Below, piece after piece: positions 1 to 24,000 of a stretch of DNA of 24,000 nucleotides (position 1 is the first letter of the stretch; each line of letters opens with the position of its first letter). This DNA is from Cyclonatronum proteinivorum (GTDB lineage Bacteria; Bacteroidota; Rhodothermia; Balneolales; Cyclonatronaceae), in the NCBI RefSeq assembly GCF_003353065.1, contig NZ_CP027806.1, positions 754,997 through 778,996 of the forward strand, given 5' to 3'. The position numbers and the translations under genes are program-made. The notes under the pieces are model-generated. The model had not been told where the DNA came from. It made no database searches and saw only the letters and a list, made by a program, of their open reading frames with translations.

Positions 1-823
1 CAGCTAATCCCGACAGCAGGTTAGACAAAAAGTTAGCGAAAGAGCGATGACGGGAATGTTCAATTTGACACATGTTTTTGAGTTCATCATTTATGGTCTC
101 AATAACAGATCTCTTTCGCAACAGGATTTTGTCATTAAGACTCATCAGGCAATTTTTCATATTCTTGCGTATTTGGGTAATCAGATGAATGCCGTCATCA
201 AACAAAATCCTGGACAGTGCCGCTGAGATATAGCCTTTATCTGCATACATTTTTCCTGTAAAAGCTTTGATAAAGTTAGGATTTTTAAGGGGATCACGGT
301 CGTCCATATTTCCCGGACTAATCAGGAAGTTGAGCAATTCTCCCTTATCATTGACAGCCAGATGAAGTTTAAATCCGAAGAAAAATCCTATTGAAGATTT
401 ACCCAACTGGCCAATGCCCTTGAAGACTTTATGGTTGGATATACGCTTGTTTTTGCACACACGCAGCGGAGTGGAATCTATGAATGAGATACCGGTGCAC
501 TTTCCCATACAGCACTCTTTGACAAATAATGCCAGCGGCAAATTGGCACCAGCCATAAGCTCAACGAAGCGATTATATGAAACGGTCTTGGGGAAAAGAT
601 GACACATGTGTACCTTGACATATTGAGTATAGAAGCACTTGATGGTGCGATATCCACTGTGATGAAACAGAATCATAATTGTGATCACCTCGCTGGTAGA
701 CAGATTTGGCTTTCGCTTGGGGGTATTTCCAAGCATATGCTTGGCCATTGAGCGATGAAAGCCGATGCAGAAGTTGTCAACCAGGCAGTATATTTCGGTA
801 ATTTTATTGTCGGATAATGTCAT
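1..823 (-). CDS. IS982-family DDE transposase, partial (C-terminus runs off the left window edge)
   Basis: The reverse frame is open from ATG (823-821) to position 1. It is absent from the ORF track because it has no stop inside the window. My translation is MTLSDNKITEIYCLVDNFCIGFHRSMAKHMLGNTPKRKPNLSTSEVITIMILFHHSGYRTIKCFY...FIDSTPLRVCKNKRISNHKVFKG...FGFKLHLAVNDKGELLNFLISPGNMDDRDP...YADKGYIS. This fits the IS982 transposase pattern as I remember it. Confidence 0.8.
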   Translation of the reverse strand, partial: MTLSDNKITEIYCLVDNFCIGFHRSMAKHMLGNTPKRKPNLSTSEVITIMILFHHSGYRTIKCFYTQYVKVHMCHLFPKTVSYNRFVELMAGANLPLALFVKECCMGKCTGISFIDSTPLRVCKNKRISNHKVFKGIGQLGKSSIGFFFGFKLHLAVNDKGELLNFLISPGNMDDRDPLKNPNFIKAFTGKMYADKGYISAALSRILFDDGIHLITQIRKNMKNCLMSLNDKILLRKRSVIETINDELKNMCQIEHSRHRSFANFLSNLLSGLA

Positions 824-955
824 GACTTATTTTGCTATGTTGTTGTTATTGGTAGACTTAATATAGCAATTTGTTGTGACTTATCCGACATATAAATTGT
901 GCTTTTTCAACAATTTGTCGATCAACTTTAGCCTAATTATTAATCGAACTCAGGT
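1..955 (-). mobile_element. IS982-family insertion sequence, partial; right boundary approximate
   Basis: It contains the transposase above. About 130 bp of non-coding sequence lies upstream of the ATG and ends near ...cgaactcaggt (945-955), whose reverse complement ACCTGAGTTCG resembles an IS982-type terminal repeat. The other end is outside the window, so the inverted repeat cannot be confirmed. Confidence 0.5.
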
Positions 956-959
956 CAAT

Positions 960-2605
960 AGCTGTTAGAAATCTGGATCATTTAGCTTGCTGTAGCTCAC
1001 CAAAGTCGTTCATTACGATCAATTCAATCCCCGTAAGACCTCTTCGAGCACCGTTTTTGCTCTTGTTTTGGCGCTACAATGCATACCAATGCCTCAATGC
1101 CTGCATGGGCTTTGTTTCACTTGCTGTTTTGCCGTCTGTTTTCTATCCCAAGCTGTATGCTGTGCTACCCGCGAGGTAAAAGTTTGAGCGCCATGACAGG
1201 CGCCGCCCAGCCGTGACCCTCAAAAATGCGGATGATGGTTTTGCGTGCATGTTGAACCAGCCGTCCCGCCATATACATCAGGTTCTGGATGACGGTGCGC
1301 AGCCGAAGCCGTTTGCTCCTGGCTTTTCGCCCCGGCACCAGACCTGTTTTTAGCATGCCTTGCCCCGCCAGTCGCAATAAATTAAAGGCTATCATGCTCA
1401 TATCCAGCACGTGCTGGTTGACCCTGAATTTACCCGAGGGGAGTCGCTCTACATCCATATCTGTCTTGAGTTCACTGTGGTACTGCTCGCTGGTACCCCG
1501 CTGCTTGTAGAACTCATGTATCTGCTCCGGGGTCCAGTCCAGGCTCGTCCAATACGCATCGACGGTGATCATAGCCGGAAACATATACTGCCCGTCCGTG
1601 CGGGCAAACCGCTTGGTAACCCGGAACACAATCCGGCAAGTCTTCGGATCATCAGGGGTGTCACTATGTCCGGGAATCTGTACTTGCTTTTGTCCGTACC
1701 ATGCCCGTGCGCCTATATCTACGTACTCGCCATCGGCTCCGCCGTTTTGCTTCACAGCCAGATCCAGCCACTCCTGCGGATCCTGATTGCGTAGGTTGCA
1801 CTTCACAACAAAATCAGTATCCTTCTGGCGCATAAATAACCTGACATTGACGCCACTATCGTTGCCCGAGTCGGTCACCACAAGCCGCTTGTGGCTGGTC
1901 ATACGCTCAGCCATATCCATGGTCTGCTTGAACCACGCATCGGTGCCGGGTGTGTTGCTGTGCGCCGAGCCGTTGCGCAGCTCGTTGTTTATCATCAAAC
2001 CATACGGACCGATGTAGCCAAGCATGGGCGCATAGCCTTCAAACTGTTTGTATGTCCAGTCTACGCCTTCTTTGTGGCTGTTGGAGTTATCCATGGGTGA
2101 GACATCACAGTGAATCACCGCCCAGGTCTGCCCGTGCAGATCTTCGGTCAGCAGGTGCGGATGAGCTGCCAGCAGGCGGGTGTTGAACTCACGAAAGACA
2201 TTATTCAATGACTCCGGGCATTGCTCAAGACGCTGGCGCAGGGTTTCCGGTGAGGGGGTCTTTTTTATTCCCAAGGCAGTGGCAAATACGGGATCGGCAC
2301 GATATTCAGCTATAGCGTCAAACTGAGGTTTACCGACCGACAACAGCCCAATCATGGCCTTAATGGTATCAAGGGTGGAAATATAATTCTTGTTGCGGGG
2401 CAGCGAACAAAGGCCATTGATGTCATTGGCCAGCACGGGATCATCAAGGGCCTGACCAATAAAAGCCAGACCTGCATGAGAGGTAATTGGTGTAGAGGTA
2501 AGCTCAAATTGTATTTTTGACATGCTCAAACGATTATATGAGGGTTCACCAGTTGGGTGAAAATACGCAGAATCGCTAAAGCTAGTAATACAAACGTTTT
2601 AGGCT
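960..2605 (-). mobile_element. IS1380-family insertion sequence; both ends approximate
   Basis: The size (about 1.65 kb) is as expected for this family. The right limit is inferred from where the recombinase reading frame and homology resume (frame opens at 2603, native-looking sequence from about RIKVYYKEYKP). I could not identify the terminal inverted repeats or target duplication by eye. Confidence 0.4.
1165..2529 (-). CDS. IS1380-family DDE transposase (454 aa)
   Basis: Intact 454-aa ORF. The N-terminus reads ...TSTPITSHAGLAFIGQALD..., and the length and overall pattern are typical of IS1380-family transposases. Several + strand ORFs overlapping it are antisense shadows. Confidence 0.85.
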   Translation of the reverse strand: MSMSKIQFELTSTPITSHAGLAFIGQALDDPVLANDINGLCSLPRNKNYISTLDTIKAMIGLLSVGKPQFDAIAEYRADPVFATALGIKKTPSPETLRQRLEQCPESLNNVFREFNTRLLAAHPHLLTEDLHGQTWAVIHCDVSPMDNSNSHKEGVDWTYKQFEGYAPMLGYIGPYGLMINNELRNGSAHSNTPGTDAWFKQTMDMAERMTSHKRLVVTDSGNDSGVNVRLFMRQKDTDFVVKCNLRNQDPQEWLDLAVKQNGGADGEYVDIGARAWYGQKQVQIPGHSDTPDDPKTCRIVFRVTKRFARTDGQYMFPAMITVDAYWTSLDWTPEQIHEFYKQRGTSEQYHSELKTDMDVERLPSGKFRVNQHVLDMSMIAFNLLRLAGQGMLKTGLVPGRKARSKRLRLRTVIQNLMYMAGRLVQHARKTIIRIFEGHGWAAPVMALKLLPRG

Positions 2606-2941
2606 ATGAATGGGCCGGATTGCTCACGGATTAAGGTGTACTATAAAGAATATAAGCCATCAGAATATCTGTTCGAAGGTCAATTTGGTGGTCAGTACTC
2701 AACCCGAAGCATACAAACCCTTTTCAAAAAGGCACTTCAAGCATGTGGGATAAAGAAAAAAGCAACGGTGCATACCTTGAGGCATTCGTATGCGACACAC
2801 CTTCTTGAAAATGGTACGGACCTGCGTATCATTCAGGAATTACTTGGTCATAAGAGTAGTAAAACAACGGAACTTTATACCCATGTGAGCCAACAAACAA
2901 AGCAAAGAATACCTAACCCTCTTGATCAACTGGAACTTTAA
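2603..2941 (+). pseudogene. Tyrosine recombinase (Xer-like / integrase family), C-terminal catalytic fragment only; 5' part removed by the IS1380/IS982 insertions
   Basis: The sequence ...YKEYKPSEYLFEGQFGGQYSTRSIQTLFKKALQACGIKKKATVHTLRHSYATHLLENGTDLRIIQELLGHKSSKTTELYTHVS...NPLDQL carries the HxLRH, LLGH and catalytic Y signature. Only about 110 aa are present, whereas full-length recombinases are more than 300 aa. No IntI-specific insertion is visible between the YLF block and HTLRH. Confidence 0.85.
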
Positions 2942-2945
2942 ATAA

Positions 2946-3022
2946 TGCGCAATAAATGTTCGCATATCACCCTATATTGGCATGTAAAGCGCATGTTTAT
3001 TGCGTGTATAAACGAGTTAGGC
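2946..3022 (+). other. Hairpin plus GTTAGGC box immediately after the recombinase stop; candidate attI-like junction (alternatively just a terminator hairpin)
   Basis: Imperfect inverted repeat: cgcaataaatgttcgc (2948-2963) pairs with gcgcatgtttattgcg (2989-3006), with 9 perfect bp plus an extension. GTTAGGC follows at 3016-3022. The sequence from 3016 onward is complementary to the R''-like box at 3195-3209. Confidence 0.4.
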
Positions 3023-3028
3023 ACAATA

Positions 3029-3187
3029 TTAATCTGTACTTTTAACATACCTATTCGGCAAACCATTTTTTCTATCAGATTCACCTTCTTTGTACTTCTT
3101 GTATTCATCTGAACCCTTTTTCACAAACCTCGACATTGGTTTACCTTCATAACCTCTCAAATATTGTATTGCAACTCTCTGTAACAT
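3029..3187 (-). CDS. Small Lys-rich hypothetical ORF (52 aa) inside the 312-bp cassette; may be non-coding
   Basis: My own translation is MLQRVAIQYLRGYEGKPMSRFVKKGSDEYKKYKEGESDRKNGLPNRYVKSTD. It is below the ORF-track length cutoff, lies opposite to the cassette direction, and shows no recognisable motif. Confidence 0.2.
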   Translation of the reverse strand: MLQRVAIQYLRGYEGKPMSRFVKKGSDEYKKYKEGESDRKNGLPNRYVKSTD

Positions 3188-3194
3188 AATCTAA

Positions 3195-3342
3195 AATACT
3201 GTGCCTAACAAGTGTTTTGCGTCAGGCGGGGTTGACCGCTCCGAATGAACATTTGTGCTATGTTGAAGTTTCGTTTTCATATCATCGTTTGTGCTAAAAA
3301 TCCCGCCCGAACGCAAAGCACTCGGACGTTACCACACATACT
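3195..3342 (+). repeat. attC-like element A: 132-bp imperfect palindrome (core 3203-3334), GCCTAAC ... GTTACCA
   Basis: The left arm gtg-t-tttgcgt-ca-ggcggg (3212-3230) pairs with the right arm cccgcc-cga-acgcaaa-g-cac (3302-3321). That gives 3+7+6 bp with one mismatch and a bulge. An AAC box sits 2 nt before the left arm and a GTT box 6 nt after the right arm. The loop contains tttgtgcta twice. Confidence 0.7.
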
Positions 3343-3435
3343 AAAAAGCTGACCCGCAAACAGCACATTTGGTTTTTCCGACACACAAGCCAACGCTGAA
3401 AAAACCAAAAGAGCCATTTTTTTCCATCGCTCGAC

Positions 3436-3470
3436 TTTGACATTAAGAAAATTGTTTTAAATTTGTCAAA
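3436..3470 (+). promoter_or_regulatory. Bacteroidetes-type promoter (TTTG, about 18 nt, TAAATTTG) overlapping a 7-bp inverted repeat TTTGACA / TGTCAAA; possible operator for the downstream HTH protein
   Basis: TTTG is at 3436-3439 and TAAATTTG at 3458-3465, which fits the TAnnTTTG -7 consensus. The ATG is at 3473, so the mRNA would be nearly leaderless. The inverted repeat is tttgaca (3436-3442) and tgtcaaa (3464-3470). Confidence 0.45.
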
Positions 3471-3472
3471 AA

Positions 3473-3814
3473 ATGACAAGTCTTATGAAAACCACATTTG
3501 GGGAGTATATCCGACTTTTAAGGACTGAAAAAGGGTTGACTTTAACTCAACTTGCTGCCAAACTCAATTTGGATTCGGCAAATTTGAGTAAAATCGAAAA
3601 CAATAAAAGAGATTTTGATGAAAAACGACTTTCTAAACTTTCAAAAATATTTGGGATAAGCTTGAAAGAAGTTCGTGAAGAATTTTTGACAGACCAACTC
3701 GGGAAAAAGATTTACGAAACGAATTGCACCAAAGAACTCTTAAAAGTGGCCGAAGAAAAGGCTGAATATCGCAGAACAATTAATAAAAACCTTCAAACCG
3801 AAAAAGCAATATGA
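3473..3814 (+). CDS. XRE-family helix-turn-helix transcriptional regulator (candidate controller protein of the R-M unit)
   Basis: FGEYIRLLRTEKGLTLTQLAAKLNLDSANLSKIENNKR is a classic HTH_3 motif. The stop overlaps the methyltransferase start (ATGA at 3811-3814). Confidence 0.85.
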   Translation: MTSLMKTTFGEYIRLLRTEKGLTLTQLAAKLNLDSANLSKIENNKRDFDEKRLSKLSKIFGISLKEVREEFLTDQLGKKIYETNCTKELLKVAEEKAEYRRTINKNLQTEKAI

Positions 3815-4602
3815 ATATAGTATCATTTTTTGCAGGAGCAGGCGGCCTTGATTTAGGGTTCCAAAAAGCAGGTTTTGATGTCATTTGGGCAAACGAATAT
3901 GACAAAGAAATTTGGGAAACTTATGAAAAAAATCACCCGCACACATTTCTAGACAAGAGAAGTATTGTAGATATTCCAGCAGACGAAGTTCCTGAATGTG
4001 ATGGAATTATTGGTGGTCCACCCTGCCAAAGTTGGAGTGAAGCAGGTTCAATGCGTGGAATAAATGATAAACGTGGTCAATTATTCTATGATTTTATCAG
4101 AATATTAGAAGCTAAACAGCCTAAATTTTTCCTTGCAGAAAATGTAAGCGGAATGCTTTTGGACAGACACAGTGAAGCACTTAAAAACATAAAAGAATTA
4201 TTTAAAAATGCAGGAGTTGGCTATGAATTATCTTTTCAAATGCTTAACGCCTCAGATTTTGATGTACCTCAAGATAGAAAGCGAGTTTTTTTTGTTGGTA
4301 TCCGTAAAGACTTGAATTTTAATTTTCAGTTTCCAAACCCATTAGATAAAAAAATAACGCTTCAACAAGCAATTTTCGATTTAAAAGAAAGTGTTGTTCC
4401 AGCAAAAGAAGGAAATAAAACGAATAAGGAAAATTGCAAAATTGCTAATCACGAATATATGATTGGTGGGTTTTCGTCAATGTTTATGTCTAGAAATAGA
4501 GTTAGGTCTTGGGACGAACAATCATTTACAATTCAAGCAGGTGGAAGACACGCACCGATTCATCCGCAAGCACCTAAAATGAAATTTAATATAGCAGCAT
4601 AA
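3811..4602 (+). CDS. DNA (cytosine-5) methyltransferase, M.HaeIII-like, C-terminally truncated (motifs I-VIII and most of the target-recognition region present, motifs IX and X absent)
   Basis: Motif I is FFAGAGGLDLGF, motif IV is GGPPCQSWS, motif VI is LAENV, and motif VIII is QDRKRVFFVG. It is near-colinear with M.HaeIII as I remember it, up to ...SFTIQAGGRHAPIHPQAPKM, then ends KFNIAA-stop. No RE..R.QGFPD or GNAVP motif occurs in any frame nearby. Confidence 0.85.
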   Translation: MNIVSFFAGAGGLDLGFQKAGFDVIWANEYDKEIWETYEKNHPHTFLDKRSIVDIPADEVPECDGIIGGPPCQSWSEAGSMRGINDKRGQLFYDFIRILEAKQPKFFLAENVSGMLLDRHSEALKNIKELFKNAGVGYELSFQMLNASDFDVPQDRKRVFFVGIRKDLNFNFQFPNPLDKKITLQQAIFDLKESVVPAKEGNKTNKENCKIANHEYMIGGFSSMFMSRNRVRSWDEQSFTIQAGGRHAPIHPQAPKMKFNIAA

Positions 4603-4835
4603 TGGAAATGATAAAATTTGAAGGAAAAGAATATCCAACATTACTATTAAATTTCCCTTTTGGGGAAAGACAAATTAGTACCGAAAAATTGAATGATAAT
4701 TTGATGAATGTTGATGGGAGTTATGTTTCTGAAAACGCAAGATTAATTGACGAAAGTATATTTTATTTTGTGGATGAAGAAAATTTGAAACTTGATGAAG
4801 CTGAACTTACTCAACTAATTTTATCAGAAATATGA
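4602..4835 (+). CDS. Hypothetical small, highly acidic protein (77 aa)
   Basis: The start overlaps the methyltransferase stop (TAATG) and the stop overlaps the next start (ATGA). I counted 17 D/E against 6 K/R. No motif recognised. Confidence 0.6.
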   Translation: MEMIKFEGKEYPTLLLNFPFGERQISTEKLNDNLMNVDGSYVSENARLIDESIFYFVDEENLKLDEAELTQLILSEI

Positions 4836-5338
4836 TTCAATATCAGTTTTTCCCGCGTTCTCAAGGAATTACGCCTGAAATAAGAAAAGTAATTGATTGC
4901 TTTACACAAGTAAGTGATAAAATTGACTCTGATACAAAGAACCTAAAGAGTAATGAAGTTCTTCAACATTTATATCAACCACTTTCTGAAATTGGTTATG
5001 CGGTAGAAACAAGTAAAGCTAAAGATGATAAAATTGATGTGCCTGTACTTTTTGGATTAGATAATAGAATTGATAAAAGTTATAATGCTGATGCATTAAG
5101 CCAAGATGGAAAAATAGTTATTGAAGTTGAAGCAGGTAGAGCTACTGAAAACAATCAGTATATGAAAGATATTTTCCAGGCTTGTATGATGTTTGAAGTT
5201 GAATATTTAGTTGTAGCAGTAAGAAATACGTATCGTGGACATAAGGATTTTGAAATTGTATTTACCTTTTTAGAAACTCTATATATTTCAAGTCGATTGC
5301 ACTTGCCATTGAAAGGTATATTATTAGTAGGGTACTAA
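4832..5338 (+). CDS. Hypothetical protein, possible PD-(D/E)XK nuclease of BamHI/BglII-like type (168 aa)
   Basis: ...YNADALSQDGKIVIEVEAGRATENNQYMKDIFQACMMFEVEYLVVAV... shows a D-x(n)-E-x-E block followed by a hydrophobic strand, reminiscent of BamHI/BglII-type cores. The assignment rests on motif resemblance only. Confidence 0.55.
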   Translation: MIQYQFFPRSQGITPEIRKVIDCFTQVSDKIDSDTKNLKSNEVLQHLYQPLSEIGYAVETSKAKDDKIDVPVLFGLDNRIDKSYNADALSQDGKIVIEVEAGRATENNQYMKDIFQACMMFEVEYLVVAVRNTYRGHKDFEIVFTFLETLYISSRLHLPLKGILLVGY

Positions 5339-5393
5339 TGCGTGAGGGATAGAAGTGGAAAGCCCACAGCGAGGAACGAGCGAGGACTTGTAA

Positions 5394-6377
5394 CGGATAG
5401 CCCGACCCTTAGGGGCACGCCCAACTCAAACAATAAATGGGAAAGCGTTTGAATATGCTTTACTTTTTGAATTTTATGAACGTTTAAAGACAATAACAAG
5501 TGTTTCAATTGCTGAAAATGAACCATTTCAAAATGCAAAAGGCTGTTTTGATAGTTTTATTGAAGATGAACAAGACACTTTTAGAATTACGGCAAGTGCG
5601 GCTATAAATTTCTTAATTGATATTGAGCCAAGATTGTCAAATGGTATTAGTAAAGAAGATATTTTAGTTCTTGAAATCGTGAGTGACCAGGCAGGACAAA
5701 CAGGAGATGTTCGTGATGTACTTATAATTCGTTCTTTACAAAAATGGGAAATTGGAATTTCCGCCAAAAACAATCATAGAGCTGTAAAACATTCAAGATT
5801 ATCGTTAAACATTGACTTTGGAGAGAAATGGTTAGGAGTTCCTTGCTCACAAAATTATTTTGATGAAATCAAGCCGATTTTTGATATGTTGGGGAATCTT
5901 AAAGCTTCAGACAAATCAACAAAATGGACTTCGATTGAGAATATGCATCAAGTCGTTTACATTCCAATTTTAAACGCTTTTCGAAAAGAACTCTTACGGC
6001 TTGACAAAGAAAACCCCAATATTGTTGCCGAGAACCTTGTTCAATATTTAATAGGAAATGAAGATTTTTACAAGGTAATCAAAGGAAATAAAAAAGTAGA
6101 AATTCAAGCCTACAATTTAAGCGGAACTTTGAATTTACAATTTGAGAACGTAAAGCCTAAAGCTAGAATACCTAAATTGAAATTACCATCAAGACTAATC
6201 GAAATAGTTTACCAAGACAATTCGACAACGACTTTATTGGTTTCGTTAAATGAAGGTTGGCAAATCTCGTTTAGAATTCATAATGCAAGTTCAAGAGTAG
6301 AACCGTCATTGAAATTTGATATAAATCTTGTAAGTGCACCTCATACATTATTCACAAATCACATTTTTATAGCATAA
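5394..6377 (+). pseudogene. Putative cognate type II restriction endonuclease (HaeIII-like by context) lacking a usable start codon for the full-length frame
   Basis: The frame opens after TAA at 5391-5393 and reads ...TQTINGKAFEYALLFEFYERLKTITSVSIAENEPFQNAKGCFDSF... continuously into the track ORF 5634-6377. There is no in-frame ATG, GTG or TTG before the TTG at 5634. A possible catalytic block is GDVRDVLIIRSLQKWEIGISAK. The family assignment is inferred from the adjacent M.HaeIII-like gene. Confidence 0.55.
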
Positions 6378-6487
6378 TGCCAACGTAAAAAGCCATAAAC
6401 ATTGGCAAGTCGCACCAGCCGACACACAAGCCAAAACTTGCCAAAGAGTATGGCTTAGCCAACGCTGACAAACCTGAGCGAATAAGA

Positions 6488-6635
6488 AGTACGTGTGGTA
6501 ACAGCGTGTATGTGGCAATAGCGGGTGAAGTGGTAAATCGAAGGTCTGTGCATTTAAGAAAATTTGTGCTAAACGGAAAGGAAATTGCTTCTAATCCGCT
6601 ACTGCACATACACGCCAAACGTTAATCATAATCCA
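6488..6635 (+). repeat. attC-like element B: 132-bp imperfect palindrome (core 6496-6627), TGGTAAC ... GTTAATC
   Basis: The left arm gcgtgtatgtg-g-ca-a-tagcgg (6504-6524) pairs with the right arm ccgcta-c-tg-cacatacacgc (6597-6615), giving 11+2+6 bp. An AAC box sits 1 nt before the left arm and a GTT box 5 nt after the right arm. It has the same total length and the same asymmetric spacers as element A. The loop contains tttgtgctaaa. Confidence 0.7.
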
Positions 6636-7064
6636 AGACCCGCTCTATAGCAAGCGTTTCGTGCTGACCGGTTCAGGCTATTTGATGAACATCAACGTTG
6701 GTCGCCCCGCCGCACAATCGCCAAGCCGTTATAAGGCAGAAGAAAGTTCGTGCTGGGTTCGCGAATATTTAAGAGAAAGATTCTGTCAGTCCTTTAGTAC
6801 TTTACACAACACGCGTAAATCATTAATCGTATTAGTCAATACAACGTAGGTAGAGAAATTAAAACACCAAAAAGCGGTGATGTTAATGGAAACTGAATTC
6901 AACTGGTTGTATTTTTATTCTTTTCTGGTGTTCTGTGCTAATCGCATGGTTACTTGGCAGAAACGTACCCTCAGCACGAGATTATGAAGGGTGTAGTGAG
7001 TTATGGTCTGATGACTATTTCTGTGATTAGGATTGAATAAGCCAAGTGATGTTATGGAAAAAAA

Positions 7065-8540
7065 ATGAGCGATGAATTAGCAATTCCCGGAACACGGATA
7101 TTAAATGGTTTTTTCGGAACAGGCGAAGTTGCCGGCTTATCTGAAAACAAAGTATATATTCAATTTGACATTAAACGGAAGGCTACATTCACAGATCTAA
7201 GAATTGCTTTCAGAAAGGAGTTCGCATTTACAGATGTTGAACAAAAGCTGGCAGAAAGTCAATACACAGAGGTTCCGCTCGAAATCACAGACGATCGTAA
7301 CATCCATAAACTATGGGAATATATAGACGATAACTCAGGTATAAGCAATAATTCAACTGGTAATTCTGAAAGCTTCATCAAAAACGAATTGGATTGGATA
7401 TGCAACCTGCGAAGCACTAAGCCCATTTTACATCCGTGGCGTTATAGAAAATCAGACCAGTTGTTATGTGAACTCGTAAACAGAACCGTTTATTATTATA
7501 GTTCACACTATAAAATTGCGTTAAGAACTGAATATTCCTATGCAGATAAAAAGTTCAGGTTGAGACGTATAACTCCGGGTTTGGGCAAGGAATTGGAAGG
7601 GTTCTGTATTATGGGGACACCTTTGTACGGAATATCAAATAGCAGCAAGTCAGATGGTTTTTGGGTGATTAAGCATCATGGCGCCCCAATCACTGTTTTC
7701 GATCCCTTTTTTTCATATTCAAAATATATCTTAAAGCCCAACAAACCATTTCAATTTAAAATACTGGCCATAGCATTTGGCTGTTCCTATTCAGATTCCT
7801 CAAGTTTGATTGAGACGTACCTGGAAAAAGAGAACCACGAAATAAACACGTATTCTTTTTTGGGGAAGGTGAATGAGGTCAAAAACTATACGAGCAGTAA
7901 TATTGCAGAAAAACGATATTGCCATTCATTTTTAGAAATCAAAAACACAGGATTTGGGGCACAACATTTTATAGAAATAATGTTACCTGTCTTTTTTGAT
8001 AAAAGGTGTCCACGAGAAGGGGATTGGGTGAAAGGAAAATTATTCTTTGTTGGATTTCCTTCTCAAGCTGTTGATTGGTATGATGGTTGTGTAGTGTTAC
8101 CACGACAGTTCAATAAATTTCCCAAGTATAAACTTTGGAGAGGTTATTGCAAAAGCCTTGCACAGCAAGCTGTATCTATGTGTGATCATCTGGCAGAGCT
8201 TTGTTACCAAAACGACATAAAGGGATGTCGCATCAATATTTTGGAAAAGTATTATACCCCGGATCACTTCAATTATTCTCACAATGACAGGAACTTAAGT
8301 ATTATTCAATATTTATTTCGTTCGCTAATCAATAATTTAAAAAATGAACCATTAGAATTAGAACTTGCGGAGGTTGTGCTAAAGTTTGATTTCAAAAATC
8401 ACAATAGAGAAACTTCCTGTGTAGCTATTGCAACTGCTTTAATTAAAGATGTTAATGGGAAGGAAATTACATCAACCCACAAGCATGATTTGATATTGAA
8501 AGAACACCCTGAAACTAAAAATGTAAGAGACAAATTTTAA
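7065..8540 (+). CDS. Hypothetical protein (491 aa), orphan; the N-terminal 45 aa or so resemble a small SH3/Tudor-like beta domain
   Basis: Long intact AT-rich ORF followed by a strong terminator. The N-terminus GTRILNGFFGTGEVAGLSENKVYIQFD resembles the G..V.H..FG.G.V....V.F pattern of the UvrD/PcrA C-terminal domain. The rest is rich in aromatic residues and Cys, with no motif I recognise. Confidence 0.7.
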   Translation: MSDELAIPGTRILNGFFGTGEVAGLSENKVYIQFDIKRKATFTDLRIAFRKEFAFTDVEQKLAESQYTEVPLEITDDRNIHKLWEYIDDNSGISNNSTGNSESFIKNELDWICNLRSTKPILHPWRYRKSDQLLCELVNRTVYYYSSHYKIALRTEYSYADKKFRLRRITPGLGKELEGFCIMGTPLYGISNSSKSDGFWVIKHHGAPITVFDPFFSYSKYILKPNKPFQFKILAIAFGCSYSDSSSLIETYLEKENHEINTYSFLGKVNEVKNYTSSNIAEKRYCHSFLEIKNTGFGAQHFIEIMLPVFFDKRCPREGDWVKGKLFFVGFPSQAVDWYDGCVVLPRQFNKFPKYKLWRGYCKSLAQQAVSMCDHLAELCYQNDIKGCRINILEKYYTPDHFNYSHNDRNLSIIQYLFRSLINNLKNEPLELELAEVVLKFDFKNHNRETSCVAIATALIKDVNGKEITSTHKHDLILKEHPETKNVRDKF

Positions 8541-8649
8541 TTTCAATATATTTATGACTTGCCAAAAGAGTAAATAGCCATCATTGAAAACCTTTAATCA
8601 AAAAATAGGTCACTTGAAATATTATTATGTCATCTCAAAACTTACTCTT

Positions 8650-8680
8650 AAAAAGCGTCCCCCGGGGCGCTTTTTTTTTG
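8650..8680. terminator. Rho-independent terminator, potentially bidirectional
   Basis: In aaaaaGCGtCCCCcGGGGCGCttttttttt the GC stem is flanked by an A-run and a T-run. It lies between the convergent 491-aa gene and the reverse-strand remnants. Confidence 0.8.
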
Positions 8681-8717
8681 CCCAAAAATCCCCCAACCCG
8701 CATCAAAAAAAATCGGG

Positions 8718-8963
8718 TCAAGTACATTTCTTGGGGAGAACTCGATAATCAAGCAAAAAGTTTTTTGAGTTGGGTTCGCAAAAACCTTTAGATTCCCATT
8801 CATCGGGGGCATAACCAGGGGGAAGCTGATTCTTCTCCACCAGATAGGTGTGTAATGTTGAAGCGATAGCGCTACCCTCTATCCGGGCCTGCTCAAAACG
8901 CTCAATTTCAAACCGGTCCAGCAAACCAGCCGGTTAAAACAAGTGCATCAATTCTTTTTCCAT
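8718..8963 (-). pseudogene. Hypothetical small gene interrupted by an in-frame TAA
   Basis: The reverse frame reads ATG(8963) MEKELMHLF, then TAA(8936-8934), then PAGLLDRFEIERFEQARIEGSAIASTLHTYLVEKNQLPPGYAPDEWESKGF... The track ORF 8718-8924 is the downstream part. Function unknown. Confidence 0.3.
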
Positions 8964-9163
8964 ACCCACAAAATAACACGAAATCAGATCCGCTCCCCAA
9001 GTATTTAACTTGATCCATTTAAAGTAGGTTTAACGATCTGCGATAGCATCATTCAGCTACTCGTATTTTGAGTGGTCTTTAAACATTTTACCGATGCCTG
9101 CACACAGCTAACAGATAGCTTTGCGAACGAGCAGCTAACCAAGGCCTCAAAAGATCAGCGCAC

Positions 9164-9462
9164 CTAATTATCTTTATTCGGATCATCCGGCAGCTGTTGC
9201 CGAACGTGCCAAATCGTGAGCATATCAATCTGAAGGGGCTTTATTTCATAAACTAACCGATAATTTCCGTGTATGATTTCTCTGATTTCAGGTCTTCGGA
9301 ACTCGGGTACCATTCTGCCCGATTGTGGTGCGCAGCCAATTGCTGGCAAAGTTCAAAGGCACCCTGTGCCCATTTTACGGCGGCCTGAATATCATCCGCT
9401 GCAATGTAGTCGGTGCACGCTTCAACCCGATCCAAAAACCGTTCGGTAAAATTAGCTTCACT
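9164..9462 (-). pseudogene. parE: ParE/RelE-family toxin gene with two frameshifts
   Basis: The GTG start overlaps the antitoxin stop (GTGA). It reads VKLI, then shifts frame into FTERFLDRVEACTDYIAADDIQAAVKWAQGAFELCQQLAAH, then shifts again into PQSGRMVPEFRRPEIREIIHGNYRLVYEIKPLQIDMLTIWHVRQ. Joined together these match the ParE pattern (...YIA.D...AA......L...P..GR.VPE....IRE...G.YR..Y......I.I..V.H..). The track shows it as two overlapping 60-61 aa ORFs. Confidence 0.75.
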
Positions 9463-9718
9463 TTTTCAGGTGATTTTCAATACGTGCTTTGGCTTCGTCC
9501 ATGGTGTATGTTATCCCTTGTTCGACCTGTTGTTTTGCTTCGAGCAGGTCCTCAAGCAGCGCCAGCTTTTTTGAGATGCGCTCAAATTCGCCTATGTCCA
9601 TCAGCACCGCTGCCCCCTTGCCATGTTGCGTAAGTATGATCGGCTGTTTGTCTTTCTTCAGGCGTTTGATGAAATCAGCGGATTTCTTCCGAAACTCAGA
9701 AACCGGTTCAATATCCAT
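9458..9718 (-). CDS. Phd/YefM-family antitoxin (86 aa)
   Basis: MDIEPVSEFRKKSADFIKRLKKDKQPIILTQHGKGAAVLMDIGEFERISKKLALLEDLLEAKQQVEQG... is a typical Phd/YefM N-terminal fold sequence. I prefer the ATG at 9718 to the track start at 9781. Confidence 0.8.
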   Translation of the reverse strand: MDIEPVSEFRKKSADFIKRLKKDKQPIILTQHGKGAAVLMDIGEFERISKKLALLEDLLEAKQQVEQGITYTMDEAKARIENHLKK

Positions 9719-10185
9719 TGCAGTACATTTAAAATATTTTTTGTGTACTGGAAAGGAACTAAACAAGGCTCGCACACACAACTGAAGACGGTCTGCTGCA
9801 GCACATCCTAACTTTGCAAGCGAATGAACCCGATTTCAGGCCGTTTGGCTCATTCAGCCGTCTTTCTTTTTTGGGGGAACCCCTTGCACATCACTGGGTT
9901 TCATGCTTGTGAAAAATCCCAAACCGGCGGTGCACCCCGTGCTTTTTGAGGTTAGCGCTCCCTGTCAAAGTCTCGCAGCGGGGCTTTCAGAAGTACTGCT
10001 GAACTATGGGAGATTCGGTTTGTGAACAGGAAACATGAAATAAGCTACGACTTTTGGTAATGTACTCTGAGCCATTACAAAATCCCACAAAAAAACCGCC
10101 CGTTTTTTTGAAGTCGGTTTCGTCCATGCTACCTTCCTTTAAATCCATCCACCTCACCATTCCATAAATCAATCCCACCAATACC

Positions 10186-11067
10186 ATGAAAATCGCAGCC
10201 CTCCAAATGAACAGCCAACCTGATCTCGAACACAATCTGCGGCAGGCTTTTGAGCTGGTTGAATCTGCGGCGGGGGAGGGGTGTTCGCTGATTGGGCTGC
10301 CGGAGAATTTTGCCTGGCTGAGTGATGAGCGTTTGATGACGGATCAGGTGCGGGAGGTGAGCGCGGCTGTTTTGGAGCAGGTGCCGCAGTGGGCAAAACA
10401 TTTTGGAGTTTATGTGCTGGCTGGCGGTTATCCGGTGCCGGCAGGTGGAGACTCGGGTAAGGTGTTTAACCGTGCGCAGCTTTTTGGTCCGGAAGGTCAG
10501 GTTCTGGCGACCTATGACAAGATGCACCTGTTTGACGTGATCGTTTCCGAAGAGGAGAAGTATCTGGAGTCGGGCTACGTGCAGGCGGGCGAAGCGGTGC
10601 CGGTTACAGCCCGGATTTTCGACCGGTTTGGGAAGTCATCCCCCGAAACCAAAAACAAAGCCAAAATCCAACAGGCACAAAAAAAGCCCGAAAGTTTGAC
10701 CCTCGGGCTTTCCATTTGTTACGATCTGCGCTTTCCGGAGTTGTACCGGGCACTGACGCAGGCCGGGGCAGAACTGCTGTGTGTGCCCTCGGCTTTCACC
10801 CAAAAAACGGGGGAAGCGCACTGGCATACGCTGCTTCGGGCAAGGGCGATCGAAAATACGGCCTATGTGATAGCGCCGGCGCAGACCGGACTTCACGGTA
10901 AAAAAAGACAAACGTACGGTCATGCCCTGATTACCGATCCGTGGGGGCGTGTCATTGCCGAGGCGGCTGATGGCGCGAAAACCGCCGTCATAGCCGAAGT
11001 CGAGCCGCAGCTTCTTGCCGAAATCAGATCAAAGCTGCCCTGCCTTACGCACCGTCGGCTGACCTAA
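10186..11067 (+). CDS. Carbon-nitrogen hydrolase family protein (nitrilase superfamily, Nit/omega-amidase-like)
   Basis: The E-K-C triad context is present: GLPENF, YDKMHLFD, LSICYDLRFPELYR. The protein also carries PSAFT..TGEAHWHTLLRARAIEN and a GHALITDPWG tail. Confidence 0.9.
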   Translation: MKIAALQMNSQPDLEHNLRQAFELVESAAGEGCSLIGLPENFAWLSDERLMTDQVREVSAAVLEQVPQWAKHFGVYVLAGGYPVPAGGDSGKVFNRAQLFGPEGQVLATYDKMHLFDVIVSEEEKYLESGYVQAGEAVPVTARIFDRFGKSSPETKNKAKIQQAQKKPESLTLGLSICYDLRFPELYRALTQAGAELLCVPSAFTQKTGEAHWHTLLRARAIENTAYVIAPAQTGLHGKKRQTYGHALITDPWGRVIAEAADGAKTAVIAEVEPQLLAEIRSKLPCLTHRRLT

Positions 11068-11073
11068 AGTAAG

Positions 11074-11478
11074 TTATGCCGAAAGGAGTGGCTTGATGGC
11101 TTCGTGTTCGCTGAGTTTAGCGACCTGCTCTTTCACAACCGGTTTCGTGAAGTAATCTATCACCATGGGGTAGCTTTCGGCCCGCTCGCGGTCCGGATTA
11201 TCTACCGATGAGGTAATCATCACCACATAGAGCTTTGATTTCAGGTTTGCGGCGAGGTAGCCGTCCATAAATCCCCAGCCGTCCATAACGGGCATGTTGA
11301 TATCAAGGAGGGCAAGGTAGGCGATGTCGTCTGCGTCGTTTTCGATAATGTGATCAAGCGCCAGCTTTCCGTTCAGGAATTTCTTGGCGTCATTATGAAG
11401 TCCGGCCCTTGATACAAGGGTTTTGTGCAGCATAAGGGTGATTTGATCGTCATCAATGACTAAAACTTCAAATCTCAT
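11074..11478 (-). CDS. Single-domain response regulator (CheY-like receiver)
   Basis: VLVIDDD..., LALLDINMPVMDG (phospho-acceptor Asp context) and VVMITS are present; 134 aa with no output domain. Confidence 0.9.
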   Translation of the reverse strand: MRFEVLVIDDDQITLMLHKTLVSRAGLHNDAKKFLNGKLALDHIIENDADDIAYLALLDINMPVMDGWGFMDGYLAANLKSKLYVVMITSSVDNPDRERAESYPMVIDYFTKPVVKEQVAKLSEHEAIKPLLSA

Positions 11479-11602
11479 AGGCTAAGTTTTCTGTACTGTT
11501 AGGTGATGAAACGCTCTGAGGCCGGAGGTGGAGGTCAGCTCGTGCATAATATAGATAAAGTAAGGCTGCGCAGCTTTATGGTTTTTGTTGAAGAGAAAAA
11601 TT

Positions 11603-11961
11603 GAGACTGCCTGTAAGCCGAATTCTGTGCCCTTATGGAATAAGGGTGGTAATCATTTATCTGGGATGCCGGTCACCCGGCACCTCAAGCGGCCTACCCG
11701 GCAGCATAGCAACCGGTGGTGCATACTGCCTGCTTGGCCTTGCACCCCGTGAGGTTTACCCTGCCGCTTTAGTCGCCTAAAGCGCGGTGGGCTCTTACCC
11801 CACCATTTCACCCTTACCCCGGCAAGCCGGGGCGGTATATTTTCTGTGGCACTGTCTGTATCCGCCATGAGGCGGACCCTTCCTGTTAGGAAGCACGGAA
11901 CCGGTAGGTGTTCGGACTTTCCTCCTTCTGAACAAGCAAAAGGCGATTACCCGGCAGCCTC
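11603..11961 (-). ncRNA. rnpB: RNase P RNA, bacterial type A
   Basis: The reverse strand reads GAGGCUGCC...GGAGGAAAGUCCGAAC...ACAGAAAAUAUACCGCC...GGUAAGGGUGAAAUGGUGGGGUAAGAGCCCACC...GGGUAAACC...AGAUAAAUGAUUACC...ACAGAAUUCGGCUUACAGGCAGUCUC. P1 pairing joins the 5' GAGGCUGCC and the 3' GGCAGUCUC. The track ORF 11653-11868 lies inside this RNA and is spurious. Confidence 0.95.
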
Positions 11962-12069
11962 AATAAACAGCAAAAAATAAAGAACGCTAATGTTTTCAGG
12001 ATGGCTTCAGCAAAGCGAGCAGTTGCGCAATAAATGTGCTGTAGCTCGTGAGCGTTTCAAGATAAGGAC

Positions 12070-12801
12070 TTAAACGCCTATCTTTTTCGCATTTTCGAAG
12101 AACTCAGGATCTACGACGATACGTCCGCTGTTTTCATCGATGACGATCTTGTCTTTGCGGCGAACTTCCATCTGAACCTGTGGCGGCATCATCATACCCA
12201 TGCATGCGCCGTTGACCATCGGGCTTACAGCTACCCCGTTTTTAAGTCCCTTGCGGAGCCGGTTGTAGCTGCGCAGGTACCTTTGGTTGAGCGTGCTTTC
12301 AGCTTCGTCACGACGCTCCAATAATTCTTTTTCTTCCTCCTGCGTGCGGGTGATCACATCCTTGAGATTTTTTTTCATCTCTTCGAGCTCGGCTTCTTTT
12401 TCCTTGAGCTGTGCCTTGCTCACTTCAAGCTCTTCCTCTATTTCTTTGGAAAGGATTTCAATTTCCGCAATTCTGGATGTTGCATTTTCAATCAGCTGCT
12501 GCTGCGCCTCCATTTCCTTGGTCAGGGCGTCGTACTCACGGTTGTTGCGTACGGTTGACTGCTGCGTCTCGTATTTTTCGATGAGTGCGTGTGCGTCGTC
12601 TTTTTCGAGCTCAAGTTTACCATGCTCAAGCTTGAAGTCTTTGAGCTGTGCCGTATTTTTTTTGATCCGTGATTCAATACGGGCGATATCGGTCTCGTGA
12701 TCTGCAATGTCTTCGGGCAGATCGCCGCGCATGCGTTTCAGTTCATCAAGTTTTGAGTCAATATACTGAAGGTTAACCAGTTGTTGTATAATGTCGCGCA
12801 T
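12070..12801 (-). CDS. COG1579-type coiled-coil protein (normally with a C-terminal zinc ribbon), conserved partner of NIF3
   Basis: MRDIIQQLVNLQYIDSKLDELKRMRGDLPEDI... is followed by a long coiled coil and a C-terminal ...GACMGMMMPPQ...DENSGRIVV. I prefer the start at the ATG at 12801, 8 nt after the NIF3 stop, rather than the track start at 12885, which overlaps NIF3. Confidence 0.8.
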   Translation of the reverse strand: MRDIIQQLVNLQYIDSKLDELKRMRGDLPEDIADHETDIARIESRIKKNTAQLKDFKLEHGKLELEKDDAHALIEKYETQQSTVRNNREYDALTKEMEAQQQLIENATSRIAEIEILSKEIEEELEVSKAQLKEKEAELEEMKKNLKDVITRTQEEEKELLERRDEAESTLNQRYLRSYNRLRKGLKNGVAVSPMVNGACMGMMMPPQVQMEVRRKDKIVIDENSGRIVVDPEFFENAKKIGV

Positions 12802-12809
12802 AAGGTAAC

Positions 12810-13865
12810 TTAGAGGGTTGTATGGGGATTTACTGAAACTGTGTTGCCTGATTTGGCAGGCCATCCCTGCATGGGGTTGGTGCAAACGCTTGTGCTGATG
12901 ACCTGCACGTCCGGAAAAGCGGAAGCGAGTTTTTGCTGCATAGCGGCAATAATGGGGGCCTCGGTTTCATAATGACCGGCGTCAATCAGGAGGAAACCTT
13001 TGGGTACAAAAAAGTCGTGGTACTTGATGTCGGCGGTTATAAAGGCCTGTGCGCCGGATTGCTGTGCCTTGCGAATCAGAAAACTGCCGGAGCCGCCGCA
13101 TACGGCAACTTTTTTTATGGCATCGGCCTCGCCTGAAAACCGGAGTCCGCTGCTGCCCAGCTTAGCTGCTACGTGATCTAAAAATGCCTGCTGCGTCATG
13201 GGCGACGTTGTTTTGCCGAGGGCACCGAAGCCGTACAGGGGGGAAGAGGATTCAAGCGCCACAATATCAAAAGAATGCGGGGCGCCGTCGAGGATTTGAA
13301 GCAGCCGGCTGCGTAATTCATTCAGCACATATACATCAGCGTTGAAGCGGGCTACGCTGATATTCATTTCCTCTTCAGACCAGCCGCAGTCCAGATCGAC
13401 ATTGCGGATAGCGGCTGATACCTCCGGTTTCAGCGCGGCGGGGAAACGGAAGATGACGCGTTTCATCGTCTTGTAGCTGTCGTCGAGCATGCTGATGTCC
13501 GTTAGCTCCAGGGTTTGGGCGAGCGCAAAGGAAACGCCGTCACGGGCTGCGTCGAGGTTGGTATGCGCAGCAATCACGCTGATGTTGTTCCGAATCAGGC
13601 TGTGGATAAGTGCGCCGGTTTCATCCGTCGTGACAACCCGTTTCAGTTTCGGGAAAATAAGGGGATGATGGGCGCAGATAAGCTGACAATTCCGGGCAGC
13701 AGCTTCATCAATCACGTCTGCCGTTACATCGAGGCAGCATAAAATTCCGGTTACGGGCTGATTGGGATTTCCGATGAGCAGGCCGGTATTGTCGTAGTCC
13801 TGTTTGGTAGCATTTGGGGCCCAGTGCTCGAAAAAATCGGAAATATGTCGGGTCAGCACGTTCAT
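12810..13865 (-). CDS. Nif3-like dinuclear metal centre protein (GTP cyclohydrolase 1 type 2 homologue)
   Basis: ...DYDNTGLLIG..., ICAHHPLIF, AAHTNLDA and C-terminal ...FITADIKYHDF......IDAGHYETE are present; 351 aa with a central insert domain. Confidence 0.9.
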   Translation of the reverse strand: MNVLTRHISDFFEHWAPNATKQDYDNTGLLIGNPNQPVTGILCCLDVTADVIDEAAARNCQLICAHHPLIFPKLKRVVTTDETGALIHSLIRNNISVIAAHTNLDAARDGVSFALAQTLELTDISMLDDSYKTMKRVIFRFPAALKPEVSAAIRNVDLDCGWSEEEMNISVARFNADVYVLNELRSRLLQILDGAPHSFDIVALESSSPLYGFGALGKTTSPMTQQAFLDHVAAKLGSSGLRFSGEADAIKKVAVCGGSGSFLIRKAQQSGAQAFITADIKYHDFFVPKGFLLIDAGHYETEAPIIAAMQQKLASAFPDVQVISTSVCTNPMQGWPAKSGNTVSVNPHTTL

Positions 13866-14244
13866 CAGGGCGATAGTCGCTTTCCGGTTTGATCCGCTGC
13901 TAATAAAGCGGATAGGGTGAGCGGCTGACTTTGAGAAGCAATTTTCAATCGTGCTGCGGTAATCATGCAGGTTTCAAAGAAAATGAGAATGTAATGCAGA
14001 TTTGAAAAATACGACGAATTTGAGTTTAGTCCAATCTTTATATTGGTTATGTCCTTAGCCCGCATTATTCACGATGAAAAGGATTTGATTACCCGAGTGA
14101 TAGTTTAAATTTAGCTTAGCCTTGCCAGCAAGAAAATTTCTTGGTGAATAATGCGGGTTAGCCCAATAAACGCAATCTGAATGTTTGCTAAACACGGGCC
14201 GTTTTAGAGTACCTATCCCAACTCCACCAATTTAAAGATCAATC

Positions 14245-14952
14245 ATGGCATACGAATATATTGACCGGAACCTCCAATCGCTGAAAACGCGCATCGAAGC
14301 TGCCTGTGCTGCATGCGGTCGTAATCCTGAGGATGTGAGGTTAATTGCGGTAAGCAAAACCAACCCCGTTGAAGCGGTTCGTGCCATGCGTGCGCTCAAA
14401 CAGCTTGATTTTGGAGAGAATAAGGTTCAGGAACTTGTGCCCAAAATGGAAGCGCTTGAAGCAGACAAAGATATTGTATGGCACATGATCGGCACGCTTC
14501 AGTCAAATAAAATCAAATATATAGCCGATCGCGTGGACTGGATTCACTCTGTGCCCAAGCTGAAAGCGCTTAAAGAAATAAACAAGCGTGCCGGTCAGGC
14601 AGGGCGCATCATCAATGTGCTGATTCAGGTGAACATCAGCGATGAAAACCAGAAATCGGGCTGTGAGCCTGATGATTTGCCTGCACTGCTTGAGGTGGCT
14701 GACAGCATGGCCAATCTCAAAGTGCGCGGTTTAATGGGGATGGCGTCATTCACAGACGATGAGGCAATTGTGAGGCCGCAGTTTCGCTTGTTACGGGTAT
14801 TGCTCGTGCAGGAGCAAAAAAAGGGGTATCAAAACCATGTGTTAACAGAGCTTTCTATGGGGATGACAAACGACCTCGAAATTGCCGTACAGGAAGGTGC
14901 AACCATGCTCCGTATCGGTACTGCACTCTTTGGTGCACGGGATTATGATTAA
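14245..14952 (+). CDS. yggS: YggS-family pyridoxal-phosphate-dependent protein (PLP homeostasis)
   Basis: VRLIAVSKTNP (PLP Lys), FGENKVQEL, HMIGTLQSNK and SMGMTNDLEIAVQEGATMLRIGTALFG are present; 235 aa. Confidence 0.9.
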   Translation: MAYEYIDRNLQSLKTRIEAACAACGRNPEDVRLIAVSKTNPVEAVRAMRALKQLDFGENKVQELVPKMEALEADKDIVWHMIGTLQSNKIKYIADRVDWIHSVPKLKALKEINKRAGQAGRIINVLIQVNISDENQKSGCEPDDLPALLEVADSMANLKVRGLMGMASFTDDEAIVRPQFRLLRVLLVQEQKKGYQNHVLTELSMGMTNDLEIAVQEGATMLRIGTALFGARDYD

Positions 14953-15094
14953 AATTCACAGTTAGTTGCGGGAAACTCAAACAGGAAGTGCCGGCATATG
15001 AGCGATGTAGAAAAAAGAACCTGTCTCAAATAATTAATTATAATTAAATTGGGTGTAGCAAAAAAGCTCACCTCCAAAGCTTTCCTTACCATAT

Positions 15095-17275
15095 TTGCTT
15101 CCTAATAATTATAAAATATTAATATTGGTCTTGGCTTTCATGGCCGGAGTTCTGATCACTTCGGGTTGTAGCGAAACCGGGTCTTCTCAAACCGATATCC
15201 CAGCATCAAATCAGGATTCCGAGGCAAAGGGTACCGATGAACTGTTGGAGACCTATATCCGGAATATCGTGCTCAGGAAGGTAGATGAAAATGAGCCCGT
15301 TATTGCAGAAATGACCGCCCTGACAGAAAGCGCACCTACGCCCTACAATGAGCTCCTGCTCGATTACATGAGATTGCAGTCCAAATTCCTTAGAGGCGAA
15401 ATAGCAGCTGTTGAGCGCGAAGTATCAGCTCTGGCAGAAGCAGCGGCCGTCTCTGGCAATGATGTGCTGTATTTAGCTACTGTGTCTTTGTTCGTTAATG
15501 TACTGTCAGAACAGGGACGAATGGGATCTGCCAGAGATGTATTGGAGGAAACCCTTACTAAAATTACACCCGTAGAATTCTCGTCAGCAGATATCCTGGT
15601 ACGAAGAGCCAAAGCGCGCCTGTATCAGGGGGAAAGTGAGTATCTGAGTGCTATACAAACCATCATGCCGATTGTAGATTATTTCGAAGGTCAGAATGAA
15701 TACAGTATCCTGGCTGATCTGTATGGCGATCTTGCGCTGATATTTACCAATATCAGGCAGCTTGATGAGGCGCTGAGCTGGCATGAGCGTGCTTTGAGGT
15801 TATTTTATGCGAATGAAGACCGTGTTGGTATTGCACGCACGATGAATAACCTTGCCAGCTTTTTTGAACTTACCGGTGAGTTTGAGCGCAGCGCTGACTC
15901 CCTGCAGGTTGCCATTGCCATAAACAGAGAAAAAGAAAGCTGGCTCAATCTCGCGCGCAATTATTATAATGCAGCGATGGCATACAAAGATATGAAAGAT
16001 TTTGAACGGGCTGCCGAACACTACCGGCTCGGGCTCGAGATGAGTGAACGCGTAGGTTCCGTGCTGGGAGTAATGTTTAATACCTATGGCGTTGGTGAAA
16101 TGATTTTAAATAAAAGCGGAGATATTGAACAAGCCCGGCAGCAGTTTATAAGCGCCCTTGAAATCGCAGAAGAAGTTGAACACAACGGTATCCGAACTAA
16201 CAGTCTTCGTCAGCTGTATGAAATTGAAAAGAGCATAGGAAACTATCAGGCTGCACTTGAATACCATGAGCAGTTTCTGGAAATGACCATACTTTTTCAG
16301 GAACGGGCAAGGGATACCGCAATTCAGGATTTGATGATTCAGCATGATGTAGAACAAACCCGCAATGAAAACCTGTTGCTTAGCGAGCGACTGGTTTTTG
16401 AGGAAACAACAAGCAGAAACAGGCTTACGATTATTGTGTTGCTTGTGATAGGGCTTGTAACCGCAATCCTGTTTGTGGTTTATGCACTTGCTACCAAAAA
16501 GCGGCTTCAGAAAGCTTTTGTCGATATTAAAAATCAGCGTGCAATGCTTCAGGTGCAAAATGAGCAGCTCGAAAAAATAGGGCAGGAGCGGGACGGCTTT
16601 TTGCATATCATTGTACATGATTTGAAAAATCCGCTGTCGGTCATTAAAAGCTCTGTGGAATTAATTAAAGAAGATCTGCAGGATAACCCTCTGGTATCAT
16701 TGGTTGAACGCTCACTTTTACGTACGGATCTGCTGATTAAGAGTCTCTTAAATGTGTTTAGGATGGATCAGCTCGATGTTATGAATCAGCTGGAGCGTCA
16801 GCAAAGTGATCAGGTTATCAAAAGAATGCGAAATGAATATACCCTGGTAGCAAAATCCAAAAACATAACCCTGCATTGTCGCTGCGATTCTTTTTCATTT
16901 AACACGCACCTGGAATCATTCCAGGGTATTGTAGGAAATCTCATTTCAAATGCGATAAAATACGCTCCGCCAAATACGGAGGTTTGGGTAGATATGAGCA
17001 GGGAGGAAGATCATTTCAGGCTGAGCATAGAAGATCAGGGACCGGGCTTTAGCAGCCATGATATGGACAAGATTTTTAAACCGTTTGCCAAACTTTCAGC
17101 CAAGTCAACGGCAGGGGAAAGCAGTACTGGTATTGGTTTGTATTCCGTTAAAACATCTGTCAGCCGCCTAAAGGGCGAAATTTTCGTTGAGAAGTCACGG
17201 TGGGGTGGGGCCGCATTCAGGTTGAAGTTCCCTTTCCTGCCCTTGGCAGAACCCGAGGCAGAAATAGTTGACTGA
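15095..17275 (+). CDS. Sensor histidine kinase with lipoprotein-type signal, TPR-like repeats, one internal TM helix, and HisKA plus HATPase_c
   Basis: The signal is ...LAFMAGVLITSGC. The TPR-like repeats are tetratricopeptide-like Y/A-rich. The TM helix is LTIIVLLVIGLVTAILFVVYALA. H box FLHIIVHDLKNPLS, N box NLISNAIKYAP, G1 EDQGPGF, G2 GIGLYS. The start codon is TTG and therefore uncertain. Confidence 0.85.
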   Translation: MLPNNYKILILVLAFMAGVLITSGCSETGSSQTDIPASNQDSEAKGTDELLETYIRNIVLRKVDENEPVIAEMTALTESAPTPYNELLLDYMRLQSKFLRGEIAAVEREVSALAEAAAVSGNDVLYLATVSLFVNVLSEQGRMGSARDVLEETLTKITPVEFSSADILVRRAKARLYQGESEYLSAIQTIMPIVDYFEGQNEYSILADLYGDLALIFTNIRQLDEALSWHERALRLFYANEDRVGIARTMNNLASFFELTGEFERSADSLQVAIAINREKESWLNLARNYYNAAMAYKDMKDFERAAEHYRLGLEMSERVGSVLGVMFNTYGVGEMILNKSGDIEQARQQFISALEIAEEVEHNGIRTNSLRQLYEIEKSIGNYQAALEYHEQFLEMTILFQERARDTAIQDLMIQHDVEQTRNENLLLSERLVFEETTSRNRLTIIVLLVIGLVTAILFVVYALATKKRLQKAFVDIKNQRAMLQVQNEQLEKIGQERDGFLHIIVHDLKNPLSVIKSSVELIKEDLQDNPLVSLVERSLLRTDLLIKSLLNVFRMDQLDVMNQLERQQSDQVIKRMRNEYTLVAKSKNITLHCRCDSFSFNTHLESFQGIVGNLISNAIKYAPPNTEVWVDMSREEDHFRLSIEDQGPGFSSHDMDKIFKPFAKLSAKSTAGESSTGIGLYSVKTSVSRLKGEIFVEKSRWGGAAFRLKFPFLPLAEPEAEIVD

Positions 17276-17472
17276 ATCCTTTTGGTTCGCTGCTAACAGG
17301 GTGCACGCGAAATATGAAGCTGAAAAAAGTTGATTCAATCCTATTATTTAAAAGCGTTTTTCAAAAGCTTGTAGTAGTATCAGCTATCGCTGGAACCGAT
17401 GTCGTTGGTTCATCATTACCAATGGCTGTTCGCTTCCATAAAACTGCACATCCACTCAACTAAATCTGACCT

Positions 17473-20139
17473 ATGAGTCCTCACCTACGGTTATACCCGG
17501 CGCTTGTACCGCTGTTTTTCCTGCTCTTTGTTTGTTTACCTGATGTTGCCCGTGCCCAATCCGGCGTACAGACCTTTGCCCGCGAATTCGCTGAACATAG
17601 CGAGTCGCCGCTGTCTTTTTTTCTGCCGGATGATGTCACCTATAAGTCCGACATCCCCACTCCGCACGAAGTACTTGGGTTTAATATAGGGGAATGGCAC
17701 CTGCGCCACGATCTGATGGTCCGCTACATGGAAGCCCTGGCGCAGGCCTCTGACCGCATCACCATCGATTTCTATGGGCGCAGTCATGAGCTTCGTCCGC
17801 TGGTTTTGCTCACCATCACCCATCCGGACAATCATGGTCGTATTGAAGAAATCCGGCAGCAGCATATTCAGCTGGCCGATCCGGATGTTTCGGAAAACCT
17901 CGATATTTCGGCCATGCCGGCAGTTGTCTGGCTGGGCTACAGCGTGCACGGTAACGAGCATTCCGGTGTAAATGCCGCCGTGCTTGCTGCCTACTATTAC
18001 GCCGCCGCGCAGGGGCAAGCCGTCGAAAGCCTGCTGCGCGAATCCGTGATTCTGCTTGATCCGAGCTTCAATCCCGACGGGCAGGATCGCTTTGTGAGCT
18101 GGGTGAACTCGCACCGCAACCTGAACCGCCTCACCGCTGACCCGGTCAACCGCGAGTTCAACGAGCCCTGGCCGCGCTCCCGCACCAATCACTACTGGTT
18201 CGATCTCAACCGTGACTGGATGCCCCTTCAGCACCCCGAAAGCCGGTACCGCCTCGAACAGTTTCATCACTGGAAGCCCAACGTGCTCACGGATCACCAC
18301 GAGATGGGTACCAACGCCACCTACTTCTTTCAGCCTGGCGTGCCTTCCCGCAACAATCCGCTTACCCCCGAGCGCAACTACGAGCTGACCTTCAAGCTCG
18401 CGGAGTTTCATGCCGAATACCTCGATCAGATTGCGCAGCTCTATTACACCCGCGAAACTTTCGACGATTTTTATGTCGGTAAAGGCTCGACCTATCCCGA
18501 CTTCTTCGGTACCATTGGTATCCTCTTCGAGCAGGCAAGCTCGCGCGGGCACATTCAGGAGAGTCAGCACGGCCTGCTTTCTTTCCCCGAAACCATCCTG
18601 AATCAGTTTCTGACCTCGCTCTCGACCGTTGCCGGTACGCATGCGCTTCGGGAGGAATTTCACGCGTTCAAGCGCGATCACTACAAAACGGCCCTCGAAG
18701 AAGCCGCCCGCGATGAGGTCAAAGCGTGGGTGTTTGGCGCCCCGCACGATCCTGCGCGCATCTATCATTTACAGGATATTCTGCTGCGGCATCAGCTGGA
18801 TTTCTACACCCTGGACCGGGATGTGACGGCATCCGGAGAAACCTTCCGGGCCGGACGCGATTTCATCATCCCTACAGCGCAGCCCAACTACCGCATGGTG
18901 CGCAGCCTCTTTGAGACTCGCACAAGCTTCACGGACAGCCTGTTTTATGACGTTTCTACCTGGTCGCTGCCTCACGCCTTCGACCTGCACCATGCCACGC
19001 TCAACAACCGGGCGTTCAACCGGAATTTGCTCGGGGAGCAGGTTCGGGCTGATAACATCCGTTTCCCCGAAGGCCGGCTTCACGGCGGACAGGCGCGGGT
19101 AGCTTACATCATGGAGTGGGACGGCTACTATGCGCCCCGTGCTATCAATGATCTGCTGCGACGCGGCGTGCGGGCCAAGGTTGCCAACCGTGAATTTACC
19201 CTGCCCACCGATGCCGGCGACCGCGTTTTCATGCGCGGCTCGGTGATGATTCCGGTCGGCATTCAGGATGCCTGCAGCCCGGATGAGCTCTACGCCATGG
19301 TTCAGGAGGCCGCCCGCAGCAGCGCCGTTGATTTCTTTGCCGTGAATACCGGCCTTGCCCGAACCGGCATTGATCTGGGCTCGCCGAGCTTCAGCAGCCT
19401 GCGCACCCCGGAAGTCTTGCTGGTTATTGGTGATGGCGTGAATGTAAGTGAAGCCGGCGAAACCTGGTTTCAGCTCGATCAGCGGTACAATGTGCCGGTT
19501 ACCATGGTTGAAACGGACCGATTCGCGCGGCTGGACCTGAGCCGGTACAACACCATTGTGCTGCCAAACGGGAATTACAACCGAATCTCAGCATCAGGCA
19601 GGGAAAACCTGCGTCGCTGGACAGAAAGCGGAGGCGTGCTGATTGCATACAAAAATGCGGTTAATTGGCTGGTTCAGCACGAACTTGCAACGGCTTCTTT
19701 TGAAAGGGTCAGCGAAGCGGATCAACACGATGTCATGCTGCCTTACCAAGACGCCTCGCAGCTACGCGGGGCACAGGTCATAGGCGGCAGTATTTTCAGC
19801 GCCCGCGCGGACCTGACCCATCCGCTGCTGTACGGCTACCGCAATCCTGAACTTAGCGTGTTCAGAAACAGTACGCTGTTTCTTGCAGCGCCTGAAAACC
19901 CGCATGCTGCTCCGCTGCGATACACTCCAAACCCGCTGGTGAGCGGCTATATCTCGCCTCAGAACCTCGAAGTGCTGCCCGGTACGGCCTCGCTTATGGT
20001 GTCAGGCAGGGGGCAGGGGCGCGTCATCCTTTTTGCTGACAATCCTAATTTTAGGGCGTTTTGGTTTGGAACCAACAAACTGTTTGCTAACAGCCTGTTT
20101 TTCGGGCATACCATCAGCGGCCTGACTGTAGAGCGTTAA
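17473..20139 (+). CDS. M14-family zinc metallopeptidase (carboxypeptidase-like) with signal peptide, 888 aa
   Basis: The signal peptide is ...FVCLPDVARAQS. The zinc site is SVHGNEHSG, followed by ...DHHEMG... and FEQASSRG. The 410-aa ORF on the opposite strand (17536-18768) is an antisense shadow. Confidence 0.85.
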   Translation: MSPHLRLYPALVPLFFLLFVCLPDVARAQSGVQTFAREFAEHSESPLSFFLPDDVTYKSDIPTPHEVLGFNIGEWHLRHDLMVRYMEALAQASDRITIDFYGRSHELRPLVLLTITHPDNHGRIEEIRQQHIQLADPDVSENLDISAMPAVVWLGYSVHGNEHSGVNAAVLAAYYYAAAQGQAVESLLRESVILLDPSFNPDGQDRFVSWVNSHRNLNRLTADPVNREFNEPWPRSRTNHYWFDLNRDWMPLQHPESRYRLEQFHHWKPNVLTDHHEMGTNATYFFQPGVPSRNNPLTPERNYELTFKLAEFHAEYLDQIAQLYYTRETFDDFYVGKGSTYPDFFGTIGILFEQASSRGHIQESQHGLLSFPETILNQFLTSLSTVAGTHALREEFHAFKRDHYKTALEEAARDEVKAWVFGAPHDPARIYHLQDILLRHQLDFYTLDRDVTASGETFRAGRDFIIPTAQPNYRMVRSLFETRTSFTDSLFYDVSTWSLPHAFDLHHATLNNRAFNRNLLGEQVRADNIRFPEGRLHGGQARVAYIMEWDGYYAPRAINDLLRRGVRAKVANREFTLPTDAGDRVFMRGSVMIPVGIQDACSPDELYAMVQEAARSSAVDFFAVNTGLARTGIDLGSPSFSSLRTPEVLLVIGDGVNVSEAGETWFQLDQRYNVPVTMVETDRFARLDLSRYNTIVLPNGNYNRISASGRENLRRWTESGGVLIAYKNAVNWLVQHELATASFERVSEADQHDVMLPYQDASQLRGAQVIGGSIFSARADLTHPLLYGYRNPELSVFRNSTLFLAAPENPHAAPLRYTPNPLVSGYISPQNLEVLPGTASLMVSGRGQGRVILFADNPNFRAFWFGTNKLFANSLFFGHTISGLTVER

Positions 20140-20177
20140 GGGTCTTGGACCTTGAAATAAGCTAAAAGCATTAAAAA

Positions 20178-20216
20178 ACGGGCTCCGGAAAATATCTTCC
20201 CGAGCCCGTTTTTTTG
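20178..20216 (+). terminator. Rho-independent terminator after the peptidase gene
   Basis: aaaaaACGGGCTCcggaaaatatcttccGAGCCCGTttttttt has an 8-bp stem and a T-run. Confidence 0.8.
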
Positions 20217-20385
20217 TCTTCTGTAATTTGAAGAAAATTGCCGTTGCTTCAAATGATGTGGTTAAAGCGGGAATAAAATTGGAGGTATATTTAAAATATT
20301 CTTATTGGAAATGATTATTTTACGAAGTGATAGTTCATTACCTAAGCGCAGCCGTAATTCATAGTATTAAGGACAGTGTACCGAA

Positions 20386-23300
20386 ATGGGGAAATCTGCT
20401 TCAGAAAACCAGCTCAGCGGGCTGATCAGTAAACTTCTTAAAGGCGAAGAAGTTGATTATGAGCAATTCAGGGATGTGCCTGTAGAACAAATTATAGAAC
20501 AGCTTAATATTTACCATCAGGAGCTCGAATATCAGAATCAGGAGTTGGTGCAGGCCCGTACGGTAGCGGAACTTTCAGAAGCCAGGTTTAAAGATCTTTT
20601 CCAGAATGCGCCCTTTGGTTATATAGTGCTTAATGCTGATATGGTTGTCTCTGAAGCAAATACGGCAGCTTCAGGATTGCTTGGGAAAAATAATGTTAAC
20701 CTTAAAGGCACTAAAGTCACAGATTATATTCAGGCCGAACGTCAGGATGATTTCTACTTTTGTCTGCGTCGTCTGAAGGAAAAGCCGGGTAGTGAGGAAT
20801 CTTTTGAATTCAGGGTCAAAGCTGACAGCGTAAACGGGGGGCAAGGTAAAGAGCTCGTCCTGTTTGCGCGCCTTCAGTTTATGAAAGACGCCGCGCCAAC
20901 AGCTGCTATTTCCAAAGCCATACCGCAGTACCGAATGCTGATTGTCGATATTACGGCGGAGAAAAAGCAGGAAGAGCGGCTCACCTCGCTGCTGAATAAT
21001 CTGCCTGTTGGTGTTGTTGCGGCTGATCCTGCCCAAAAAACCATTGCGTTTTGCAATCAAACGATGTGCGATATGCTCGGGCTGAATGGGGCGCAGCTTA
21101 TGGGGCGATCGCTGGTGCATTTTCATCCTGAAAAAGAGCAGGCACGGGCAGCTGCAGAATATGATAAAGGGCGGGATATAAACATCTCAGTTCAGCATCC
21201 TTTTGCGCTTAAACATGCTTCCGGCAGGCTCATTTATGCCACCGTTACGGCCGTAGAGCTTGATTTGTTTGGAAATACGTACTGGTGCGGGGTGTACAGT
21301 GAGGTAACCGATCACCTGGAAAACCTGCATAAGCGGCACATGTTTCAGGATATCGTTGATAACACGTCTGACTTTGTAGGCACAGCTACGCTGGATGGAC
21401 AGGTGATATACGTTAACCAGACTTTTAGTAGCAGATTAGGATATGACATTGAAACGGAGGTACTGGGTGAACATATAATCCGGTTCCACCCGCAGTGGGT
21501 GCAGGATCTGATGAAAAGGGAAGCTTTGCCGCAACTTATGGAAGAGGGGATGTGGAAAGGTGATACGGTCATTCTTTCAAAAGACGGAAAAGAAATTCCG
21601 GTTTCGCAGCTAATGATTCGCCATGACAAGCCGGATGGAAGCGCTGACTTTATTTCCACCAGCCTGCGCGATATGTCTGACCGGCAGGAAATCGACCGGC
21701 TTCAGGTTTTGCAGCAGCAGGAAAAGGAAGCGGCTGACGCACGGATCCGGAGAGAACAGCGGAAAATGGAGCTTATTCTTTCTCAGGCTCCGGATGGGGT
21801 GATCAGCGTTGACGGCGAACGTCGCATTCAGTTTCTGAATAAAGTTGCGCAGCGCATGTTCGGCATCGAACCAAAGGAAGTTAAGGGGAAAAATATTGAT
21901 GAAGTCATACCGCATCTGTCATCTGTATTTGGTGATATGTCTTATGACACCCTGAAAAATCTAAAGGGTCATGATCTGCCCTTACAGGATCTGAACGGAA
22001 ATCCGTTTTGGGGGCAGGTTTCTGTAAGTGTGGTCGATTTTGAAGATGAATTGTATTACACCCTGTTTATCAGAGATGTGACGGAGCGCAAACAGAATGA
22101 AGAGCTTCTGATACGTAACACAAGGCGCCTGAATGAAATTGCGCTCAACAGTCGGACTATAGCCTGGGAAATTGATGCTGAGGGCGTTTATACGTTCATT
22201 AGCCCGGTATGTGAAACCATGCTGGGCTACAGGGTATCTGAAGTGGTTGGTCATAAAACTTTGTTTGATCTTCATCCTGCCGAGGGCCGTTCCGTCTTTG
22301 AAAAAAAAGTACGGGCTGCGTTCCTTCAGGGAAAGCGATTCACAGCGTTCTACAACAAAGTGCAAACCAAAGACGGACATGTGATATGGGTGTCAACCAA
22401 CGGCGTGCCTGTATTTGATGCCGACGGAAAATTAAAGGGGTATCGCGGCAGTGATACAGATGTGACCGATCTGATTGAAGCAGAACAACGTAACCGCCTG
22501 CTTCAAAAAGCAGTTGAATCCAGCACGGTTGGTATTGTACTGGCTGATATGACCCTGGAAGATCAGCCGTTGATTTACATTAACCCTGCTTTTCAGCACA
22601 TTACGGGCTATCATCCGGATGAAGTGATCGGGAAAAACTGTCGTTTTTTACAGGGCGATGATACCCTGCAGGATGAACTGAATACCATCAGAAAAGCCAT
22701 AAGGGAAGGCAACAGTTGCCGTGTAACGCTTCGGAATTACCGCAAAAACGGCAAGTTGTTTTGGAATCAGCTTTCGCTGTCACCCATTTATGATGAAAAT
22801 AATACCCTAACCCATTTTGTGGGGGTGCAGCAGGACATTACGAAACTCAAGGAAGCAGAAAATTCGCTCAAACGGCAAAACGCACTACAGTCTTTTCTGC
22901 TCTCTGTTTCGGCCCGTTTTGTAGATGTTAAGCCGGACGAGCTGAATCAGGTCGTATCGGAAGTACTGGGCGAAAGTGCAGAATTGATCCATGCTGACAG
23001 GCTCTACTGTGCCATATACACAGATGACCGGGACGTACTTCAACCGCAGTGGCTGACTAATGATAAAGGGACGTCCGCTGGTTTTCCAGCTGTATTCTTT
23101 GAAGACTATCAGTCAGGCAAAACGCTGTTTATTCACAATACCTCTAACCTTGGGCAAAATCATCCTTTAAAAAAATGGCTGGCTGGCCGCGGCGTTTGTG
23201 GCCTTGTGGCTATGCCGCTCATGCAAGCCGGAACCTGTACTGGTTTTCTGATTGCTGAAAATCTGGAAAGCTCCTTGTTTCTGGAAAAAGAACATCTGAA

Positions 23301-24000
23301 TATGATGGGTATTCTTATTCAGCTGCTCGTTAACCTGCAAAACAGAATGAATGCACTGGGACAGCTGAGCCAAAGTGAAGAAAAGTTTGCGATGGCTTTT
23401 CAGTCGAGTCCGTATGCTATAGCCATATCGGAACCCGATTCAGGGCGGTTGGTGGAAGTGAACAGTGCTTTTTACCAGTACACAGGCTATACCCCTGATG
23501 ATGTGCGTCACGACCGCGTAACTTCTCTCAATGTCTGGGCCCGTAAGAAAGAACGGTTGGTCATGACTAAGGCTCTTAAGCGCGGCCAAAAGGTTGAGAA
23601 TATGCAGTTTGAATTCCGCAAAAAAAACGGGGAAATATTTACCGGGCTGCTGTCTTCCAGAATTATTCATATCGATAACAAGCCCTATTACATTACAAGT
23701 ATTAGTGACATTTCAGAGCGCATTGCCGCCCAGCAAAAGCTTGCGGAAAGTGAAGAGAAATACCGGTTGCTTTTTGCGGCCAACAAAGACGCTATCACCG
23801 TATTTTCTTTGGATACCGAAAACCCGGAAATCCTCGAAACCAATGCAGCTGCGGAAGAACTGACGGGCTACCCGCTTGATGAATTAAAGGGCATGCCTAT
23901 AACCATGCTGGAAACAGGGCTCACTGCCGGGGAAGTTGCGCGAAGGGCGGAGCGCTTGTACGATCACGCGGAGGTGAACTATGAAACCCGGATCAGGACG
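20386..24000 (+). CDS. Multi-domain PAS/PAC sensor protein containing a canonical LOV domain and a GAF-like domain; partial (runs off the right edge)
   Basis: Frame 1 is open from ATG 20386 (TAA at 20368 upstream) to 24000. It is absent from the ORF track because it has no stop in the window. It carries repeated PAS signatures. The LOV core is at 22522-22842, with ...IYINPAFQHITGYHPDEVIGKNCRFLQGDDT...LRNYRKNGKLFWNQLSLSPIYDE....HFVGVQQDIT. All reverse-strand ORFs between 20671 and 23670 are shadows. Confidence 0.9.
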   Translation, partial: MGKSASENQLSGLISKLLKGEEVDYEQFRDVPVEQIIEQLNIYHQELEYQNQELVQARTVAELSEARFKDLFQNAPFGYIVLNADMVVSEANTAASGLLGKNNVNLKGTKVTDYIQAERQDDFYFCLRRLKEKPGSEESFEFRVKADSVNGGQGKELVLFARLQFMKDAAPTAAISKAIPQYRMLIVDITAEKKQEERLTSLLNNLPVGVVAADPAQKTIAFCNQTMCDMLGLNGAQLMGRSLVHFHPEKEQARAAAEYDKGRDINISVQHPFALKHASGRLIYATVTAVELDLFGNTYWCGVYSEVTDHLENLHKRHMFQDIVDNTSDFVGTATLDGQVIYVNQTFSSRLGYDIETEVLGEHIIRFHPQWVQDLMKREALPQLMEEGMWKGDTVILSKDGKEIPVSQLMIRHDKPDGSADFISTSLRDMSDRQEIDRLQVLQQQEKEAADARIRREQRKMELILSQAPDGVISVDGERRIQFLNKVAQRMFGIEPKEVKGKNIDEVIPHLSSVFGDMSYDTLKNLKGHDLPLQDLNGNPFWGQVSVSVVDFEDELYYTLFIRDVTERKQNEELLIRNTRRLNEIALNSRTIAWEIDAEGVYTFISPVCETMLGYRVSEVVGHKTLFDLHPAEGRSVFEKKVRAAFLQGKRFTAFYNKVQTKDGHVIWVSTNGVPVFDADGKLKGYRGSDTDVTDLIEAEQRNRLLQKAVESSTVGIVLADMTLEDQPLIYINPAFQHITGYHPDEVIGKNCRFLQGDDTLQDELNTIRKAIREGNSCRVTLRNYRKNGKLFWNQLSLSPIYDENNTLTHFVGVQQDITKLKEAENSLKRQNALQSFLLSVSARFVDVKPDELNQVVSEVLGESAELIHADRLYCAIYTDDRDVLQPQWLTNDKGTSAGFPAVFFEDYQSGKTLFIHNTSNLGQNHPLKKWLAGRGVCGLVAMPLMQAGTCTGFLIAENLESSLFLEKEHLNMMGILIQLLVNLQNRMNALGQLSQSEEKFAMAFQSSPYAIAISEPDSGRLVEVNSAFYQYTGYTPDDVRHDRVTSLNVWARKKERLVMTKALKRGQKVENMQFEFRKKNGEIFTGLLSSRIIHIDNKPYYITSISDISERIAAQQKLAESEEKYRLLFAANKDAITVFSLDTENPEILETNAAAEELTGYPLDELKGMPITMLETGLTAGEVARRAERLYDHAEVNYETRIRT

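What the first reader, a model, noticed from the sequence alone, without database searches (positions are those of the whole stretch)
2941..6640. Integron-like cassette array built on two 132-bp attC-like palindromes, next to a co-oriented tyrosine recombinase that is not IntI-type
Seen directly:
- Two imperfect palindromes (3203-3334 and 6496-6627) have different sequences but the same architecture. Each is 132 bp from the AAC box to the GTT box. The AAC box lies 1-2 nt from the left arm, the GTT box 5-6 nt from the right arm, and the stems carry bulges.
- The boundaries obey circular-cassette logic twice. GTTAGGCACAaTATT (3016-3030) is the reverse complement, at 14/15 positions, of AATAcTGTGCCTAAC (3195-3209). 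GTTACCACACaTACT (3328-3342) is the reverse complement, at 14/15 positions, of AGTAcGTGTGGTAAC (6488-6502). The single mismatch falls at the same position in both pairs.
- Cutting at G/TT gives a 312-bp cassette (3017-3328) and a 3293-bp cassette (3329-6621). In the second, all genes point toward the 3' palindrome, as in integron cassettes.

Established knowledge: integron attC sites are 57-141 bp imperfect palindromes with RYYYAAC and GTTRRRY boxes, and crossover occurs at G/TT.

What is unusual:
- The adjacent recombinase fragment (2603-2941) is transcribed toward the array.
- It shows a plain Xer-like YLFEG...HTLRH spacing, without the IntI-specific extra domain.

Inference: either this is an integron relative using a different recombinase clade, or the true IntI lies elsewhere. 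A third cassette starting at GTTAATCATAATCC (6621) has no matching terminal site that I could find.
Basis: partly seen in the sequence, partly recalled or inferred. Interest (0 to 1): 0.85.

Follow-up and report, generated by a model that had tools for sequence, protein, structure and literature searches.

The report
Integron-like cassette array, integrase lacks I2
This stretch of the Cyclonatronum proteinivorum chromosome is a decayed gene-cassette array that works like an integron, but its recombinase family lacks the protein segment thought essential for integron integrases, and no description of such elements was found in the papers searched.

Summary

- **The two palindromes.** Sites 3199-3338 and 6492-6631 belong to a widespread family of about 124-nt sites ("class A"). 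A covariance model trained only on non-window sites finds exactly these two, at E = 1e-20 and 8e-14.
- **The recombinase.** The 2627-2941 fragment is the IS-truncated end of a recombinase whose closest relatives are integron integrases. The family precisely lacks the I2 "additional domain".
- **Linkage.** This family sits next to class-A arrays in fixed geometry. Of 38 informative loci, 19 have a co-oriented downstream array and 8 a divergent upstream one.
- **The attI-like site.** A conserved roughly 75-nt site (2942-3015) ends at G/TT. Copies elsewhere diverge exactly there into at least 15 different first cassettes.
- **Cassette swapping.** Cassettes are exchanged as exact G/TT-bounded units between strains.
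- **Site architecture.** Class-A sites have no conserved extrahelical bases. They carry two A·C mismatches that become G·T wobbles on the bottom strand.
A third, degenerate site of a canonical-looking class lies at about 6646-6735. In relatives the whole attI module is nested as a cassette inside arrays of that second class.

No prior description was found in ten literature searches. The recombinase's activity and the single-strand mechanism are inferred, not shown.

The parts
1165..2529 (-). IS transposase (DDE_Tnp_1_4, IS1380-like). The IS spans roughly 1105-2600 and replaced the 5' two-thirds of the recombinase gene. A second IS (IS982-like transposase, 2-823, minus strand) lies further left.
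   Evidence: Pfam hits. tblastn finds no N-terminal recombinase remnant anywhere in the window. A candidate terminal inverted repeat lies at 1111-1125 and 2580-2594.
2627..2941 (+). C-terminal 104 codons of an IntI-like tyrosine recombinase that lacks the I2 domain (pseudogene). It keeps HTLRH...LLGH...Y and the PNPLDQLEL tail. The mechanical ORF is 2606-2941.
   Evidence: PF00589 at 1e-24. 85-88% identity to fragments P0001-P0005. Homology starts at 2627-2630. An intact 274-aa orthologue is in L105.
2942..3015 (+). attI-like double-stranded site. It has two inverted-repeat boxes (GCGCAATAAATG ... CATGTTTATTGCG) followed by GTATAAACGA. The crossover G is at 3016.
   Evidence: Conserved after the stop codon in L001, L004 and L005. 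77-92% identical to more than 30 copies elsewhere. Copies diverge right after GTT. No significant single-strand fold, z about 0.
3017..3328 (+). Cassette 1 (312 bp). It holds only a 52-aa minus-strand ORF (3029-3187) with no family hit. It ends in class-A site 1 (model hit 3199-3338; AAC at 3207-3209, GTT at 3328-3330).
3329..6621 (+). Cassette 2 (3293 bp). It carries an HTH regulator (3473-3814), a C5 methyltransferase truncated at profile position 255 of 324 (3811-4602), two unknown ORFs (4602-4835 and 4832-5338) and an R.HaeIII-family endonuclease (5439-6377). It ends in class-A site 2 (model hit 6492-6631; AAC at 6500-6502, GTT at 6621-6623).
   Evidence: Pfam. Model hits. Walk script.
3336..3433 (+). 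Conserved cassette 'leader' element. It is a hairpin with loop CCGACACACAAGCCAA. A related 'trailer' lies at 6376-6470, just before class-A site 2.
   Evidence: 84-91% identity to the same positions in other cassettes of L005, L012, L097, L100, L106, L035 and L050. Inverted repeat I18.
6621..6648 (+). Conserved linker GTTAATCATAATCCAAGACCCGCTCTATAGC. This is the unoccupied right arm of the attI module plus the R'' box of the following class-B site. The R'' box is mutated here from AAC to AGC.
   Evidence: The same linker follows class-A sites in L098 (three times), L088, L092 and L109.
6646..6735 (+). Degenerate class-B attC. In intact copies this site is about 86 nt and canonical-looking, with a 12-bp R box and two extrahelical bases on the bottom strand's 3' arm.
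   Evidence: About 76% identity to more than 25 near-identical copies in L088-L092, L098 and L109. The intact copy folds at z = -4.4, the window copy at z of about 0 to -0.9.
6729..8604 (+). Class-B cassette starting GTTATAAGGCAG. It carries an orphan 491-aa ORF (7065-8540). It is truncated at about 8604, so its own attC is lost.
   Evidence: 85% identity over 6632-8604 to L088-L091. There the cassette ends CTGCCTCGTAAC plus a class-B site. No R'' match lies downstream in the window.

Best explanation
The region is the eroded remnant of an integron-like gene-capture platform in the chromosome of Cyclonatronum proteinivorum (Balneolota).

**Proposed working of an intact element**
- A tyrosine recombinase closely related to integron integrases, but without the I2 helix, is encoded just upstream of a roughly 75-bp double-stranded attI-like site.
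- It recombines that site at G/TT with circular cassettes.
- Each cassette carries a roughly 124-nt imperfect palindrome, here called a class-A attC.
- This builds a co-oriented array.

**Likely form of the site**
- The palindrome most likely acts as a folded single strand, and the bottom strand is the better candidate.
- In that fold the cassette's two ends pair into a 9-bp AAC/GTT R box.
- A 5-nt against 1-nt spacer separates the R box from a stem of about 19 bp.
- Two conserved top-strand A·C mismatches become bottom-strand G·T wobbles. They may mark the active strand, taking the place of the extrahelical bases of canonical attC sites.

**State of the window copy**
- The recombinase is cut off by an IS.
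- Two class-A cassettes remain: a 312-bp one and a HaeIII-type restriction-modification cassette.
- The module runs through a conserved linker into a second, canonical-looking attC class (class B).
- Comparison with relatives shows the whole attI module is itself a cassette nested in a class-B array.

**Shown and inferred**
- Shown: the site family, its covariation, the G/TT-bounded cassette turnover, the linkage to the recombinase, and the absence of I2.
- Inferred: that this recombinase is the catalyst, and that the reaction is single-stranded on the bottom strand.
For: **Site family**
- R1 finds 89 sites in 84 loci plus 30 more in 23 metagenome loci.
- R2, trained without the window, recovers both window sites.

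**Structure under selection**
- 81.7% of cells are paired, against 56% in shuffles and 33-44% in slid controls.
- 404 cells changed on both sides, against 157 expected.

**Cassette logic**
- It repeats in L026 (5 cassettes), L060 (4), L044 (4) and others.

**Turnover at exactly G/TT**
- L004 and L005 share their flanks and one cassette but differ in the first cassette.
- L009, L010 and L012 are identical up to ...GATGTT and then differ.
- 23 copies of the attI pattern carry at least 15 different first cassettes.

**Linkage to the recombinase**
- 19 of 38 informative loci have a co-oriented downstream array, 8 a divergent upstream array, 1 a convergent array and 10 none. Almost no hit lies in another orientation: one of L055's two is upstream on the + strand.

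**The recombinase itself**
- The best solved relative is VchIntIA (2a3v, E = 3.6e-45). It aligns in two stretches that skip chain residues 205-246.
- TIGR02249 matches positions 2-182 and 240-315 only.
- The KDR-to-LFEG span is 30 aa in every full-length member where the motif search matched.

**Strand asymmetry**
- The bottom-strand stem is more stable in 52 of 62 sites. G·T wobbles concentrate at two positions.

**Nested grammar**
-.
Against: - No experiment shows that this recombinase acts on these sites.
- The window copy, and most of its closest relatives, are truncated or internally deleted.
- 14 of 23 attI-like copies have no recombinase next to them.
- Class-B sites carry canonical-type extrahelical bases. 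A conventional IntI elsewhere in the genome could therefore serve class B and perhaps class A.
- I could not scan the rest of the C. proteinivorum genome.
- Cassette boundaries alone do not distinguish single-strand from double-strand exchange.
- Published work holds that I2 is required for hairpin recombination (PMC7790495).
- R2 descends from a search made with R1, which had seen the window sites, so its independence is not complete.
Confidence: 0.7

Rival explanations
1. The array is an ordinary integron remnant (CALIN). A conventional I2-bearing IntI encoded elsewhere in the genome services both class-A and class-B sites. The adjacent I2-less recombinase is a bystander, or recombines only the attI-like site for another purpose.
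For: - Class-B sites look canonical, with two extrahelical bases on the expected arm.
- attI-like modules occur without any recombinase in 14 of 23 metagenome loci.
- The recombinase copies of the window's own clade are mostly decayed.
- The R box consensus GTTRKS is close to the canonical GTTRRRY.
Against: - tblastn found no I2-bearing integrase in the metagenome-derived loci L086-L114 or the window, and every full-length recombinase extracted from 44 of the genome loci lacks the insert.
- The I2-less gene and class-A arrays keep a fixed geometry in 28 of 38 informative loci across several phyla.
- The attI-like site abuts the stop codon.
- Class-A sites lack the conserved extrahelical bases that I2 reads.
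Confidence: 0.2
2. The I2-less recombinase does move the cassettes, but by classical double-strand, two-step Xer-type recombination. The core would be the L'-spacer-R' part of each site, and the palindrome would have another role, for example as a terminator or in replication.
For: - The attI-like site and the 3' half of class-A sites share a similar layout...TATA.., then AAC(N0-2), then GTT plus an 11-bp arm.
- Xer relatives normally act on duplex DNA.
- The absence of I2 removes the known block on second-strand exchange (PMC7790495).
Against: - The 5' half of the site (R'' and L'') is kept complementary to the 3' half by many compensatory changes over about 30 bp. A duplex core would not need this.
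- Strand-biased A·C against G·T positions make sense only for a folded single strand.
- Site length is tightly fixed at 121-127 nt in 62 of 77 sites.
Confidence: 0.1

Closest known systems
Canonical integrons (IntI with the I2 helix, attI, attC; for example class 1 integrons and the Vibrio cholerae superintegron)
   Same: - A tyrosine recombinase sits next to an attI.
- Arrays hold co-oriented, mostly promoterless cassettes.
- Each cassette ends in an imperfect palindrome with AAC...GTT inverse cores.
- The crossover is at G/TT, and the cassette's start is complementary to its own R'' box.
- The R' consensus GTTRKS is close to GTTRRRY.
- Several attC length classes occur within one array.
- Cargo includes restriction-modification and toxin-antitoxin genes.
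- The recombinase's nearest solved relative is VchIntIA.
   Different: - The recombinase lacks the I2 segment (VchIntIA residues 205-246), which is held to be essential for attC recombination (PMC7790495).
- Class-A sites have no conserved extrahelical bases. They have two fixed A·C/G·T positions instead.
- The central spacer is 5 nt against 1 nt.
- The length is nearly fixed at about 124 nt.
- The loop carries strand-specific GTGCT-type repeats.
- In most loci attI lies after the 3' end of the recombinase gene, so gene and array are co-oriented.
- The attI module also occurs as a cassette inside another array.
'Inverted-integrase' integrons (Treponema, Chlorobi, Planctomycetes and others; from my own knowledge of Boucher et al. 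2007, not read here)
   Same: The integrase gene and the cassette array face the same direction.
   Different: Those integrases are described as carrying the additional domain. The family here does not.
CALIN (clusters of attC sites lacking an integron integrase; IntegronFinder, PMC9024848)
   Same: The window has two or more attC-type sites and no functional integrase, so operationally it would be called a CALIN if the attC model recognises the sites.
   Different: A cognate-looking recombinase remnant and an attI-like site are present. Whether IntegronFinder's covariance model detects class-A sites was not testable here.
Xer recombinases with dif sites and IMEX elements; archaeal XerA (NF040815)
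   Same: - The overall fold and length are similar, with no I2.
- Full-length relatives pass the NF040815 cut-off (244, 229 and 227 bits against 220).
   Different: - XerC and XerD models score far below their cut-offs (about 166-206 bits against 330-335).
- The genomic context is a multi-cassette array, not a single dif site.
- The recombination sites are long hairpin-forming palindromes.

Membership tests
Integron (sensu stricto) | An integrase with the IntI-specific additional domain (I2 helix) | tested here: not met
   - TIGR02249 matches in two stretches that skip model positions of about 180-240. Scores are 202-243 bits, below the 265 cut-off.
- The window fragment scores 98 bits.
- The alignment to VchIntIA (2a3v) skips chain residues 205-246.
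- The KDR-to-LFEG span is 30 aa.
Integron (sensu stricto) | attC: an imperfect palindrome with inverse core sites RYYYAAC and GTTRRRY at the cassette's 3' end | tested here: met
   - AAC and GTT are present in all 77 unique sites compiled (9 other model hits with variant boxes were set aside).
- The left box is ..MYAAC and the right box is GTTRKS.
- The stems are supported by covariation.
- Window sites lie at 3207-3330 and 6500-6623.
Integron (sensu stricto) | Conserved extrahelical bases on the bottom strand's R''/L'' arm | tested here: not met
   - Class A: 39 of 62 sites have no single-strand bulge at all, and the bulges that occur fall on either arm.
- Class B: intact copies in relatives do have two, a T and a G on the 3' arm. 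The window's class-B copy is degenerate.
Integron (sensu stricto) | Cassettes inserted and exchanged as units at G/TT | tested here: met
   - L004 against L005.
- L009, L010 and L012 against each other.
- 23 attI copies with at least 15 different first cassettes, all diverging after GTT.
Integron (sensu stricto) | An attI site adjacent to the integrase gene | tested here: met
   A conserved site of about 75 bp follows directly after the stop codon in the window, L001, L004, L005, L105 and many genome loci. It lies at the gene's 3' side, unlike in most integrons.
Integron (sensu stricto) | Sites recognised by the IntegronFinder attC covariance model, and the integrase by the intI_Cterm HMM | not testable with these tools
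   Neither model is available here. Rfam at gathering threshold returned only RNase P RNA for the window.
XerC/XerD chromosome-dimer resolvases | Scores at or above the cut-off of TIGR02224 or TIGR02225 | tested here: not met
   Full-length relatives score 166-206 bits, against cut-offs of 335 and 330.
NF040815 (XerA-type tyrosine recombinase / integron integrase) | Score at or above 220 bits | tested here: met
   - Three of four full-length relatives pass, at 244, 229 and 227 bits. The fourth scores 197.
- The window fragment scores 106 bits because it is truncated.

The most novel reading that the evidence does not exclude
A large clade of integron-integrase relatives that never had, or lost, the I2 helix runs its own integron-type system across Bacteroidota, Balneolota, Ignavibacteriota, Calditrichota and Marinimicrobia. 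It would use hairpin attC sites marked by G·T wobbles instead of extrahelical bases. Its attI module can itself travel as a cassette inside a second, canonical-type array, giving an integron within an integron. This would show that I2 is not a prerequisite for hairpin-cassette recombination, and it would expose either the pre-I2 ancestor state or an independent solution.
Probability: 0.5. Interest if true: 0.9.

Novelty: new variant of a known kind. Interest (0 to 1): 0.82.

Why it matters
**The current view.** Integron integrases are taken to have become able to recombine folded single-stranded attC sites by acquiring the I2 helix. I2 and single-strand recombination are described as exclusive to them (PMC7790495).

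**What this family offers.** It is a natural, widespread group of their closest relatives without I2, and it still sits on integron-type cassette arrays. That makes the question directly testable. The family is either a living pre-I2 stage or a second solution.

**Consequences for surveys.** Integron surveys that require the I2 region to call an integrase would miss these platforms. One such survey reports almost no integrons in Bacteroidetes (PMC9024848). The family may therefore be an overlooked pool of mobile genes in the FCB group, including restriction-modification, toxin-antitoxin and defence-type genes.

**A possible tool.** The short recombinase (274 aa) with structure-defined sites could also be useful for engineering.

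Tried and rejected
- **A third class-A site in the window.** None was found with filters off, and there is no R'' match for GTTAATCATAA. I dropped the idea of an orphan third cassette once the linker and class-B grammar were seen.
- **A second recombinase remnant at 1081-1105.** The inverted repeat I1 between 1081-1105 and 2769-2793 suggested one. tblastn found nothing there, so I treat it as chance.
- **A degenerate attC at 9714-9757.** The palindrome there and the CCTAAC at about 9808 scored nothing. The palindrome is more likely the operator region of the Phd/ParE pair.
- **An insertion in the first L001 attC.** On re-reading it is a GTT-to-GAT variant followed by a small GC-rich, ORF-less cassette.
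- **The orthologous locus in other strains.** Exact-protein look-ups for three window proteins found nothing. The only matching contigs stop at the RNase P gene.
- **An IS91-type or phage-type origin for the recombinase.** No such neighbouring genes appear in any locus.
- **REP, MITE or terminator explanations.** These are rejected because of the exact G/TT unit boundaries and the orientation linkage.
- **The MAFFT alignment of the sites.** It misaligned the outer stem. Model-based realignment was needed.
- **A canonical attC covariance model of my own.** I did not build one. A small home-made model would not be equivalent to IntegronFinder's.


Full report
**1. What is in the window**

The window comes from the chromosome of Cyclonatronum proteinivorum (Balneolota). 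Two housekeeping proteins are exact matches to that species.

From left to right the region holds the following.

| Coordinates | Strand | Feature |
|---|---|---|
| 2-823 | - | IS982-type transposase |
| 1165-2529 | - | IS1380-type transposase |
| 2627-2941 | + | Last 104 codons of a tyrosine recombinase |
| 2942-3015 | + | Non-coding attI-like stretch of 74 bp |
| 3017-3328 | + | Cassette 1, ending in the first palindrome |
| 3329-6621 | + | Cassette 2, ending in the second palindrome |
| 6621-6648 | + | Linker |
| about 6646-6735 | + | Degenerate palindrome of another type |
| 7065-8540 | + | Orphan 491-aa gene |
| 9164-9718 | - | Eroded ParE/Phd pair |

Cassette 2 carries these ORFs:
- an HTH regulator;
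- a truncated C5 methyltransferase;
- two unknown ORFs;
- an R.HaeIII-family endonuclease.

Beyond the ParE/Phd pair lie ordinary housekeeping genes, including RNase P RNA.

**2. The palindromes belong to a large family**

I searched for relatives of the recombinase fragment. I then followed the 'cassette logic' with a script. In that logic, the first 11 nt after a GTT are the reverse complement of the 11 nt ending in AAC just before the next palindrome.

The same arrangement repeats in many genomes:
- five consecutive cassettes in L026;
- four in Algoriphagus confluentis (L060);
- four in Polaribacter vadi (L044);
- others besides.

A covariance model built from 22 such sites found 89 sites in 84 loci. 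It found 30 more in 23 metagenome loci.

A second model was trained on 77 sites, none from the window. It recovers exactly the two window sites (96.4 and 66.6 bits) and nothing else in the 24 kb.

The stems are maintained by compensatory change:

| Measure | Observed | Control |
|---|---|---|
| Cells paired | 81.7% | 56% after shuffling; 33-44% when partners are slid |
| Cells changed on both sides | 404 | 157 expected |

Site length is tightly fixed. It is 121-127 nt in 62 of 77 unique sites. Minor classes measure 182-189 nt and 50-87 nt.

**3. Cassettes really move as G/TT-bounded units**

- L004 and L005 are two versions of one chromosomal locus (dnaX-ybaB-recR-recombinase). Their first cassettes differ. 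They share the next cassette, whose borders fall exactly at GTT on both sides.
- One MAG carries three identical copies of recombinase plus attI (L009, L010, L012). They are identical up to ...CACTGATGTT and unrelated afterwards.
- A scan of metagenomes for the last 23 nt of the attI-like site found 23 copies. They carry at least 15 different first cassettes, all diverging right after GTT.
- The block 6632-8604 of the window is 85% identical to a cassette found in other arrays.

**4. The recombinase**

All full-length relatives extracted from 44 of the genome loci, and the one in L105, have the usual Xer/IntI catalytic core, with only about 30 residues between the KDR and LFEG motifs wherever the motif search matched.

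Their best solved relative is the integron integrase VchIntIA (2a3v, E = 3.6e-45). It ranks ahead of archaeal XerA and well ahead of XerD. The alignment comes in two pieces and skips chain residues 205-246, which is the I2 region.

NCBIfam gives the same picture:
- The integron-integrase model TIGR02249 is the first or second hit, but it matches in two stretches that omit model positions of about 180-240. The scores fall below its cut-off.
- NF040815 ('tyrosine recombinase/integron integrase') is passed by three of the four full-length relatives tested.
- XerC and XerD models are far below their cut-offs.

The family is therefore IntI-like without I2. It is not a generic Xer.

The window copy lost its first two-thirds to an IS. 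An intact 274-aa orthologue exists in a soda-lake metagenome (L105).

**5. Linkage and geometry**

Of 38 loci with at least 3 kb of downstream flank:

| Arrangement of the class-A array | Loci |
|---|---|
| Directly downstream and co-oriented, as in the window | 19 |
| Upstream and divergent, the classical integron layout | 8 |
| Convergent | 1 |
| No array found | 10 |

Almost no hit lies in any other orientation; one of L055's two hits is upstream on the + strand.

In the co-oriented type, a conserved site follows the stop codon and ends ...TATA(A/C)A..(N0-2)|GTT. It has two inverted-repeat boxes. It does not fold better than shuffled sequence. Both points fit a duplex attI.

**6. How class-A sites differ from canonical attC**

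The inverse cores are the same as in canonical sites. AAC and GTT are present in all 77 unique sites compiled, and the right box is GTTRKSNRYMA. The differences are these.

- **Fixed non-complementary bases.** The outer two positions of the 11-nt arms do not pair. C stands at -8 in 60 of 77 sites and A at +8 in 75 of 77.
- **Asymmetric spacer.** The spacer between the R box and the long stem is usually 1-3 nt on one side and 4-6 nt (mode 5) on the other.
- **No conserved extrahelical bases.** 39 of 62 sites have no bulge at all.
- **Strand-biased mismatches.** Two positions carry A·C mismatches on the top strand. These read as G·T wobbles on the bottom strand. The bottom-strand stem is more stable in 52 of 62 sites, with mean free energies of -14.2 against -12.0 kcal/mol.
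- **Strand-specific loop motifs.** GTGCT occurs 34 times against 4.1 expected. The forward form outnumbers the reverse 47 to 3. The motifs recur about every 20 nt.

The lack of extrahelical bases matches the lack of I2, which in canonical integrases docks those bases (PMC7790495).

**7.

Twenty-five nucleotides after the second palindrome lies a degenerate copy of a different site, about 86 nt long ('class B').

In related soda-lake contigs, class B occurs as many near-identical copies that bound cassettes by the same logic. An intact copy folds with three features (z = -4.4):
- a 12-bp R box;
- a spacer of 6 nt against 2 nt;
- two single-base bulges (T and G) on the bottom strand's 3' arm.

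This is a canonical-looking attC.

In those arrays a fixed grammar recurs:
- a class-B cassette start (GTTATAAAGCGG...);
- the attI-like element;
- |GTT, followed by one or more class-A cassettes;
- |GTTAATCATAATCCAAGACCCGCTTTATAAC;
- a class-B site.

The window shows the same grammar: attI, A, A, linker, B. The attI module is therefore itself a class-B cassette.

GTTAATCATAATCC is the unoccupied right arm of attI. The next real cassette starts at 6729 and is cut off at about 8604.

Which enzyme serves class B is unknown. 14 of 23 attI-like copies have no recombinase beside them. tblastn found no I2-bearing integrase in the metagenome-derived loci L086-L114 or the window. I could not scan the rest of the genome.

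**8. Mechanism, with shown and inferred steps**

Shown:
- the site family and its conserved fold;
- unit turnover at G/TT;
- linkage to an I2-less IntI relative and to an attI-like site;
- strand asymmetry.

Inferred:
- that this recombinase catalyses attI x attC and attC x attC exchange;
- that the site reacts as a folded bottom strand with single-strand exchange resolved by replication, as in integrons.

The main rivals are a conventional IntI acting in trans (about 0.2) and a duplex Xer-type reaction (about 0.1).

**9. Novelty**

Ten full-text searches found no description of integron-type arrays served by I2-less integrase relatives. They also found no report of integrons in Balneolota.
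- The IntegronFinder 2 paper reports integrons as nearly absent from Bacteroidetes (PMC9024848).
- The genome paper for this organism does not mention integrons.
- The library lacks most subscription journals, so prior description cannot be excluded.

I class this as a new variant of a known kind. It works like an integron but fails two defining membership features, I2 and extrahelical bases.

**10. The window copy**

It is a relic:
- the recombinase is truncated by an IS;
- the methyltransferase is truncated;
- the class-B site has decayed;
- the last cassette is cut.

Its value lies in pointing to the family.

Noticed in passing
window 3811-4602 and 5439-6377: The HaeIII-type restriction-modification cassette has a methyltransferase truncated at Pfam position 255 of 324, so the C-terminal motifs are missing. 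The R.HaeIII-family endonuclease ORF is full length (1-298 of 298). About 830 bp carrying two unknown ORFs (4602-5338) lies between them. Either the endonuclease is inactive or unexpressed, or another GGCC methylase protects the genome.
   Followed up: partly
window 5339-5430: A GC-rich stretch of about 90 nt (GCGTGAGGGATAGAAGTGGAAAGCCCACAGCGAGGAACGAGCGAGGACTTGTAACGGATAGCCCGACCC...) sits inside an AT-rich cassette, directly upstream of the endonuclease start. It looks like a small inserted element. Its origin is unknown.
   Followed up: no
window 3336-3433 and 6376-6470; also L005 10661-10754 and 13331-13413, L012 15177-15256 and 15471-15517: Conserved 'leader' and 'trailer' elements of 80-100 nt flank restriction-modification cassettes in unrelated arrays, at 84-91% identity. 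Each is a hairpin with loop CCGACACACAAGCCAA. They could be a promoter and terminator pair, or a separate small mobile unit carrying restriction-modification genes.
   Followed up: partly
loops of class-A sites, e.g. window 3230-3300 and 6525-6595: The 'variable' loop is not variable. It holds about four direct (T/A)GTG(C/G) motifs roughly 20 nt apart. GTGCT is 8-fold enriched and strand-specific at 47 to 3. This suggests an accessory binding protein, or binding by the extra N-terminal domain present in the long (360-500 aa) recombinase forms.
   Followed up: partly
L026, L044, L052, L059, L051, L069 and others (recombinase genes): Many family members carry an N-terminal extension of 100-220 aa, with a W..t..cWhiP motif, that has no Pfam match. 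The window's own clade (L105, 274 aa) lacks it.
   Followed up: partly
L101, L106, L111 (upstream of the attI-like element): In these metagenome contigs the attI-like element directly follows what looks like the 3' end of a tRNA gene (…GGTTCAAATCC…), with no recombinase gene between them. I did not check this with the tRNA finder.
   Followed up: no
L001 10909-11200 and L010 15171-15248, 20197-20281: Some arrays also hold short (78-87 nt), GC-rich, ORF-less units with repeated CCCTTCGGG motifs. Some sites carry GAT or GT in place of GTT at the crossover. These may be empty cassettes and imprecise or decayed junctions.
   Followed up: no
L001 9480-9810: A long tandem array of GAAAACAGA(TAACT) units, with an assembly gap, lies immediately upstream of the truncated recombinase in that MAG.
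   Followed up: no
window 9164-9349 and 9458-9718: A ParE toxin (only profile positions 42-88 of 89 remain) and a Phd/YefM antitoxin lie on the minus strand at the distal edge of the array. A palindrome at 9714-9757 overlaps the antitoxin's first codons and runs into its upstream region. This is probably a decayed toxin-antitoxin cassette.
   Followed up: partly
window 11598-11962: Bacterial RNase P RNA (class A), on the minus strand, at 287.6 bits. Two related metagenome contigs end just at this gene.
   Followed up: yes

Follow-up and report, generated by a model that had tools for sequence, protein, structure and literature searches.

The locus described here raises the question of how a HaeIII-type restriction-modification (R-M) operon came to carry a methyltransferase gene without its last conserved motifs and an endonuclease gene without a start codon, and which part of the resulting arrangement is kept by selection. 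The operon, of the controller-methyltransferase-endonuclease (C-M-R) type, lies on the plus strand at about 3473-6377 of a 24,000-nt stretch from Cyclonatronum proteinivorum, referred to below as the window. An initial annotation had proposed that the M/R junction was replaced and had called for the breakpoints to be mapped by alignment. The comparison was made with an intact HaeIII-type C-M-R unit (L001) that is 87-89% identical to the C. proteinivorum locus. Window positions 3362-4588 align to L001 5550-6778 with 89% identity, and positions 5424-6378 align to L001 7060-8014 with 87% identity (blastn). M homology ends at 4588 and R homology resumes at 5424. Taken with the junction alignment, this means that 281 bp of the intact unit have been exchanged for 835 bp at 4589-5423, confirming the replacement. 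Lost from the intact allele are the last 90 codons of M, the spacer and R codons 1 and 2. The features of the locus are as follows.

3378..3393, plus strand: left copy of a 16-bp direct repeat, CCGACACACAAGCCAA, 80 bp before the operon, in a hairpin loop (arms 3358-3377 and 3400-3419) (exact repeat search)
3458..3465, plus strand: putative -7 promoter element TAAATTTG, 7 nt before the HTH start codon (read from the sequence)
3473..3814, plus strand: HTH protein of 113 aa, likely the controller (C) of the R-M operon, overlapping M by ATGA (Pfam HTH_3, E 4.5e-13)
3811..4602, plus strand: M', truncated HaeIII-type C5 methyltransferase of 263 aa (Pfam, 1dct alignment, blastn with L001)
4589..5423, plus strand: cassette of 835 bp in place of 281 bp of the intact allele (blastn with L001, junction alignment)
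4602..4835, plus strand: orf77, 77 aa, very acidic (net charge about -11), a 'family A' partner of the nuclease (ORF and homologue search)
4832..5338, plus strand: p168, 168 aa, predicted PD-(D/E)XK nuclease with a BamHI/OkrAI-like fold (AF2 and Foldseek)
5340..5425, plus strand: Flavo-1-class structured element at the 3' end of the cassette, coinciding with the G+C-rich patch (stretch 5339-5423) (Rfam RF01705, covariation)
5424..6377, plus strand: R', HaeIII-type endonuclease gene, complete from codon 3 to the stop, without a start codon (Pfam, PADLOC, blastn with L001)
6419..6434, plus strand: second copy (right) of the 16-bp repeat, located 42 bp past the R' stop and within a long imperfect hairpin (exact repeat search)

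Every element listed in the initial annotation is present where it had been placed, and the reading of the sequence agrees with it that the HTH and M genes overlap by ATGA, M and orf77 by TAATG, and orf77 and p168 by ATGA. The two unrelated ORFs and the GC-rich patch that it saw between M and R are likewise there, but they are not filler: all three belong to one conserved, horizontally spreading cassette that carries, from 5' to 3', the acidic orf77, the p168 nuclease gene and the Flavo-1-class element. In gene order, overlaps and sequence the locus thus matches an ordinary HaeIII-type operon, from which it differs by the missing M motifs IX-X, the missing R start codon and the foreign cassette at the junction. 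There is a practically negligible probability that these features stem from errors in assembly or sequencing or from ORFs that lie together by chance, and nothing was found in favour of this. The truncated M was also recovered in an independent assembly (P0003), and the junction architecture recurs, in unrelated genome contexts, in over 20 contigs assembled independently from different environments (JGI, ENA, NCBI and Logan). L002-L017 and L029 run collinear with the window locus through both junctions.

The truncated methyltransferase

M' matches the Pfam DNA_methylase profile over positions 1-255 of 324 (E 1e-73) and the M.HaeIII structure 1dct over residues 1-254 of 324 (E 9.5e-100). It is colinear with M.HaeIII through motif VIII and the target-recognition region, as had been suggested, up to HPQAPKM, where the alignment stops. 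Motifs I-VIII (FxGxG, the catalytic cysteine of PCQ, ENV and QxRxR) and the recognition region are retained with no gaps of note. Motifs IX (RE..R.Q.FPD) and X (GNAVP) are absent from M', and the ORF stops 5 codons past HPQAPKMKF; these final 5 codons and the stop are cassette sequence. The closest full-length relative, P0004 (349 aa), has both motifs. M' is shorter than P0004 by about 90 aa and shorter than M.HaeIII by about 70 aa, close to the 65-70 aa estimated in the initial annotation.

It is highly improbable that M' is one half of a working two-subunit methylase, in which motifs I-VIII and the recognition region would be completed by a separate motif IX-X polypeptide, as in M.AquI and M.EcoHK31I, and methylation would persist. 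Natural two-polypeptide C5 methylases are known, and in related loci M_C (recognition core and motifs IX and X) is an ORF of its own, starting at the Met of FMSRNRV. In L050, L061, L073 and L105 the cassette lies between two conserved ORFs, one for M_N (motifs I-VIII) and one for M_C. A separate C-terminal subunit, which the initial annotation had named as evidence against its reading, exists in this other arrangement of the cassette but not in the window. No motif IX-X or C-terminal M piece was found elsewhere in the 24-kb window, the other loci with the junction of the window have no M_C at distances of up to 5 kb, and neither orf77 nor p168 contains motif IX or X. Since M_C is missing from the window, the two-polypeptide analogy does not rescue its methylase. 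Detached fragments of GGCC methylases can complement each other (PMC3404938), but splits of M.SssI in the distal variable region failed to do so (PMC3404938), and the break in M' falls at the very end of that region. In most of the loci with the same junction, moreover, M' is frameshifted or deleted.

The same erosion bears on the proposal that an N-terminal methyltransferase module has been co-opted, which we find unsupported at the level of protein function, as M' is frameshifted or cut down to 19-213 residues in most related loci. What is always retained is the 5' end of M', usually together with the stop codon beside the ATG of the small ORF. This retention would fit a role of the remnant as a promoter and translation leader.

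The start-less endonuclease and inactivation of the operon

The R' frame is open from 5394 and spans 317 codons from the junction. It covers the entire RE_HaeIII profile (1-298 of 298, E 2.3e-104), the comparison that the initial annotation had recommended, and matches PADLOC REase_II with an E value of 4.6e-109. The ATG and codon 2 of the intact allele have been replaced, and the first in-frame ATG, GTG or TTG is the TTG at 5634, as the annotation had recognized; it corresponds to codon 70. R' is still open with low dN/dS in several lineages that have the junction of the window, and the M gene of L067 and L074, which also lies just 3' of a Flavo-1 element, is open with low dN/dS and has its first ATG only at codon 77 or 78. 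The open frame and the low dN/dS could mean that R' is still used. However, a low dN/dS is a poor indicator of function in the flanks, because M', which is unable to be an active methylase, has an equally low value. Alternatively, recent descent from intact alleles would account adequately for the low dN/dS of R'.

On balance we favour, with moderate confidence, the interpretation that the locus is a dead HaeIII-type C-M-R operon, inactivated in one step, that hosts a mobile two-gene nuclease cassette, most plausibly a nuclease with its partner or inhibitor. A single recombination event would have swapped the M/R junction for the 835-bp cassette, which apparently has no promoter of its own. 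The exchange took away the R start codon along with motifs IX-X of M and so disabled both halves of the R-M system at once. The cassette would then be transcribed from the operon promoter and translated by coupling through the M' remnant. Such coupling would explain both the persistence of the ATGA, TAATG and ATGA overlaps and the constant retention of the 5' end of the interrupted gene. A candidate for the promoter lies directly in front of the HTH gene, which is also present in the intact unit L001 and has a dN/dS of 0.058 relative to it. The element TAAATTTG matches the Bacteroidetes-type -7 motif, TAnnTTTG, and at the equivalent position L001 has TATTTTTG. It may serve as the operon promoter and would then give rise to a nearly leaderless mRNA.

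The predicted p168 nuclease and its acidic partner

The AF2 model of p168 (pLDDT 83.7) gave OkrAI (3odh) as the best Foldseek match, with a probability of 0.98 and a TM score of 0.56 at an E-value of only 0.013, and BamHI with TM scores of 0.5-0.59. Four residues, D87, E98, E100 and K112, are invariant, and the ORF is intact, in 85 of the 85 copies examined; in the model these residues lie in or beside strands 80-86 and 95-100 and the helix 108-120. It is known that BamHI uses an E-x-E arrangement. p168 resembles BamHI and OkrAI in fold and size, and its invariant D...E-x-E...K residues may correspond to their catalytic residues. It is probably an active Mg-dependent DNA nuclease. The differences are that p168 has no detectable sequence similarity to these enzymes and no cognate methylase of its own. 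It has no sequence-level match to any solved structure among PDB chains and no family match in Pfam, NCBIfam, PADLOC or PHROGs. The family is very large, with 3267 homologous clusters and 998 representatives at the 50% level, and the dN/dS of the p168 gene is 0.02-0.06. Ordinary restriction enzymes are far less conserved across phyla than p168.

The partner gene orf77 has homologues in 26 clusters, and these relatives adjoin the 168-aa gene in most loci; its dN/dS is 0.17-0.27. The AF2 model (pLDDT 78) had no fold match and revealed no recognisable antitoxin or DNA-binding fold, and no family match was found in Pfam, NCBIfam, PADLOC or PHROGs. The neighbours of p168 belong to either of two unrelated acidic families (A or B); most of them overlap it by 4 nt, and in some loci they lie on its other side. 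The left end of the cassette, GCAGCATAA-ATG, is conserved in R-M contexts, and in L097 and L098 an in-frame fusion joins the small ORF to the remnant upstream of it. The activities of p168 and orf77 are predictions, neither protein belonging to a known family; orf77 may be an inhibitor or regulator of p168, and the two may form a toxin-antitoxin-like or defence pair that is independent of the dead methylase.

Like type II toxin-antitoxin systems, the cassette has two small adjacent genes that overlap by 4 nt and are inherited together, and the acidic one comes first. As with toxin-antitoxin or nuclease-inhibitor pairs, the partner family is exchangeable and the order sometimes reversed, and the cassette spreads widely by horizontal transfer and persists while its neighbours decay. 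It differs in that no known toxin, antitoxin or defence model was matched, orf77 has no recognisable DNA-binding domain and the cassette shows no sign of having its own promoter. Nor would such pairs be expected to be strongly linked to GGCC R-M units, as the cassette is. Because about half of the cassette copies reside in GGCC R-M units, a plain toxin-antitoxin pair is insufficient by itself as an explanation.

Selection on the cassette and erosion of its flanks

The cassette is the conserved and selected part of the locus: all 85 copies are intact and under strong purifying selection, and the flanks erode. Erosion proceeds from both cassette ends, M' stopping at residues 19 to 266 and R' beginning at residues 3 to 222, and in loci with the cassette the M and R remnants carry deletions, frameshifts and, in one case, an ISL3 insertion. 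The view of the locus as a decayed R-M unit is borne out by sister loci with the same junction, in which the M and R remnants erode further. The alternative view of a recombinant operon is right as to the recombination; the emphasis has to be reversed, as it is the cassette and not the M module that is under selection.

Sliding identity revealed a mosaic. The cassette of the window is 95-97% identical to that of L002 over its 3' half. The window M' is about 90% identical to the intact L001 and about 83% to L002, but its identity with L002 rises to 94% in the 100-bp bin spanning the junction (4536-4635). For the window R', pN is lowest against the intact allele, at 0.038, compared with 0.056 against L010. 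Between the window and L094 the pN is 0.196 for p168 and 0.081 for R'. One intact allele nests among cassette-bearing R' alleles, and deeply diverged cassette lineages occupy the same junction. The mosaic identity shows that recombination carries the cassette from one allele to another: homologous recombination in the flanks has exchanged it between diverged R-M alleles.

Distribution of the cassette

The cassette recurs inside GGCC R-M units across many phyla. In 42 of 80 species-level loci it lies beside co-oriented M and/or R pieces of HaeIII- or NgoPII-type units, and the remaining 38 copies have no R-M remnant nearby. There are at least five architectures, namely M'-cassette-R_HaeIII, M_N-cassette-M_C-R_HaeIII, M'-cassette-R_NgoPII, R_NgoPII-cassette-M and R_HaeIII'-cassette-M'. 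The cassette sits at about M residues 135, 180 or 260, at the M start or inside R, and the deleted segments do not overlap between types. The cassette may have inserted repeatedly, or a single ancestral event may have left a copy of M on each side and been followed by deletions. In the split arrangement of L050, L061, L073 and L105 the dN/dS is 0.005-0.05 for M_N, 0.09-0.21 for M_C and 0.04-0.07 for R, with 12 of 12 components intact and synonymous divergence saturated. R.NgoPII-p168-M_C forms a compact three-gene unit in three genome contexts, and in P0294 the cassette is associated with another C5 methylase subfamily. A search of 50,697 phage records returned no copy.

Could the cassette be a selfish homing-type element and specific parasite of GGCC R-M operons, p168 cutting cassette-free alleles and repair from a cassette-bearing copy spreading it? 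Free-standing homing cassettes are known to split host genes into working pieces, as in the phage mobE/nrdA 'genes in pieces' and the T4 mobA/gene 60 cassette with its RNA hairpin. Like these, the p168 cassette is a compact, co-oriented nuclease cassette within a conserved gene, contains a structured element and, in one arrangement, leaves the split host gene conserved in two pieces. At the window locus, otherwise homologous alleles are polymorphic for its presence (L001 and the window), with a mosaic that includes a short stretch of higher identity beside the junction. The nested intact allele, the diverged lineages at one junction, the strong association with one kind of target gene and the additional methylase subfamily of P0294 agree with homing, as does the predicted nuclease fold. 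We consider homing unlikely nonetheless. The cassette has no single target, p168 is far more conserved than is usual for homing enzymes, the 38 copies away from R-M remnants do not fit a specific parasite, and ordinary homologous recombination suffices for the mosaics. Homing cassettes also differ from this one, which is chromosomal and bacterial with no copy among the phage records, occupies several positions with adjacent deletions, has a second, acidic gene and encodes a protein of BamHI-like fold, with predicted cleavage activity, rather than one of the usual homing families.

The conserved split arrangement raises another reading, that the cassette is a working accessory of GGCC R-M. Here p168 would act, for example, in Vsr-like repair of T:G mismatches after deamination of 5-methylcytosine, R' would be made by non-canonical initiation or by re-initiation after Flavo-1, and GGCC methylation would come from another methylase. 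Vsr is the precedent for a repair gene adjoining a C5 methylase. The coexistence of the cassette with conserved M_N, M_C and R over saturated synonymous divergence, the compact R.NgoPII-p168-M_C unit and the open start-less ORFs right after Flavo-1 (R' here, M in L067 and L074) all accord with such a role. Yet selection on p168 is equally strong where M is destroyed or absent, as in the clade of the window, in Acinetobacter (38 M residues left) and in the 38 stand-alone loci. Most of the same-junction loci have a decaying M', R' is cut back or interrupted in many, and the first in-frame start of R' in the window comes only at codon 70. With inactive M' at low dN/dS, the flank values say little in favour of function, and a repair nuclease has no need of an acidic partner. 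We judge this role rather improbable. The specific identification of p168 as a Vsr very-short-patch repair endonuclease was rejected, as no Vsr homology was found in Pfam or NCBIfam at permissive thresholds.

The Flavo-1 element

At the 3' end of the cassette lies an element closed by the helix GCGTG/CACGC; it contains two conserved boxes, GGGATAG and CGGATAGCCCGACCC, and a central hairpin that is variable. The window copy matches RF01705 at 5333-5411 over the full model length with 34.4 bits (E 9.4e-5). It falls short of the gathering score of 42 on account of a different central hairpin; nine sister copies linked to cassettes reach 56-64 bits and exceed it. The predicted pairs covary: of 18, 5 have compensatory double changes across 17 copies, including that of the window. 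The Flavo-1 RNA motif RF01705 was described by Weinberg et al. 2010 (PMC2864571), and published matches occur in either orientation, with no known function (PMC9723704). Here, in a genome that does not belong to the Flavobacteriia, the element forms the 3' terminus of a mobile gene cassette, a setting for which we found no description.

An imperfect palindrome of about 85 nt with conserved ends and a variable, covarying centre at the 3' end of a cassette recalls the attC site of integrons, and the cassette ORFs, without an evident promoter, start a few bases from the left boundary as in integron cassettes. The paired RYYYAAC/GTTRRRY cores are absent, however; only the 3' end, GCCCAAC, is core-like, and the 5' end is GCGTGAGGG. 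There is no cassette array, and the insertions are accompanied by deletions. With the paired attC cores missing and no integron integrase nearby, identity as an integron gene cassette was rejected.

A doubtful but possible interpretation is that the cassette is an undescribed mobile element specialised on GGCC R-M operons, which can leave the methylase it enters working as two polypeptides. Its Flavo-1 end would then be a functional DNA or RNA site, either an attC-like recombination site or a signal for translating the start-less ORF downstream (R' here, M in L067 and L074, M_C elsewhere). If true, the orphan Flavo-1 motif would for the first time have a biological role, and a nuclease family would stand in a new relationship to R-M systems, as their partner or as their parasite.

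Direct repeats around the operon

The 16-bp repeat that brackets the operon is absent from all 109 loci compared. It has exactly two copies in the 24-kb window, compared with 0.21 expected by chance. The only recombinase nearby is a truncated small tyrosine recombinase of the 274-aa type at 2606-2941.

Exchange of the methylase-endonuclease junction

The proteins encoded in the window are exact matches to Cyclonatronum proteinivorum AXI99865 to AXI99870. Reading of the ORFs and their junctions reproduced the operon layout of the initial annotation, together with the ATGA, TAATG and ATGA overlaps between consecutive genes. The features of the operon are:

3473-3814, ORF of an HTH protein
3811-4602, methyltransferase remnant M' (263 aa)
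4602-4835, orf77, a 77-aa ORF
4832-5338, p168, a 168-aa ORF
between p168 and the HaeIII endonuclease frame, a G+C-rich stretch
5394-6377, open HaeIII endonuclease frame R', in which the first ATG/GTG/TTG is a TTG at 5634

M' was stated to be colinear with M.HaeIII up to HPQAPKM. This is the case, as the crystal-structure sequence aligns over residues 1-254 of 324 and ends there, and the Pfam DNA_methylase profile is matched over positions 1-255 of 324. The R' frame spans the entire RE_HaeIII profile and, as also claimed, has no start before 5634. Full-length members of 349 aa also occur in the 90%-identity cluster to which the truncated methylase belongs. One of them is part of an intact unit, L001, which is located on a 254-kb contig and encodes an HTH protein of 109 aa, a methylase (M) of 349 aa and an endonuclease (R) of 319 aa. 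By blastn, window 3362-4588 corresponds to L001 5550-6778 (89%) and window 5424-6378 to L001 7060-8014 (87%). Based on these boundaries, 281 bp of the L001 allele was exchanged for 835 bp (4589-5423), the cassette, which consists of orf77, p168 and a Flavo-1-class element. Identity to L001 ends on the left after AAATTTA and restarts on the right at R codon 3. The lost 281 bp comprises M's final 90 codons, the spacer, and R's ATG with the codon after it, so that a single event deprived M of motifs IX-X and R of its start codon. This exchange upholds the earlier reading of a replaced junction in a decayed unit. Judged from its sequence, the R-M unit in the window is dead. GGCC is not avoided in the window (56 observed vs 64 expected). 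One recombination would be able to disable both halves of an addictive R-M pair simultaneously, and such a simultaneous loss would be a safe route for the cell to shed the system.

Recurrence of the cassette in GGCC-specific operons

The replacing cassette is a conserved, horizontally spreading pair of a predicted nuclease and an acidic partner with a Flavo-1-class end, and it recurs inside GGCC R-M operons. The order HTH-M'-orf77-p168-Flavo-1-R', with the same junction architecture, was found in many contigs with differing genomic neighbourhoods, among them contigs from marine Flavobacteriales and activated sludge. When one genome per species was scanned, 257 p168 relatives were found, of which the best 80 loci were examined; these belong to Bacteroidota, Gammaproteobacteria, Acidobacteria, Selenomonadaceae, Treponema and others. 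In 42 of these best 80, parts of a HaeIII-like methylase, of a GGCC endonuclease or of both adjoin the cassette in the same orientation, and the endonuclease is of either the HaeIII family or the non-homologous NgoPII family. The p168 family is tied statistically to GGCC-specific R-M operons. Among 72,556 plasmids, only one copy of the cassette was found, and among 50,697 phage records none. No prior description of the cassette was found in the literature.

Arrangements of the cassette in R-M operons (M_C, C-terminal methylase piece; A and B, acidic partner families)
(i) M[1 to ~135]-cassette-M[144 to end]-R L071
(ii) M[1 to ~180]-cassette-M[~218 to end]-R, full R with its own ATG L050, L061, L073, L105
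(iii) M[1 to 259-270]-cassette-R[3 onward] the window's type
(iv) HTH-M[1 to ~260]-B-p168-R.NgoPII L034, L036
(v) R.NgoPII-B-p168-Flavo-1-M[5 to end] L067, L074
(v), other form R.NgoPII-p168-M_C L070, L078, L079
(vi) R.HaeIII-like[1 to ~125]-A-p168-M[C-terminal part] L084, L088

The R.NgoPII-p168-M_C form is a compact three-gene unit in three genome contexts (L078 4222-5896; L079; L070 264-2015), of which the L078 copy is flanked by mlaF and mlaD and the L070 copy comes from Glaesserella. Its M_C has 122-127 aa, its own ATG, the recognition core and motifs IX and X; no N-terminal methylase part (M_N) lies within 5 kb in these three loci. Between units, M_C is 75-81% identical and R 53% identical. 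In Acinetobacter (L023-L026, ~3665-4513), the histidine operon is interrupted between hisH and hisA by a 38-residue HaeIII-like M remnant, a B-type acidic ORF and p168.

The p168 family and its acidic partners

The p168 family comprises 3267 clusters at E<=0.01 in a 90%-identity collection and 998 representatives at the 50% level. Profile searches of Pfam, NCBIfam, PADLOC and PHROGs gave no usable match for p168 or orf77, and neither matched PDB sequences in single-sequence or profile search. One homologue carries a precomputed PF26497 match, which the Pfam search did not reproduce. The AlphaFold model of p168 (pLDDT 83.7) is most similar to the restriction enzymes OkrAI (probability 0.98, TM 0.56) and BamHI (TM 0.5-0.59). 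Conservation of p168 is unusually strong, with 69 invariant columns among 24 sequences 69-91% identical to the window copy. D87, E98, E100 and K112 are invariant, and the ORF is intact, in all 85 copies examined. From fold and conservation, p168 is predicted to be an active PD-(D/E)XK nuclease. The analysis brings to light a very large, strongly conserved family of predicted nucleases that none of the searched profile libraries matches, and a small partner gene is regarded as obligatory to this family. Purifying selection acts on the cassette, with dN/dS of 0.02-0.06 for p168 and 0.17-0.27 for orf77.

The orf77 product is very acidic, and its predicted fold is confident and without a match in the fold search. 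It lacks RE..R.Q.FPD and GNAVP, and was rejected as the missing motif IX-X subunit. Partner family A, to which orf77 belongs, adjoins p168 in most loci; in others it is replaced by the unrelated acidic family B. In five loci of Prevotella and relatives (L053, L063, L075, L080, L101), an orf77-like ORF lies directly 3' of p168, which reverses the pair order, and no R-M remnant was detected nearby. In P0294, a 288-aa protein that is a distant p168 homologue, the N-terminal part (motifs I-IV, PPCQPFS) comes from another subfamily of C5 methylases and runs in frame into p168 sequence. The association of the cassette therefore reaches past HaeIII-like methylases.

The Flavo-1 element

The G+C-rich patch matches the Flavo-1 RNA motif RF01705 over the full length of the model. 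The window copy, the only one in the window, scores 34.4 bits against an Rfam threshold of 42 (E 9.4e-5), and nine sister loci are above threshold at 56-64 bits. Alignment of 17 cassette-linked copies revealed compensatory changes in 5 of 18 pairs. The covarying pairs include the closing helix GCGTG/CACGC and the central hairpin, the latter wholly different in sequence between lineages. A translated read-through of the patch ('RIARPxGxRPN') was rejected, as no conserved reading frame links it to the ORF downstream. The Flavo-1 motif, which was defined computationally and has no known function, is abundant in Flavobacteriaceae and has been reported in both orientations with respect to transcripts (PMC2864571, PMC9723704). 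Its position at a defined end of a mobile gene cassette gives this orphan motif a testable handle on function. L105 holds a second copy separate from the cassette (1621-1708, minus strand, 46.6 bits), which is consistent with a dispersed repeat in Bacteroidota genomes.

Split methylases and start-less reading frames

In the four loci of arrangement (ii), all components are intact and co-diverge at low dN/dS over synonymous distances of 0.5 to >2; dN/dS in these L050-type loci is 0.005-0.05 for M_N, 0.09-0.21 for M_C and 0.04-0.07 for R. M_C begins at the Met of FMSRNRV and has the recognition-region core and motifs IX and X. C5 methylases made of two polypeptides occur naturally (M.AquI, M.EcoHK31I), separated fragments of GGCC methylases complement each other, and proximal splits in the variable region tolerate small losses (PMC3404938). 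Because the components are conserved and fragment complementation is known, arrangement (ii) probably works as an R-M system whose methylase gene contains the cassette. The GGCC-linked loci include natural split-methylase layouts that mirror laboratory fragment-complementation experiments. Within the window, no M_C or motif IX-X piece was found, and therefore the split-methylase arrangement does not rescue its methylase.

Type (iii) loci have flanks that erode from both cassette ends. M' ends at residue 19, 63, 71, 74, 120, 170, 178, 188, 213 or 259-266, and R' begins at residue 3, 4, 5, 7, 9, 43, 47, 55, 67, 151, 172, 203 or 222. R' contains stop codons in L030 and L069. In the L002 group, which shares the window's junction type, M' is frameshifted and an ISL3 element cuts R'; the flanking alignments share 8 bp (5605-5612), which we interpret as a target duplication. 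Among type (iii) loci, the window has decayed least.

ORFs directly after Flavo-1 are often start-less yet open, with low dN/dS. In several type (iii) loci, the dN/dS of R' is 0.06-0.14 over codons 8-62. In L067 (1525-2580) and L074 (2716-3768), a nearly full-length HaeIII-like M ORF follows right after the stop 3' of Flavo-1; its first ATG is codon 77 or 78, and the 75 codons before, which include motif I, have a dN/dS of 0.09. Translation of such ORFs without a canonical start is possible. The dN/dS of M' is equally low (0.03-0.07) though M' cannot be an active methylase, so the low values in the flanks are adequately explained by their recent descent from intact alleles.

Proposed expression and role of the cassette

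In R-M contexts, the left motif GCAGCATAA is usually kept, with the ATG of the small ORF 0-3 nt beyond. It is found 5' of both A-type and B-type partners and ends the upstream reading frame (...NAA*, ...IAA*) right at that ATG; in L097 and L098, the partner instead forms an in-frame fusion with the upstream remnant. The cassette would have no promoter of its own and would be expressed from the promoter and start codon of the interrupted gene through translational coupling, which would account for the ATGA/TAATG/ATGA overlaps. A match to the consensus motif TAnnTTTG occurs 7 nt 5' of the HTH start in both the window and L001. A scan for sigma-70 promoters and terminators gave no informative signal. 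An IS200/IS605-like element was rejected, as no left-end hairpin is visible in the ~14 nt 5' of the small ORF's ATG.

We favour the reading that the cassette would be an autonomous nuclease-plus-inhibitor pair, toxin-antitoxin-like or defensive, expressed from the host operon. Its main rivals are a homing-type element parasitic on R-M genes, and a repair nuclease linked to the methylase. A methyl-GGCC-dependent (Type IV-like) nuclease is disfavoured by the lasting coexistence of p168 with conserved M_N, M_C and R in L050-type loci, as measured over saturated synonymous divergence. An extra GGCC restriction enzyme is disfavoured as well, since p168 persists where the methylase is destroyed.

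Recombination and mobility

In sliding-window comparison, the window cassette is 95-97% identical to the L002 cassette over its 3' half. M' is ~90% identical to intact L001 vs ~83% to the M' of L002, and identity to L002 climbs to 94% in the 100-bp bin with the junction. Synonymous distances are saturated for most locus pairs, and the dating of cassette against flank was therefore based on pN. The window R' is nearest to the intact R of L001 (pN 0.038, vs 0.056 to L010, the closest cassette-bearing R'). Between the window and L094, pN is 0.196 for p168 and 0.081 for R', and the co-diverging pair L061/L073 shows the reverse (0.025 for p168 vs 0.087 for R). In the p168 tree, arrangements (i) and (ii) fall in one clade and type (iii) at three separate places. 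As indicated by the mosaic identity, the pN contrasts and the tree, the cassette or its flanks have been exchanged between diverged R-M alleles through homologous recombination.

The differing positions in M could reflect repeated insertion, or one ancestor with M on both sides of the cassette and later deletions. We favour the single ancestor for the clade of (i) and (ii), in which left pieces extend to residue 213 and right pieces begin as early as 144. Such an ancestor would have arisen through integration of the Campbell type or a long duplication of the target (background in PMC2853133). An intron-like element whose removal restores M was rejected, since 8 to 90 M codons are missing at the junctions.

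The entire R-M unit of the window is bracketed by an exact 16-bp direct repeat, CCGACACACAAGCCAA, at 3378-3393 and 6419-6434 only. Each copy is within the loop region of a hairpin, and the neighbouring GCCAACGCTGA is likewise repeated at about 3390 and 6459. None of the 109 related loci has the 16-bp repeat, which may represent a target duplication or an attachment site for the R-M unit. The L001 unit is flanked by an unrelated 15-bp perfect inverted repeat (5483-5497 / 8096-8110; GTTTAGCTACGCAAC / GTTGCGTAGCTAAAC).

The unit resides in a low-G+C island (~2600-9000; 0.36 vs 0.49 for the remainder of the window) along with a recombinase fragment and a 491-aa ORF. Other features of the window are:

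1165-2529 (-), DDE transposase gene (DDE_Tnp_1_4, 454 aa), adjoining the recombinase fragment
2606-2941 (+), last 111 codons of a small tyrosine recombinase (full-length relatives, 274 aa)
3304-3328 (-), terminator-like hairpin
7065-8540, 491-aa ORF
11598-11962 (-), bacterial RNase P RNA class A (287.6 bits)

No ORF for the N-terminal part of the recombinase was found in window 1-1200. The 491-aa ORF had no match in Pfam, NCBIfam, PADLOC or PHROGs, and its 90% cluster has only 3 members. Spurious translations of the DNA 5' of the R-M units resemble each other between the window (3191-3316, minus strand; RSGGIFSTN...PPDAKHLLG) and L050 (4010-4162, plus strand; RSGGLFSTN...QPDAKLRLG), in opposite orientations relative to the operon, which suggests that this non-coding DNA includes a conserved element.

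Follow-up and report, generated by a model that had tools for sequence, protein, structure and literature searches.

Positions 4588–5428 of the window, by which we mean the whole 24,000-nucleotide stretch of Cyclonatronum proteinivorum DNA analysed here, are one discrete, horizontally mobile cassette. Its boundaries can be observed directly, and it has four parts, which are in order a left motif (GCWGCATAA), a small ORF (S77), a nuclease ORF (X168) and a Flavo-1 RNA motif (5339–5428). We give roughly an even chance to the view that it is a mobile nuclease–inhibitor cassette, similar to toxin–antitoxin systems and derived from a restriction enzyme. The cassette lies within a HaeIII-type restriction-modification operon, and the features of the region are the following.

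3473..3814, forward strand: controller-type HTH protein of 113 aa that opens the HaeIII-type operon (Pfam HTH_3, E = 4.5e-13)
3811..4602, forward strand: truncated M.HaeIII-like C5 cytosine methyltransferase (M) of 263 aa (Pfam DNA_methylase, E = 1e-73)
4588..4604, forward strand: left-end cassette motif AATATAGCAGCATAATG (consensus AAWGCWGCATAA followed by ATG), which adjoins varied upstream sequences across loci
4602..4835, forward strand: S77, a 77-aa acidic protein and 'type A' nuclease partner (from its ORF, co-occurrence, selection and AF2 model)
4832..5338, forward strand: X168, a 168-aa predicted PD-(D/E)XK nuclease of the BamHI/OkrAI-type fold (from fold, conserved residues and selection)
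5339..5428, forward strand: structured, GC-rich copy of the Flavo-1 RNA motif, RF01705 (from Rfam and our own covariance model)
5439..6377, forward strand: reading frame of a HaeIII-type restriction endonuclease (R; Pfam RE_HaeIII, E = 2.1e-104, profile positions 1–298 of 298)

The host operon is damaged on both sides of the cassette. Motifs I–VIII of the methyltransferase are kept, with the greater part of its target-recognition region. The DNA_methylase match covers only profile positions 1–255 of 324, so that motifs IX and X are missing; tblastn against M.HaeIII aligned residues 1–254. The last codons of the methyltransferase (…IAA, stop) come from the left end of the cassette, and its stop and the start codon of the 77-aa ORF overlap in TAATG. 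Downstream, the HaeIII endonuclease frame contains no ATG, GTG or TTG from the preceding stop to the TTG at 5634, about 74 codons in. With motifs IX and X absent from M and a start codon absent from R, the restriction-modification unit of the window is dead, and the damage to the 3' end of M and the 5' end of R around the gene pair, recorded in a preliminary description of this DNA, is real. Homologues of the HTH controller occupy the same position in L002, L006, L007, L032 and L077, and the controller region is probably the promoter side of the cassette.

The ends of the cassette are constant, and the sequences that they adjoin are not. The left motif supplies the stop codon to the interrupted upstream gene together with the TAATG overlap with the small ORF. 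The upstream sequence beside it can be M at residues ~176, ~186, ~259 or ~268, or R.NgoPII (L035 and L057). The 3' end is the Flavo-1 element, which terminates in …ACGCCCAA. Whether a cassette is of type A or type B, and whichever of the two kinds of host operon it occupies, it has the same left motif and Flavo-1 end; the host operons are HaeIII-type and NgoPII-type GGCC restriction-modification operons. There are ~14 distinct left junctions and many right junctions among the cassette loci, and the carriers include the cultured type strains Pedobacter psychrophilus CCM 8644 (L045) and Flavobacterium filum DSM 17961 (L053). The window and L006 share the same junction, and they are 93–98% identical within 4560–5440 as opposed to ~82% in the flanks, with a dS of 0.3 in the cassette and 0.7–1.3 in the flanks. 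This excess of cassette over flank similarity is found in the window/L006 pair, whereas other pairs show the reverse or no difference. In a comparison of L035 with L057, the partner was exchanged, relative to the flanks, jointly with the first (5') half of the nuclease gene, and discordant histories of flanks and cassette are seen in further locus pairs. The early suggestion that the gene pair arrived as a unit is borne out by the constancy of the ends across operon types and by the peak of window/L006 identity inside 4560–5440.

Homing endonucleases of the PD-(D/E)XK type form an established class, and free-standing homing endonuclease genes split host genes, as mobE does in the nrdA gene of Aeromonas phage. 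The cassette might similarly be a homing-type selfish element, in which X168 cuts cassette-free GGCC operons or nearby DNA, repair templated by a copy that has the cassette spreads it, and the small protein is a cofactor or protects the carrier. As with mobE, the nuclease gene is located within a host gene that is conserved, and between the window and L006 the flanks are less similar than the element. The discordant cassette and flank histories in other pairs also agree with homing. Nothing but the methyltransferase family and the GGCC specificity is common to the two host operon types, and the flanking gene fragments keep a low dN/dS, as if they had been functional until recently. However, the number of left and right junctions does not indicate one home site, and the deleted regions differ without overlap between loci, so no common target has been removed. 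The host gene is destroyed by the insertion rather than preserved, and many copies are found beyond restriction-modification remnants, for example between hisH and hisA. Gene conversion from cassette to cassette accounts equally well for the identity profile. We regard homing as quite unlikely.

Naturally split methyltransferases exist, M.AquI being one. In L020, L027 and L045, the methyltransferase consists of two ORFs of 176 and 138 aa, and the break falls in the variable region, near the split point of M.AquI. At these loci, the two M pieces and the HaeIII endonuclease are intact, with a dN/dS of 0.03–0.12, which hints that the cassette sits inside a working restriction-modification system in some loci. 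An insertion that leaves a split but complete methyltransferase was rejected, as L020-type loci lack ~50 residues (173–221) and L033 lacks ~10. The cassette thus differs from homing genes and from M.AquI in its many insertion points and in the M residues missing even from the 'split' loci, and in the window, unlike in M.AquI, the C-terminal part of M is wholly absent. The low dN/dS of the methyltransferase pieces is a point for which this rejection does not account.

Other classes of mobile DNA were considered and rejected. An integron gene cassette with attC would have RYYYAAC / GTTRRRY sites, which the ends of the present cassette do not fit, and Flavo-1 forms its 3' end. A group I/II intron or a self-cleaving ribozyme does not agree with a 5' non-coding part of only ~15 nt, and Rfam yields Flavo-1 alone. 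An IS200/IS605-type element was also rejected: X168 is not an HUH transposase, and a Y1 transposase adjoins the cassette in Acidobacteria only. A search of phages returned no matches, and a search of plasmids returned a single 46% relative with an uninformative annotation.

The nuclease has the predicted fold of a restriction endonuclease. In a Foldseek comparison of its AF2 model (pLDDT 95.7, pTM 0.91) with the PDB, OkrAI (3odh) was the top match (probability 0.99, TMq only 0.54), followed by several BamHI entries, and the restriction enzymes OkrAI and BamHI were the only good structural matches. X168 therefore has a fold in common with these type IIP enzymes in the model. It is similarly compact, with 168 aa compared with 194 aa in OkrAI, and its sequence contains what appears to be a BamHI-like D…E-x-E acidic triad. 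The D...ExE motif that the preliminary description had pointed out in the 168-aa ORF is present as DALSQDGKIVIEVEAGRA at residues 87–104, and the nuclease fold and conserved acidic residues on which its proposal depended are supported by the Foldseek matches and the alignment. Among 50 sequences with identities down to 34%, E100 does not vary, and the conservation of D87 and E98 is at least 90%. The motif D-A…(I/L)E(V/I)EAG…FLKD is present in nearly all of ~100 family representatives, and the catalytic motif is kept in relatives down to ~35% identity. D87, E98, E100 and K112/D113 are the putative catalytic residues and are conserved across the family.

In contrast to this structural likeness, X168 has no sequence-level match to Pfam restriction families or to PDB chains. 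Only a sub-threshold AHJR-like match (E = 0.16) was found for it in Pfam, and four other members of the family had no Pfam matches. Neither X168 nor S77 matched any entry of Pfam, NCBIfam or PADLOC, in agreement with the initial impression that neither belongs to a named family, and no description of the S77–X168 pair was found in the literature. The two proteins represent two uncharacterised protein families, one of which has thousands of members. Database relatives of X168 number 3267 at E <= 0.001, and the larger family extends over Bacteroidota, Acidobacteriota, Proteobacteria, Spirochaetota and other phyla. A Vsr-like repair nuclease was rejected as an identity for X168, since a true Vsr gene already ends HaeIII-type operons and X168 resembles dimeric restriction enzymes.

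S77 has 17 D/E and 6 K/R residues, which agrees with its first description as a strongly acidic product, and the overlap of its stop with the start of the 168-aa ORF, also described then, is an ATGA at 4832–4835. Sequence comparisons indicate that both proteins are under purifying selection. The partner evolves faster than the nuclease, with a dN/dS of 0.2–0.6 for S77 compared with 0.03–0.17 for X168. The AF2 model of S77 has a pLDDT of 96.2; its fold resembles no entry of PDB or BFVD and matches no known inhibitor, a point against the inhibitor role. An origin of S77 and X168 as chance ORFs is excluded by the number of X168 relatives, the low dN/dS and the pLDDT above 95 of both models. The possibility that S77 is a relic of the methyltransferase C-terminus was raised by a short resemblance (KF…EGKE…) and was rejected, as the predicted beta-sheet and helices are unlike motifs IX/X.

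The window's clade comprises X168 relatives at an identity of at least 59%, with thousands of members in many phyla. In this clade, a small ORF is nearly always tightly coupled to the nuclease, and it is acidic in most loci. An adjacent small acidic ORF was present in 58 of the 70 usable loci and a less acidic S77 homologue in ~5 more, so that ~63 of the 70 have an S77 homologue or another small acidic ORF beside the nuclease. The pairing noticed in the window therefore recurs in dozens of unrelated genomes. In ~44 of 77 genome loci, the gene for an S77 homologue immediately precedes the nuclease gene, and its stop overlaps the nuclease start; in Prevotella loci, it immediately follows the nuclease gene. 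In both reverse look-ups made from S77 homologues, the 168-aa gene was adjacent. The partner ORFs fall into at least six families without BLAST similarity to each other, of which the S77 type is the commonest, and all representatives are net acidic. They are positioned upstream with ATGA or TAATG-type overlaps, or at most 14 nt downstream. S77 and X168 are two adjacent, co-oriented and coupled small genes that are conserved as a pair.

The interchangeability of the small partner is a point that the preliminary description did not contain. An intact nuclease with the catalytic motif but no recognisable small partner occurs in ~6–7 loci (L008, L041, L048, L056, L059, L060); therefore, the nuclease is not always lethal alone, or it is otherwise protected. 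S77 homologues that are not acidic (L016, L019, L028, L063, L068) weaken a simple DNA-mimic picture.

More distant relatives of the nuclease have different neighbours. In 80 metagenome loci with X168 relatives at 43–55% identity, a C5 methyltransferase ORF, mostly full length, was nearby in 13 and Vsr in 5, and there was at most one adjacent small acidic ORF, which was spurious. Judged from these gene neighbourhoods, X168 belongs to a family whose distant members look like restriction subunits of m5C type II systems, and the contrast between distant relatives with a methyltransferase and the window's clade with a small partner is clear. The methyltransferase linkage of the OkrAI/BamHI family is thus seen in the distant relatives, 13 of 80 of which have an intact cognate methyltransferase beside the endonuclease, whereas the window and its clade have none and carry the small acidic partner gene instead. 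The ordinary restriction-subunit appearance of the distant relatives is likewise absent from the preliminary description.

These neighbourhoods also agree with another explanation. X168 could be an ordinary type II enzyme whose sites are protected by GGCC (m5C) methylation or by a different methyltransferase encoded elsewhere in the genome. The small ORF would then regulate expression or timing, through translational coupling or a delay of restriction, and would not be an inhibitor that replaces methylation. In addition to the C5 methyltransferases and Vsr often beside distant relatives, the clade itself is tied only to genes for M.HaeIII/NgoPII-like methyltransferases, and the two operon types concerned are unrelated. 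In L039, S77–X168 is immediately followed by the gene of an intact C5 methyltransferase of 566 aa; in L020, L027 and L045, purifying selection acts on the M pieces and on R.HaeIII, all of which are intact. Some nucleases stand alone. GGCC has an O/E of 0.59 in carrying loci, the second lowest after CTAG, which is a weak clue to specificity because there is no control set. Both the cutting of DNA by X168 in vivo and the identity of its target are inferred.

However, the adjacent HaeIII-like M is truncated or startless in every clade locus examined, and many loci have no restriction-modification remnant at all. The small ORF encodes a conserved protein that is predicted to be folded, and at least six unrelated acidic families occur on either side of the nuclease. 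This diversity of partners and their placement on either side are a better fit to interchangeable binding partners than to a leader ORF. An ordinary, methylation-protected enzyme is an unlikely explanation in our view.

The inactivation of neighbouring methyltransferases would also fit another role for the nuclease. In Streptococcus pneumoniae, the DpnI cassette, which encodes a nuclease and a small protein of unknown role, replaces the DpnII cassette, and the two are swapped via shared flanks. By analogy, X168 could be a methylation-dependent (type IV-like) enzyme that cuts GGm5CC, and the cassette would replace a system that methylates GGCC, with the small protein restraining the enzyme while old methylation dilutes out. 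In agreement with this, the neighbouring GGCC methyltransferase is inactivated in all clade loci where it can be judged, and restriction-modification genes of a single specificity are replaced in two operon types. As in DpnI/DpnII, two genes stand in place of a restriction-modification cassette of one specificity, but the replacement here is partial, with many junctions and with carriers across many phyla. Distant relatives and L039 have intact C5 methyltransferases next to the nuclease, and the R.HaeIII kept apparently intact in L020, L027 and L045 would be lethal without GGCC methylation. The closest folds are those of enzymes that cut unmethylated sites. A methylation-dependent X168 is thus very improbable.

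The preferred reading, a nuclease–inhibitor cassette, draws on similarities to toxin–antitoxin and immunity pairs such as colicin DNase–Im, barnase–barstar and Tox-REase–Imm. These pairs likewise consist of small overlapping genes for a nuclease and a mostly acidic protein. The small protein evolves faster, is exchangeable and can be encoded on either side of the nuclease, as in S77–X168. There are differences as well. S77 and X168 match no known toxin, antitoxin or immunity families, S77 lacks the DNA-binding domain of typical antitoxins, and several of the nucleases stand alone. The constant association with a GGCC methyltransferase gene counts against a plain toxin–antitoxin model, which does not predict it.

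Under the nuclease–inhibitor reading, a small, usually acidic protein would be made just before or after the nuclease from a shared transcript. S77 would bind and restrain X168, and the pair would act as a toxin–antitoxin or nuclease–immunity module, in which the small protein takes the role that the methyltransferase has in the distant relatives. In GGCC-specific operons, the cassette stands in place of the M–R junction or of part of M, and recombination would swap it between such operons. Both genes of the window's cassette are intact. The C/M promoter probably drives their transcription, and their translation is probably coupled to that of the M remnant.

A more specific history can be proposed tentatively, although we doubt that all of it is correct. 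A restriction endonuclease lineage would have dropped its methyltransferase, would use interchangeable acidic inhibitors instead, and would travel as a Flavo-1-ended cassette that overwrites GGCC M–R junctions. Such a lineage would either parasitise restriction-modification systems or succeed them, and it would be naturally intermediate between them and toxin–antitoxin systems. Should the small proteins be inhibitors, the cassette would exemplify a restriction enzyme that in nature is restrained by a protein rather than through DNA methylation. Such a case would link restriction-modification directly with toxin–antitoxin systems and provide several unrelated protein inhibitors for a type II restriction fold. 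Regardless of inhibition, the cassette illustrates how restriction-modification operons come to be invaded and taken apart.

The 3' end of the cassette is of separate interest. The full model of Flavo-1 (RF01705; Weinberg et al. 2010, PMC2864571) is matched by 5339–5428, but the central hairpin is replaced in the window copy, which reaches 34.4 bits (E = 6.9e-06) where the gathering score is 42. This copy is a diverged member, since the same element passes the gathering score at 56.6–62.7 bits in L019, L020, L027, L038, L043 and L045. In 1 Mb of loci, 17 of the 20 matches of our own covariance model were directly 3' of the nuclease gene, and compensatory changes were found at 4 of the 15 predicted pairs of the element. 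Flavo-1 is a widespread motif of unknown function that occurs in either orientation relative to transcripts (PMC9723704), and a tie to this nuclease gene was not found in two papers on Flavo-1, including that report. The orphan motif gains a reproducible genomic context. The preliminary description had not included these GC-rich 90 nt, which are part of the cassette.

The preliminary description had reported a translationally coupled pair inserted inside a restriction-modification (R-M) unit, a 77-aa acidic protein and a 168-aa nuclease-like protein (here S77 and X168). It proved correct: both open reading frames (ORFs), the ATGA overlap that joins them, the 17 acidic and 6 basic residues of S77 and the motif DALSQDGKIVIEVEAGRA at X168 residues 87-104 are all present.

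Genes of the coupled pair and the R-M genes upstream of it
3473-3814, upstream of S77 and X168: controller-type HTH gene
3811-4602, upstream of S77 and X168: M.HaeIII-like C5 methyltransferase ORF (Pfam DNA_methylase)
4602-4835, plus strand: S77 ORF, 77 aa
4832-5338, plus strand: X168 ORF, 168 aa

The methyltransferase lacks its 3' end, as had been claimed. Its match to Pfam DNA_methylase covers only profile positions 1-255 of 324, meaning that motifs IX and X are absent. The 5' loss claimed for the endonuclease is a loss of the start codon: the HaeIII-type frame downstream of X168 covers the whole Pfam profile and has no start codon before the TTG at 5634. The R-M unit of the window is dead, at methyltransferase and endonuclease alike. 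The G+C content is 29-36% across 2600-6400 and 45-55% in the surroundings. Just upstream of this low-GC island, a 454-aa ORF that is transposase-like by eye (1165-2529, minus strand), in a block of 52–55% G+C, abuts a C-terminal tyrosine recombinase fragment (2606-2941, plus strand; Pfam Phage_integrase profile positions 80-171 of 172). A 491-aa ORF without a Pfam match (7065-8540, plus strand) directly follows the island.

Neither protein had been recognized as a named family, and Pfam, NCBIfam and PADLOC contain neither; a PDB sequence search with X168 also gave nothing significant. A database search returned 3267 X168 relatives at E <= 0.001, and clustering of the family at 50% identity gives 750 clusters. 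The best 120 of the 3267 share 69-100% identity with X168 and come from Bacteroidota, Acinetobacter and other groups. An AlphaFold2 model from an alignment of 50 sequences (pLDDT 95.7, pTM 0.91) has only restriction enzymes as convincing structural neighbors, OkrAI (probability 0.99, TM 0.54) and then several BamHI entries. E100 is invariant, D87, E98 and D113 are each conserved in at least 90%, and the block D-A…(I/L)E(V/I)EAGR…N-x-QFLKD occurs in nearly all family representatives, down to ~35% identity. The dN/dS is 0.03-0.17. The structural neighbors, the conserved acidic residues and block, and the low dN/dS show X168 to be a conserved BamHI/OkrAI-type PD-(D/E)XK protein, carrying the residues expected for an active nuclease, in agreement with the nuclease core first proposed for it.

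Distant relatives, sampled as 80 metagenome loci with 43-55% identity to X168, give an indication of the family background. A C5 methyltransferase ORF, mostly full length, lies beside or near the nuclease gene in 13 of them and a Vsr gene in 5; many have no methyltransferase in view. Where informative, these neighbors place the family, by background, among the restriction subunits of type II systems with m5C methylation. We regard it as unlikely that X168 itself is an ordinary restriction enzyme, with protection coming from methylation elsewhere. None of the 80 loci has a credible small acidic ORF adjoining the nuclease gene, and the small partner is particular to the window's clade (at least 59% identity to X168), which is itself highly conserved and widely spread.

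Within this clade, a small acidic ORF is adjacent in 58 of 70 usable loci and a less acidic S77 homologue in ~5 more; no small partner adjoins the nuclease gene in 6-7. The 168-aa gene also adjoins both S77 homologues from which reverse look-ups were made, one of them from a gut bacterium and present on >100 contigs. The proposed co-occurrence of the pair is thus upheld. S77 homologues (type A) lie directly upstream of the nuclease gene, with stop and start overlapping, in ~44 of 77 genome loci; in Prevotella they lie downstream. In other loci a different kind of small ORF occupies this place, either type B (motif …NWIEEIEF…) or types C to F, and some alternative ORFs are found downstream, <=14 nt away. 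BLAST detects no similarity between these families, and their representatives are all net acidic. The S77 model (pLDDT 96.2) has three strands plus helices, with no fold match in PDB or BFVD, and its dN/dS of 0.2-0.6 is above that of the nuclease.

The two genes travel with defined ends. DNA homology between loci stops exactly at the nuclease stop codon or ~90 nt beyond. The 90-nt GC-rich stretch at 5339-5428 corresponds to the Flavo-1 RNA motif (RF01705); the copy in the window, at 34.4 bits, falls short of the gathering score (42), and six related loci score 56.6-62.7 bits. Our own covariance model, constructed from 13 copies, gave 20 hits across 1 Mb of related loci, and 17 of these lay directly 3' of the nuclease gene. 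The motif has this position in the window and in loci L019, L020, L027, L035, L038, L043, L045 and L057. Subtypes differ in the central hairpin, whose base shows a compensatory change. Flavo-1, so far an orphan, has been described as a motif of unknown function and inconsistent context (PMC9723704, PMC2864571). On the 5' side, AAWGCWGCATAA stands ahead of the small-ORF ATG and provides the last codons (…AA, stop) of whichever gene precedes the cassette. Identical ends are found in HaeIII-type operons (C–M–R–Vsr, where C is the controller, M the methyltransferase and R the endonuclease), on cassettes of type A, and in NgoPII-type operons (R–M), on cassettes of type B.

Insertion points vary. 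To the left of the cassette, M stops near residue 10, 32, 42, 76, 102, 119, 130, 142, 176, 186, 188, 259 or 268, and to the right the sequence resumes at M141, M220, R5, R43–69, R153, R174, R244, R275 or in unrelated DNA. Some copies lie in other surroundings; in Acinetobacter and in a Burkholderiaceae genome, for instance, the site is between hisH and hisA. The Burkholderiaceae locus (L048, 8001-8507) has the nuclease gene alone, its ATG overlapping the hisH stop; the Acinetobacter locus (L003, 5665-6513) has, in addition, a type B small ORF and a methyltransferase remnant of 38 aa. That X168 is a homing-type nuclease seems quite improbable. In seven Acidobacteria loci (L040, L062, L063, L064, L068, L081, L165), an IS200-like Y1 transposase (RAYT-like, PF01797) and a REP-like hairpin directly follow the nuclease gene, at ~+570 from its start, which parallels the Flavo-1 element of Bacteroidota.

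The cassette and its flanks have separate histories, as contrasting identity patterns in pairs of loci reveal. Junctions are the same in the window and in L006; their cassettes are 93-98% identical (dS 0.29-0.35), whereas the C, M and R flanks are ~82% identical (dS 0.7-1.3). The opposite pattern is seen for L035 against L057 and L045 against L043 (flanks 83-94%, small ORF and nuclease 5' half 66-83%). For L035 and L057, over -200 to +250 as counted from the nuclease start, identity is 66-73% for the small ORF and nuclease 5' half, against 83-94% for both flanks, and the partner and nuclease N-terminal half have been exchanged together. These two parts tend to move together.

The HaeIII-like methyltransferase is incomplete in every clade locus examined. 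It appears highly improbable that X168 is methyl-dependent and carried on an alternative cassette like that of DpnI. In L020 (7240-8950), and with the same layout in L027 and L045, the methyltransferase persists as two intact ORFs on either side of the cassette, of which one (176 aa) carries motifs I–VIII and the other (138 aa) the recognition loops plus motifs IX–X; residues 173-221 are absent, and an intact R.HaeIII gene follows the second piece. The pieces and R.HaeIII have dN/dS of 0.03-0.12 at dS ~0.8 or more. It is possible that the pieces were functional until recently and that the cassette arrived by recombination. Alternatively, they may work as a split enzyme, as M.AquI does.

The best-supported reading is that a restriction enzyme gave rise to a mobile cassette of two genes, in which a small, usually acidic protein is the nuclease's partner. 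The partner is most likely an inhibitor of the nuclease and would act in the manner of an antitoxin or immunity protein. Support for this reading comes from how the genes are arranged and from the partner, which evolves faster than the nuclease, is replaced upstream or downstream of it by unrelated acidic proteins, and is absent where some relatives have a nearby methyltransferase instead. Against it, a few nucleases are solitary, some S77 homologues are not acidic, the association with GGCC methyltransferase genes is strict, and L020-type loci possibly have a functional R-M system. The components, a restriction fold and a toxin–antitoxin-like organization, are of known kinds, and no description of the S77–X168 pair was found in the literature. 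Their combination is new, as are the interchangeable small partners and a defined cassette replacing the core of GGCC R-M operons. Elsewhere in the window, adjacent small ORFs at 9164-9435 and 9458-9781 (both minus strand) resemble, by eye from their translations, a ParE/RelE-type toxin and a Phd/YefM-type antitoxin, and 11598-11962 (minus strand) is a full-length match to class A bacterial RNase P RNA (287.6 bits).
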